Below, in pieces: positions 1-64,000 of a stretch of DNA of 64,000 nt. The notes below the pieces were generated by a model. That model was not told where the DNA came from. It searched no databases and saw only the letters and a program-made list of their open reading frames with translations. Every line of letters begins with the position of its first letter. Position 1 is the stretch's first letter. The position numbers and the translations under genes were made by a program. Source of the stretch: Eledone cirrhosa (taxonomy: Eukaryota); NCBI GenBank assembly GCA_964016885.1, contig OZ024752.1, positions 20,522,001 to 20,586,000 of the forward strand, read 5' to 3'.

Positions 1-3000
1 CGTCTTTCTCTTCAAACCTGCCATATCAATCCAGAATTCTCTCACCTCTCTCTATTCAAACCTGCCATATCTGGCCAGAATTCTCTCACCTCTTTCTCTT
101 CAAACCATTCATATGCAGCCAGTATACTCTGACCTCTTCTCTTCAAACTGGCCATATCCAACCAGAATTCTCTCACATCTTTCTCTTCAAACCTGTCATA
201 TCTGGCCAGAATTCTCTCACCTCTTTCTCTTCAAACCAACCATATCTGGTCAGAATTCTCTCACCTCTTTCTCTTCAAACCTCCCATATATGTGCCAGAA
301 TTCTCTCACCTCTTTCTCTTTAAACCGGCCATATCTGTCCAGAATTCTCTGACCTCTTTCTCTTCAAACCAGTCCTACCCAGCCAGAATTCTTTCAACCC
401 TTTCTCTTCAAACCTGTCATATCTGGACAGAATTCTCTAACTTATTTCTCTTCAACCAGTCATAACTGGCCAGAATTCTCTCACCTCTTCTCTTCAAACC
501 TGCCATATCTGGCCAGACTTCTCTCACCTGTTTCTTTTCAAACCAGTCATATCCAGCCAGAATTCTCTCACCTCTTTCTCTTCACACCTGCCATATTTGG
601 CCAGAATTTTCTCACCTTTTTCTTTCCAAACCGCCCATATGTGGCCAGAATTCTCTCACCCCTTTCTCTTCAAACCTGCCATATCCAGCCAGAATTCTCT
701 CACCTCTTTCTCTTAAAACCTGCCATATCCAGCCAGAATTCTCTCACCTCTTTCTCTTAAAACCTGCCATATCTTGCTAGAATTCTCTCACGTCTTTCTC
801 TTAAAACCTGCCATATCTGGCCAGAATTCTCTCACCTCTTTCTCTTCAAACCAGTCATATCCAGCCAGATGTCTCTCACTTCTTTCTCTTCAAACCTGCC
901 ATATTTGGCCAGAATTCTCTAGCCTCTTTCTCTTCAAACCAGTCATACCCAGCCAGAACTCTTTCAGCCCTTTTCTTCAAACCTGTCATATCTGGCCAGA
1001 ATTCTCTCACCTCTTTCTCTTCAAACCAGTCATACCCAGCCAGAATACTTTCAACCCTTTCTCTTCAAACCAGTCTTCTCCAGCCAGAATTCTCTCACCC
1101 CTTTCTCTTCAAACCAGCCATATCTGGCCAGAATTCTCTCACCCCTTTCTCTTCAAACCAGCCATATCTGACCAGATTTCTCTCACCTCTTTCTCTTCAA
1201 ACTTGCCCTATCCAGCCAGAATTCTCTCACCTCTTTCTCTTCACCCCGGCCATATCTGGCCAAAATTCTCTCATCTCTTTCTGTTCAAACCGGCCACATC
1301 CAGCCAGAATTCTCTCACCTCTTTCTCTTCAAACCAGTCATATCTGGCCAGAATTCTCTCACCTCTTTCTCTTCAAACCAGCCATATCCAGCCAGAATTC
1401 TCTCACGTCTTTCTCTTCAAACCTGCCATATCAAGCCAGAATTCTCTCACCACTTTCTATTCAAACCTGCCATATCTGGCCAGAATTCTCTCACCTCTTT
1501 CTCTTCAAACCATTCATATCCAGCCAGTATTCTCTCACCTCTTTCTCTTCAAACCAGCCATATCTGGCCAGAATTCTCTCACCTCTTTCTCTTCAAACCT
1601 GCCATATCCAGCCAGAATTCTCTCACCTCTTTCTCTTAAAACCTGCCATATCTTGCCAGAATTCTCTCACCTCTTTCTCTTCAAACCAGCCATATCTGGC
1701 CAGAATTCTCTCACCTCTTTCTCTTCAAACCTGCCATATCCAGCCAGAATTCTCTCACCACTTTCTATTCAAACCTGCCATATCTGGCCAGAATTCTCTC
1801 ACCTATTTCTCTTCAAACCATTCATATCCAGCCAGTATTCTCTCACCTCTTTCTCTTCAAACCAGCCATATCTGGCCAGAATTCTCTCACCTCTTTCTCT
1901 TCAAACCTGCCATATCCAGCCAGAATTCTCTCACCTCTTTCTCTTCAAACCTGTCATATCTGGCCAGAATTCTCTCAACTCTTTCTCTTCAAACCAGTCA
2001 TACCCAGCCAGAATACTTTCACCCCTTTCTCTTCAAACCAGTCATATCCAGCCAGATGTCTCTCACTTCTTTCTCTTCAAACCTGCCATATCTGGCCAGA
2101 ATTCTCTAGCCTCTTTCTCTTCAAACCAGTCATACCCAGTCAGAAATCTTTCACCCCTTTCTCTTCAAACCTGTCATATCTGGCCAGAATTCTCACAACT
2201 CTTTCTCTTCAAACCAGTCATACCCAGCCAGAATACTTTCACCCCTTTCTCTTCAAACCAGTCATATCCAGCCAGATGTCTCTCACTTCTTTCTCTTCAA
2301 ACCTGCCATATCTGGCCAGAATTCTCTAGCCTCTTTCTCTTCAAACCAGTCATACCCAGCCAGAACTCTTTCACCCCTTTCTCTTCAAACCTGTCATATC
2401 TGGCCAGAATTCTCTCACCTCTTTCTCTTCAAACCAGCCATATCTGGCCAGAATTCTCTCACGTCTTTCTCTTGAAACCATTCATATGCAGCCAGTATAC
2501 TCTGACCTCTTCTCTTCAAACCGGCCATATCCAACCAGAATTCTCTCACATCTTTCTCGTCAAACCAGCCATATCTGGCAAGAATTCTCTTCCTCTTTCT
2601 CTTCAAACCTGCCATATCTGGCCAGAATTCTCTCACCTTTTTCTCTTGAAACCATTCATATGCAGCCAGTATACTCTGACCTCTTCTCTTCAAACCGGCC
2701 ATATCCAACCAGAATTCTCTCACATCTTTCTCGTCAAACCAGCCATATCTGGCCAGAATTCTCTTACCTCTTTCTCTTCAAACCTGCCATATCTGGCCAG
2801 AATTCTCTTACCTCTTTCTCTTCAAACCTGCCGTATCCAGCCAGTATTCTCTGACCTCTTCTCTTCAAACTGGACATATGCAACCAGAATTCTCTCACAT
2901 CTTTCTCTTCAAACCAGCCATATCTGGCCAGAATTCTCTCACATCTTTCTCTTCAAACTTGCCATATCTGGCCAGATTTCTCTCACCTCTTTCTCTTCAA

Positions 3001-6000
3001 ATCAGTCATATCCAGCCTGATTTATTTCACTTCTTTCCCTTCAAACCTGTCATATCTCGGCAGAAGTCTCTTACCTCCTTCTCTTCAAACCAACCATATC
3101 TGGTCAGAATTCTCTCACCTCTTTCTCTTCAAACCTCCCATATATGTGCCAGAATTCTCTCACCTCTTTCTCTCCAAACCAGCCATATCTGGCCAGAATT
3201 CTCTCACCCCTTTCTCTTCAAACCAGCCATATCTGACCAGATTTCTCTCACCTCTTTCTCTTCAAACTTGCCCTATCCAGCCAGAATTCTCTCACCTCTT
3301 TCTCTTCACCCCGGCCATATCTGGCCAAAATTCTCTCACGTCTTTCTCTTCAAACCTGCCATATCAAGCCAGAATTCTCTCACCACTTTCTATTCAAACC
3401 TGCCATATCTGGCCAGAATTCTCTCACCTCTTTCTCTTCAAACCATTCATATCCAGCCAGTATTCTCTCACCTCTTTCTCTTCAAACCAGCCATATCTGG
3501 CCAGAATTCTCTCACCTCTTTCTCTTCAAACCTGCCATATCCAGCCAGAATTCTCTCACCTCTTTCTCTTAAAACCTGCCATATCTTGCCAGAATTCTCT
3601 CACCTCTTTCTCTTCAAACCAGCCTATCTGGCCAGAATTCTCTCACCTCTTTCTCTTCAAACCTGCCATATCCAGCCAGAATTCTCTCACCACTTTCTAT
3701 TCAAACCTGCCATATCTGGCCAGAATTCTCTCACCTATTTCTCTTCAAACCATTCATATCCAGCCAGTATTCTCTCACCTCTTTCTCTTCAAACCAGCCA
3801 TATCTGGCCAGAATTCTCTCACCTCTTTCTCTTCAAACCTGCCATATCCAGCCAGAATTCTCTCACCTCTTTCTCTTCAAACCTGTCATATCTGGCCAGA
3901 ATTCTCTCAACTCTTTCTCTTCAAACCAGTCATACCCAGCCAGAATACTTTCACCCCTTTCTCTTCAAACCAGTCATATCCAGCCAGATGTCTCTCACTT
4001 CTTTCTCTTCAAACCTGCCATATCTGGCAAGAATTCTCTAGCCTCTTTCTCTTCAAACCAGTCATACCCAGCCAGAACTCTTTCACCCCTTTCTCTTCAA
4101 ACCTGTCATATCTGGCCAGAATTCTCACAACTCTTTCTCTTCAAACCAGTCATACCCAGCCAGAATACTTTCACCCCTTTCTCTTCAAACCAGTCATATC
4201 CAGCCAGATGTCTCGCACTTCTTTCTCTTCAAACCTGCCATATCTGGCCAGAATTCTCGAGCCTCTTTCTCTTCAAACCAGTCATACCCAGCCAGAACTC
4301 TTTCACCCCTTTCTCTTCAAACCTGTCATATCTGGCCAGAATTCTCTCACCTCTTTCTCTTCAAACCAGCCATATCTGGCCAGAATTCTCTCACGTCTTT
4401 CTCTTGAAACCATTCATATGCAGCCAGTATACTCTGACCTCTTCTCTTCAAACCGGCCATATCCAACCAGAATTCTCTCACATCTTTCTCGTCAAACCAG
4501 CCATATCTGGCCAAAATTTTCTTACCTCTTTCTCTTCAAACCAGCCATATCTGGCCAGAATTCTCTTACCTCTTTCTCTTCAAACCTGCCATATCTGGTC
4601 AGAATTCTCTTACCTCTTTCTCTTCAAACCTGCCATATCTGGCCAGAATTCTCTCACCTCTTTCTCTTGAAACCATTCATATGCAGCCAGTATACTCTGA
4701 CCTCTTCTCTTCAAACCGGCCATATCCAACCAGAATTCTCTCACATCTTTCTCGTCAAACCAGCCATATCTGGCCAGAATTCTCTTACCTCTTTCTCTTC
4801 AAACCTGCCATATCTGGCCAGAATTCTCTTACCTCTTTCTCTTCAAACCTGCCATATCCAGCCAGTATTCTCTGACCTCTTCTCTTCAAACTGGACATAT
4901 GCAACCAGAATTCTCTCACATCTTTCTCTTCAAACCAGCCATATCTGGCCAGAATTCTCTCACATCTTTCTCTTGAAACTTGCCATATCTGGCCAGATTT
5001 CTCTCACCTCTTTCTCTTCAAATCAGTCATATCCAGCCTGATTTATTTCACTTCTTTCCCTTCAAACCTGTCATATCTGGCCAGAATTCTCTTACCTCCT
5101 TATCTTCAAACCAACCATATCTGGTCAGAATTCTCTCACCTCTTTCTCTTCAACCCTCCCATATATGTGCCAGAATTCTCTCACCCCTTTCTCTTCAAAC
5201 CAGCCATATCTGACCAGATTTCTCTCACCTCTTTCTCTTCAAACTTGCCCTATCCAGCCAGAATTCTCTCACCTCTTTCTCTTCACCCCGGCCATATCTG
5301 GCCAAAATTCTCTCATCTCTTTCTGTTCAAACCGGCCACATCCAGCCAGAATTCTCTCACCTCTTTCTCTTCAAACCAGTCATATCTGGCCAGAATTCTC
5401 TCACCTCTTTCTCTTCAAACCAGCCATATCCAGCCAGAATTCTCTCACGTCTTTCTCTTCAAACCTGCCATATCAAGCCAGAATTCTCTCACCACTTTCT
5501 ATTCAAACCTGCCATATCTGGCCAGAATTCTCTCACCTCTTTCTCTTCAAACCATTCATATCCAGCCTGTATTCTCTCACCTCTTTCTCTTCAAACCAGC
5601 CATATCTGGCCAGAATTCTCTCACCTCTTTCTCTTCAAACCTGCCATATCCAGCCAGAATTCTCTCACCTCTTTCTCTTAAAACCTGCCATATCTTGCCA
5701 GAATTCTCTCACCTCTTTCTCTTCAAACCAGCCATATCTGGCCAGAATTCTCTCACCTCTTTCTCTTCAAACCTGCCATATCCAGCCAGAATTCTCTCAC
5801 CACTTTCTATTCAAACCTGCCATATCTGGCCAGAATTCTCTCACCTATTTCTCTTCAAACCATTCATATCCAGCCAGTATTCTCTCACCTCTTTCTCTTC
5901 AAACCAGCCATATCTGGCCAGAATTCTCTCACCTCTTTCTCTTCAAACCTGCCATATCCAGCCAGAATTCTCTCACCTCTTTCTCTTCAAACCTGTCATA

Positions 6001-9000
6001 TCTGGCCAGAATTCTCTCAACTCTTTCTCTTCAAACCAGTCATACCCAGCCAGAATACTTTCACCCCTTTCTCTTCAAACCAGTCATATCCAGCCAGATG
6101 TCTCTCACTTCTTTCTCTTCAAACCTGCCATATCTGGCCAGAATTCTCTAGCCTCTTTCTCTTCAAACCAGTCATACCCAGTCAGAACTCTTTCACCCCT
6201 TTCTCTTCAAACCTGTCATATCTGGCCAGAATTCTCACAACTCTTTCTCTTCAAACCAGTCATACCCAGCCAGAATACTTTCACCCCTTTCTCTTCAAAC
6301 CAGTCATATCCAGCCAGATGTCTCTCACTTCTTTCTCTTCAAACCTGCCATATCTGGCCAGAATTCTCTAGCCTCTTTCTCTTCAAACCAGTCATACCCA
6401 GCCAGAACTCTTTCACCCCTTTCTCTTCAAACCTGTCATATCTGGCCAGAATTCTCTCACCTCTTTCTCTTCAAACCAGCCATATCTGGCCAGAATTCTC
6501 TCACGTCTTTCTCTTGAAACCATTCATATGCAGCCAGTATACTCTGACCTCTTCTCTTCAAACCGGCCATATCCAACCAGAATTCTCTCACATCTTTCTC
6601 GTCAAACCAGCCATATCTGGCCAGAATTCTCTTACCTCTTTCTCTTCAAACCTGCCATATCTGGCCAGAATTCTCTCACCTTTTTCTCTTGAAACCATTC
6701 ATATGCAGCCAGTATACTCTGACCTCTTCTCTTCAAACCGGCCATATCCAACCAGAATTCTCTCACATCTTTCTCGTCAAACCAGCCATATCTGGCCAGA
6801 ATTCTCTTACCTCTTTCTCTTCAAACCTGCCATATCTGGCCAGAATTCTCTTACCTCTTTCTCTTCAAACCTGCCATATCCAGCCAGTATTCTCTGACCT
6901 CTTCTCTTCAAACTGGACATATGCAACCAGAATTCTCTCACATCTTTCTCTTCAAACCAGCCATATCTGGCCAGAATTCTCTCACATCTTTCTCTTCAAA
7001 CTTGCCATATCTGGCCAGATTTCTCTCACCTCTTTCTCTTCAAATCAGTCATATCCAGCCTGATTTATTTCACTTCTTTCCCTTCAAACCTGTCATATCT
7101 CGGCAGAAGTCTCTTACCTCCTTCTCTTCAAACCAACCATATCTGGTCAGAATTCTCTCACCTCTTTCTCTTCAAACCTCCCATATATGTGCCAGAATTC
7201 TCTCACCTCTTTCTCTCCAAACCAGCCATATCTGGCCAGAATTCTCTCACCCCTTTCTCTTCAAACCAGCCATATCTGACCAGATTTCTCTCACCTCTTT
7301 CTCTTCAAACTTGCCCTATCCAGCCAGAATTCTCTCACCTCTTTCTCTTCACCCCGGCCATATCTGGCCAAAATTCTCTCATCTCTTTCTGTTCAAACCG
7401 GCCACATCCAGCCAGAATTCTCTCACCTCTTTCTCTTCAAACCAGTCATATCTGGCCAGAATTCTCTCACCTCTTTCTCTTCAAACCAGCCATATCCAGC
7501 CAGAATTCTCTCACGTCTTTCTCTTCAAACCTGCCATATCAAGCCAGAATTCTCTCACCACTTTCTATTCAAACCTGCCATATCTGGCCAGAATTCTCTC
7601 ACCTCTTTCTCTTCAAACCATTCATATCCAGCCAGTATTCTCTCACCTCTTTCTCTTCAAACCAGCCATATCTGGCCAGAATTCTCTCACCTCTTTCTCT
7701 TCAAACCTGCCATATCCAGCCAGAATTCTCTCACCTCTTTCTCTTAAAACCTGCCATATCTTGCCAGAATTCTCTCACCTCTTTCTCTTCAAACCAGCCT
7801 ATCTGGCCAGAATTCTCTCACCTCTTTCTCTTCAAACCTGCCATATCCAGCCAGAATTCTCTCACCACTTTCTATTCAAACCTGCCATATCTGGCCAGAA
7901 TTCTCTCACCTATTTCTCTTCAAACCATTCATATCCAGCCAGTATTCTCTCACCTCTTTCTCTTCAAACCAGCCATATCTGGCCAGAATTCTCTCACCTC
8001 TTTCTCTTCAAACCTGCCATATCCAGCCAGAATTCTCTCACCTCTTTCTCTTCAAACCTGTCATATCTGGCCAGAATTCTCTCAACTCTTTCTCTTCAAA
8101 CCAGTCATACCCAGCCAGAATACTTTCACCCCTTTCTCTTCAAACCAGTCATATCCAGCCAGATGTCTCTCACTTCTTTCTCTTCAAACCTGCCATATCT
8201 GGCAAGAATTCTCTAGCCTCTTTCTCTTCAAACCAGTCATACCCAGCCAGAACTCTTTCACCCCTTTCTCTTCAAACCTGTCATATCTGGCCAGAATTCT
8301 CACAACTCTTTCTCTTCAAACCAGTCATACCCAGCCAGAATACTTTCACCCCTTTCTCTTCAAACCAGTCATATCCAGCCAGATGTCTCGCACTTCTTTC
8401 TCTTCAAACCTGCCATATCTGGCCAGAATTCTCTAGCCTCTTTCTCTTCAAACCAGTCATACCCAGCCAGAACTCTTTCACCCCTTTCTCTTCAAACCTG
8501 TCATATCTGGCCAGAATTCTCTCACCTCTTTCTCTTCAAACCAGCCATATCTGGCCAGAATTCTCTCACGTCTTTCTCTTGAAACCATTCATATGCAGCC
8601 AGTATACTCTGACCTCTTCTCTTCAAACCGGCCATATCCAACCAGAATTCTCTCACATCTTTCTCGTCAAACCAGCCATATCTGGCCAAAATTTTCTTAC
8701 CTCTTTCTCTTCAAACCAGCCATATCTGGCCAGAATTCTCTTACCTCTTTCTCTTCAAACCTGCCATATCTGGTCAGAATTCTCTTACCTCTTTCTCTTC
8801 AAACCTGCCATATCTGGCCAGAATTCTCTCACCTCTTTCTCTTGAAACCATTCATATGCAGCCAGTATACTCTGACCTCTTCTCTTCAAACCGGCCATAT
8901 CCAACCAGAATTCTCTCACATCTTTCTCGTCAAACCAGCCATATCTGGCCAGAATTCTCTTACCTCTTTCTCTTCAAACCTGCCATATCTGGCCAGAATT

Positions 9001-12000
9001 CTCTTACCTCTTTCTCTTCAAACCTGCCATATCCAGCCAGTATTCTCTGACCTCTTCTCTTCAAACTGGACATATGCAACCAGAATTCTCTCACATCTTT
9101 CTCTTCAAACCAGCCATATCTGGCCAGAATTCTCTCACATCTTTCTCTTGAAACTTGCCATATCTGGCCAGATTTCTCTCACCTCTTTCTCTTCAAATCA
9201 GTCATATCCAGCCTGATTTATTTCACTTCTTTCCCTTCAAACCTGTCATATCTGGCCAGAATTCTCTTACCTCCTTCTCTTCAAACCAACCATATCTGGT
9301 CAGAATTCTCTCACCTCTTTCTCTTCAACCCTCCCATATATGTGCCAGAATTCTGTCACCTCTTTCTCTTCAAACCAGCCATATCCAGCCAGAATTCTCT
9401 CACGTCTTTCTCTTCAAACCTGCCATATCAAGCCAGAATTCTCTCACCACTTTCTATTCAAACCTGCCATATCTGGCCAGAATTCTCTCACCTATTTCTC
9501 TTCAAACCATTCATATCCAGCCAGTATTCTCTCACCTCTTTCTCTTCAAACCAGCCATATCTGGCCAGAATTCTCTCACCTCTTTCTCTTCAAACCTGCC
9601 ATATCCAGCCAGAATTCTCTCACCTCTTTCTCTTAAAACCTGCCATATCTTGCCAGAATTCTCTCACCTCTTTCTCTTAAAACCTGCCATATCTGGCCAG
9701 AATTCTCTCACCTCTTTCTCTTCAAACCAGTCATATCCAGCCAGATGTCTCTCACTTCTTTCTCTTCAAACCTGCCATATTTGGCCAGAATTCTCTAGCC
9801 TCTTTCTCTTCAAACCAGTCATACCCAGCCAGAACTCTTTCAGACCTTTCTCTTCAAACCTGTCATATCTGGCCAGAATTCTCTCACCTCTTTCTCTTCA
9901 AACCAGTCATACCCAGCCAGAATACTTTCACCCCTTTCTCTTCAAACCAGTCTTATCCAGCCAGAATTCTCTCACCTCTTTCTCTTCACACCTGCCATAT
10001 TTGGCCAGAATTTTCTCACCTTTTTCTTTCCAAACCGCCCATATGTGGCCAGAATTCTCTCACCCCTTTCTCTTCAAACTAGTCATATCCAGTCAGAATT
10101 CTCTCACCCCTTTCTCTTCAAACCTGCTATATCTGACCAGATTTCTCTCACCTCTTTCTCTTCAAACCTGCCCTATCCAGCCAGAATTCTCTCACCTCTT
10201 TCTCTTCACCCCGGCCATATCTGGCCAAAATTCTCTCGTCTCTTTCTGTTCAAACCGGCCACATCCAGCCAGAATTCTCTCACCTCTTTCTCTTCAAACC
10301 AGTCATATCTGGCCAGAATTCTCTCACCTCTTTCTCTTCAAACCAGCCATATCTGGCCAGAATTCTCTCACCTCTTTCTCTTCAAAGCTGCCATATCTGG
10401 CCAGATTTCTTTCACCTCTTTCTCTTCAAATCAGTCATATCCAGCCTGATTTATTTCACCTCTTTCTCTTCACCCCGGCCATATCTGGCCAAAATTCTCT
10501 CATCTCTTTCTGTTCAAACCGGCCACATCCAGCCAGAATTCTCTCACCTCTTTCTCTTCAAACCAGTCATATCTGGCCAGAATTCTCTCACCTCTTTCTC
10601 TTCAAACCAGCCATATCCAGCCAGAATTCTCTCACCTCTTTCTCTTCAAACCTGCCATATCCAGCCAGAATTCTCTCACCTCTTTCTCTTAAAACCTGCC
10701 ATATCTGGCCAGAATTCTCTCACCTCTTTCTCTTAAAACCTGCCATATCTGGCCAGAATTCTCTCACCTCTTTCTCTTAAAACCTGCCATATCCAGCCAG
10801 AATTCTCTCACCTCTTTCTCTTAAAACCTGCCATATCTTGCCAGAATTCTCTCACCTCTTTCTCTTAAAACCTGCCATATCTGGCCAGAATTCTCTCACC
10901 TCTTTCTCTTCAAACCAGTCATATCCAGCCAGATGTCTCTCACTTCTTTCTCTTCAAACCTGCCATATTTGGCCAGAATTCTCTAGCCTCTTTCTCTTCA
11001 AACCAGTCATACCCAGCCAGAACTCTTTCAGCCCTTTCTCTTCAAACCTGTCATATCTGGCCAGAATTCTCTCACCTCTTTCTCTTCAAACCAGTCATAC
11101 CCAGCCAGAATACTTTCACCCCTTTCTCTTCAAACCAGTCTTATCCAGCCAGAATTCTCTCACCTCTTTCTCTTCACACCTGCCATATTTGGCCAGAATT
11201 TTCTCACCTTTTTCTTTCCAAACCGCCCATATGTGGCCAGAATTCTCTCACCCCTTTCTCTTCAAACTAGTCATATCCAGCCAGAATTCTCTCACCCCTT
11301 TCTCTTCAAACCAGTCATATCTGGCCAGAATTCTCTCACCGCTTTCTCTTCAAACTTGCCATATCCAGCCAGAATTCTCTCACCTCTTTCTCTTCACCCC
11401 GGCCATATCTGGCCAAAATTCTCTCATCTCTTTCTGTTCAAACCGGCCACATCCAGCCAGAATTCTCTCACCTCTTTCTCTTCAAACCAGTCATATCTGG
11501 CCAGAATTCTCTCACCTCTTTCTCTTCAAACCAGCCATATCCAGCCAGAATTCTCTCACGTCTTTCTCTTCAAACCTGCCATATCAAGCCAGAATTCTCT
11601 CACCACTTTCTATTCAAACCTGCCATATCTGGCCAGAATTCTCTCACCTCTTTCTCTTCAAACCAGCCATATCTGGCCAGAATTCTCTCACCCCTTTCTC
11701 TTCAAACCAGCCATATCTGACCAGATTTCTCTCACCACTTTCTCTTCAAACTTGCCCTATCCAGCCAGAATTCTCTCACCTCTTTCTCTTCACCCCGGCC
11801 ATATCTGGCCAAAATTCTCTCATCTCTTTCTGTTCAAACCGGCCACATCCAGCCAGAATTCTCTCACCTCTTTCTCTTCAAACCAGTCATATCTGGCCAG
11901 AATTCTCTCACCTCTTTCTCTTCAAACCAGCCATATCCAGCCAGAATTCTCTCACGTCTTTCTCTTCAAACCTGCCATATCAAGCCAGAATTCTCTCACC

Positions 12001-15000
12001 ACTTTCTATTCAAACCTGCCATATCTGGCCAGAATTCTCTCACCTCTTTCTCTTCAAACCATTCATATCCAGCCAGTATTCTCTCACCTCTTTCTCTTCA
12101 AACCAGCCATATCTGGCCAGAATTCTCTCACCTCTTTCTCTTCAAACCTGCCATATCCAGCCAGAATTCTCTCACCTCTTTCTCTTCAAACCTGTCATAT
12201 CTGGCCAGAATTCTCTCAACTCTTTCTCTTCAAACCAGTCATACCCAGCCAGAATACTTTCACCCCTTTCTCTTCAAACCAGTCATATCCAGCCAGATGT
12301 CTCTCACTTCTTTCTCTTCAAACCTGCCATATCTGGCCAGAATTCTCTAGCCTCTTTCTCTTCAAACCAGTCATACCCAGCCAGAACTCTTTCACCCCTT
12401 TCTCTTCAAACCTGTCATATCTGGCCAGAATTCTCACAACTCTTTCTCTTCAAACCAGTCATACCCAGCCAGAATACTTTCACCCCTTTCTCTTCAAACC
12501 AGTCATATCCAGCCAGATGTCTCTCACTTCTTTCTCTTCAAACCTGCCATATCTGGCCAGAATTCTCTAGCCTCTTTCTCTTCAAACCAGTCATACCCAG
12601 CCAGAACTCTTTCACCCCTTTCTCTTCAAACCTGTCATATCTGGCCAGAATTCTCTCACCTCTTTCTCTTCAAACCAGCCATATCTGGCCAGAATTCTCT
12701 CACGTCTTTCTCTTGAAACCATTCATATGCAGCCAGTATACTCTGACCTCTTCTCTTCAAACCGCCCATATCCAACCAGAATTCTCTCACATCTTTCTCG
12801 TCAAACCAGCCATATCTGGCCAGAATTCTCTTACCTCTTTCTCTTCAAACCAGCCATATCTGGCCAGAATTCTCTTACCTCTTTCTCTTCAAACCTGCCA
12901 TATCTGGCCAGAATTCTCTTACCTCTTTCTCTTCAAACCTGCCATATCTGGCCAGAATTCTCTCACCTCTTTCTCTTGAAACCATTCATATGCAGCCAGT
13001 ATACTCTGACCTCTTCTCTTCAAACCGGCCATATCCAACCAGAATTCTCTCACATCTTTCTCGTCAAACCAGCCATATCTGGCCAGAATTCTCTTACCTC
13101 TTTCTCTTCAAACCTGCCATATCTGGCCAGAATTCTCTTACCTCTTTCTCTTCAAACCTGCCATATCCAGCCAGTATTCTCTGACCTCTTCTCTTCAAAC
13201 TGGACATATGCAACCAGAATTCTCTCACATCTTTCTCTTCAAACCAGCCATATCTGGCCAGAATTCTCTCACATCTTTCTCTTCAAACTTGCCATATCTG
13301 GCCAGATTTCTCTCACCTCTTTCTCTTCAAATCAGTCATATCCAGCCTGATTTATTTCACTTCTTTCCCTTCAAACCTGTCATATCTGGCCAGAATTCTC
13401 TTACCTCCTTCTCTTCAAACCAGCCATATCTGGCCAGAATTCTCTCACCTCTTTCTCTTCAAACTTGCCATATCTGGCCAGAATTCTCTCACCTCTTTCT
13501 CTTCAAACCTGTCATATCCAGCCAGATGTCTCTCACTTCTTTCTCTTCAAACCTGCCATATCTGGCCAGAATTCTCTCACCTCTTTCTCTTCAAACCGGC
13601 CATATTAAGCCAGAATTCTCTCACCTCTTTCTCTTCAAACCGGCCATATTAAGCCAGAATTCTCTCACCTCTTTCTCTTCAAACCAGCCATATCCAGCCG
13701 GAATTCTCGCACCTCTTTCTCTTCAAACCTGCCATATCTTGTCAGAATTCTCTCACCTCTTTCTCTTCAAACCTGCAATATCTGGCCAGAATTCTCTCAG
13801 CTATTTCTCTTCAAACTTGCCATATCTGGCCAGAATTCTCTAGCCTCTTTCTCTTCAAACCAGTCATACCCAGCCAGAACTCTTTCATCCCTTTCTCTTC
13901 AAACCTTCATATCTGGCCAGAATTCTCTCCCCTCTTTCTCTTCAAACCAGCCATATCTTTCCAGAATTCTCTCACGTCTTTCTCTTCAAACCTGCCATAT
14001 CAATCCAGAATTCTCTCACCTCTCTCTATTCAAACCTGCCATATCTGGCCAGAATTCTCTCACCTCTTTCTCTTCAAACCATTCATATGCAGCCAGTATA
14101 CTCTGACCTCTTCTCTTCAAACCGGCCATATCCAACCAGAATTCTCTCACATCTTTCTCTTCAAACCAGCCATATCTGGCCAGAATTCTCTCACCTATTT
14201 CTCTTCAAACTTGCCATATCTGGCCAGAATTCTCTAGCCTCTTTCTCTTCAAACCAGTCATACCCAGCCAGAACTCTTTCACCCCTTTCTCTTCAAACCT
14301 GTCATATCTGGCCAGAATTCTCTCCCCTCTTTCTCTTCAAACCAGCCATATCCTTCCAGAATTCTCTCACGTCTTTCTCTTCAAACCTGCCATATCAATC
14401 CAGAATTCTCTCACCTCTCTCTATTCAAACCTGCCATATCTGGCCAGAATTCTCTCACCTCTTTCTCTTCAAACCATTCATATGCAGCCAGTATACTCTG
14501 ACCTCTTCTCTTCAAACTGGCCATATCCAACCAGAATTCTCTCACATCTTTCTCTTCAAACCTGTCATATCTGGCCAGAATTCTCTCACCTCTTTCTCTT
14601 CAAACCAACCATATCTGGTCAGAATTCTCTCACCTCTTTCTCTTCAAACCTCCCATATATGTGCCAGAATTCTCTCACCTCTTTCTCTTTAAACCGGCCA
14701 TATCTGTCCAGAATTCTCTGACCTCTTTCTCTTCAAACCAGTCCTACCCAGCCAGAATTCTTTCAACCCTTTCTCTTCAAACCTGTCATATCTGGACAGA
14801 ATTCTCTAACTTATTTCTCTTCAACCAGTCATAACTGGCCAGAATTCTCTCACCTCTTCTCTTCAAACCTGCCATATCTGGCCAGACTTCTCTCACCTGT
14901 TTCTTTTCAAACCAGTCATATCCAGCCAGAATTCTCTCACCTCTTTCTCTTCACACCTGCCATATTTGGCCAGAATTTTCTCACCTTTTTCTTTCCAAAC

Positions 15001-18000
15001 CGCCCATATGTGGCCAGAATTCTCTCACCCCTTTCTCTTCAAACCTGCCATATCCAGCCAGAATTCTCTCACCTCTTTCTCTTAAAACCTGCCATATCCA
15101 GCCAGAATTCTCTCACCTCTTTCTCTTAAAACCTGCCATATCTTGCTAGAATTCTCTCACGTCTTTCTCTTAAAACCTGCCATATCTGGCCAGAATTCTC
15201 TCACCTCTTTCTCTTCAAACCAGTCATATCCAGCCAGATGTCTCTCACTTCTTTCTCTTCAAACCTGCCATATTTGGCCAGAATTCTCTAGCCTCTTTCT
15301 CTTCAAACCAGTCATACCCAGCCAGAACTCTTTCAGCCCTTTTCTTCAAACCTGTCATATCTGGCCAGAATTCTCTCACCTCTTTCTCTTCAAACCAATC
15401 ATACCCAGCCAGAATACTTTCAACCCTTTCTCTTCAAACCAGTCTTCTCCAGCCAGAATTCTCTCACCCCTTTCTCTTCAAACCTGCCATATCTGACCAG
15501 ATTTCTCTCACCTCTTTCTCTTCAAACTTGCCCTATCCAGCCAGAATTCTCTCACCTCTTTCTCTTCACCCCGGCCATATCTGGCCAAAATTCTCTCATC
15601 TCTTTCTGTTCAAACCGGCCACATCCAGCCAGAATTCTCTCACCTCTTTCTCTTCAAACCAGCCATATCTGGCCAGAATTCTCTCACCCCTTTCTCTTCA
15701 AACCAGCCATATCTGACCAGATTTCTCTCACCTCTTTCTCTTCAAACTTGCCCTATCCAGCCAGAATTCTCTCACCTCTTTCTCTTCACCCCGGCCATAT
15801 CTGGCCAAAATTCTCTCATCTCTTTCTGTTCAAACCGGCCACATCCAGCCAGAATTCTCTCACCTCTTTCTCTTCAAACCAGTCATATCTGGCCAGAATT
15901 CTCTCACCTCTTTCTCTTCAAACCAGCCATATCCAGCCAGAATTCTCTCACGTCTTTCTCTTCAAACCTGCCATATCAAGCCAGAATTCTCTCACCACTT
16001 TCTATTCAAACCTGCCATATCTGGCCAGAATTCTCTCACCTCTTTCTCTTCAAACCATTCATATCCAGCCAGTATTCTCTCACCTCTTTCTCTTCAAACC
16101 AGCCATATCTGGCCAGAATTCTCTCACCTCTTTCTCTTCAAACCTGCCATATCCAGCCAGAATTCTCTCACCTCTTTCTCTTAAAACCTGCCATATCTTG
16201 CCAGAATTCTCTCACCTCTTTCTCTTCAAACCAGCCATATCTGGCCAGAATTCTCTCACCTCTTTCTCTTCAAACCTGCCATATCCAGCCAGAATTCTCT
16301 CACCACTTTCTATTCAAACCTGCCATATCTGGCCAGAATTCTCTCACCTATTTCTCTTCAAACCATTCATATCCAGCCAGTATTCTCTCACCTCTTTCTC
16401 TTCAAACCAGCCATATCTGGCCAGAATTCTCTCACCTCTTTCTCTTCAAACCTGCCATATCCAGCCAGAATTCTCTCACCTCTTTCTCTTCAAACCTGTC
16501 ATATCTGGCCAGAATTCTCTCAACTCTTTCTCTTCAAACCAGTCATACCCAGCCAGAATACTTTCACCCCTTTCTCTTCAAACCAGTCATATCCAGCCAG
16601 ATGTCTCTCACTTCTTTCTCTTCAAACCTGCCATATCTGGCCAGAATTCTCTAGCCTCTTTCTCTTCAAACCAGTCATACCCAGTCAGAACTCTTTCACC
16701 CCTTTCTCTTCAAACCTGTCATATCTGGCCAGAATTCTCACAACTCTTTCTCTTCAAACCAGTCATACCCAGCCAGAATACTTTCACCCCTTTCTCTTCA
16801 AACCAGTCATATCCAGCCAGATGTCTCTCACTTCTTTCTCTTCAAACCTGCCATATCTGGCCAGAATTCTCTAGCCTCTTTCTCTTCAAACCAGTCATAC
16901 CCAGCCAGAACTCTTTCACCCCTTTCTCTTCAAACCTGTCATATCTGGCCAGAATTCTCTCACCTCTTTCTCTTCAAACCAGCCATATCTGGCCAGAATT
17001 CTCTCACGTCTTTCTCTTGAAACCATTCATATGCAGCCAGTATACTCTGACCTCTTCTCTTCAAACCGGCCATATCCAACCAGAATTCTCTCACATCTTT
17101 CTCGTCAAACCAGCCATATCTGGCCAGAATTCTCTTACCTCTTTCTCTTCAAACCTGCCATATCTGGCCAGAATTCTCTCACCTTTTTCTCTTGAAACCA
17201 TTCATATGCAGCCAGTATACTCTGACCTCTTCTCTTCAAACCGGCCATATCCAACCAGAATTCTCTCACATCTTTCTCGTCAAACCAGCCATATCTGGCC
17301 AGAATTCTCTTACCTCTTTCTCTTCAAACCTGCCATATCTGGCCAGAATTCTCTTACCTCTTTCTCTTCAAACCTGCCATATCCAGCCAGTATTCTCTGA
17401 CCTCTTCTCTTCAAACTGGACATATGCAACCAGAATTCTCTCACATCTTTCTCTTCAAACCAGCCATATCTGGCCAGAATTCTCTCACATCTTTCTCTTC
17501 AAACTTGCCATATCTGGCCAGATTTCTCTCACCTCTTTCTCTTCAAATCAGTCATATCCAGCCTGATTTATTTCACTTCTTTCCCTTCAAACCTGTCATA
17601 TCTCGGCAGAAGTCTCTTACCTCCTTCTCTTCAAACCAACCATATCTGGTCAGAATTCTCTCACCTCTTTCTCTTCAAACCTCCCATATATGTGCCAGAA
17701 TTCTCTCACCTCTTTCTCTCCAAACCAGCCATATCTGGCCAGAATTCTCTCACCCCTTTCTCTTCAAACCAGCCATATCTGACCAGATTTCTCTCACCTC
17801 TTTCTCTTCAAACTTGCCCTATCCAGCCAGAATTCTCTCACCTCTTTCTCTTCACCCCGGCCATATCTGGCCAAAATTCTCTCATCTCTTTCTGTTCAAA
17901 CCGGCCACATCCAGCCAGAATTCTCTCACCTCTTTCTCTTCAAACCAGTCATATCTGGCCAGAATTCTCTCACCTCTTTCTCTTCAAACCAGCCATATCC

Positions 18001-21000
18001 AGCCAGAATTCTCTCACGTCTTTCTCTTCAAACCTGCCATATCAAGCCAGAATTCTCTCACCACTTTCTATTCAAACCTGCCATATCTGGCCAGAATTCT
18101 CTCACCTCTTTCTCTTCAAACCATTCATATCCAGCCAGTATTCTCTCACCTCTTTCTCTTCAAACCAGCCATATCTGGCCAGAATTCTCTCACCTCTTTC
18201 TCTTCAAACCTGCCATATCCAGCCAGAATTCTCTCACCTCTTTCTCTTAAAACCTGCCATATCTTGCCAGAATTCTCTCACCTCTTTCTCTTCAAACCAG
18301 CCTATCTGGCCAGAATTCTCTCACCTCTTTCTCTTCAAACCTGCCATATCCAGCCAGAATTCTCTCACCACTTTCTATTCAAACCTGCCATATCTGGCCA
18401 GAATTCTCTCACCTATTTCTCTTCAAACCATTCATATCCAGCCAGTATTCTCTCACCTCTTTCTCTTCAAACCAGCCATATCTGGCCAGAATTCTCTCAC
18501 CTCTTTCTCTTCAAACCTGCCATATCCAGCCAGAATTCTCTCACCTCTTTCTCTTCAAACCTGTCATATCTGGCCAGAATTCTCTCAACTCTTTCTCTTC
18601 AAACCAGTCATACCCAGCCAGAATACTTTCACCCCTTTCTCTTCAAACCAGTCATATCCAGCCAGATGTCTCTCACTTCTTTCTCTTCAAACCTGCCATA
18701 TCTGGCAAGAATTCTCTAGCCTCTTTCTCTTCAAACCAGTCATACCCAGCCAGAACTCTTTCACCCCTTTCTCTTCAAACCTGTCATATCTGGCCAGAAT
18801 TCTCACAACTCTTTCTCTTCAAACCAGTCATACCCAGCCAGAATACTTTCACCCCTTTCTCTTCAAACCAGTCATATCCAGCCAGATGTCTCGCACTTCT
18901 TTCTCTTCAAACCTGCCATATCTGGCCAGAATTCTCTAGCCTCTTTCTCTTCAAACCAGTCATACCCAGCCAGAACTCTTTCACCCCTTTCTCTTCAAAC
19001 CTGTCATATCTGGCCAGAATTCTCTCACCTCTTTCTCTTCAAACCAGCCATATCTGGCCAGAATTCTCTCACGTCTTTCTCTTGAAACCATTCATATGCA
19101 GCCAGTATACTCTGACCTCTTCTCTTCAAACCGGCCATATCCAACCAGAATTCTCTCACATCTTTCTCGTCAAACCAGCCATATCTGGCCAAAATTTTCT
19201 TACCTCTTTCTCTTCAAACCAGCCATATCTGGCCAGAATTCTCTTACCTCTTTCTCTTCAAACCTGCCATATCTGGTCAGAATTCTCTTACCTCTTTCTC
19301 TTCAAACCTGCCATATCTGGCCAGAATTCTCTCACCTCTTTCTCTTGAAACCATTCATATGCAGCCAGTATACTCTGACCTCTTCTCTTCAAACCGGCCA
19401 TATCCAACCAGAATTCTCTCACATCTTTCTCGTCAAACCAGCCATATCTGGCCAGAATTCTCTTACCTCTTTCTCTTCAAACCTGCCATATCTGGCCAGA
19501 ATTCTCTTACCTCTTTCTCTTCAAACCTGCCATATCCAGCCAGTATTCTCTGACCTCTTCTCTTCAAACTGGACATATGCAACCAGAATTCTCTAACATC
19601 TTTCTCTTCAAACCAGCCATATCTGGCCAGAATTCTCTCACATCTTTCTCTTGAAACTTGCCATATCTGGCCAGATTTCTCTCACCTCTTTCTCTTCAAA
19701 TCAGTCATATCCAGCCTGATTTATTTCACTTCTTTCCCTTCAAACCTGTCATATCTGGCCAGAATTCTCTTACCTCCTTCTCTTCAAACCAACCATATCT
19801 GGTCAGAATTCTCTCACCTCTTTCTCTTCAACCCTCCCATATATGTGCCAGAATTCTGTCACCTCTTTCTCTTCAAACCAGCCATATCCAGCCAGAATTC
19901 TCTCACGTCTTTCTCTTCAAACCTGCCATATCAAGCCAGAATTCTCTCACCACTTTCTATTCAAACCTGCCATATCTGGCCAGAATTCTCTCACCTATTT
20001 CTCTTCAAACCATTCATATCCAGCCAGTATTCTCTCACCTCTTTCTCTTCAAACCAGCCATATCTGGCCAGAATTCTCTCACCTCTTTCTCTTCAAACCT
20101 GCCATATCCAGCCAGAATTCTCTCACCTCTTTCTCTTAAAACCTGCCATATCTTGCCAGAATTCTCTCACCTCTTTCTCTTAAAACCTGCCATATCTGGC
20201 CAGAATTCTCTCACCTCTTTCTCTTCAAACCAGTCATATCCAGCCAGATGTCTCTCACTTCTTTCTCTTCAAACCTGCGATATTTGGCCAGAATTCTCTA
20301 GCCTCTTTCTCTTCAAACCAGTCATACCCAGCCAGAACTCTTTCAGACCTTTCTCTTCAAACCTGTCATATCTGGCCAGAATTCTCTCACCTCTTTCTCT
20401 TCAAACCAGTCATACCCAGCCAGAATACTTTCACCCCTTTCTCTTCAAACCAGTCTTATCCAGCCAGAATTCTCTCACCTCTTTCTCTTCACACCTGCCA
20501 TATTTGGCCAGAATTTTCTCACCTTTTTCTTTCCAAACCGCCCATATGTGGCCAGAATTCTCTCACCCCTTTCTCTTCAAACTAGTCATATCCAGTCAGA
20601 ATTCTCTCACCCCTTTCTCTTCAAACCTGCTATATCTGACCAGATTTCTCTCACCTCTTTCTCTTCAAACCTGCCCTATCCAGCCAGAATTCTCTCACCT
20701 CTTTCTCTTCACCCCGGCCATATCTGGCCAAAATTCTCTCGTCTCTTTCTGTTCAAACCGGCCACATCCAGCCAGAATTCTCTCACCTCTTTCTCTTCAA
20801 ACCAGTCATATCTGGCCAGAATTCTCTCACCTCTTTCTCTTCAAACCAGCCATATCTGGCCAGAATTCTCTCACCTCTTTCTCTTCAAAGCTGCCATATC
20901 TGGCCAGATTTCTTTCACCTCTTTCTCTTCAAATCAGTCATATCCAGCCTGATTTATTTCACCTCTTTCTCTTCACCCCGGCCATATCTGGCCAAAATTC

Positions 21001-24000
21001 TCTCATCTCTTTCTGTTCAAACCGGCCACATCCAGCCAGAATTCTCTCACCTCTTTCTCTTCAAACCAGTCATATCTGGCCAGAATTCTCTCACCTCTTT
21101 CTCTTCAAACCAGCCATATCCAGCCAGAATTCTCTCACCTCTTTCTCTTCAAACCTGCCATATCCAGCCAGAATTCTCTCACCTCTTTCTCTTAAAACCT
21201 GCCATATCTGGCCAGAATTCTCTCACCTCTTTCTCTTAAAACCTGCCATATCTGGCCAGAATTCTCTCACCTCTTTCTCTTAAAACCTGCCATATCCAGC
21301 CAGAATTCTCTCACCTCTTTCTCTTAAAACCTGCCATATCTTGCCAGAATTCTCTCACCTCTTTCTCTTAAAACCTGCCATATCTGGCCAGAATTCTCTC
21401 ACCTCTTTCTCTTCAAACCAGTCATATCCAGCCAGATGTCTCTCACTTCTTTCTCTTCAAACCTGCCATATTTGGCCAGAATTCTCTAGCCTCTTTCTCT
21501 TCAAACCAGTCATACCCAGCCAGAACTCTTTCAGCCCTTTCTCTTCAAACCTGTCATATCTGGCCAGAATTCTCTCACCTCTTTCTCTTCAAACCAGTCA
21601 TACCCAGCCAGAATACTTTCACCCCTTTCTCTTCAAACCAGTCTTATCCAGCCAGAATTCTCTCACCTCTTTCTCTTCACACCTGCCATATTTGGCCAGA
21701 ATTTTCTCACCTTTTTCTTTCCAAACCGCCCATATGTGGCCAGAATTCTCTCACCCCTTTCTCTTCAAACTAGTCATATCCAGCCAGAATTCTCTCACCC
21801 CTTTCTCTTCAAACCAGTCATATCTGGCCAGAATTCTCTCACCGCTTTCTCTTCAAACTTGCCATATCCAGCCAGAATTCTCTCACCTCTTTCTCTTCAC
21901 CCCGGCCATATCTGGCCAAAATTCTCTCATCTCTTTCTGTTCAAACCGGCCACATCCAGCCAGAATTCTCTCACCTCTTTCTCTTCAAACCAGTCATATC
22001 TGGCCAGAATTCTCTCACCTCTTTCTCTTCAAACCAGCCATATCCAGCCAGAATTCTCTCACGTCTTTCTCTTCAAACCTGCCATATCAAGCCAGAATTC
22101 TCTCACCACTTTCTATTCAAACCTGCCATATCTGGCCAGAATTCTCTCACTTCTTTCTCTTCAAACCATTCATATCCAGCCAGAATTCTCTCACCTCTTT
22201 CTCTTAAAACCTGCCATATCTTGCCAGAATTCTCTCACCTCTTTCTCTTAAAACCTGCCCTATTTGGCCAGAATTCTCTCACCTCTTTCTCTTCAAACCA
22301 TTCATATCCAGCCAGTATTCTCTCACCTCTTTCTCTTCAAACCAGCCATATCTGGCCAGAATTCTCTCACCTCTTTCTCTTCAAACCAGTCATATCCAGC
22401 CAGATGTCTCTCACTTCTTTCTCTTCAAACCTGCCATATTTGGCCAGAATTCTCTAGCCTCTTTCTGTTCAAACCGGCCACATCCAGCCAGAATTCTCTC
22501 ACCTCTTTCTCTTCAAACCAGCCATATCTGGCCAGAATTCTCTTACCTCTTTCTCTTCAAACCTGCCATATCCAGCCAGTATTCTCTGACCTCTTCTCTT
22601 CAAACTGGCCATATGCAACCAGAATTCTCTCACCTCTTTCTCTTCACACCGGCCATATCTGGCCAGAATTCTCTCACCCCTTTCTCTTCAAACCAGCCAT
22701 ATCCAGCCAGAATTCTCTCACCTCTTTCTCTTCAAACCTGTCATATCTGGCCAGAATTCTCTTACCTCCTTCTCTTCAAACCAACCATATCTGGTCAGAA
22801 TTCTCTCACCTCTTTCTCTTAAAACCTGCCATATCTTGCCAGAATTCTCTCACCTCTTTCTCTTAAAACCTGCCATATCTGGCCAGAATTCTGTCACCTC
22901 TTTCTCTTCAAACCAGTCATATCCAGCCAGATGTCTCTCACTTCTTTCTCTTCAAACCTGCCATATTTGGCCAGAATTCTCTAGCCTCTTTCTGTTCAAA
23001 CCGGCCACATCCAGCCAGAATTCTCTCACCTCTTTCTCTTCAAACCAGCCATATCTGGCCAGAATTCTCTCACCTCTTTCTCTTCAAACTTGCCATATCT
23101 GGCCAGAATTCTCTCACCTCTTTCTCTTCAAACCAGCCATATCAGGCCAGAATTCTCTCACCTCTTTCTCTTCAAACCTGCCACATCCAGCCAGAATTCT
23201 CTCACCTCTTTCTCTTCAAACCAGCCATATCTGGCCAGAATTCTCTCACCCCTTTCTCTTCAAACCAGCCATATCTGACCAGATTTCTCTCACCTCTTTC
23301 TCTTCAAACTTGCTCTATCCAGCCAGAATTCTCTCACCTCTTTCTCTTCACCCCGGCCATATCTGGCCAAAATTCTCTCATCTCTTTCTGTTCAAACCGG
23401 CCACATCCAGCCAGAATTCTCTCACCTCTTTCTCTTCAAACCAGCCATATCTGGCCAGAATTCTCTCACCTCTTTCTCTTCAAACCAGTCATATCTGGCC
23501 AGAATTCTCTCACCTCTTTCTCTTCAAACCAGCCATATCCAGCCAGAATTCTCTCACGTCTTTCTCTTCAAACCTGCCATATCAAGCCAGAATTCTCTCA
23601 CCACTTTCTATTCAAACCTGCCATATCTGGCCAGAATTCTCTCACCTCTTTCTCTTCAAACCATTCATATCCAGCCAGTATTCTCTCACCTCTTTCGTTT
23701 CAAACCAGCCATATCTGGCCAGAATTCTCTCACCTCTTTCTCTTCAAACCTGCCATATCCAGCCAGAATTCTCTCACCCCTTTCTCTTCAAACCAGTCAT
23801 ATCCAGCCAGATGTCTCTCACTTCTTTCTCTTCAAACCTGCCATATCTGGCCAGAATTCTCTCAACTCTTTCTCTTCAAACCAGTCATACCCAGCCAGAA
23901 TACTTTCACCCCTTTCTCTTCAAACCAGTCATATCCAGCCAGATGTCTCTCACTTCTTTCTCTTCAAACCTGCCATATCTGGCCAGAATTCTCTAGCCTC

Positions 24001-27000
24001 TTTCTCTTCAAACCAGTCATACCCAGCCAGAACTCTTTCACCCCTTTCTCTTCAAACCTGTCATATCTGGCCAGAATTCTCTCAACTCTTTCTCTTCAAA
24101 CCAGTCATACCCAGCCAGAATACTTTCACCCCTTTCTCTTCAAACCAGTCATATCCAGCCAGATGTCTCTCACTTCTTTCTCTTCAAACCTGCCATATCT
24201 GGCCAGAATTCTCTAGCCTCTTTCTCTTCAAACCAGTCATACCCAGCCAGAACTCTTTCACCCCTTTCTCTTCAAACCTGTCATATCTGGCCAGAATTCT
24301 CTCACCTCTTTCTCTTCAAACCAGCCATATCTGGCCAGAATTCTCTCACGTCTTTCTCTTGAAACCATTCATATGCAGCCAGTATACTCTGACCTCTTCT
24401 CTTCAAACCGGCCATATCCAACCAGAATTCTCTCACATCTTTCTCGTCAAACCAGCCATATCTGGCCAGAATTCTCTTACCTCTTTCTCTTCAAACCAGC
24501 CATATCTGGCCAGAATTCTATTACCTCTTTCTCTTCAAACCTGCCATATCTGGCCAGAATTCTCTTACCTCTTTCTCTTCAAACCTGCCATATCTGGCCA
24601 GAATTCTCTCACCTCTTTCTCTTGAAACCATTCATATGCAGCCAGTATACTCTGACCTCTTCTCTTTAAACCGGCCATATCCAACCAGAATTCTCTCACA
24701 TCTTTCTCGTCAAACCAGCCATATCTGGCCAGAATTCTCTTACCTCTTTCTCTTCAAACATGCCATATCTGGCCATAATTCTCTTACCTCTTTCTCTTCA
24801 AACCTGCCATATCCAGCCAGTATTCTCTGACCTCTTCTCTTCAAACTGGCCATATGCAACCAGAATTCTCTCACATCTTTCTCTTCAAACTTGCCATATC
24901 TGGCCAGATTTCTCTCACCTCTTTCTCTTCAAATCAGTCATATCCAGCCTGATTTATTTCACTTCTTTCCCTTCAAACCTGTCATATCTGGCCAGAATTC
25001 TCTTACCTCCTTCTCTTCAAACCAACCATATCTGGTCAGAATTCTCTCACCTCTTTCTCTTCAACCCTCCCATATATGTGCCAGAATTCTTTCACCTCTT
25101 TCTCTTCAAACCAGCCATATCCAGCCAGAATTCTCTCATGTCTTTCTCTTCAAACCTGCCATATCAAGCCAGAATTCTCTCACCACTTTCTATTCAAACC
25201 TGCCATATCTGGCCAGAATTCTCTCACCTCTTTCTCTTCAAACCTGCCATATCCAGCCAGAATTCTCTCACCTCTTTCTCTTAAAACCTTCCATATCTTG
25301 CCAGAATTCTCTCACCTCTTTCTCTTAAAACCTGCCATATCTGGCCAGAATTCTCTCACCTCTTTCTCTTCAAACCAGTCATATCCAGCCAGATGTCTCT
25401 CACTTCTTTCTCTTCAAACCTGCCATATTTGGCCAGAATTCTCTAGCCTCTTTCTCTTCAAACCAGTCATACCCAGCCAGAACTCTTTCAGACCTTTCTC
25501 TTCAAACCTGTCATATCTGGCCAGAATTCTCTCACCTCTTTCTCTTCAAACCAGTCATACCCAGCCAGAATACTTTCACCCCTTTCTCTTCAAACCAGTC
25601 TTATCCAGCCAGAATTCTCTCACCTCTTTCTCTTCACACCTGCCATATTTGGCCAGAATTTTCTCACCTTTTTCTTTCCAAACCGCCCATATGTGGCCAG
25701 AATTCTCTCACCCCTTTCTCTTCAAACTAGTCATATCCAGTCAGAATTCTCTCACCCCTTTCTCTTCAAACCTGCTATATCTGACCAGATTTCTCTCACC
25801 TCTTTCTCTTCAAACCTGCCCTATCCAGCCAGAATTCTCTCACCTCTTTCTCTTCACCCCGGCCATATCTGGCCAAAATTCTCTCGTCTCTTTCTGTTCA
25901 AACCGGCCACATCCAGCCAGAATTCTCTCACCTCTTTCTCTTCAAACCAGTCATATCTGGCCAGAATTCTCTCACCTCTTTCTCTTCAAACCAGCCATAT
26001 CTGGCCAGAATTCTCTCACCTCTTTCTCTTCAAAGCTGCCATATCTGGCCAGATTTCTTTCACCTCTTTCTCTTCAAATCAGTCATATCCAGCCTGATTT
26101 ATTTCACCTCTTTCTCTTCACCCCGGCCATATCTGGCCAAAATTCTCTCATCTCTTTCTGTTCAAACCGGCCACATCCAGCCAGAATTCTCTCACCTCTT
26201 TCTCTTAAAACCTGCCATATCTGGCCAGAATTCTCTCACCTCTTTCTCTTAAAACCTGCCATATCTGGCCAGAATTCTCTCACCTCTTTCTCTTAAAACC
26301 TGCCATATCCAGCCAGAATTCTCTCACCTCTTTCTCTTAAAACCTGCCATATCTTGCCAGAATTCTCTCACCTCTTTCTCTTAAAACCTGCCATATCTGG
26401 CCAGAATTCTCTCACCTCTTTCTCTTCAAACCAGTCATATCCAGCCAGATGTCTCTCACTTCTTTCTCTTCAAACCTGCCATATTTGGCCAGAATTCTCT
26501 AGCCTCTTTCTCTTCAAACCAGTCATACCCAGCCAGAACTCTTTCAGCCCTTTCTCTTCAAACCTGTCATATCTGGCCAGAATTCTCTCACCTCTTTCTC
26601 TTCAAACCAGTCATACCCAGCCAGAATACTTTCACCCCTTTCTCTTCAAACCAGTCTTATCCAGCCAGAATTCTCTCACCTCTTTCTCTTCACACCTGCC
26701 ATATTTGGCCAGAATTTTCTCACCTTTTTCTTTCCAAACCGCCCATATGTGGCCAGAATTCTCTCACCCCTTTCTCTTCAAACTAGTCATATCCAGCCAG
26801 AATTCTCTCACCCCTTTCTCTTCAAACCAGTCATATCTGGCCAGAATTCTCTCACCGCTTTCTCTTCAAACTTGCCATATCCAGCCAGAATTCTCTCACC
26901 TCTTTCTCTTCACCCCGGCCATATCTGGCCAAAATTCTCTCATCTCTTTCTGTTCAAACCGGCCACATCCAGCCAGAATTCTCTCACCTCTTTCTCTTCA

Positions 27001-30000
27001 AACCAGTCATATCTGGCCAGAATTCTCTCACCTCTTTCTCTTCAAACCAGCCATATCCAGCCAGAATTCTCTCACGTCTTTCTCTTCAAACCTGCCATAT
27101 CAAGCCAGAATTCTCTCACCACTTTCTATTCAAACCTGCCATATCTGGCCAGAATTCTCTCACCTCTTTCTCTTCAAACCATTCATATCCAGCCAGAATT
27201 CTCTCACCTCTTTCTCTTAAAACCTGCCATATCTTGCCAGAATTCTCTCACCTCTTTCTCTTAAAACCTGCCCTATTTGGCCAGAATTCTCTCACCTCTT
27301 TCTCTTCAAACCATTCATATCCAGCCAGTATTCTCTCACCTCTTTCTCTTCAAACCAGCCATATCTGGCCAGAATTCTCTCACCTCTTTCTCTTCAAACC
27401 AGTCATATCCAGCCAGATGTCTCTCACTTCTTTCTCTTCAAACCTGCCATATTTGGCCAGAATTCTCTAGCCTCTTTCTGTTCAAACCGGCCACATCCAG
27501 CCAGAATTCTCTCACCTCTTTCTCTTCAAACCAGCCATATCTGGCCAGAATTCTCTTACCTCTTTCTCTTCAAACCTGCCATATCCAGCCAGTATTTTCT
27601 GACCTCTTCTCTTCAAACTGGCCATATGCAACCAGAATTCTCTCACCTCTTTCTCTTCACACCGGCCATATCTGGCCAGAATTCTCTCACCCCTTTCTCT
27701 TCAAACCAGCCATATCCAGCCAGAATTCTCTCACCTCTTTCTCTTCAAACCTGTCATATCTGGCCAGAATTCTCTTACCTCCTTCTCTTCAAACCAACCA
27801 TATCTGGTCAGAATTCTCTCACCTCTTTCTCTTAAAACCTGCCATATCTTGCCAGAATTCTCTCACCTCTTTCTCTTAAAACCTGCCATATCTGGCCAGA
27901 ATTCTGTCACCTCTTTCTCTTCAAACCAGTCATATCCAGCCAGATGTCTCTCACTTCTTTCTCTTCAAACCTGCCATATTTGGCCAGAATTCTCTAGCCT
28001 CTTTCTGTTCAAACCGGCCACATCCAGCCAGAATTCTCTCACCTCTTTCTCTTCAAACCAGCCATATCTGGCCAGAATTCTCTCACCTCTTTCTCTTCAA
28101 ACTTGCCATATCTGGCCAGAATTCTCTCACCTCTTTCTCTTCAAACCAGCCATATCAGGCCAGAATTCTCTCACCTCTTTCTCTTCAAACCTGCCACATC
28201 CAGCCAGAATTCTCTCACCTCTTTCTCTTCAAACCAGCCATATCTGGCCAGAATTCTCTCACCCCTTTCTCTTCAAACCAGCCATATCTGACCAGATTTC
28301 TCTCACCTCTTTCTCTTCAAACTTGCTCTATCCAGCCAGAATTCTCTCACCTCTTTCTCTTCACCCCGGCCATATCTGGCCAAAATTCTCTCATCTCTTT
28401 CTGTTCAAACCGGCCACATCCAGCCAGAATTCTCTCACCTCTTTCTCTTCAAACCAGCCATATCTGGCCAGAATTCTCTCACCTCTTTCTCTTCAAACCA
28501 GTCATATCTGGCCAGAATTCTCTCACCTCTTTCTCTTCAAACCAGCCATATCCAGCCAGAATTCTCTCACGTCTTTCTCTTCAAACCTGCCATATCAAGC
28601 CAGAATTCTCTCACCACTTTCTATTCAAACCTGCCATATCTGGCCAGAATTCTCTCACCTCTTTCTCTTCAAACCATTCATATCCAGCCAGTATTCTCTC
28701 ACCTCTTTCGTTTCAAACCAGCCATATCTGGCCAGAATTCTCTCACCTCTTTCTCTTCAAACCTGCCATATCCAGCCAGAATTCTCTCACCCCTTTCTCT
28801 TCAAACCAGTCATATCCAGCCAGATGTCTCTCACTTCTTTCTCTTCAAACCTGCCATATCTGGCCAGAATTCTCTCAACTCTTTCTCTTCAAACCAGTCA
28901 TACCCAGCCAGAATACTTTCACCCCTTTCTCTTCAAACCAGTCATATCCAGCCAGATGTCTCTCACTTCTTTCTCTTCAAACCTGCCATATCTGGCCAGA
29001 ATTCTCTAGCCTCTTTCTCTTCAAACCAGTCATACCCAGCCAGAACTCTTTCACCCCTTTCTCTTCAAACCTGTCATATCTGGCCAGAATTCTCTCAACT
29101 CTTTCTCTTCAAACCAGTCATACCCAGCCAGAATACTTTCACCCCTTTCTCTTCAAACCAGTCATATCCAGCCAGATGTCTCTCACTTCTTTCTCTTCAA
29201 ACCTGCCATATCTGGCCAGAATTCTCTAGCCTCTTTCTCTTCAAACCAGTCATACCCAGCCAGAACTCTTTCACCCCTTTCTCTTCAAACCTGTCATATC
29301 TGGCCAGAATTCTCTCACCTCTTTCTCTTCAAACCAGCCATATCTGGCCAGAATTCTCTCACGTCTTTCTCTTGAAACCATTCATATGCAGCCAGTATAC
29401 TCTGACCTCTTCTCTTCAAACCGGCCATATCCAACCAGAATTCTCTCACATCTTTCTCGTCAAACCAGCCATATCTGGCCAGAATTCTCTTACCTCTTTC
29501 TCTTCAAACCAGCCATATCTGGCCAGAATTCTATTACCTCTTTCTCTTCAAACCTGCCATATCTGGCCAGAATTCTCTTACCTCTTTCTCTTCAAACCTG
29601 CCATATCTGGCCAGAATTCTCTCACCTCTTTCTCTTGAAACCATTCATATGCAGCCAGTATACTCTGACCTCTTCTCTTTAAACCGGCCATATCCAACCA
29701 GAATTCTCTCACATCTTTCTCGTCAAACCAGCCATATCTGGCCAGAATTCTCTTACCTCTTTCTCTTCAAACATGCCATATCTGGCCATAATTCTCTTAC
29801 CTCTTTCTCTTCAAACCTGCCATATCCAGCCAGTATTCTCTGACCTCTTCTCTTCAAACTGGCCATATGCAACCAGAATTCTCTCACATCTTTCTCTTCA
29901 AACTTGCCATATCTGGCCAGATTTCTCTCACCTCTTTCTCTTCAAATCAGTCATATCCAGCCTGATTTATTTCACTTCTTTCCCTTCAAACCTGTCATAT

Positions 30001-33000
30001 CTGGCCAGAATTCTCTTACCTCCTTCTCTTCAAACCAACCATATCTGGTCAGAATTCTCTCACCTCTTTCTCTTCAACCCTCCCATATATGTGCCAGAAT
30101 TCTCTCACCTCTTTCTCTTCAAACCAGCCATATCCAGCCAGAATTCTCTCACGTCTTTCTCTTCAAACCTGCCATATCAAGCCAGAATTCTCTCACCACT
30201 TTCTATTCAAACCTGCCATATCTGGCCAGAATTCTCTCACCTATTTCTCTTCAAACCATTCATATCCAGCCAGTATTCTCTCACCTCTTTCTCTTCAAAC
30301 CAGCCATATCTGGCCAGAATTCTCTCACCTCTTTCTCTTCAAACCTGCCATATCCAGCCAGAATTCTCTCACCTCTTTCTCTTAAAACCTTCCATATCTT
30401 GCCAGAATTCTCTCACCTCTTTCTCTTAAAACCTGCCATATCTGGCCAGAATTCTCTCACCTCTTTCTCTTCAAACCAGTCATATCCAGCCAGATGTCTC
30501 TCACTTCTTTCTCTTCAAACCTGCCATATTTGGCCAGAATTCTCTAGCCTCTTTCTCTTCAAACCAGTCATACCCAGCCAGAACTCTTTCAGACCTTTCT
30601 CTTCAAACCTGTCATATCTGGCCAGAATTCTCTCACCTCTTTCTCTTCAAACCATTCATACCCAGCCAGAATACTTTCACCCCTTTCTCTTCAAACCAGT
30701 CTTATCCAGCCAGAATTCTCTCACCTCTTTCTCTTCACACCTGCCATATTTGGCCAGAATTTTCTCACCTTTTTCTTTCCAAACCGCCCATATGTGGCCA
30801 GAATTCTCTCACCCCTTTCTCTTCAAACTAGTCATATCCAGCCAGAATTCTCTCACCCCTTTCTCTTCAAACCAGTCATATCTGGCCAGAATTCTCTCAC
30901 CTCTTTCTCTTCAAACCAGCCATATCCAGCCAGAATTCTCTCACGTCTTTCTCTTCAAACCTGCCATATCAAGCCAGAATTCTCTCACCACTTTCTATTC
31001 AAACCTGCCATATCTGGCCAGAATTCTCTCACCCCTTTCTCTTCAAACCATTCATATCCAGCCAGAATTCTCTCACCTCTTTCTCTTAAAACCTGCCATA
31101 TCTTGCCAGAATTCTCTCACCTCTTTCTCTTAAAACCTGCCATATCTGGCCAGAATTCTCTCACCTCTTTCTCTTCAAACCAGTCATATCCAGCCAGATT
31201 TCTCTCACCTCTTTCTCTTCAAATCAGTCATATCCAGCCTGATTTATTTCACTTCTTTCCCTTCAAACCTGTCATATCTGGCCAGAATTCTCTTACCTCC
31301 TTCTCTTCAAACCAACCATATCTGGTCAGAATTCTCTCACCTCTTTCTCTTCAACCCTCCCATATATGTGCCAGAATTCTCTCACCTCTTTCTCTTCAAA
31401 CCAGCCATATCCAGCCAGAATTCTCTCACGTCTTTCTCTTCAAACCTGCCATATCAAGCCAGAATTCTCTCACCACTTTCTATTCAAACCTGCCATATCT
31501 GGCCAGAATTCTCTCACCTATTTCTCTTCAAACCGGCCACATCCAGCCAGAATTCTCTCACCTCTTTCTCTTCAAACCAGTCATATCTGGCCAGAATTCT
31601 CTCACCTCTTTCTCTTCAAACCATTCATATCCAGCCAGAATTCTCTCACCTCTTTCTCTTAAAACCTGCCATATCTTGCCAGAATTCTCACACCTCTTTC
31701 TCTTAAAACCTGCCATATCTGGCCAGAATTCTCTCACCTCTTTCTCTTCAAACCAGTCATATCCAGCCAGATGTCTCTCACTTCTTTCTCTTCAAACCTG
31801 CCATATTTGGCCAGAATTCTCTAGCCTCTTTCTCTTCAAACCATTCAAACCCAGCCAGAACTCTTTCAGCCCTTTCTCTTCAAACCTGTCATATCTGGCC
31901 AGAATTCTCTCACCTCTTTCTCTTCAAACCAGTCATACCCAGCCAGAATACTTTCACCCCTTTCTCTTCAAACCAGTCTTATCCAGCCAGAATTCTCTCA
32001 CCTCTTTCTCTTCACACCTGCCATATTTGGCCAGAATTTTCTCACCTTTTTCTTTCCAAACCGCCCATATGTGGCCAGAATTCTCTCACCCCTTTCTCTT
32101 CAAACTAGTCATATCCAGCCAGAATTCTCTCACCCCTTTCTCTTCAAACCTGCCATATCTGACCAGATTTCTCAAACCTCTTTCTCTTCAAGCCTACCCT
32201 ATCCAGCCAGAATTCTCTCACCTCTTTCTCTTCAAACCAGCCATATCTGGCCAGAATTCTCTCACCTCTTTCTCTTCAAACTTGCCATATCTGGCCAGTA
32301 TTCTCTCACCTCTTTCTCTTCAAACCAGCCATATCTGGCCAGAATTCTCTCACCTCTTTCTCTTAAAACCCTGCCATATCCAGCCAGAATTCTCTCACCT
32401 CTTTCTCTTAAAACCTGCCATATCTTGCCAGAATTCTCTCACCTCTTTCTCTTAAAACCTGCCATATCTGGCCAGAATTCTCTCACCTCTTTCTCTTCAA
32501 ACCAGTCATATCCAGCCAGATGTCTCTCACTTCTTTCTCTTCAAACCTGCCATATTTGGCCAGAATTCTCTAGCCTCTTTCTGTTCAAACCGGCCACATC
32601 CAGCCAGAATTCTCTCACCTCTTTCTCTTCAAACCAGTCATATCTGGCCAGAATTCTCTCACCTCTTTCTCTTCAAACCAGCCATATCCAGCCAGAATTC
32701 TCTAACGTCTTTCTCTTCAAACCTGCCATATCAAGCCAGAATTCTCTCACCACTTTCTATTCAAACCTGCCATATCTGGCCAGTATTCTCTCACCTCTTT
32801 CTCTTCAAACCAGCCATATCTGGCCAGAATTCTCTCACCTCTTTCTCTTCAAACCTGCCATATCCAGCCAGAATTCTCTCACCTCTTTCTCTTAAAACCT
32901 GCCATATCTTGCCAGAATTCTCTCACCTCTTTCTCTTAAAACCTGCCATATCTGGCCAGAATTCTCTCACCTCTTTCTCTTCAAACCAGTCATATCCAGC

Positions 33001-36000
33001 CAGATGTCTCTCACTTCTTTCTCTTCAAACCTGCCATATTTGGCCAGAATTCTCTAGCCTCTTTCTCTTCAAACCAGTCATACCCAGCCAGAACTCTTTC
33101 AGACCTTTCTCTTCAAACCTGTCATATCTGGCCAGAATTCTCTCACCTCTTTCTCTTCAAACCATTCATACCCAGCCAGAATACTTTCACCCCTTTCTCT
33201 TCAAACCAGTCTTATCCAGCCAGAATTCTCTCACCTCTTTCTCTTAAAACCTGCCATATCTGGCCAGAATTCTCTCACCTCTTTCTCTTCAAACCAGTCA
33301 TATCCAGCCAGATGTCTCTCACTTCTTTCTCTTCAAACCTGCCATATTTGGCCAGAATTCTCTAGCCTCTTTCTGTTCAAACCGGCCACATCCAGCCAGA
33401 ATTCTCTCACCTCTTTCTCTTCAAACCAGCCATATCTGGCCAGAATTCTCTCACCTCTTTCTCTTCAAACTTGCCATATCTGGCCAGTATTCTCTCACCT
33501 CTTTCTCTTCAAACCAGCCATATCTGGCCAGAATTCTCTCACCTCTTTCTCTTAAAACCTGCCATATCCAGCCAGAATTCTCTCACCTCTTTCTCTTAAA
33601 ACCTGCCATATCTTGCCAGAATTCTCTCACCTCTTTCTCTTAAAACCTGCCATATCTGGCCAGAATTCTCTCACCTCTTTCTCTTCAAACCAGTCATATC
33701 CAGCCAGATGTCTCTCACTTCTTTCTCTTCAAACCTGCCATATTTGGCCAGAATTCTCTAGCCTCTTTCTGTTCAAACCGGCCACATCCAGCCAGAATTC
33801 TCTCACCTCTTTCTCTTCAAACCAGTCATATCTGGCCAGAATTCTCTCACCTCTTTCTCTTCAAACCAGCCATATCCAGCCAGAATTCTCTAACGTCTTT
33901 CTCTTCAAACCTGCCATATCAAGCCAGAATTCTCTCACCACTTTCTATTCAAACCTGCCATATCTGGCCAGTATTCTCTCACCTCTTTCTCTTCAAACCA
34001 GCCATATCTGGCCAGAATTCTCTCACCTCTTTCTCTTCAAACCTGCCATATCCAGCCAGAATTCTCTCACCTCTTTCTCTTAAAACCTGCCATATCTTGC
34101 CAGAATTCTCTCACCTCTTTCTCTTAAAACCTGCCATATCTGGCCAGAATTCTCTCACCTCTTTCTCTTCAAACCAGTCATATCCAGCCAGATGTCTCTC
34201 ACTTCTTTCTCTTCAAACCTGCCATATTTGGCCAGAATTCTCTAGCCTCTTTCTCTTCAAACCAGTCATACCCAGCCAGAACTCTTTCAGACCTTTCTCT
34301 TCAAACCTGTCATATCTGGCCAGAATTCTCTCACCCCTTTCTCTTCAAACTAGTCATATCCAGCCAGAATTCTCTCACCCCTTTCTCTTCAAACCAGTCA
34401 TATTTGGCCAGAATTCTCTCAACGCTTTCTCTTCAAACTTGCCATATCCAGCCAGAATTCTCTCACCTCTTTCTCTTCACCCCGGCCATATCTGGCCAAA
34501 ATTCTCTCATCTCTTTCTGTTCAAACCGGCCACATCCAGCCAGAATTCTCTCACCTCTTTCTCTTCAAACCAGTCATATCTGGCCAGAATTCTCTCACCT
34601 CTTTCTCTTTAAACCAGCCATATCCAGCCAGAATTCTCTCACGTCTTTCTCTTCAAACCTGCCATATCAATCCAGAATTCTCTCACCACTTTCTATTCAA
34701 ACCTGCCATATCTGGCCAGAATTCTCTCACCTCTTTCTCTTCAAACCATTCATATCCAGCCAGAATTCTCTCACCTCTTTCTCTTAAAACCTGCCATATC
34801 TTGCCAGAATTCTCTCACCTCTTTCTCTTAAAACCTGCCATATCTGGCCAGAATTCTCTCACCTCTTTCTCTTCAAACCAGTCATATCCAGCCAGATGTC
34901 TCTCACTTCTTTCTCTTCAAACCTGCCATATTTGGCCAGAATTCTCTAGCCTCTTTCTCTTCAAACCGGCCACATCCAGCCAGAATTCTCTCACCTCTTT
35001 CTCTTCAAACCAGTCATATCTGGCCAGAATTCTCTCACCTCTTTCTCTTCAAACCATTCATATCCAGCCAGAATTCTCTCACCTCTTTCTCTTAAAACCT
35101 GCCATATCTTGCCAGAATTCTCTCACCTCTTTCTCTTAAAACCTGCCATATCTGGCCAGAATTCTCTCACCTCTTTCTCTTCAAACCAGTCATATCCAGC
35201 CAGATGTCTCTCACTTCTTTCTCTTCAAACCTGCCATATTTGGCCAGAATTCTCTAGCCTCTTTCTCTTCAAACCATTCAAACCCAGCCAGAACTCTTTC
35301 AGCCCTTTCTCTTCAAACCTGTCATATCTGGCCAGAATTCTCTCACCTCTTTCTCTTCAAACCAGTCATACCCAGCCAGAATACTTTCACCCCTTTCTCT
35401 TCAAACCAGTCTTATCCAGCCAGAATTCTCTCACCTCTTTCTCTTCACACCTGCCATATTTGGCCAGAATTTTCTCACCGTTTTCTTTCCAAACCGCCCA
35501 TATGTGGCCAGAATTCTCTCACCCCTTTCTCTTCAAACCTGCCATATCTGACCAGATTTCTCTCACCTCTTTCTCTTCAAACTAGTCATATCCAGCCAGA
35601 ATTCTCTCACCCCTTTCTCTTCATACCTGCCATATCTGACCAGATTTCTCACACCTCTTTCTCTTCAAGCCTACCCAATCCAGCCAGAATTCTTTCACCT
35701 CTTTCTCTTCACACCGGCCATATCTGGCCAGAATTCTCTCACCCCTTTCTCTTCAAACCAGCCATATCTGACCAGATTTCTCTCACGTCTTTCTCTTCAA
35801 ACCTGCCCTATCCAGCCAGAATTCTCTCACCTCTTTCTCTTCACCCCGGCCATATCTGGCCAAAATTCTCTCGTCTCTTTCTGTTCAAACCGGCCACATC
35901 CAGCCAGAATTCTCTCACCTCTTTCTCTTCAAACCAGTCATATCTGGCCAGAATTCTCTCACCTCTTTCTCTTCAAACCAGTCATACCCAGCCAGAATAC

Positions 36001-39000
36001 TTTCACCCCTTTCTCTTCAAACCAGTCTTATCCAGCCAGAATTCTCTCACCTCTTTCTCTTCAAACCTGCCATATCCAGCCAGAATTCTCTCACCTCTTT
36101 CTCTTCAAACCTGCCATATCTTGCCAGAATTCTCTCACCTCTTTCTCTTCAAACCTGCCATATCCAGCCAGAATTCTCTCACCTCTTTCTCTTCAAACCT
36201 GCCATATCTGAGCAGAATTCTCTCACTTCTTTCACTTCAAACCAGCCATATCCAGCCAGAATTCTCTCACCTCTTTCTCTTCACACCGGCCATATCTGGC
36301 CAGAATTCTCTCACCCCTTTCTCTTCAAACCAGCCATATCTGACCAGATTTCTCTCACCTCTTTCTCTTCAAACCTGCCCTATCCAGCCAGAATTCTCTC
36401 ACCTCTTTCTCTTCACACCGGCCATATCTGGCCAGAATTCTCTCACCCCTTTCTCTTCAAACCAGCCATATCCAGCCAGAATTCTCTCACCTCTTTCTCT
36501 TCAAACCTGCCATATCCAGCCAGAATTCTCTCACCTCTTTCTCTTAAAACCTGCCATATCCAGCCAGAATTCTCTCACCTCTTTCTCTTAAAACCTGCCA
36601 TATCTTGCCAGAATTCTCTCACCTCTTTCTCTTAAAACCTGCCATATCTGGCCAGAATTCTCTCACCTCTTTCTCTTCAAACCAGTCATATCCAGCCAGA
36701 TGTCTCTCACTTCTTTCTCTTCAAACCTGCCATATTTGGCCAGAATTCTCTAGCCTCTTTCTGTTCAAACCGGCCACATCCAGCCAGAATTCTCTCACCT
36801 CTTTCTCTTCAAACCAGCCATATCTGGCCAGAATTCTCTCACCTCTTTCTCTTCAAACTTGCCATATCTGGCCAGAATACTCTCACCTCTTTCTCTTCAA
36901 ACCAGCCATATCTGGCCAGAATTCTCTCACCTCTTTCTCTTAAAACCTGCCATATCCAGCCAGAATTCTCTCACCTCTTTCTCTTAAAACCTGCCATATC
37001 TTGCCAGAATTCTCTCACCTCTTTCTCTTAAAACCTGCCATATCTGGCCAGAATTCTCTCACCTCTTTCTCTTCAAACCAGTCATATCCAGCCAGATGTC
37101 TTTCACTTCTTTCTCTTCAAACCTGCCATATTTGGCCAGAATTCTCTAGCCTCTTTCTGTTCAAACCGGCCACATCCAGCCAGAATTCTCTCACCTCTTT
37201 CTCTTCAAACCAGTCATATCTGGCCAGAATTCTCTCACCTCTTTCTCTTCAAACCAGCCATATCCAGCCAGAATTCTCTCACGTCTTTCTCTTCAAACCT
37301 GCCATATCCAGCCAGAATTCTCTCACCTCTTTCTCTTCAAACCTGCCATATTTGGCCAGAATTCTCTAGCCTCTTTCTCTTTAAACCAGTCATACCCAGC
37401 CAGAACTCTTTAAGCCCTTTCTCTTCAAACCTGTCATATCTGGCCAGAATTCTCTCACCTCTTTCTCTTCAAACCAGTCATACCCAGCCAGAATACTTTC
37501 ACCCCTTTCTCTTCAAACCAGTCTTATCCAGCCAGAATTCTCTCACCTCTTTCTCTTCACACCTGCCATATTTGGCCAGAATTTTCTCACCTTTTTCTTT
37601 CCAAACCGCCCATATGTGGCCAGAATTCTCTCACCCCTTTCTCTTCAAACTAGTCATATCCAGCCAGAATTCTCTCACCCCTTTCTCTTCAAACCTGCCA
37701 TATCTGACCAGATTTCTCTCACCTCTTTCTCTTCAAACCTGCCCTATCCAGCCAGAATTCTCTCACCTCTTTCTCTTCAAACCTGCCCTATCCAGCCAGA
37801 ATTCTCTCACCTCTTTCTCTTCAAACCAGTCATATCTGGCCAGAATTCTCTCACCTCTTTCTCTTCAAACCAGCCATATCCAGCCAGAATTCTCTCACAT
37901 CTTTCTCTTCAAACCTGCCATATCAAGCCAGAATTCTCTCACCACTTTCTATTCAAACCTGCCATATCTGGCCAGAATTCTCTCACCTCTTTCTCTTCAA
38001 ACCATTCATATCCAGCCAGTATTCTCTCACATCTTTCTCTTCAAACCAGCCATATCTGGCCAGAATTCTCTCACCTCTTTCTCTTCAAACTTGCCATATC
38101 TGGCCAGAATTCTCTCACCTCTTTCTCTTCAAACCTGCCATATCCGGCCAGAATTCTCTCACCTCTTTCTCTTCAAACCTGCCATATCCAGCCAGAATTC
38201 TCTCACCTCTTTCTCTTAAAACCTGCCATATCCAGCCAGAATTCTCTCACCTCTTTCTCTTAAAACCTGCCATATCTTGCCAGAATTTTCTCACCTCTTT
38301 CTCTTAAAACCTGCCATATCTGGCCAGAATTCTCTCACCTCTTTCTCTTCAAACCAGTCATATCCAGCCAGATGTCTCTCACTTCTTTCTCTTCAAACCT
38401 GCCATATTTGGCCAGAATTCTCTAGCCTCTTTCTCTTCAAACCAGTCATACCCAGCCAGAACTCTTTCAGTCCTTTCTCTTCAAACCTGTCATATCTGGC
38501 CAGAATTCTCTCACCTCTTTCTCTTCAAACCAGTCATACCCAGCCAGAATACTTTCACCCCTTTCTCTTCAAACCAGTCTTATCCAGCCAGAATTCTCTC
38601 ACCTCTTTCTCTTCAAACCTGCCATATCCAGCCAGAATTCTCTCACCTCTTTCTCTTCAAACCTGCCATATCTTGCCAGAATTCTCTCACCTCTTTCTCT
38701 TCAAACCTGCCATATCCAGCCAGAATTCTCACTCCTCTTTCTCTTCAAACCTGCCATATCCAGCCAGAATTCTCTCACCTCTTTCTCTTCAAACCTGCCA
38801 TATCTGAGCAGAATTCTCTCACTTCTTTTCACTTCAAACCAGTCATATCCATCCAGAATTCTCTCACCTCTTTCTCTTCAAACCTGCCATATCTGGCCAG
38901 AATTCTCTTACCTCTTTCTCTTCAAACCGGCCATATACAGCCAGAATTCTCTCACCTCTTTCTCTTCAAACCAGTCATACCCAGCCAGAATTCTTTCACC

Positions 39001-42000
39001 CCTTTCTCTTCAAACCTGTCATATCTGGCCAGAATTCTCTCACCTCTTTCTCTTCAAACCAGCCATATCCAGCCAGAATTCTCTCACGTCTTTCTCTTCA
39101 AACCTGCCATATCAATCCAGAATTCTCTCACCTGTCTCTATTCAAACCTGCCATATCTGGCCAGAATTCTCTCACCTCTTTCTCTTCAAACCATTCATAT
39201 GCAGCCAGTATACTCTGACCTCTTCTCTTCAAACCGGCCATATCCAACCAGAATTCTCTCAAATCTTTCTCTTCAAACCAGCCATATCTGGCCAGAATTC
39301 TCTCACCTCTTTCACTTCAAACTTGCCATATCTGGCCAGAATTCTCTCACCTCTTTCTCTTCAAACCGGCCATATCCAACCAGAATTCTCTCACATCTTT
39401 CTCTTCAAACCAGCCATATCTGGCCAGAATTCTCTCACCTCTTTTACTTCAAACTTGCCATATCCAGCCAAAATTCTCTCACCTCTTTCTATTCAAACCT
39501 GCCATATCTGGCCAGAATTCTCATACCTCTTTCTCTTCAAACCATTCATATCCAGCCAGTATTCTCTGACCTCTTCTCTTCAAACCGGCCATATCCAACC
39601 AGAATTCTCTCACATCTTTCTCTTCAAACCAGCCATATCTGGCCAGTATTCTCTAACCTCTTTCTCTTCAAATTTGCCATATCTGGCCAGATTTCTCTCA
39701 CCTCTTTCTCTTGAAATCAGTCATATCCAGCTTGATTTATTTCACTTCTTTCTCTTCAAACCTGTCATATCTGGCCAGAATTCTCTTACCTCCTTCTCTT
39801 CAAACCAACCATATCTGGTCAGAATTCTCTCACTTCTTTCTCTTCAAACCTCCCATATATGTCCCAGAATTCTCTCACCCCTTTCTCTTCAAACCAGTCT
39901 TATCCAGCCAGAATTCTCTCACCTCTTTCTCTTTAAACCGGCCATATCTGTCCAGAATTCTCTGACCTCTTTCTCTTCAAACCAGTCATACCCAGCCAGA
40001 ATTCTCTGACCTCTTCTCTTCAAACCGGCCATATCCAACCAGAATTCTCTCACATCTTTCTCTTCAAACCAGCCATATCTGGCCAGAATTCTCTCACCTC
40101 TTTCTCTTCTAACTTGCCATATCATGCCAGAATTCTCTCACCTCTTTCTCTTCAAACCTTCCATATCCAGCCAGAATTTTCTCACTCCTTTCTATTCAAA
40201 CCTGCCATATCTGGACAGAATTCTCTCACCTCTTTCTCTTCAAACCATTCATATCCAGCCAGAATTCTCTGACCTCTTCTCTTCAAACCGGCCATATCCA
40301 ACCAGAATTCTCTCACATCTTTCTCTTCAAACCAGTCATATCTGGCCAAAATTCTCTCACCTCTTTCTCTTCAAACCAGCCATATCCAGCCAGAATTCTC
40401 TCACGTCTTTCTCTTCAAACCTGCCATATCAAGCCAGAATTCTCTCACCACTTTCTAATCAAACCTGCCATATCTGGCCAGAATTCTCTCACCTCTTTCT
40501 CTTCAAACCATTCATATCCAGCCAGTATTCTCTCACATCTTTCTCTTCAAACCAGCCATATCTGGCCAGAATTCTCTCACCTCTTTCTCTTCAAACTTGC
40601 CATATCTGGCCAGAATTCTCTCACCTCTTTCTCTTCAAACCTGCCATATCCAGCCAGAATTCTCTCACCTCTTTCTCTTAAAACCTGCCATATCCAGCCA
40701 GAATTCTCTCACCTCTTTCTCTTAAAACCTGCCATATCTTGCCAGAATTTTCTCACCTCTTTCTCTTAAAACCTGCCATATCTGGCCAGAATTCTCTCAC
40801 CTCTTTCTCTTCAAACCAGTCATATCCAGCCAGATGTCTCTCACTTCTTTCTCTTCAAACCTGCCATATTTGGCCAGAATTCTCTAGCCTCTTTCTCTTC
40901 AAACCAGTCATACCCAGCCAGAACTCTTTCAGTCCTTTCTCTTCAAACCTGTCATATATATGGCCAGAATTCTCTCACCTCTTTCTCTACAAACCAATCA
41001 TACCCAGCCAGAATACTTTCACCCCTTTCTCTTCAAACCAGTCTTATCCAGCCAGAATTCTCTCACCTCTTTCTCTTCAAACCTGCCATATCCAGCCAGA
41101 ATTCTCTCACCTCTTTCTCTTCAAACCTGCCATATCTTGCCAGAATTCTCTCACCTCTTTCTCTTCAAACCTGCCATATCCAGCCAGAATTCTCACACCT
41201 CTTTCTCTTCAAACCTGCCATATCCAGCCAGAATTCTCTCACCTCTTTCTCTTCAAACCTGCCATATCTGAGCAGAATTCTCTCACTTCTTTCACTTCAA
41301 ACCAGTCATATCCATCCAGAATTCTCTCACCTTTTTCTCTTCAAACCTGCCATATCTGGCCAGAATTCTCTTACCTCTTTCTCTTCAAACCGGCCATATA
41401 CAGCCAGAATTCTCTCACCTCTTTCTCTTCAAACCAGTCATACCCAGCCAGAATTCTTTCACCCCTTTCTCTTCAAACCTGTCATATCTGGCCAGAATTC
41501 TCTCACCTCTTTCTCTTCAAACCAGCCATATCCAGCCAGAATTCTCTCATGTCTTTCTCTTCAAACCTGCCATATCAATCCAGAATTCTCTCACCTCTCT
41601 CTATTCAAACCTGCCATATCTGGCCAGAATTCTCTCACCTCTTTCTCTTCAAACCATTCATATGCAGCCAGTATACTCTGACCTCTTCTCTTCAAACCGG
41701 CCATATCCAACCAGAATTCTCTCAAATCTTTCTCTTCAAACCAGCCATATCTGGCCAGAATTCTCTCACCTCTTTCACTTCAAACTTGCCATATCTGGCC
41801 AGAATTCTCTCACCTCTTTCTCTTAAAACCTGCCATATCCAGCCATAATTATCTCACCTCTTGCTCTTCAAACCGCCCATATCTGGCCAGAATTCTCTCA
41901 CCTCTTTCTCTTCAAACCATTCATATCCAGCCAGAATTCTCTGACCTCTTCTCTTCAAACCGGCCATATCCAACCAGAATTCTCTCACATCTTTCTCTTC

Positions 42001-43958
42001 AAACCAGCCATATCTGGCCAGAATTCTCTCACCTCTTTTACTTCAAACTTGCCATATCCAGCCAAAATTCTCTCACCTCTTTCTATTCAAACCTGCCATA
42101 TCTGGCCAGAATTTTCTCACTTCTTTCTCTTCAAACCAGTCATATCCAGCCAGAATTCTCACACCTCTTTCTCTTCAAACCTGCCATATCTGGCCAGAAT
42201 TCTCATACCTCTTTCTCTTCAAACCATTCATATCCAGCCAGTATTCTCTGACCTCTTCTCTTCAAACCGGCCATATCCAACCAGAATTCTCTCACATCTT
42301 TCTCTTCAAACCAGCCATATCTGGCCAGAATTCTCTAACCTCTTTCTCTTCAAACTTGCCATATCTGGCCAGATTTCTCTCACCTCTTTCTCTTCAAATC
42401 AGTCATATCCAGCTTGATTTATTTCACTTCTTTCTCTTCAAACCTGTCATATCTGGCCAGAATTCTCTTACCTCCTTCTCTTCAAACCAACCATATCTGG
42501 TCAGAATTCTCTCACCTCTTTCTCTTCAAACCTCCCATATATGTGCCAGAATTCTCTCACCCCTTTCTCTTCAAACCAGTCTTATCCAGCCAGAATTCTC
42601 TCACCTCTTTCTCTTTAAACCGGCCATATCTGTCCAGAATTCTCTGACCTCTTTCTCTTCAAACCAGTCATACCCAGCCAGAATTCTCTGACCTCTTCTC
42701 TTCAAACCGGCCATATCCAACCAGAATTCTCTCACATTTTTCTCTTCAAACCAGCCATATCTGGCCAGAATTCTCTCACCTCTTTCTCTTCTAACTTGCC
42801 ATATCATGCCAGAATTCTCTCACCTCTTTCTCTTCAAACCTTCCATATCCAGCCAGAATTTTCTCACTTCTTTCTATTCAAACCTGCCATATCTGGACAG
42901 AATTCTCTCACCTCTTTCTCTTCAAACCATTCATATCCAGCCAGAATTCTCTGACCTCTTCTCTTCAAACCGGCCATATCCAACCAGAATTCTCTCACAT
43001 CCTTCTCTTCAAACCAGCCATATCTGGCCAGAATTCTCTCACCTCTTTCTCTTCTAACTTGCCATATCTGGCCAGAATTCTCTCACCTCTTTCTCTTCAA
43101 ACCTTCCATATCCAGCCAGAATTCTCTCACCTCTTGCTCTTCAAACCGCCCATATCTGGCCAGAATTCTCTCACCTCTTTCTCTTCAAACCTGTCATATC
43201 TGGCCAGAATTCTCTAACTTATTTCTCTGCAACCAGTCATATCTGGCCAGAATTCTCTCACCTCTTCTCTTCAAACCTGCCATATCTGGCCAGACTTCTC
43301 TCACCTGTTTCTTTTCAAACCAGTCATATCCAGCCAGAATTCTCTCACCTCTCTCTCTTCACACCGGCCATATTTGGCCAGAATTTTCTCACCTTTTTCT
43401 GTCCAAACCGCCCATATGTGGCCAGAAATCTCTCACCCCTTTCTCTTCAAACTAGTCATATTCAGCCAGAATTCTCTCACCCCTTTCTCTTCAAACCTGC
43501 CATATCTGACCAGATTTCTCTCACCTCTTTCTCTTCAAACCTGCCCTATCCAGCCAGAATTCTCTCACCTCTTTCTCTTCACACCGGCTATATCTGGCCA
43601 GAATTCTCTCACCCCTTTCTCTTCAAACCAGCTATATCTGACCAGATTTCTCTCACCTCTTTCTCTTCAAACCTGCCCTATCCAGCCAGAATTCTCTCAC
43701 CTCTTTCTCTTCACCCCGGCCATATCTGGCCAAAATTCTCTCATCTCTTTCTGTTCAAACCGGCCACATCCAGCCAGAATTCTCTCACCTCTTTCTCTTC
43801 AAACCAGTCATATCCGGTCTGAATTCTGTCACCTCTTTCTCTTCAAACTGGCCATATCCAGCCAGAATTCTCTCACCTCTTTCTCTTCAAACTGGCCATA
43901 TCCAGCCAGAATTCTCTCACCTCTTTCTCTTCAAACCAGTCATATCCAGCCAGAATTT
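1..43958. repeat. 44-bp satellite DNA array (~1000 monomers, runs off the left edge of the window)
   Basis: Continuous tandem monomer, consensus ~CCAGAATTCTCTCACCTCTTTCTCTTCAAACCTGCCATATCTGG, with an EcoRI site and the palindrome TCTGGCCAGA. Occasional 43-bp variants. Pyrimidine-rich + strand. Confidence 0.99.
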
Positions 43959-43962
43959 TTAA

Positions 43963-44362
43963 CCCTTTAGCATTTACATTATTTCATATTGAGGGCGGTG
44001 GATTGGTAGTATCGGTAGAGAGTCGGGCGCCATGCTTTACGGTCTCAGTTCAAATCCCGCCAAGGTTCACTTTGCCTTTCATCCTTACGGGGTCGATAAA
44101 ATAAATTACCAGTAATGTACTGGGTAATTGCTGGCCTTGTGCCTAAAGTAGAAACAATTATTTCATATTTACTATTATATTTACACAGTAAAGGCTTTAC
44201 CTCACATAATTATCTCACATAAAATTGAATCTACAAGATTTCGATGTTATTTATTTTGAGAACAATACCTTAATGTAGGTGTGAGCAGCCAGTTACAGCC
44301 AGTTTGAACGGAAAGAAGTGAGAGCGTTCTGGCCGGATATTGCCAGTTTGAATGCTAAAGGG
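43963..44362. mobile_element. piggyBac-like non-autonomous element (MITE), copy 1, carrying a SINE insertion
   Basis: TTAA at 43959-43962 and 44363-44366; TIRs CCCTTTAGCATT / AATGCTAAAGGG. After removing the SINE, the body aligns with the copy at 51718-51934. Confidence 0.9.
43991..44156 (+). mobile_element. tRNA-derived SINE (Meta-domain-like) inserted in MITE copy 1
   Basis: 13-bp target-site duplication ATTATTTCATATT at 43978-43990 and 44157-44169. A-box/B-box-like head (GTTCAAATCCC). Central GCCTTTCATCCTTACGGGGTCGATAAAAT motif resembles the MetaSINE core. Confidence 0.85.
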
Positions 44363-44499
44363 TTAATCTTATCAGTTACAAAACAAGCTCATAAGTGCTG
44401 GTGCACACCATGCATTCTGTAGTTCTGCTGAGGACATGGCTACCTCTCTTGTGTTGTTCTAAAGTCTGTCTTAAGCCAGAAGGTTTGTTGGGCTAGTGA

Positions 44500-44733
44500 T
44501 TATCCCGGTCTCATGGCATGAAGCGATTGAGTGTACAAGACTCCCCCCTGGACAGGGCGCCAGTCCATCGCAGGGTTAAAACCACAGTGATTGCTGGTAC
44601 TCATTTTCAGCTGGAGCAACATGAAATGAAGAGTTTTGCTCAAGAACACAACACACAACCCAGCCCAGGAATCAAACCCACGACATTATAATTGTAAGCC
44701 CAATATCTTTATCACTAGGCCACATGCCTTCAC
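44500..44733 (-). mobile_element. tRNA-derived SINE with CORE/V-like central segments
   Basis: The minus strand reads GTGGCCTAGTG...GGTTTGATTCC (A/B boxes), then GTTCTTGAGCAAAAC, then CCTGCGATGGACTGGCGCCCTGTCCAGGG. Boundaries approximate. Confidence 0.75.
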
Positions 44734-44744
44734 AGAAAAAAAAG

Positions 44745-44900
44745 AGCTGGTGTCACAATAAAATGCATCCAGTATATTTTGTAAAGTGTTTGGAGTTTGG
44801 AAAGACATCCAACCATAGACACTATGCCAAAAGAGGAAAGTATCGGTGAGACATTGTTCTCCAACCTGACTAGGAAGATAGTAACAAGGATGATAATAAA
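44745..44900 (+). mobile_element. Degenerate RTE-type 3' tail fragment (SINE or LINE 3' end)
   Basis: GTAAAGTGTTTGGAGTTTGGAAAGACATCCAACCATAGA resembles the reverse complement of the RTE 3' UTR motif at 45386-45426. Confidence 0.5.
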
Positions 44901-44992
44901 CAAAGTTTTAAGAGTTGAGGAGTATTTATCTTTGGTCTTCTCAGGCCATTTACTTGGTGGCTGTGGCCGCAGGGGAAAACATTTCTTTCGCT

Positions 44993-45021
<29 letters not shown>

Positions 45022-45023
<2 letters not shown>

Positions 45024-45164
45024 GAAGTGGTTACACAACAGTTAGTTCACCATACCGAGAACAATTGTTTCACCTTAGCGGATCCTCAGACTTTAGACTT
45101 TAGACCGCTAAGGTGAAACAATTGTTCTCGGTATGGTGAACTAACTGTTGTGTAACCATTTCTA
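45022..45164. repeat. 60-bp near-perfect inverted repeat (hairpin) with 23-bp spacer
   Basis: Arms 45022-45081 and 45105-45164 are reverse complements with a single mismatch. Confidence 0.95.
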
Positions 45165-45225
45165 CCTAACTCGTCCCATGGACTGAGTGCTATACCACTA
45201 CAGATATTACCTTCCAATGTTCTAC

Positions 45226-45258
<33 letters not shown>

Positions 45259-45261
<3 letters not shown>

Positions 45262-46374
45262 TCATCATCATCATCATCATCTTCGTTTAACGTCCATATT
45301 CCACGCTCGCATGAGTTTGGATGGGAGTTTTCCCACTTGAGGCAAGAGTGGTTGTCTTGCTCGCATAGGACTGTCTGGCGGGTTTTCTACGGCTGGATGC
45401 CCTTCCTAACACCAACCACATTTACAGTGTGGAACTGGGAGGTTTTTACCGTGTTACCTACACGGCCACATTACAGCGTGGACTGTGTGTTTTTTGTCCT
45501 GACACCTACACGACCTCATTTGTTTCGGGCTGGATGTTGTGGTACCAACATAACTTTACATTGAGAGGGGTGGTGTAGATGGGGTGGGGGTAGTGGGACG
45601 GGGGTGTATTTTGTTAGAGGTGCCTACTGACTGTAGTAGGTTTCACTTTGCACTTAGGTAAGGCGGGTCTTCTCTATTACTGTGTAGCGCCAAAGATCTC
45701 GGTCCAGTGACATTGTCTTGGGGAGGTGTAAGTGTGTGAGGTCGGAATTTATCAAGTCGTCCCAGGTTTTTCTGGGTCTGCCTACTCCGTGGCTACCGTC
45801 TATTTTTATTGCCCTGCACTTTTTTATACAGCTGTCGTCTTTCATGCGCATCACGTGACCATACCAACGTAGTCTTCTCTCGAGTAAACAACATCTGATC
45901 CCTCTTATTTCTAATTTCTCCCTTAGTTCATTTATGCTTTGCCGTTCACGTATATTACTATTACACATCCAGCGGAGCATGCAAGCTTCGTTTCTCTCCA
46001 GTCTGCGTATATCCTCTGCACACAATGCCCATGTCTCACTGCCATGTAACATTGCTGTTCATATGCAGGCATCATACAGCCTGCCTTTCATTTTTAGAGA
46101 GAACCCTTTAGCGGCCAATAGTGGTATAAGCTCTCTGAACTTTTTCCATCTCGTTCTGACTCTAGCTACTGTACTTTCAGAGCACCCTCCCCCACTGCTG
46201 ATTTTATCACCCAGGTAACGGAAGCTGTTCACTATTTCTATAGAACCATCTGTGCAATGGAATGAGTTAGTATTCTATGGGCACTTGCTGCTACTTATTG
46301 CACCAGAGCACCGGCCACATATAAAATCTATATTCTTAGTTAGCTTACCTGTGATCCCACTACATCTTTTATGT
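45259..46374 (-). mobile_element. 5'-truncated RTE-clade LINE inserted in a (TA)n microsatellite
   Basis: (GAT)n tail at about 45259-45281, a 3' UTR and an RT C-terminal remnant. (TA)n lies on both sides. Confidence 0.88.
45654..46374 (-). pseudogene. C-terminal remnant of RTE LINE reverse transcriptase ORF
   Basis: Manual translation gives HKRCSGITG...ICGRC...FRYLG...LHGSETW...RRLRWYGHVMRM...GRPRKTW, which are typical RTE motifs. Two in-frame stops lie upstream of the tracked 132-aa ORF. Confidence 0.88.
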
Positions 46375-46390
46375 ATATATATATATATAT

Positions 46391-46805
46391 AGGTTAGGGT
46401 TTGGTGTTGTGGGTTAGTGTTGTAGGTTAGGGTTTAGTGTTGTAGGTTAGGGTTTAGTGTTGTCGGTTAGGGTTTGGTTTTGTAGGTTAGGGTTAGAGTT
46501 GGGGTTAGGGTTAGTGTTGTAGGTTAGGGTTTAGCGTTGTAGGTTAGGGTTTGGTGATGTAGGTTACGGTTTAGTGTTGTGGGTTAGGGTTTAGTGTTGT
46601 GGATTAGGGTTTAGTGTTCTGGTTTAGGGTTTTGTGTTGTAGGTTAGGGTTTGGTGTTGTGGGTTAGGGTTTAGTGTTGTAGGTTAGGTTTTAATATTGT
46701 GGGTTAGCGTTTAGTGTTGTAGGTTAGGGTTTAGTGTTGTAGGTTAGGGTTTATGGTTAGGAGTTAGAGCTAATGTTGATAGTTATAGTTTAGGATTAGG
46801 GTTTG
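46391..46805. repeat. ~20-bp minisatellite containing TTAGGG (AGGTTAGGGTTTAGTGTTGT)n
   Basis: Degenerate tandem units, most containing GGTTAGGG. Confidence 0.85.
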
Positions 46806-47089
46806 GAAGTTATGGTTTAAGGTAGGTATGGGTGGCCCTTTTTTTGTGCAGTGGGTCACATAGGGTGATTAACCATAAAGCAAGCCACACTACTATAAAA
46901 TCCAAAGCAATTTTGAAATTAGGCTTGCCATTTAGAAAGCTAAACAGGCTGTTGTTTCCTCATGAGTGGTTTAGGGGATTAGGATTTAGGATGGGATTTC
47001 AGTTTTAGCATTAGGGCTTAGTGTTAGGGTTTAAGAATTAAGAGACGTGATTGTTATGGCTGGAGAGCTGTAGTTGTATTAACATTTCT

Positions 47090-47448
47090 TGACGCATGCG
47101 CAAAATCCCAAATGATTCGGACGTTCTACTATTTGTTTTGGATTTTTTTCTTTTTCAGAACATCGAGTCTCGGTACCTACCAATATAATTCGTTAATATG
47201 CGTGTGTGAATTAAAGAACCTCGTTCTCGACTCTATCAAGCATGGCGCTTTCATCCTGTCGTATGGTGCTCAATCAACAAGAAAAATAAAAATAATAAAC
47301 TTTTCATATAACTACGCACGCACGTTTACATGTGTACGCATAAATATATTTATATGCAATAATCATAATATAATTCAAGGAATTACAGTAGACAGTGAGA
47401 GACGAAACAGCAAAAATTTTCCATCCAAAGTATAAAACAAAGGTAAGA
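47090..47448 (+). promoter_or_regulatory. Candidate promoter and non-coding first exon of the arrestin-domain gene
   Basis: Locally CpG-retaining unique sequence with an NRF1-like CGCATGCGCA near 47093-47102 and a consensus donor AAG|GTAAGA at 47443. The downstream ATG-containing exon has its own acceptor, so it needs an upstream exon. Confidence 0.35.
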
Positions 47449-48250
47449 TGTGGTAAACAGAATTGTAATTAATATCTATTAATATCGTTAGTATTAGACA
47501 TTGGTGTAATCTATTTATATTTTGTCAGTCTTTATGCCTGCTCTTAGCTAACTATTCACTTTTCTATTTCAAACATACGTTTTGCCTTTATCGAAATAGA
47601 GAGACCTGTTTTTAATTGGGGCACTTTCTGAAGCCGTATCCGTGTGTCTAACATCGATGTGTTTTGTTTGTGTGTCACTTTATAGATATGTATGTTACAT
47701 ATGTGTAATTTATGAATGGACGAATAACTCCTTCACTTTTCATCATCATCATAATTATCGTTCATTTCAGTATATAATTACTCGGTGAGTCATTCATCAC
47801 AAACTTTGGCATCTACATATTAATAACTCAACAATTTGTAAGTTGTATTTGAGTTCGATGTATGTTTTTATGCTTCTGCTGGATTGGGTGCGCGTATGTC
47901 TAGGAGAAGATGTGGTATAAGCATATCTAGAGTGGATGTGCGTTTATATCTGAGCTGGCTGGATGTACGTTACCCAAATACATCGCATACATATATTTGC
48001 CACCGTTACACTAGTTGAAGTAATATAGCTGAATGGATAAAGTGTTGGCCTAGTAAATGAAATGTCATGAGTTAAAAATCACTGCCACCGTTTTTGTGAA
48101 TATATTTGGAACACTACAATTCATTTTATATGGCTTCAGTTGACCTAGTGTCAACAAAAATACTCAAAATGAAAGCACGCCCTGGATGTGCGAGAGGCAC
48201 CGCAAGCTCAAACATGTAATTTTTGACATTACATACATGTTCAATGGTAG

Positions 48251-48426
48251 AGGCTATGTAGCCGGTAAGAGTGTCAGACACCCTAAGTTGTAGCCATTCG
48301 TAAGGTACGTTACGCTTTAGTTACACACGTAAATACATAAACAGATACAGACAACAGAAGGAAAGGGCTGGTGAAACGCTATAGCGATGTGTTGCGTCCC
48401 TTTAGGGTTTACCGGCTACATAGCCT
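48251..48426. mobile_element. Small inverted-repeat element (MITE-like)
   Basis: Perfect 18-bp inverted repeat AGGCTATGTAGCCGGTAA (48251-48268) / TTACCGGCTACATAGCCT (48409-48426). Confidence 0.55.
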
Positions 48427-48529
48427 ATTCGATGTGCAATCATCGTAAATACATTGTGAACACTACTACAGCACTCTCCATCCAGACAATAAAAATCGAT
48501 CTAAAATTGCGCCACTCGTTTCTGCATTT

Positions 48530-48856
48530 GCGTGGCCAAGTAGTTAGGATGTTGGGGTCACGATCGTGAGGTTGTGAATTGAATTCCCGGACCATGAAGC
48601 GCATTATGTCCTTGAGCAAGACACTTTATTTCACGGTGCTTCAATCTACTCACTTTTGCCTTTCCCTTGGACAACATGGAGGGGTGCGAGGAAGAGTAAC
48701 CGGCCTGTGTAGGTGACTGGTGGACAACACTGTTGGTGTGGAGAGGAGTGACTGGTGGACAACACTGGTGGTGTGGAGAGGAGTGACTGGTGGACAACAC
48801 TGGTGGTGTGGAGAGGAGTGACTGGTATAGGTGAATGGTGGCCTTCCACTAAACAA
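48530..48856 (+). mobile_element. tRNA-derived CORE-like SINE with an internal 35-bp triplication
   Basis: tRNA-like head (GCGTGGCCAAGTAGTTAG...GAATTCCCGG) and GTCCTTGAGCAAGACACTT core. The unit GTGACTGGTGGACAACACTGGTGGTGTGGAGAGGA occurs three times at 48713-48825. Confidence 0.75.
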
Positions 48857-49514
48857 TTTATTTAATCTGTGGCACCTTCAATAGAATTTTTTAGGTACAG
48901 CCCCAAGGTCAGTTATCAACGCAAATTCTTTCTCCGATCCAGCCCCACACCCCATAGCAGTATCTGTTGCCTTATAAAGGTCAAGGGTGCTACCTTCCAC
49001 TTCTCAATTAAACCAGAGAAATATTTTTTTAAATACCAGTCATTTATTAGGGATGATTTCAATAATCTGTAGTTCTTTTTTCATGAATCTTCCTTTGGTT
49101 TTGACATTGAGCATTTAGTTGTTTGATTTATAACAAGAATTGATGTGGTGTGTGACAAACATGTTGGATTGTAGCAGTTTTATTAATCACCGTTTAGCAG
49201 AGTTATTTAGATGTAGTGAGAAAGTAATGTTTGTTAATTTGTATGATTGTAGTTAAACATAAAAGGATTACAAAAGGAATGTGCCATTGTACCAGGCTCG
49301 AGGCAGGCCGGCAGGCCAAAGTGCAAATCTCACCATTACATATTGTACGTGTCGTTCCTTCGAAGTTCAGGATGCGAGAGACAGATTCTTCAAATCCTCG
49401 CGGGGAATTTCTTCCTCAGGGCGCGTGATTGACTGAGCTGAGCCAAATCACGCACAGAGAATGTATGTGAGCCCGCGGAATGTAGGTCACTACAATGTTG
49501 TCTATCACTACAGA

Positions 49515-49748
49515 TTAACCTTTAACATGCTAGACATTTAGTTGTTTGATTAACCTTTAGCATGCTAGACATTTAGTTGTTTGATTAATCTTTAACATGC
49601 TAGACATTTAGTTGTTTGATTAACCTTTAACATGCTAGACATTTAGTTATTTGATTAACCTTTAACATGCTAGACATTTAGTTGTTTGATTAATCTTTAA
49701 CATGCTAGACATTTAGTTGTTTGGTTAACCTTTAACATGCTAGACATT
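49515..49748. repeat. 35-bp minisatellite, ~6.7 copies
   Basis: Unit TTAACCTTTAACATGCTAGACATTTAGTTGTTTGA starts at 49515, 49550, 49585, 49620, 49655, 49690 and 49725 (partial). Confidence 0.95.
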
Positions 49749-50031
49749 GCTATGAATTGCTTCCTTTGACACTGCATTATGTATTAAAGGGAGATTACTT
49801 TGTGACAATGCGCCCAGTGTCCAAAAGGTTAACCGAACATCACAGACTCGTGTAGCCATAACTAATCAGCATGACATAATATGTGATAAGCCTGGACCTG
49901 AGGTACAGTAACTTCCAACATGTAATTTGTCACTATAAACATGTTCAATCATCACATTAACACATCCAACCCCTCACTCCCACCCAGAACACTACTATAA
50001 CACTATCCTATACCTTCCACCTAGACAAGTA

Positions 50032-50342
50032 CTCTCGGGTCCCAAATAATAGAGGGGCTGGAATATGTGGAGATGGGGGAGTAGTTGTATAGTGTAGGTT
50101 GGTCAATTTGGGATTTCTTGTAATGTTCTTTTTTCTGTCATATATGTTTTTTTAATGTAATAAAATTATTATTAGATTCTCCAGCTGCAGTATCAATATG
50201 AATCATTTACAATAAAATTTTGACAGAGTTAGATTAGCAAAATTTAATAAGTGGAGGGTTTGGAATAAAAGCGGAGGGGTTTAGAAAAAATCAGAAAAAA
50301 TTATTAAAAGAGGTGGGGAGTCAATTATTCAAGACCTGAGAG
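50032..50342. mobile_element. Tc1/mariner/pogo-type MITE with TA target duplication
   Basis: TA at 50030-50031 and 50343-50344; imperfect TIRs CTCTCGGGTCCCAAATAAT / ATTATTCAAGACCTGAGAG. Confidence 0.7.
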
Positions 50343-50719
50343 TACATTGACACATTCAACCCTCCTCACTCCACAGAACACTACTGCAACACTATCAATC
50401 CTCCACCTAGACAAGTACATTAAGCGCATTCTACCGAGGTTGATTTTTGCCATTCCTGGGTCTACAATTCAAGTGGGTGATAAACCTTGGGTGCCCTTAG
50501 CAGAGTCTACGCTGTTACGTGACAATGCTAGACCTTTAAATTATAAATATAACCTATTTGACAGGCTTCCATACAGTTTCCATCTACCCAAAGCTGGTGT
50601 CTGGATGTTTAGCACAATAGCTAAGCCCTACAATGTGTGTCCCCTTCTCCCAGTTATATAACAATAACTGCCTCATTTTCTATTTTTTCTTCTCTTCCTT
50701 TCCAGCAGTTTGTGTCATA

Positions 50720-50831
50720 TCAACAACAACAACTTTTATTATATCAACAACAACAACAGCTGTTATTACATCAACATCATCATCAACAACAGTTGTTACA
50801 ACAACAACAACAACAACAGCAGCAGCAGCAA
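50720..50831. repeat. (CAA)n/(CAG)n microsatellite in the probable 5' UTR
   Basis: Lies between a strong acceptor (polypyrimidine tract + CAG at 50703-50705) and the ATG at 50841. Confidence 0.8.
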
Positions 50832-50840
50832 TATTAAAGT

Positions 50841-50958
50841 ATGGGAGCCACTGAATTGTTTGAGGTACGACTGTCTGACCAGCAAGAATGTTATTATTCT
50901 GGTGATACAATACGAGGTGATGTTGTTATTCACTTGGCTTATCCATTAGATGTGTCTG
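50841..50958 (+). CDS. Arrestin-domain-containing protein (alpha-arrestin/ARRDC-like), first coding exon
   Basis: MGATELFEVRLSDQQECYYSGDTIRGDVVIHLAYPLDVS matches the Arrestin_N start pattern (YYxGxxxxGxV). In-frame upstream stop at 50835; donor G|GTAAGT, phase 1. Confidence 0.88.
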
Positions 50959-51265
50959 GTAAGTCATCATTTAAAGAAATTTCCCATTAGATGTGTCCAC
51001 ACTGTAAAGTGGTTGTCTTGGTGTCACGATAACTCCCCCCCCCCCTCCAGTCCACACTATAAAGTGATTGTGTTGGTGTCATGATAAAAAATGCCCAGTC
51101 CATACTGTAAAGTGGTCATGTTGGTAACACAATATATATATATATAATTTTATGTATATAAAATTGATAAATGAAACAAAACAAACACAAGAATGCAAAA
51201 ATACACAATTATATATATACATACACACTCTCTCACACACATTATACATATACACAAACAAATAA

Positions 51266-51430
51266 CATGGTCTTCTTTACAGTTTCAGGTTACCAAATTT
51301 TATTGACAAGGCAGTGGTCTACTGGAATCCTTAGTAGAGATACTTGCCCAAGGTGGCAATCAGTAGGCTGGAATCTGAGATCAGATTGCTGGAAAGTAAA
51401 TTTCTTAACTACACAGCCATGTCTATGCCT
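51266..51430 (-). mobile_element. Degenerate tRNA-derived SINE
   Basis: The minus strand reads GGCTGTGTAGTTAAGAAATTT...CCTTGGGCAAGT...GAAACTGTAAAGAAG and resembles the + strand copy starting near 51480. Confidence 0.6.
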
Positions 51431-51479
51431 AAGTAGTCCTACATACACTATGTCTAAAGTGGACACAGCATAACAAAAG

Positions 51480-52025
51480 GGTTAAGAAGTTTGCTTCTCA
51501 ATCATTAGGTCCTGGGCTTGATCCCACCGTGTGTCATCTTGAGCAAATGTTATTTCCTATATCCTCTGGTCGACTCAAGCTTTGTGAGTGAAATTGGGTA
51601 GACGGAAACTGTTTGGAAGCCCGTCAGAGGTACTGCACCTGTAATTCAAAGGGCAAGACAGCCTTGTCGCATACTGTGTCACTGTGTCATGCCAAATCTC
51701 CATCTTAATTATGTTAACCCTTTACCATTTACATCTATATTTACTATTGTATTTTCACGGTAAACACTTTACCTTACATAATTATCTCACATAACATCGA
51801 ATCTATGAGATTTTGATATTATTTATTTTGAAAAAAATACCTTAATGTCGGTATGCGTGGCCAGTTATGACCAGTTTGAACAGAAAAAGGTGAGAGAATT
51901 CTGACCAGATATGGCCAATTTAAATGGTAAAGGGTTAAGTGTACATGTTTGTGGAATGCTCAGCCACTTGCACTGTAATTTAATGAGGAGGTTGTCCCAT
52001 TGATCAAACAACTGCAACACTCGTT
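51480..52025 (+). mobile_element. tRNA-derived CORE-like SINE interrupted by MITE copy 2
   Basis: Head GGTTAAGAAGTTTGCTTC...TTGATCCC, then TCTTGAGCAAATGT and GACGGAAACTG. The sequence appears to resume after the TTAA at 51935-51938. Boundaries approximate. Confidence 0.6.
51718..51934. mobile_element. piggyBac-like MITE, copy 2 (217 bp, uninterrupted)
   Basis: TTAA at 51714-51717 and 51935-51938; perfect 14-bp TIRs CCCTTTACCATTTA / TAAATGGTAAAGGG; homologous to 43963-44362. Confidence 0.92.
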
Positions 52026-52121
52026 AACAAACCCAACTAAATCAAAAAAATTGAGATGGTCACAGCAGGAAGAATTCCTAGGGCTAAATAACAACTTGCT
52101 ATATCTCCTGTTTCTTTGCAG

Positions 52122-52250
52122 GTATCACAATAACATTTAAAGGGTATGGAAAAGCTAAATGGTCTTCCTCAGACGCTAACAATGATGATATTGTGTATGC
52201 ATCATCCAGTACATATATTGACCAAAAAGTGACTTTATATGGAACTCCTG
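52122..52250 (+). CDS. Arrestin-domain-containing protein, second coding exon
   Basis: Acceptor TTTCTTTGCAG and donor G|GTAAGT; 129 bp, phase 1-1. Encodes (G)ITITFKGYGKAKWSSSDANNDDIVYASSSTYIDQKVTLYGTP (arrestin FxGxxxxxW and Y-x-D pattern). Confidence 0.9.
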
Positions 52251-52316
52251 GTAAGTTATGATTATATTACTTTTATAAGGTAGTGGGGACTTGCTGAGTA
52301 CATAATGTGAATGTGT

Positions 52317-53213
52317 GCACACACATACACACAGACAGACACACATACAGACACACACAGACTGATAGACAGACAGACATATACACAGACAGACAAGCAG
52401 ACAGACATACACACAGATAGGGAGACAGACATACACACACACAGACTGACAGACAGACAGACAAGCAAACACACCGATAGGGAGACACATACAAACACAC
52501 AAACAGACAGACAAGCAGACAGGCATACACAGATAGAGAGACAGACATACACACAGAGATAGAGAGACATACATACACACACAGATAGAGAGACAGACAT
52601 ACACACAGAGATAGAGAGACAGACATACACAGAGATAGAGAGACAGACATACACAGAGATAGAGAGACAGACATACACAGAGATAGAGAGACAGACATAC
52701 ACAGAGATAGAGAGACATACATACACACAGATAGAGAGACAGACACACACAGAGATAGAGAGGCATACATACACAGAGATAGAGAGACAGACATACACAG
52801 AGATAGAGAGACATACATACATAGAGATAGAGAGACAGACATACACAGAGATAGAGAGACATACATACATAGAGATAGAGAGACAGACATACACAGAGAT
52901 AGAGAGACAGACATACACACAGAGATAGAGAGACAGACATACACACAGATAGAGAGACAGACACACACAGAGATAGAGAGACATACATACACAGAGATAG
53001 AGAGACAGACATACACAGATAGAGAGACAGACACACACAGAGATAGGGAGACAGACATACACAGAGATAGAGAGACAGACATACACAGAGATAGAGAGAC
53101 ATACATACATAGAGATAGAGAGACAGACATACACAGAGATAGAGAGACAGACATACACAGAGATAGAGAGACAGACATACATAGAGATAGAGAGACAGAC
53201 ATACACAGAGATA
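52317..53213. repeat. CA/GA compound microsatellite grading into a 24-bp minisatellite (ACACAGAGATAGAGAGACAGACAT)n, tract 1
   Basis: Degenerate (CA)/(CAGA) repeats on the left; regular 24-mers towards the retroelement junction. Confidence 0.95.
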
Positions 53214-54830
53214 TGTTTCTTTTATTTGCCACTAGGGCATCAAAAGTGGGACAAGTACAAAGGGGGGAGTTTACACAAAAAGGCGTCCTCAATAAGCAGG
53301 AGGCAATAACTAAATATAAAAATAAAATAAGATATAACAAAAAATAAAATTTAGAGAGGAGGCGCCTTGGGGGGTCGCACACACCCCCGAAAAAAGTGTG
53401 CAACCCTTTTCCTCAGGAGCACAGAGAGGGGGTGCTCCCTCGTTCCTTCCTCTTTTCCACCTACAGGCTTATGTAAAGAGAAGGCCCATTCACACGGGCC
53501 ATTCTCGCCACTTTCACCCACCTTTCATAAAAACGACTGGGGTGCAGCACCTCTCTCTCCATCCTGATCCTTCTTCCGAAATGATATCGGAAGAAACGGA
53601 CCAGTTGTTGGCCAGAGAGAAAGGTGCCTGACCTCAGTCCTTTCAGACGCGTCCACCATACAACCTCTTTCGCCATGGCTATTACGCACAGAAACACCGC
53701 CTCTGCTTCATCTTGGAAGGGATCTTTTTCGTCTTGCGACGAAAGAGGTTCGTCTTCCTTGTTGGGTGGGAGGGGTATGTTTTCTGGTAGTGTTTGCGGT
53801 GTGCGTGTTTTTGTATTTGTTTTGGGTGGGGAGGGATTGGGTGGGACAGTATTCTGTGTTATTTTTTCACGTGTTTGTTGTTGTTGTGGTGGTGGTGGTG
53901 GGGTTGTTGGTTTTTGTTGTTGTTGTGGTTGTTTTTGTTGTTGTAGTTGGGGTGGTGTTGGTGTTGGTAGCAGTGTTTTTTTCTGTGTGAGCTGGGGACA
54001 GGCAGCCCTCAGGTGACCTCTATTGCCACAGAGGTAACAGGAGGGACGCCTACCCTCCACAATAATGTTGAGGTGGGTACGGTCATCCAGCATGACGCGC
54101 TCAGGGATTTGGGCGATGCGTTCTGGCCTTATTTGGGTCAGAACTTCGAGGCTCGTTCCACTGAACGCGTCGCCGGATGCCTTCCCTATTGAGATGAGGT
54201 TGTCCTCATCTAAATTGAGGAAACCGGTTAGTAACCACCAGTAGTTTATGTTTGGGGTGATGGTGGTTATCCATATCCTCTGGGTTTTTTTACCCATGTA
54301 GGTGGGGAAGAAGGTGTAGTGTGTGGACCGAATTGGCGACACAGAGTATTTTTTTGCCGCCAATTCGTCTTTCATCAATATGGATAAACTCCCTTAGAGT
54401 TTATCCTTTTGTATGAAAGTGATGTCTCTCATCGCGTCTTTCAAGACTAACTGAGTTTCCGCTTGAGATGGTTGCGCTGGTTTCTTTGTTTTATTTAAAA
54501 TTGTTCGGAATACGACAGTTCGTAATTCCGTCTGTCTTTTTAGCTCCGGAGGTGAATGTATAGAAAACGAACCGTTTTCGCCAAAAGACACATATTTCTT
54601 GGCTTTTTCCAGCATTTCTTTTGCTTTTGAAATATCTTCCAGCACATACGCGACTGATAATTTAGCCGTTTGTGCAAAAGATATTTTGTTTTCGTTTTGG
54701 ATATTAGTATTGTTTTGTTTCTCGTCGTTTGAGTTGTTTTCATCTTTGTTGTTGTTGTTGTCTTTCTCGTTTCGTGTGTGGATACTTGTGACGTTTGTGT
54801 TGTTGTTGTTTTTGTTGTCTTTATTGTTGC

Positions 54831-54861
<31 letters not shown>

Positions 54862-55257
54862 GTTTTCAAATTCTTGTGTAGTTGTGGCTACATCTAGTGG
54901 TCGGTCAACAGGTGAAGACAATTCTTCCTCTCTCTGACCTCTGCCTTTGGCATCTGCTGCTGTGACAGTGGCAGGGGGAAGCTGTGAGTATGACTTCCCC
55001 TTTCCTTCTTTGATTGATGGTGAAGATGCTTCAGCCATTTTTCTCAAAATAGGGTTTTTCGAAGTTTTTCGAAAGATAAAATGTTCACAATACTATTTCG
55101 CCCAAAGGCGCAGAATATTTTGAGAGACCGACCAGATCAAAATTTGACCTGGCAGTCCCTCTACAAAATGGTACAAAAATGAAAGTTTACAGTTTACAAT
55201 TTCCGTATGAATTTAAACAAAAACTTACCGAGCGAGCTCAGCACATGTGTCCATCGT
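53214..55257 (-). mobile_element. Non-autonomous ORF1-only Tx1/L1-type retroelement (element B, ~2.0 kb)
   Basis: ~220-bp 5' UTR, gag-like ORF with CCHC knuckle, no endonuclease or RT. 53214-53721 is nearly identical to 55893-56417 of the adjacent LINE. Confidence 0.88.
53461..55038 (-). pseudogene. Gag-like ORF1 (zinc knuckle) fused in frame to the last ~83 codons of ORF2; one in-frame TAA at 54394-54396
   Basis: Tracked ORFs 54394-55047 and 53461-54378 share one frame (..QKDKL*GSLSILMKDE..). ATG at 55038. Motif VEGRRPSCYLCGNRGHLRAAC; Asn-rich and Pro/Gln-rich tracts. The C-terminus DEAEAVFLC...PSLYISL is identical to that of ORF2. Confidence 0.8.
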
Positions 55258-55892
55258 AGAGATAGATAGATTGATAGACAGACATACACAGAGATAGAGA
55301 GACAGACATACACAGAGATAGAGAAACATACATACACAGAGATAGAGAGACAGACATACACAGAGATAGAGAGACAGACATACACAGAGATAGAGAAACA
55401 TACATACACAGAGATAGAGAGACAGACATACACAGAGATAGAGAGACAGACATACACAGAGATAGAGAGACAGACATACACACAGAGATAGAGAAACATA
55501 CATACACAGAGATAGAGAGACAGACATACACAGAGATAGAGAGACAGACATACACAGAGATAGAGAAACATACATACACAGAGATAGAGAGACAGAGATA
55601 GAGAGACAGACATACACACAGAGATAGGGAGACAGGCATACACAGAGATAGAGAGACGGACATACACAGAGATAGAGAGACATACATACATAGAGATAGA
55701 GAGACAGACATACACAGAGATAGAGAGACAGACATACACACAGAGATAGGGAGACAGGCATACACAGAGATAGAGAGACAGACATACACAGAGATAGGGA
55801 GACAGACATACACAGAGATAGGGAGACAGGCATACACAGAGATAGAGAGACATACATACACAGAGATAGAGAGACAGACATACACAGAGATA
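55258..55892. repeat. 24-bp minisatellite, tract 2 (between the two retroelements)
   Basis: Same ACACAGAGATAGAGAGACAGACAT unit. Confidence 0.95.
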
Positions 55893-58800
55893 AGTTTCTT
55901 TTATTTGCCACTAGGGCATCAAAAGTGGGACAAGTACAAAGGGGGGAGTTTACACAAAAAGGCGTCCTCAATAAGGAGGAGGCAATAACAAAATATAAAA
56001 ATAAAATAAGATATAACAAAAAATAAAATTTTTAACAAAATCCTCAATAGAGAGGAGGCGCCTTGGGGGGTCGCACACACCCCCGAAAAAAGTGTGCAAC
56101 CCTTTTCCTCAGGAGCACAGAGAGGGGGTGCTCCCTCGTTCCTTCCTCTTTTCCACCTACAGGCTTATGTAAAGAGAAGGCCCATTCACACGGGCCATTC
56201 TCGCCACTTTCACCCACCTTTCATAAAAACGACTGGGGTGCAGCACCTCTCTCTCCATCCTGATCCTTCTTCCGAAATGATATCGGAAGAAACGGACCAG
56301 TTGTTGGCCAGAGAGAAAGGTGCCTGACCTCAGTCCTTTCAGACGCGTCCACCATACAACCTCTTTCGCCATGGCTATTACGCACAGAAACACCGCCTCT
56401 GCTTCATCTTTGAAGGGGGGAGGCGGCTTGATCATTACAATAGACTCGGTGGTCAACCGGATCGGTCCCACCCTTGACAGCAGTTGTTCGACATAGCCCC
56501 ACAGATCGGCTACGCCCGAGCAGTGTACCAATGCGTGTGCAACGGTTTCCTCGTCGCACACGCATCTGGGACAGATCTTTTTGGCGGGGTCCCTACCCGG
56601 GCGCCCGTGTCTGTAGAGCCTTTCTCGAACGGGTAAAGCCCCTCGGTAGCACTGCCAGGCCAGGGACTTCTGGAAGTTGTCCATAGGTCCCGGGCTGAAT
56701 GTCCTACCGAACAGGCTGGCCAGTTCGTCCTCCTCCATGTCTAGGGCTTCTCCGAGGGCGTCGTCGCACCTGCTGCGTACCAGCCCTCTATAGAATGTTG
56801 CGGTGGAGTCTCCACTGATAACCGGATCCGCCTGCCAGAGGGCGGTGAGCGCCTGGGCACACTCAGTGTGCCAGGCGCCCAGTTTTCTCGGTCTTTGCTT
56901 GACCCAGGATTGCAGCTCGGTGAGTGAGACGAGTCTGGGAAAGGTTCGTCTCACAAACGAGGCCCACACCGGTTGTCCGGTGAGGAATACGTAGAGGTGC
57001 CGTAGCCTTAATGCGTGTTTACGCATCATTAGCCACGGCATCCCCAGCCCTCCTTTCGAAGGGTGTTGACAGCAGATGGATCTCCTCACCATAGGAGCCC
57101 GCCCCTTCCAAAGGAATTGGAAGAGCGCGCGCTCCATCTTGGTGAGGGTTTCCCTTGGGCAGGGCACTACGGTCAGGCGGTAGTAGATGACGGACGCTAT
57201 ATAAGTGTTCGCCACCTCCGCCCGACCTTTCAGGGATAGTTTGCAACTGGCCCACTTCTGGGTCAGTGCAAACACCCTGTTCGTAACCTCCGCCCAGTTT
57301 TTCTCCACCTGGAGGTCCGGTCCGAACCAGACCCCGAGCAACTTCACCGGGCCCTCCGTCCAGCGTCCGACGACGCCATCGGAGGGCATCGGTCTGCCCC
57401 TCCACGTGCCGAGTTGCAAACCGATCGACTTGTCCCGGTTCAGCTTAGCCCCTGTGAACTTTTCGTACTCCTCCAGTAAGGTGCCGACCGCCTCAATTTC
57501 GGAGGCCGTCGACACCATTACTGTCACATCATCGGCGTAGGCTGACACCGCTTTCCGCAATCCCGGTTCCAAAGGGATGCCCTGCAACAACTCCAACTTC
57601 CGCAGTAGTGGCTCGAGAGTCAACACATACAGAAGGGAGGAGAGAGGGCACCCTTGTCGGATGGACCGCGCGATTTTGAACGGCTCCGAGAGGTAGCCGT
57701 TCACCTTGACCCTAGAGCAGATGCGGCTGCTGTGCATAGCAGTGATCCAGCCCCTGAAAACGGGTCCGAAGCCTGCCGCCGCTAGCACCGCATCCAGGTA
57801 ACCATGGTCGACCCTATCGAACGCCTTAGATTGATCCAAGTTGATCAGAGCCCCACCAAAGCCGGGTTCGTTCCCAACCCTCTCTATGATGTATCGCATG
57901 AGGTGGAGGTTGTCATGGATGGACCTGGACGGGATAGCGCATGTCTGCGCATCTCCCACCAGGTTGCCCACGACAAGCGCCAACCTCTTTGCTAGCACCT
58001 TGGCCAAAATCTGTAACTCTGTATTTAGCAGAGTTATGGGCCTGAAGTTACTTATTTCGTCCCCCTTGTTCTCGTCCTTCCTCACTAGCGTGACTACGCC
58101 CTTGGTCACAGTACAGGGAATTCTCCCGTTCTGTTGCCAGTTGCAGTAGACCGCCTCGAGGAGATCGGGGAACAAGTCCGGCATAGCTAGATATAATTCG
58201 TAAGGAAGACCATCGAGACCCGGGGATTTGCGTTTGCCGCATTGGCCCAGCACGTCCTCTATCTCAGCGGCCGAAATCGGCTCCTCGCAAGACTTCGCCT
58301 CCCTGTCCGAGAGGCGCGGCAGGCCGTCGAGGTATGGACCGAAGTCCACGTTTCCAACCGGCTCCCCGCCCCTCCCGAACAGTCGGGCAAAGTGCCTTTG
58401 AAAGGCCTCACACATCTGCTTAGGCTCAAGAATCGCCCGTCCATCCAGGTCTCGCAAAGACCGGATGGTGGATTTAGTTCCACTGTTGGCCTCTGTCACG
58501 CGGGCCCAGCTAACAGCTTTGGCCCCCTCGTTCCCTAGAGCACGTATTTTACTTCGGACAACGCAGCCTTCGTGCTTCGCGTCGAAAAACTGGCTCAAAG
58601 CCGTTCTCGACGCTAGCACTCTGGCCACATCGCCGCTTCTAATTGCCTCTTCTACTCTATCTATTAGCTCCCTTTCCTTCCTATTCCTATCCGCAGCTAG
58701 AACCTTACTAAATTCAATCGAGACTACTCTAATCTCTCTCTTTAGAGATACCCACCACCTGCTGTTGACGATCGCTCCAGTCAACCGTTCCTTAACTAAC

Positions 58801-59708
58801 GTACTAATCCGATTCCTGTAGGCTCTACTTGCCGGCAAGGACAAGTTGAGCTTCCAGTAACCGGGGCCCTGTCTATGCGTTCTATCAAGGTTGACCATGC
58901 AGGTCACCAACTTGTGGTCTGAATAGCCAACCATGAGCATTTCTGGACAACTTAAAAAGTCCCTGTCCTTATTTCTAACTAAAAATCTATCTAGGTACGA
59001 TCTAGATGATCCGCTGCGATTTGACCAAGACCAGGTTGGCACCGTCGGAAAATCTAGTCGAAATCTATCGGCCACGTCAAATCGGCCGAGTAACCCCTTG
59101 AGGCTGTTGCACCCCTCTCTATCGGGACATGCCCCTGCATAGTCCCAACGTGCATCCAGGATACCATTCCAATCCCCCACTAAAAGCAGGGAACGGGACG
59201 TCCCTAGAAAAGACTCCAGACGCTGGAAAAAGTCGGGCCGCTCTGTCCCAAAAGGGGCATATGCGGCTATCAGCCTAAAGGCTCTACCTTCACCACTGCC
59301 AAGGTCCAGCACCACCAGTCGACCCCCTGGGTCCAAGTGAACTATCTGTGTTGCAAGGCCCATATGTTTTTGCAGCAGAACGACAACCCCACCCCCACCT
59401 CCGGGCTGACAGAGAGATGCGTGCATCTCAAAGTCGTCAAAGGTGGGGGCTAGCTGTCGCATGCTGCTGATCCGGGCCTCGCAGATAACCATCACATTTA
59501 TAGATTGTGACCTGAGGTCATTTAGAAGCATTGCTTGCTTCCAAGACGAGCCCAGGCCACGCGCATTTAGACACCCTACTCTTAGCACAGCCATGTTGGT
59601 GGTAAAGAGAAAAGGCACTTACCTCTCTGCGTCCCGGGAAACGGGCCGCTCAATTTCCATGCTGGTTGGGGATGGGTTGTTGGGTGGGGTGGTGGTTTGT
59701 GGAAGTGT
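55893..59708 (-). mobile_element. Tx1/L1-clade LINE (element A), 5'-truncated near the end of ORF1, intact ORF2
   Basis: ORF2 is complete. The 3' UTR ends AATAAAAGAAACT and joins the minisatellite directly. The 5' ~90 bp reads LPQTTTPPNNPSPTSMEIERPVSRDAER*, a probable ORF1 C-terminus. Confidence 0.93.
56157..59594 (-). CDS. LINE ORF2: APE endonuclease + reverse transcriptase + C-terminal zinc finger (1145 aa from ATG 59594)
   Basis: APE motifs LNARGL, GDWN, SYLDRF and SDH. RT motifs KSPGLDG, FRPITLLN, LDQSKAFDRV, RQGCPLS and YADD. C-terminal CPRC...HALVHC. No stops or frameshifts. Confidence 0.97.
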   Translation of the reverse strand: MAVLRVGCLNARGLGSSWKQAMLLNDLRSQSINVMVICEARISSMRQLAPTFDDFEMHASLCQPGGGGGVVVLLQKHMGLATQIVHLDPGGRLVVLDLGSGEGRAFRLIAAYAPFGTERPDFFQRLESFLGTSRSLLLVGDWNGILDARWDYAGACPDREGCNSLKGLLGRFDVADRFRLDFPTVPTWSWSNRSGSSRSYLDRFLVRNKDRDFLSCPEMLMVGYSDHKLVTCMVNLDRTHRQGPGYWKLNLSLPASRAYRNRISTLVKERLTGAIVNSRWWVSLKREIRVVSIEFSKVLAADRNRKERELIDRVEEAIRSGDVARVLASRTALSQFFDAKHEGCVVRSKIRALGNEGAKAVSWARVTEANSGTKSTIRSLRDLDGRAILEPKQMCEAFQRHFARLFGRGGEPVGNVDFGPYLDGLPRLSDREAKSCEEPISAAEIEDVLGQCGKRKSPGLDGLPYELYLAMPDLFPDLLEAVYCNWQQNGRIPCTVTKGVVTLVRKDENKGDEISNFRPITLLNTELQILAKVLAKRLALVVGNLVGDAQTCAIPSRSIHDNLHLMRYIIERVGNEPGFGGALINLDQSKAFDRVDHGYLDAVLAAAGFGPVFRGWITAMHSSRICSRVKVNGYLSEPFKIARSIRQGCPLSSLLYVLTLEPLLRKLELLQGIPLEPGLRKAVSAYADDVTVMVSTASEIEAVGTLLEEYEKFTGAKLNRDKSIGLQLGTWRGRPMPSDGVVGRWTEGPVKLLGVWFGPDLQVEKNWAEVTNRVFALTQKWASCKLSLKGRAEVANTYIASVIYYRLTVVPCPRETLTKMERALFQFLWKGRAPMVRRSICCQHPSKGGLGMPWLMMRKHALRLRHLYVFLTGQPVWASFVRRTFPRLVSLTELQSWVKQRPRKLGAWHTECAQALTALWQADPVISGDSTATFYRGLVRSRCDDALGEALDMEEDELASLFGRTFSPGPMDNFQKSLAWQCYRGALPVRERLYRHGRPGRDPAKKICPRCVCDEETVAHALVHCSGVADLWGYVEQLLSRVGPIRLTTESIVMIKPPPPFKDEAEAVFLCVIAMAKEVVWWTRLKGLRSGTFLSGQQLVRFFRYHFGRRIRMEREVLHPSRFYERWVKVARMARVNGPSLYISL

Positions 59709-60078
59709 ACAGACATACACAGAGATAGAGAGACAGACTTACACAGAGAGATAGAGAGACAGACTTACACAGAGATAGGGAGACAGACATACACAGAGAT
59801 AGAGAAACATACATACACAGAGATAGAGAAACATACATACACAGAGATAGAGAGACAGACATACACAGAGATAGAGAGACAGACTTACACAGAGATAGAG
59901 AGACAGACTTACACAGAGATAGAGAGACAGACATACACAGAGATAGAGAGACAGACATACACAGAGATAGAGAAACATACATACACAGAGATAGAGAGAC
60001 AGACTTACACAGAGATACAGACAAACTGACAGACAATCACATAGACACACCGAGACTGTCACAGACAGACACAGAGAT
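59709..60078. repeat. 24-bp minisatellite, tract 3
   Basis: Same unit with a local GACTTAC variant; decays into CAGA repeats on the right. Confidence 0.93.
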
Positions 60079-60181
60079 ATATTTAAAGTTCATCTGAGAA
60101 GAGAAGAGCACAGTTTGATACTCTAATGATTCTGCCAATAATCAATAACCAATAATAATAATAGAATGTTCTCTTCTTCAG

Positions 60182-60399
60182 ATGAACTTCAACTTCACCG
60201 TATGGATTCTGGAGAATACAGCTACCCGTTCTTATTTATTATCCCGCCCATAGCACCATCATCATGTCCGGGTGACAGAGGCAAAGTAAAATATAAGTTT
60301 ATTGCCATCATACAGCGTTTCTGGAAGTCTCAGATTGAAGAAGAGAAAGTTGTGAAAATCTTCAAACCTCTTGACCTGAACAATGAACCAGGTCCCTCA
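60182..60399 (+). CDS. Arrestin-domain-containing protein, third coding exon (gene continues beyond the window)
   Basis: Acceptor TTCTCTTCTTCAG, donor GTAAGT at 60400; phase 1 in, phase 0 out. GEYSYPFLFIIPPIAPSSCPGDRGKVKYKFIAIIQRFWK...KPLDLN matches the Arrestin_N end pattern (GxxxYPFxFxLP..PSS..G..GxVxY..PLDLN). Confidence 0.92.
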
Positions 60400-60408
60400 G
60401 TAAGTAAA

Positions 60409-60840
60409 CACCACCACAACACCACTACCACTAACACCACCACTACCACCACCACTACCACCACCACTAACACCACTACCACCACCACTAACACCACTAC
60501 CACTAACACCACCACTACCACCACCACTAACACCACTATCACCACTAACACCACTACCACCACCACTAACACCACTATCACCACTAACACCACTACCACC
60601 ACCACTAACACCACTAACACCACCACTAACACCACCACTAACACCACTACCACCACCACTAACACAACTACCACCACCAATAACACAACTACCACCACCA
60701 CTAACACAACTACCACCACCACTAACACAACTACCACCACCACTAACACAACTACCACCACCACTAACACCACTACCACCACCACTAACACCACTACCAC
60801 CACCACTAACACCACTACCACCACCACCACCACTAACACC
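60409..60840. repeat. (ACC/ACT/AAC)n compound trinucleotide repeat, intronic
   Basis: Recurring ACCACCACTAAC units immediately after the exon donor. Confidence 0.95.
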
Positions 60841-60845
60841 TATAA

Positions 60846-63800
60846 ATGTTATGGTGTAGGTTGTGGTTGTGTGATAGTGGTGGTAATGTTATGGTGTAGG
60901 TTGTGGTTGTATGATGGTGTTGGTTTTGTTAGTGGTGGTAATGTTATGGTGTAGGTTGTGGTTGTGTGATGGTGTTGGTTGTGTTAGTGGTGGTGGTAGT
61001 GGTGTAGGTTGTGTGATGGTGGTGGTAATGTTATGGTGTAGGTTGTGGTTGTGTTAGTGGTGTAGGTTGTGTGATGGTGGTGGTAATGTTATGGTGTAGG
61101 TTGTGGTTGTGTTAGTGGTGCTAATGTTATGGTGTAGGTTGTGGTTGTGTTAGTGGTGGTAATGTTATGGTGTAGGTTGTGGTTGTATTAGTGGTGGTAA
61201 TGTTATGGTGTAGGTTGTGGTTGTGTTAGTGGTGGTAATGTTATGGTGTAGGTTGTGGTTGTGTTAGTGGTGGTAATGTTATGGTGTAGGTTGTGGTTGT
61301 GTTAGTGGTGGTAATGTTATGGTGTAGGTTGTGGTTGTGTTAGTGGTGGTAATGTTATGGTGTAGGTTGTGGTTGTGTGTTAGTGGTGGTAATGTTATGG
61401 TGTAGGTTGTGGTTGTGTTAGTGGTGGTAATGTTATGGTGTAGGTTGTGGTTGTGTGATGGTGTAGGTTGTGTTAGTGGTGGTAATGTTATGGTGTAGGT
61501 TGTGGTTGTGTTAGTGGTGTTGGTTGTGTTAGTGGTGGTAATGTTATGGTGTAGGTTGTGGTTGTGTGATGGTGTTGGTTGTGTTAGTGGTGGTGGTAGT
61601 GGTGTAGGTTGTGTGATGGTGGTGGTAATGTTATGGTGTAGGTTGTGGTTGTGTTAGTGGTGGTAATGTTATGGTGTAGGTTGTGGTTGTGTTAGTGGTG
61701 GTAATGTTATGGTGTTGGTTGTGGTTGTGTGATGGTGTTGGTTGTGTTAGTGGTGGTGGTAGTGGTGTAGGTTGTGTGATGGTGGTGGTAATGTTATGGT
61801 GTAGGTTGTGGTTGTGTTAGTGGTGGTAATGTTATGGTGTAGGTTGTGGTTGTGTGATGGTGTTGGTTGTGTTAGTGGTGGTGGTAGTGGTGTAGGTTGT
61901 GTGATGGTGGTGGTAATGTTATGGTGTAGGTTGTGGTTGTGTTAGTGGTGGTAATGTTATGGTGTAGGTTGTGGTTGTATTAGTGGTGGTAATGTTATGG
62001 TGTAGGTTGTGGTTGTGTGATAGTGGTGGTAATGTTATGGTGTAGGTTGTGGTTGTGTGTTAGTGGTGGTAATGTTATGGTGTAGGTTGTGGTTGTGTTA
62101 GTGGTGGTAATGTTATGGTGTAGGTTGTGGTTGTGTTAGTGGTGGTAATGTTATGGTGTAGGTTGTGGTTGTGTTAGTGGTGGTAATGTTATGGTGTAGG
62201 TTGTGGTTGTGTGATGGTGTAGGTTGTGGTTGTGTTAGTGGTGGTAATGTTATGGTGTAGGTTGTGGTTGTGTGATGGTGTTGGTTGTGTTAGTGGTGGT
62301 AATGTTATGGTGTAGGTTGTGGTTGTGTTAGTGGTGGTAATGTTATGGTGTAGGTTGTGGTTGTGTGATAGTGGTGGTAATGTTATGGTGTAGGTTGTGG
62401 TTGTGTGTTAGTGGTGGTAATGTTATGGTGTAGGTTGTGGTTGTGTTAGTGGTGGTAATGTTATGGTGTAGGTTGTGGTTGTGTGATAGTGGTGGTAATG
62501 TTATGGTGTATGTTGTGGTTGTGTGATGGTGTTGGTTTTGTTAGTGGTGGTAATGTTATGGTGTAGGTTGTGGTTGTGTTAGTGGTGGTAATGTTATGGT
62601 GTAGGTTGTGGTTGTGTGATAGTGGTGGTAATGTTATGGTGTAGGTTGTGGTTGTGTGTTAGTGGTGGTAATGTTATGGTGTAGGTTGTGGTTGTGTTAG
62701 TGGTGGTAATGTTATGGTGTAGGTTGTGGTTGTGTTAGTGGTGCTAATGTTATGGTGTAGGTTGTGGTTGTGTGATAGTGGTGGTAATGTTATGGTGTAT
62801 GTTGTGGTTGTGTGATGGTGTTGGTTTTGTTAGTGGTGGTAATGTTATGGTGTAGGTTGTGGTTGTGTTAGTGGTGGTAATGTTATGGTGTAGGTTGTGG
62901 TTGTGTGATAGTGGTGGTAATGTTATGGTGTAGGTTGTGGTTGTGTGTTAGTGGTGGTAATGTTATGGTGTAGGTTGTGGTTGTGTTAGTGGTGGTAATG
63001 TTATGGTGTAGGTTGTGGTTGTGTTAGTGGTGCTAATGTTATGGTGTAGGTTGTGGTTGTGTTAGTGGTGGTAATGTTATGGTGTAGGTTGTGGTTGTGT
63101 TAGTGGTGGTAATGTTATGGTGTAGGTTGTGGTTGTGTTAGTGGTGGTAATGTTATGGTGTAGGTTGTGGTTGTGTGATAGTGGTGGTAATGTTATGGTG
63201 TAGGTTGTGGTTGTGTTAGTGGTGCTAATGTTATGGTGTAGGTTGTGGTTGTGTTAGTGGTGGTAATGTTATGGTGTAGGTTGTGGTTTTGTTAGTGGTG
63301 GTAATGTTATGGTGTAGGTTGTGGTTGTGTGAGGGTGTTGGTTGTGTTAGTGGTGGTAATGTTATGGTGTAGGTTGTGGTTGTGTGATGGTGTTGGTAAT
63401 GTTATGGTGTAGGTTGTGGTTGTGTTAGTGGTGGTAATGTTATGGTGTTGGTTGTGGTTGTGTTAGTGGTGGTAATGTTATGGTGTTGGTTGTGGTTGTG
63501 TTAGTGGTGGTAATGTTATGGTGTTGGTTGTGGTTGTGTGATGGTGTAGGTTGTGTTAGTGGTGGTAATGTTATGGTGTAGGTTGTGGTTGTGTTAGTGG
63601 TGGTAATGTTATGGTGTTGGTTGTGGTTGTGTGATGGTGTAGGTTGTGTTAGTGGTGGTAATGTTATGGTGTAGGTTGTGGTTGTGTTAGTGGTGGTAAT
63701 GTTATGGTGTAGGTTGTGGTTGTGTGATGGTGTTGGTTGTGTTAGTGGTGGTAATGTTATGGTGTAGGTTGTGGTTGTGTTAGTGGTGCTAATGTTATGG

Positions 63801-64000
63801 TGTAGGTTGTGGTTGTGTGATGGTGTAGGTTGTGGTTGTGTTAGTGGTGGTAATGTTATGGTGTAGGTTGTGGTTGTGTGATAGTGGTGGTAATGTTATG
63901 GTGTAGGTTGTGGTTGTGTGTTAGTGGTGGTAATGTTATGGTGTAGGTTGTGGTTGTGTTAGTGGTGGTAATGTTATGGTGTAGGTTGTGGTTGTGTTAG
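60846..64000. repeat. 38-bp G/T-rich minisatellite (GTGGTGGTAATGTTATGGTGTAGGTTGTGGTTGTGTTA)n, runs off the right edge
   Basis: Period 38 (e.g. TGTTATGG at 61201 and 61239) with length variants; almost no C on the + strand. Confidence 0.97.

Follow-up and report, generated by a model that had tools for sequence, protein, structure and literature searches.

Two copies of an L1-like LINE retrotransposon meet an intronic 24-bp tandem repeat at one phase and orientation

Results

The 64-kb window (the whole stretch of DNA analysed here) contains two young copies of one LINE retrotransposon inside a single intronic 24-bp tandem repeat array, which they probably entered by two independent, targeted insertions of the target-primed kind. 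That read-through RNA also imported repeat units at these insertions is our tentative reading, which we rate a little short of an even chance. Along the + strand the layout is array A, element 1 (- strand), array B, element 2 (- strand) and array C, all within an intron of a host gene with an arrestin domain (Table 1). No further match to ORF2 was found in the 64-kb window beyond the described copies.

Searching for the 24-mer with up to three mismatches (<=3) retrieved 63 non-overlapping matches, all on the + strand between 52300 and 60085, and none elsewhere in the 64 kb. The unit is a compound microsatellite with alternating A (337/339, 290/298 and 139/145 positions carrying A on alternate bases) and one GATA per period; when the arrays were cut at GATA, 64 of 65 units measured 22-26 nt. 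The arrays have a mosaic make-up of variant units. The initial annotation had noticed that the 24-mer decays solely at the outer edges, and the two degenerate stretches listed in Table 1 bear this out.

Table 1. Features of the invaded intron and its flanking exons, by position in the window
Feature	Position	Strand	Remarks
Exon of host arrestin-domain gene, 5' of the invaded intron	52123..52250	+	AG/GT ends; open frame with 50841-50959 and 60182-60400
Invaded host intron	52251-60181	+	
Array A, degenerate left edge	52317..52535	+	
13-bp word	52363..52375	+	Second copy at 55272-55284; on the import model, a candidate for a distant element 1 TSD
Array A	52536..53213	+	28 units; adjoins the 3' end of element 1
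Element 1	53214..55257	-	Internally deleted copy: 5' UTR, ORF1 joined in frame with the final 86 ORF2 codons, 3' UTR
ORF1 of element 1	53716..55038	-	441 codons up to the breakpoint, interrupted by one in-frame stop (54394-54396); has a CCHC knuckle
18 extra GATA-like bases	55258..55275	+	At the 5' junction of element 1; either filler at the junction or the 5' end of the element itself
Array B left	55276..55586	+	21-bp TSD-like start and 12 units, lying 5' of element 1; marker A5 present
Irregular 14-nt unit	55587..55600	+	Marks the change of variant type within array B (the seam)
Array B right	55601..55892	+	12 units; adjoins the 3' end of element 2
Element 2	55893..59708	-	5'-truncated 114 nt upstream of ORF2; ORF2 intact; 264-nt 3' UTR ending in AATAAA and 7 nt
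ORF2 of element 2	56157..59594	-	1145 aa: APE endonuclease, RT (YADD), C-terminal CCHC
Array C	59709..60017	+	12 units after a 19-bp TSD-like start; lies upstream of element 2, at its truncated 5' end; marker A5 present
Array C, degenerate right edge	60018..60079	+	
Host exon 3' of the intron, Arrestin_N	60182..60400	+	PF00339, E 3e-15; open frame with upstream exons

The initial annotation had also claimed that the 3' ends of both elements meet the 24-mer at one phase and orientation and without poly(A), and this was confirmed at 53213/53214 and 55892/55893. Given two insertions in the array, the chance of equal phase and orientation is 1/48 by simple arithmetic. The repeat is also present 5' of both elements at near-identical phase, with TSD-like matches of 19 and 21 bp, so that the 5' junction phases differ by 2 nt; TSD lengths inside a tandem repeat are definable only modulo 24, which leaves both matches ambiguous.

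The two copies are identical across about 363 bp, and their final ~155 bp are 3 substitutions and a 17-bp indel apart. Their flanks share only 31 identical bases, the first element base at the 3' junction differs between the copies (T against A), and counting outwards from the junction 1 of 12 unit pairs matches, compared with 13% expected at random. With differences in the 5' ends, the junction base, the 3'-end sequence and the order of units, the two copies appear to be independent. One local tandem duplication, which the annotation had held open as the source of both junctions, is disfavoured in its simple, recent form by the differing 5' ends, junction base and unit order, and a recent simple tandem duplication was rejected on the unit order of the flanks. 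The junction base should match if the junction had simply been inherited from one donor; it actually differs.

The arrays carry a second layer of information in their variant units. Those on the 3' side of one element are similar to those on the 3' side of the other, and the 5' sides have marker A5 in common; among T9 units this marker is present in 7/7 on 5' sides and 0/9 on 3' sides. Array A and array B right have four variant types in common, every other pair of arrays one, and the double variant switch was reproduced by 30 of 2016 random cut pairs. Fisher values for this split overstate the signal, since the units are not independent. Non-canonical units make up 17/28 of array A and 9/12 of array B right; they lie 3-5% from the unit, with substitutions common to both arrays. 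Other markers are private to one block: T12 to array C, C13 to array A and G10 to array B right. T12 occurs in 5/12 units of array C and 0/12 of array B left, and this privacy weakens the idea that array B left and array C were one original array. Array blocks parted by the elements turn over separately.

The intact ORF2 of element 2 gave Pfam matches to RVT_1 (5e-26), Exo_endo_phos (7e-7) and, below the cut-off, zf-RVT (3e-5), the CCHC motif itself being present; no RNase H family was among the Pfam matches. Residues E39, Y112, D141, N143, D202, D226 and H227 are present along with YADD. The best PDB match was human L1 ORF2p (1e-47, residues 7-856), and R2 matched in the RT only (6e-19), L1 ORF2p being the closer of these two solved structures; CR1, RTE and Jockey were absent from the PDB matches. 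An N-terminal APE, an RT and a C-terminal CCHC with no RNase H place the LINE in the L1 superfamily.

Within that superfamily a Tx1 type is likely, which the RT tree falls short of proving. ORF1 of the Tx1 clade combines an RRM-like domain with a CCHC knuckle (PMC5203782). ORF1 of element 1 has one CCHC knuckle (zf-CCHC, E 0.0025, below the Pfam cut-off) and no Pfam match to RRM; its Atlas neighbours are zf-CCHC/RRM proteins at 0.90-0.92 and RBD_ZCCHC3 at 0.88, and a colinear homolog, P0163, shares 28% identity spanning the in-frame stop. A quick, midpoint-rooted RT tree of 45/47 rows (P0150 and P0157 dropped for length), with no named Tx1 references, placed the query on the same side as a fish element with a ZCCHC3-type ORF1 and apart from fungal and algal L1 (SH-aLRT 85). 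Looking up six homologs in their clusters brought up no names.

An overlay of sequencing runs, comprising all contigs of 4/24 listed runs, located near-identical sequence elsewhere from which element 2 diverges by ~0.2%, and by this measure it appears to be a young insertion. The family is apparently very abundant in run X1, where 26,715 contigs matched and coverage depth drops toward the element 5' end; strict specificity would need to accommodate this abundance. Eight of the 26,715 contigs extend past one stretch end (side not given), as do none in the other three runs, and among the 24 matches listed there was no loose end at 55893. Neither relatives of ORF2 nor matches to a 23-nt 3'-end pattern (0 in each) were found in metagenome, viral and prokaryote collections, where this animal is not expected. 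The 114-nt remnant 5' of ORF2 in element 2 had no convincing match to ORF1 of element 1 (best 12 bp, low complexity), and the final stretch of the 3' UTR gave no significant fold (z -1.6).

Discussion

The array probably predates both insertions: array C sits upstream of a 5'-truncated copy and is the 3' tail of neither element, which supports a pre-existing target. The initial annotation had offered an endonuclease that targets the complex 24-bp repeat. The targeting of an existing array is supported by array C and the apparent independence of the copies; recognition of the whole 24-mer was dropped as a necessary reading, because each period holds one GATA and a short motif could thus fix the phase. 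The APE domain may instead prefer a short motif in alternating-A (GA/CA/TA) repeats. Element transcripts would ignore the terminal AATAAA and continue into the downstream repeat, the read-through RNA would anneal in register to the nicked + strand in an R1Bm/R2-like manner, and donor units would be copied between the nick and the element 3' end. Such pairing between RNA and nicked repeat is proposed to account at once for the phase common to both copies, the lack of poly(A) and the imported units. Against this, the element does retain AATAAA at its end.

The variant map agrees with read-through RNA that primes in register and imports donor units, and with unequal crossover as well. Consistent with import are the split of A5 between 5' and 3' sides, the odd 14-nt seam unit and the recurrence of a 13-bp word (at 52363 and 55272) whose first 12 nt occur twice only in the window; this word was a post hoc choice, and its level was reached in 94 of 5000 shuffles. 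The alpha-element-beta order of variant types, found twice over, is also what unequal crossover would yield.

A possible though doubtful alternative is endonuclease targeting alone, with nothing imported: the + strand is nicked after the single GATA of a unit, TSDs of 19-21 bp form, and turnover afterwards, or unequal crossover involving two alleles with an insertion each, produces the variant blocks. The clean TSD-like matches of 19 and 21 bp, the precedent of Kibi and Koshi and a junction base that differs, as expected when each junction is made anew, all suit this account, and the block-private T12, C13 and G10 speak of separate turnover. Yet the variants break at both insertion points while array B left and array C share A5, the seam unit and the 13-bp word remain coincidences, and the youth of element 2 leaves scant time for turnover.

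More improbable is a single full-length ancestral insertion duplicated by unequal crossover (or two haplotypes misjoined in the assembly), after which one copy lost internal sequence and the other its 5' part; the phase would then be inherited and uninformative on targeting. Such a history would explain why the alpha-element-beta order is repeated, with an irregular unit marking the seam, why the copies are identical across about 363 bp and why their ORF1 and ORF2 parts are complementary. However, it requires two large deletions and a full reshuffling of both flanks (1/12 units matching), and it must reconcile four differences near the 3' end with an ORF2 that is intact and ~0.2% from near-identical sequence elsewhere; 5' truncation is in any case the usual outcome of insertion, and the depth in run X1 declines toward the 5' end.

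We regard it as very improbable that an apparently abundant LINE landed twice, or was retained, in a tolerated array with no sequence specificity and a phase owed to chance or microhomology priming. Passive accumulation near repeats is known for Waldo-A/B (PMC3812793) and the locus was chosen post hoc, but equal phase and orientation has a chance of 1/48, both copies are without poly(A) and the window holds no other ORF2 match.

Hardly credible is a self-synthesised tail, in which repeated copying of a 24-nt template at the RNA terminus by the RT builds the arrays that then serve as landing pads: poly(A) is absent, long arrays lie on both 3' sides, and L2, CR1 and Rex LINEs offer known cases of slippage tails and of microsatellite seeding, but array C is the tail of neither element, the 3'-side units are 3-5% off the unit with shared substitutions where the element stands at ~0.2%, and the cited slippage tails have 3-5 nt units. 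De novo tail synthesis was rejected on the position of array C and on the heterogeneous 3' units with shared variants. Of the annotation's second suggestion, that the element carries or reiteratively copies its repeat tail, reiterative synthesis is not supported, given these variants, and carrying may hold as read-through import.

Insertion into repeats has precedents in several groups. Waldo and Mino belong to the R1 clade and Dong to the R4 clade. Like Waldo and Mino, which target ACAY and AC, and Dong, which targets TAA microsatellites (PMC3812793), the LINE here is found in microsatellite-like repeats, alternating-A ones included; unlike these members of other clades, its ORF2 is L1-like. 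Closer are the Tx1 families that insert into repeats, namely Kibi in (TC)n, Koshi in (TTC)n and crocodilian families in (TTCC)n/(TTTC)n (PMC4494074, PMC3812793), with satellite-targeting Tx1 families already in the Fig. 3 legend of PMC4494074 and repeated insertion at one target site reported for the related element SINEU-3 (PMC4494074, PMC3812793). With them our LINE shares an APE-RT organization of L1/Tx1 type, a simple tandem repeat and a fixed orientation, and, as in Kibi and Koshi, a TC-containing motif follows on the element strand. In contrast to the pure (TC)n or (TTC)n of those two, the target here is a compound alternating-A 24-mer in an invertebrate host. Grouping of ORF2 with Kibi and Koshi is a possibility only, as is specificity across the family.

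For read-through, RNA annealing to the target is reported as an aid to R2Ol (PMC6530143) and R1Bm (PMC7265360). As proposed here, RNA with downstream target sequence would likewise anneal where the target is nicked, and the 3' junction would be precise; those systems are of the R1 and R2 clades, lie in 28S rDNA and were shown experimentally, whereas ours is deduced from variant units and its import would span hundreds of bases. In L1 3' transduction, read-through beyond a weak poly(A) signal moves flanking DNA to a new site (PMC7265360); such transductions are described as finishing in a downstream poly(A), and none is seen here either where array A ends, away from element 1, or at the seam of array B.

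Microsatellite-seeding CR1-L3 and Rex in squamates (PMC6050309) and UnaL2 with its slippage tails (PMC3747384) resemble our LINE in that a repeat replaces poly(A) at the 3' end. Their units are short and on the 3' side only, whereas here the units are 24 bp, heterogeneous and on both sides; the slippage-tail (UnaL2/CR1) type being marked by a homogeneous, short, 3'-only repeat, this LINE appears not to belong to it.

A Tx1 family counts as target-specific when >20% of its copies are flanked by one sequence type (PMC4494074). Within the window 2/2 copies are flanked by the repeat, at one locus and chosen because alike; the case for targeting is built on these two. The family is a likely addition to the repeat-targeting Tx1-like LINEs, and Repbase may already contain it. 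A wider proposal, which we think rather unlikely, is that the landing site is both targeted and dispersed by the family itself, with read-through transcripts that carry 300-840 bp of donor minisatellite, prime on similar arrays and so spread and lengthen the minisatellite family genome-wide, RNA-DNA pairing and not the endonuclease setting the phase.

At present this is a single locus with behaviour of a known type. If family-wide, it would give the repeat-targeting Tx1-like LINEs an invertebrate, probably cephalopod, example and a longer compound target. If import is true, it would provide a mechanism for the growth and spread of compound alternating-A minisatellites, and variant-unit mapping could trace donor loci. 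Repeat targeting is already known for relatives; what is new here is the likeness of variant units between the 3' sides and the marker shared by the 5' sides. The intact ORF2 of element 2 makes its endonuclease open to assay.

Same-phase junctions with a 24-bp repeat

The two LINE copies in the 24-bp repeat (24-mer), elements 1 and 2, join it at the same phase without poly(A), as the initial annotation had claimed: 53213 and 55892 are each the last base of a canonical unit and adjoin an element 3' end, neither 3' junction carries poly(A), and at the junction only the first base of the elements differs. The 24-mer has 63 matches in the window, all within 52300-60085 and in a single orientation. 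At the 5' junctions there are TSD-like matches of 19 and 21 bp, lengths defined only modulo 24 inside such a repeat, with phases 2 nt apart.

Features of the elements, their host intron and neighbouring repeats (window coordinates)
Feature	Position	Strand	Description
Invaded intron of arrestin-domain gene	52251-60181		filled by elements and arrays
Element 1	53214-55257	-	5' UTR and CCHC ORF1 with one stop
Fused frame of element 1 across its internal deletion	53461-55038		joint at 6-bp match plus one mismatch, 53715-53721
ORF1 hairpin of element 1	54369-54419		23 bp; in-frame stop 54394-54396 at its tip
Element 2	55893-59708	-	truncated 114 nt upstream of intact ORF2
Inverted repeat	60083-60192		intron sequence pairs with splice acceptor of host exon at 60182; arms 15 nt, 93%; by eye longer with one gap
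44-bp satellite	1-43957		~1000 copies; ends at TTAA-flanked element
TTAA-flanked element	43960-44366		ends presumably piggyBac-like
Second copy of TTAA-flanked element	51716-51938		84% over 202 bp
Near-perfect palindrome	45022-45164		144 bp, 90%; flanked by microsatellites; possibly a MITE
Putative fragment of another LINE	45229-46390		presumably RTE-like; ends in CAT repeats beside (TA)n (by eye)
Minisatellites of next intron	60407-64000		21/42 bp ACC-rich, then 38/76 bp GGT-rich

With A at nearly every second base, the unit amounts to a compound GA/CA/TA microsatellite. A cut at every GATA yields pieces of 22-26 nt in 64/65 cases, which means one GATA per period; recognition of a short motif would thus be enough to set the phase. 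The earlier proposal that the endonuclease targets the repeat at fixed phase and orientation is partly supported; specificity for the whole 24-mer is unneeded. Many Tx1 families are described as preferring targets such as (TC)n, (TTC)n, (TTCC)n, (TTTC)n, transposons and satellites (PMC4494074; PMC3812793). The likeness lies in a LINE within a tandem repeat, a family-wide preference being a prediction from the two copies here. We found no report of a cephalopod Tx1 element with a minisatellite target in the open-access literature, Repbase being outside our scope. The locus is a real feature, and its elements most likely add a new family to the Tx1-like LINEs that target repeats.

Origin of the flanking units

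Repeat variants are discontinuous across both insertion points. Among units with variant T9, marker A5 occurs in 7/7 on the 5' sides of the elements (B-left for element 1, C for element 2) and in 0/9 on the 3' sides (A and B-right, respectively), a double switch reproduced by 30/2016 random cut pairs, in tests that were post hoc and on units that are not independent. The seam between B-left and B-right is one odd 14-nt unit, and a 13-bp word shared by the far left of A and the start of B (94/5000 shuffles) is a candidate TSD enclosing the whole of A. This map fits 3'-side units brought by the elements; variant T12, private to C, counts against import, and unequal crossover leaves the same pattern.

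In the full version of this reading, which we advance tentatively and with slightly less than even confidence, the APE domain would nick alternating-A repeats, while RNA reading through the terminal AATAAA would carry the downstream repeat, pair in register with the nicked + strand, prime without poly(A) and import donor units. Annealing of read-through RNA is described as aiding R2Ol (PMC6530143), and R1Bm is reported to require downstream target sequence and to display 3' transduction (as cited in PMC7265360). Only the possible gain of minisatellite units by import merits further work at this locus.

Targeting without import is unlikely, if still a serious alternative: one array split twice should show variants continuing across the insertions, and they do not. 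The initial annotation had also raised derivation of both junctions from one local tandem duplication. In its recent, simple form this is disfavoured by the sequences, since the 5' ends, junction base, flanks and unit order differ (the flanks share just 31 identical bases; outward from the junction 1/12 unit pairs match versus 13% at random). A single insertion of greater age, altered since by two deletions and unequal crossover, is improbable, as are haplotypes falsely joined. The differing junction base suggests that the same phase was also reached afresh on at least two occasions, so a role for endonuclease preference remains. Chance as the source of the shared phase is very unlikely, two insertions in the array agreeing in phase and orientation with a probability of 1/48.

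Less likely still is a self-made tail, in which the RT reiteratively copies one template into arrays. Fresh copying would not yield heterogeneous units with common variants, and the two 3'-side arrays contain 17/28 and 9/12 non-canonical units, 3-5% substitutions in their 24-nt units and four variant types in common. Array C is no tail of these copies, because it lies upstream of the truncated 5' end of element 2 and the window holds no further ORF2 match. Seeding of microsatellites by LINE tails is already on record (PMC6050309).

Anatomy, age and setting of the elements

ORF2 of element 2 (1145 aa) contains APE, RT and CCHC; among solved relatives, human L1 ORF2p is the closest to it. In element 1, ORF1 is joined in frame to the final 86 codons of ORF2, a deletion form that might have arisen by template switching or might represent a non-autonomous subfamily. 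Between the elements there are 3 substitutions and one 17-bp indel, confined to the last ~155 bp; the next ~363 bp are identical. Tx1 membership is likely; SH-aLRT was only 85 in a quick tree without named Tx1 references. The host is an animal and would, at a guess, be an octopod, judging by the style of its SINEs and repeats and by the top Atlas cluster for element 1 ORF1, which is commonest in Mollusca. For Octopus vulgaris, Table 1 of PMC13282606 counts 421 insertions from 13 L1-Tx1 families with recent activity. The ORF1 stop is probably a nonsense mutation, since P0163, a homolog, encodes a sense residue at this site; the hairpin around it has a z of -6.1, reached by 0/200 shuffles.

Contigs from four sequencing runs were overlaid on element 2. 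It is young, as the nine closest among the 32 matches listed (30,580 more exist) differ from it at 7/3253 bases; the other 23 listed are far more diverged. Run X1 gave 26,715 contigs, and their depth drops in the 5' direction. This profile suits an abundant family of mostly truncated copies, though quicker 5' divergence would produce an identical one. Runs X6 and X8 gave few contigs at low depth, several almost identical to element 2, which may be trace host-species DNA in other samples.

Both elements are antisense to the arrestin-domain gene, and the inverted repeat at the end of its intron could mask the 3' splice site. Elsewhere in the window, the 44-bp satellite unit resembles, by eye, the subterminal sequence of the TTAA-flanked element, which suggests a MITE-derived satellite. 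The ACC-rich and GGT-rich minisatellite parts of the next intron are apparently in opposite orientations.
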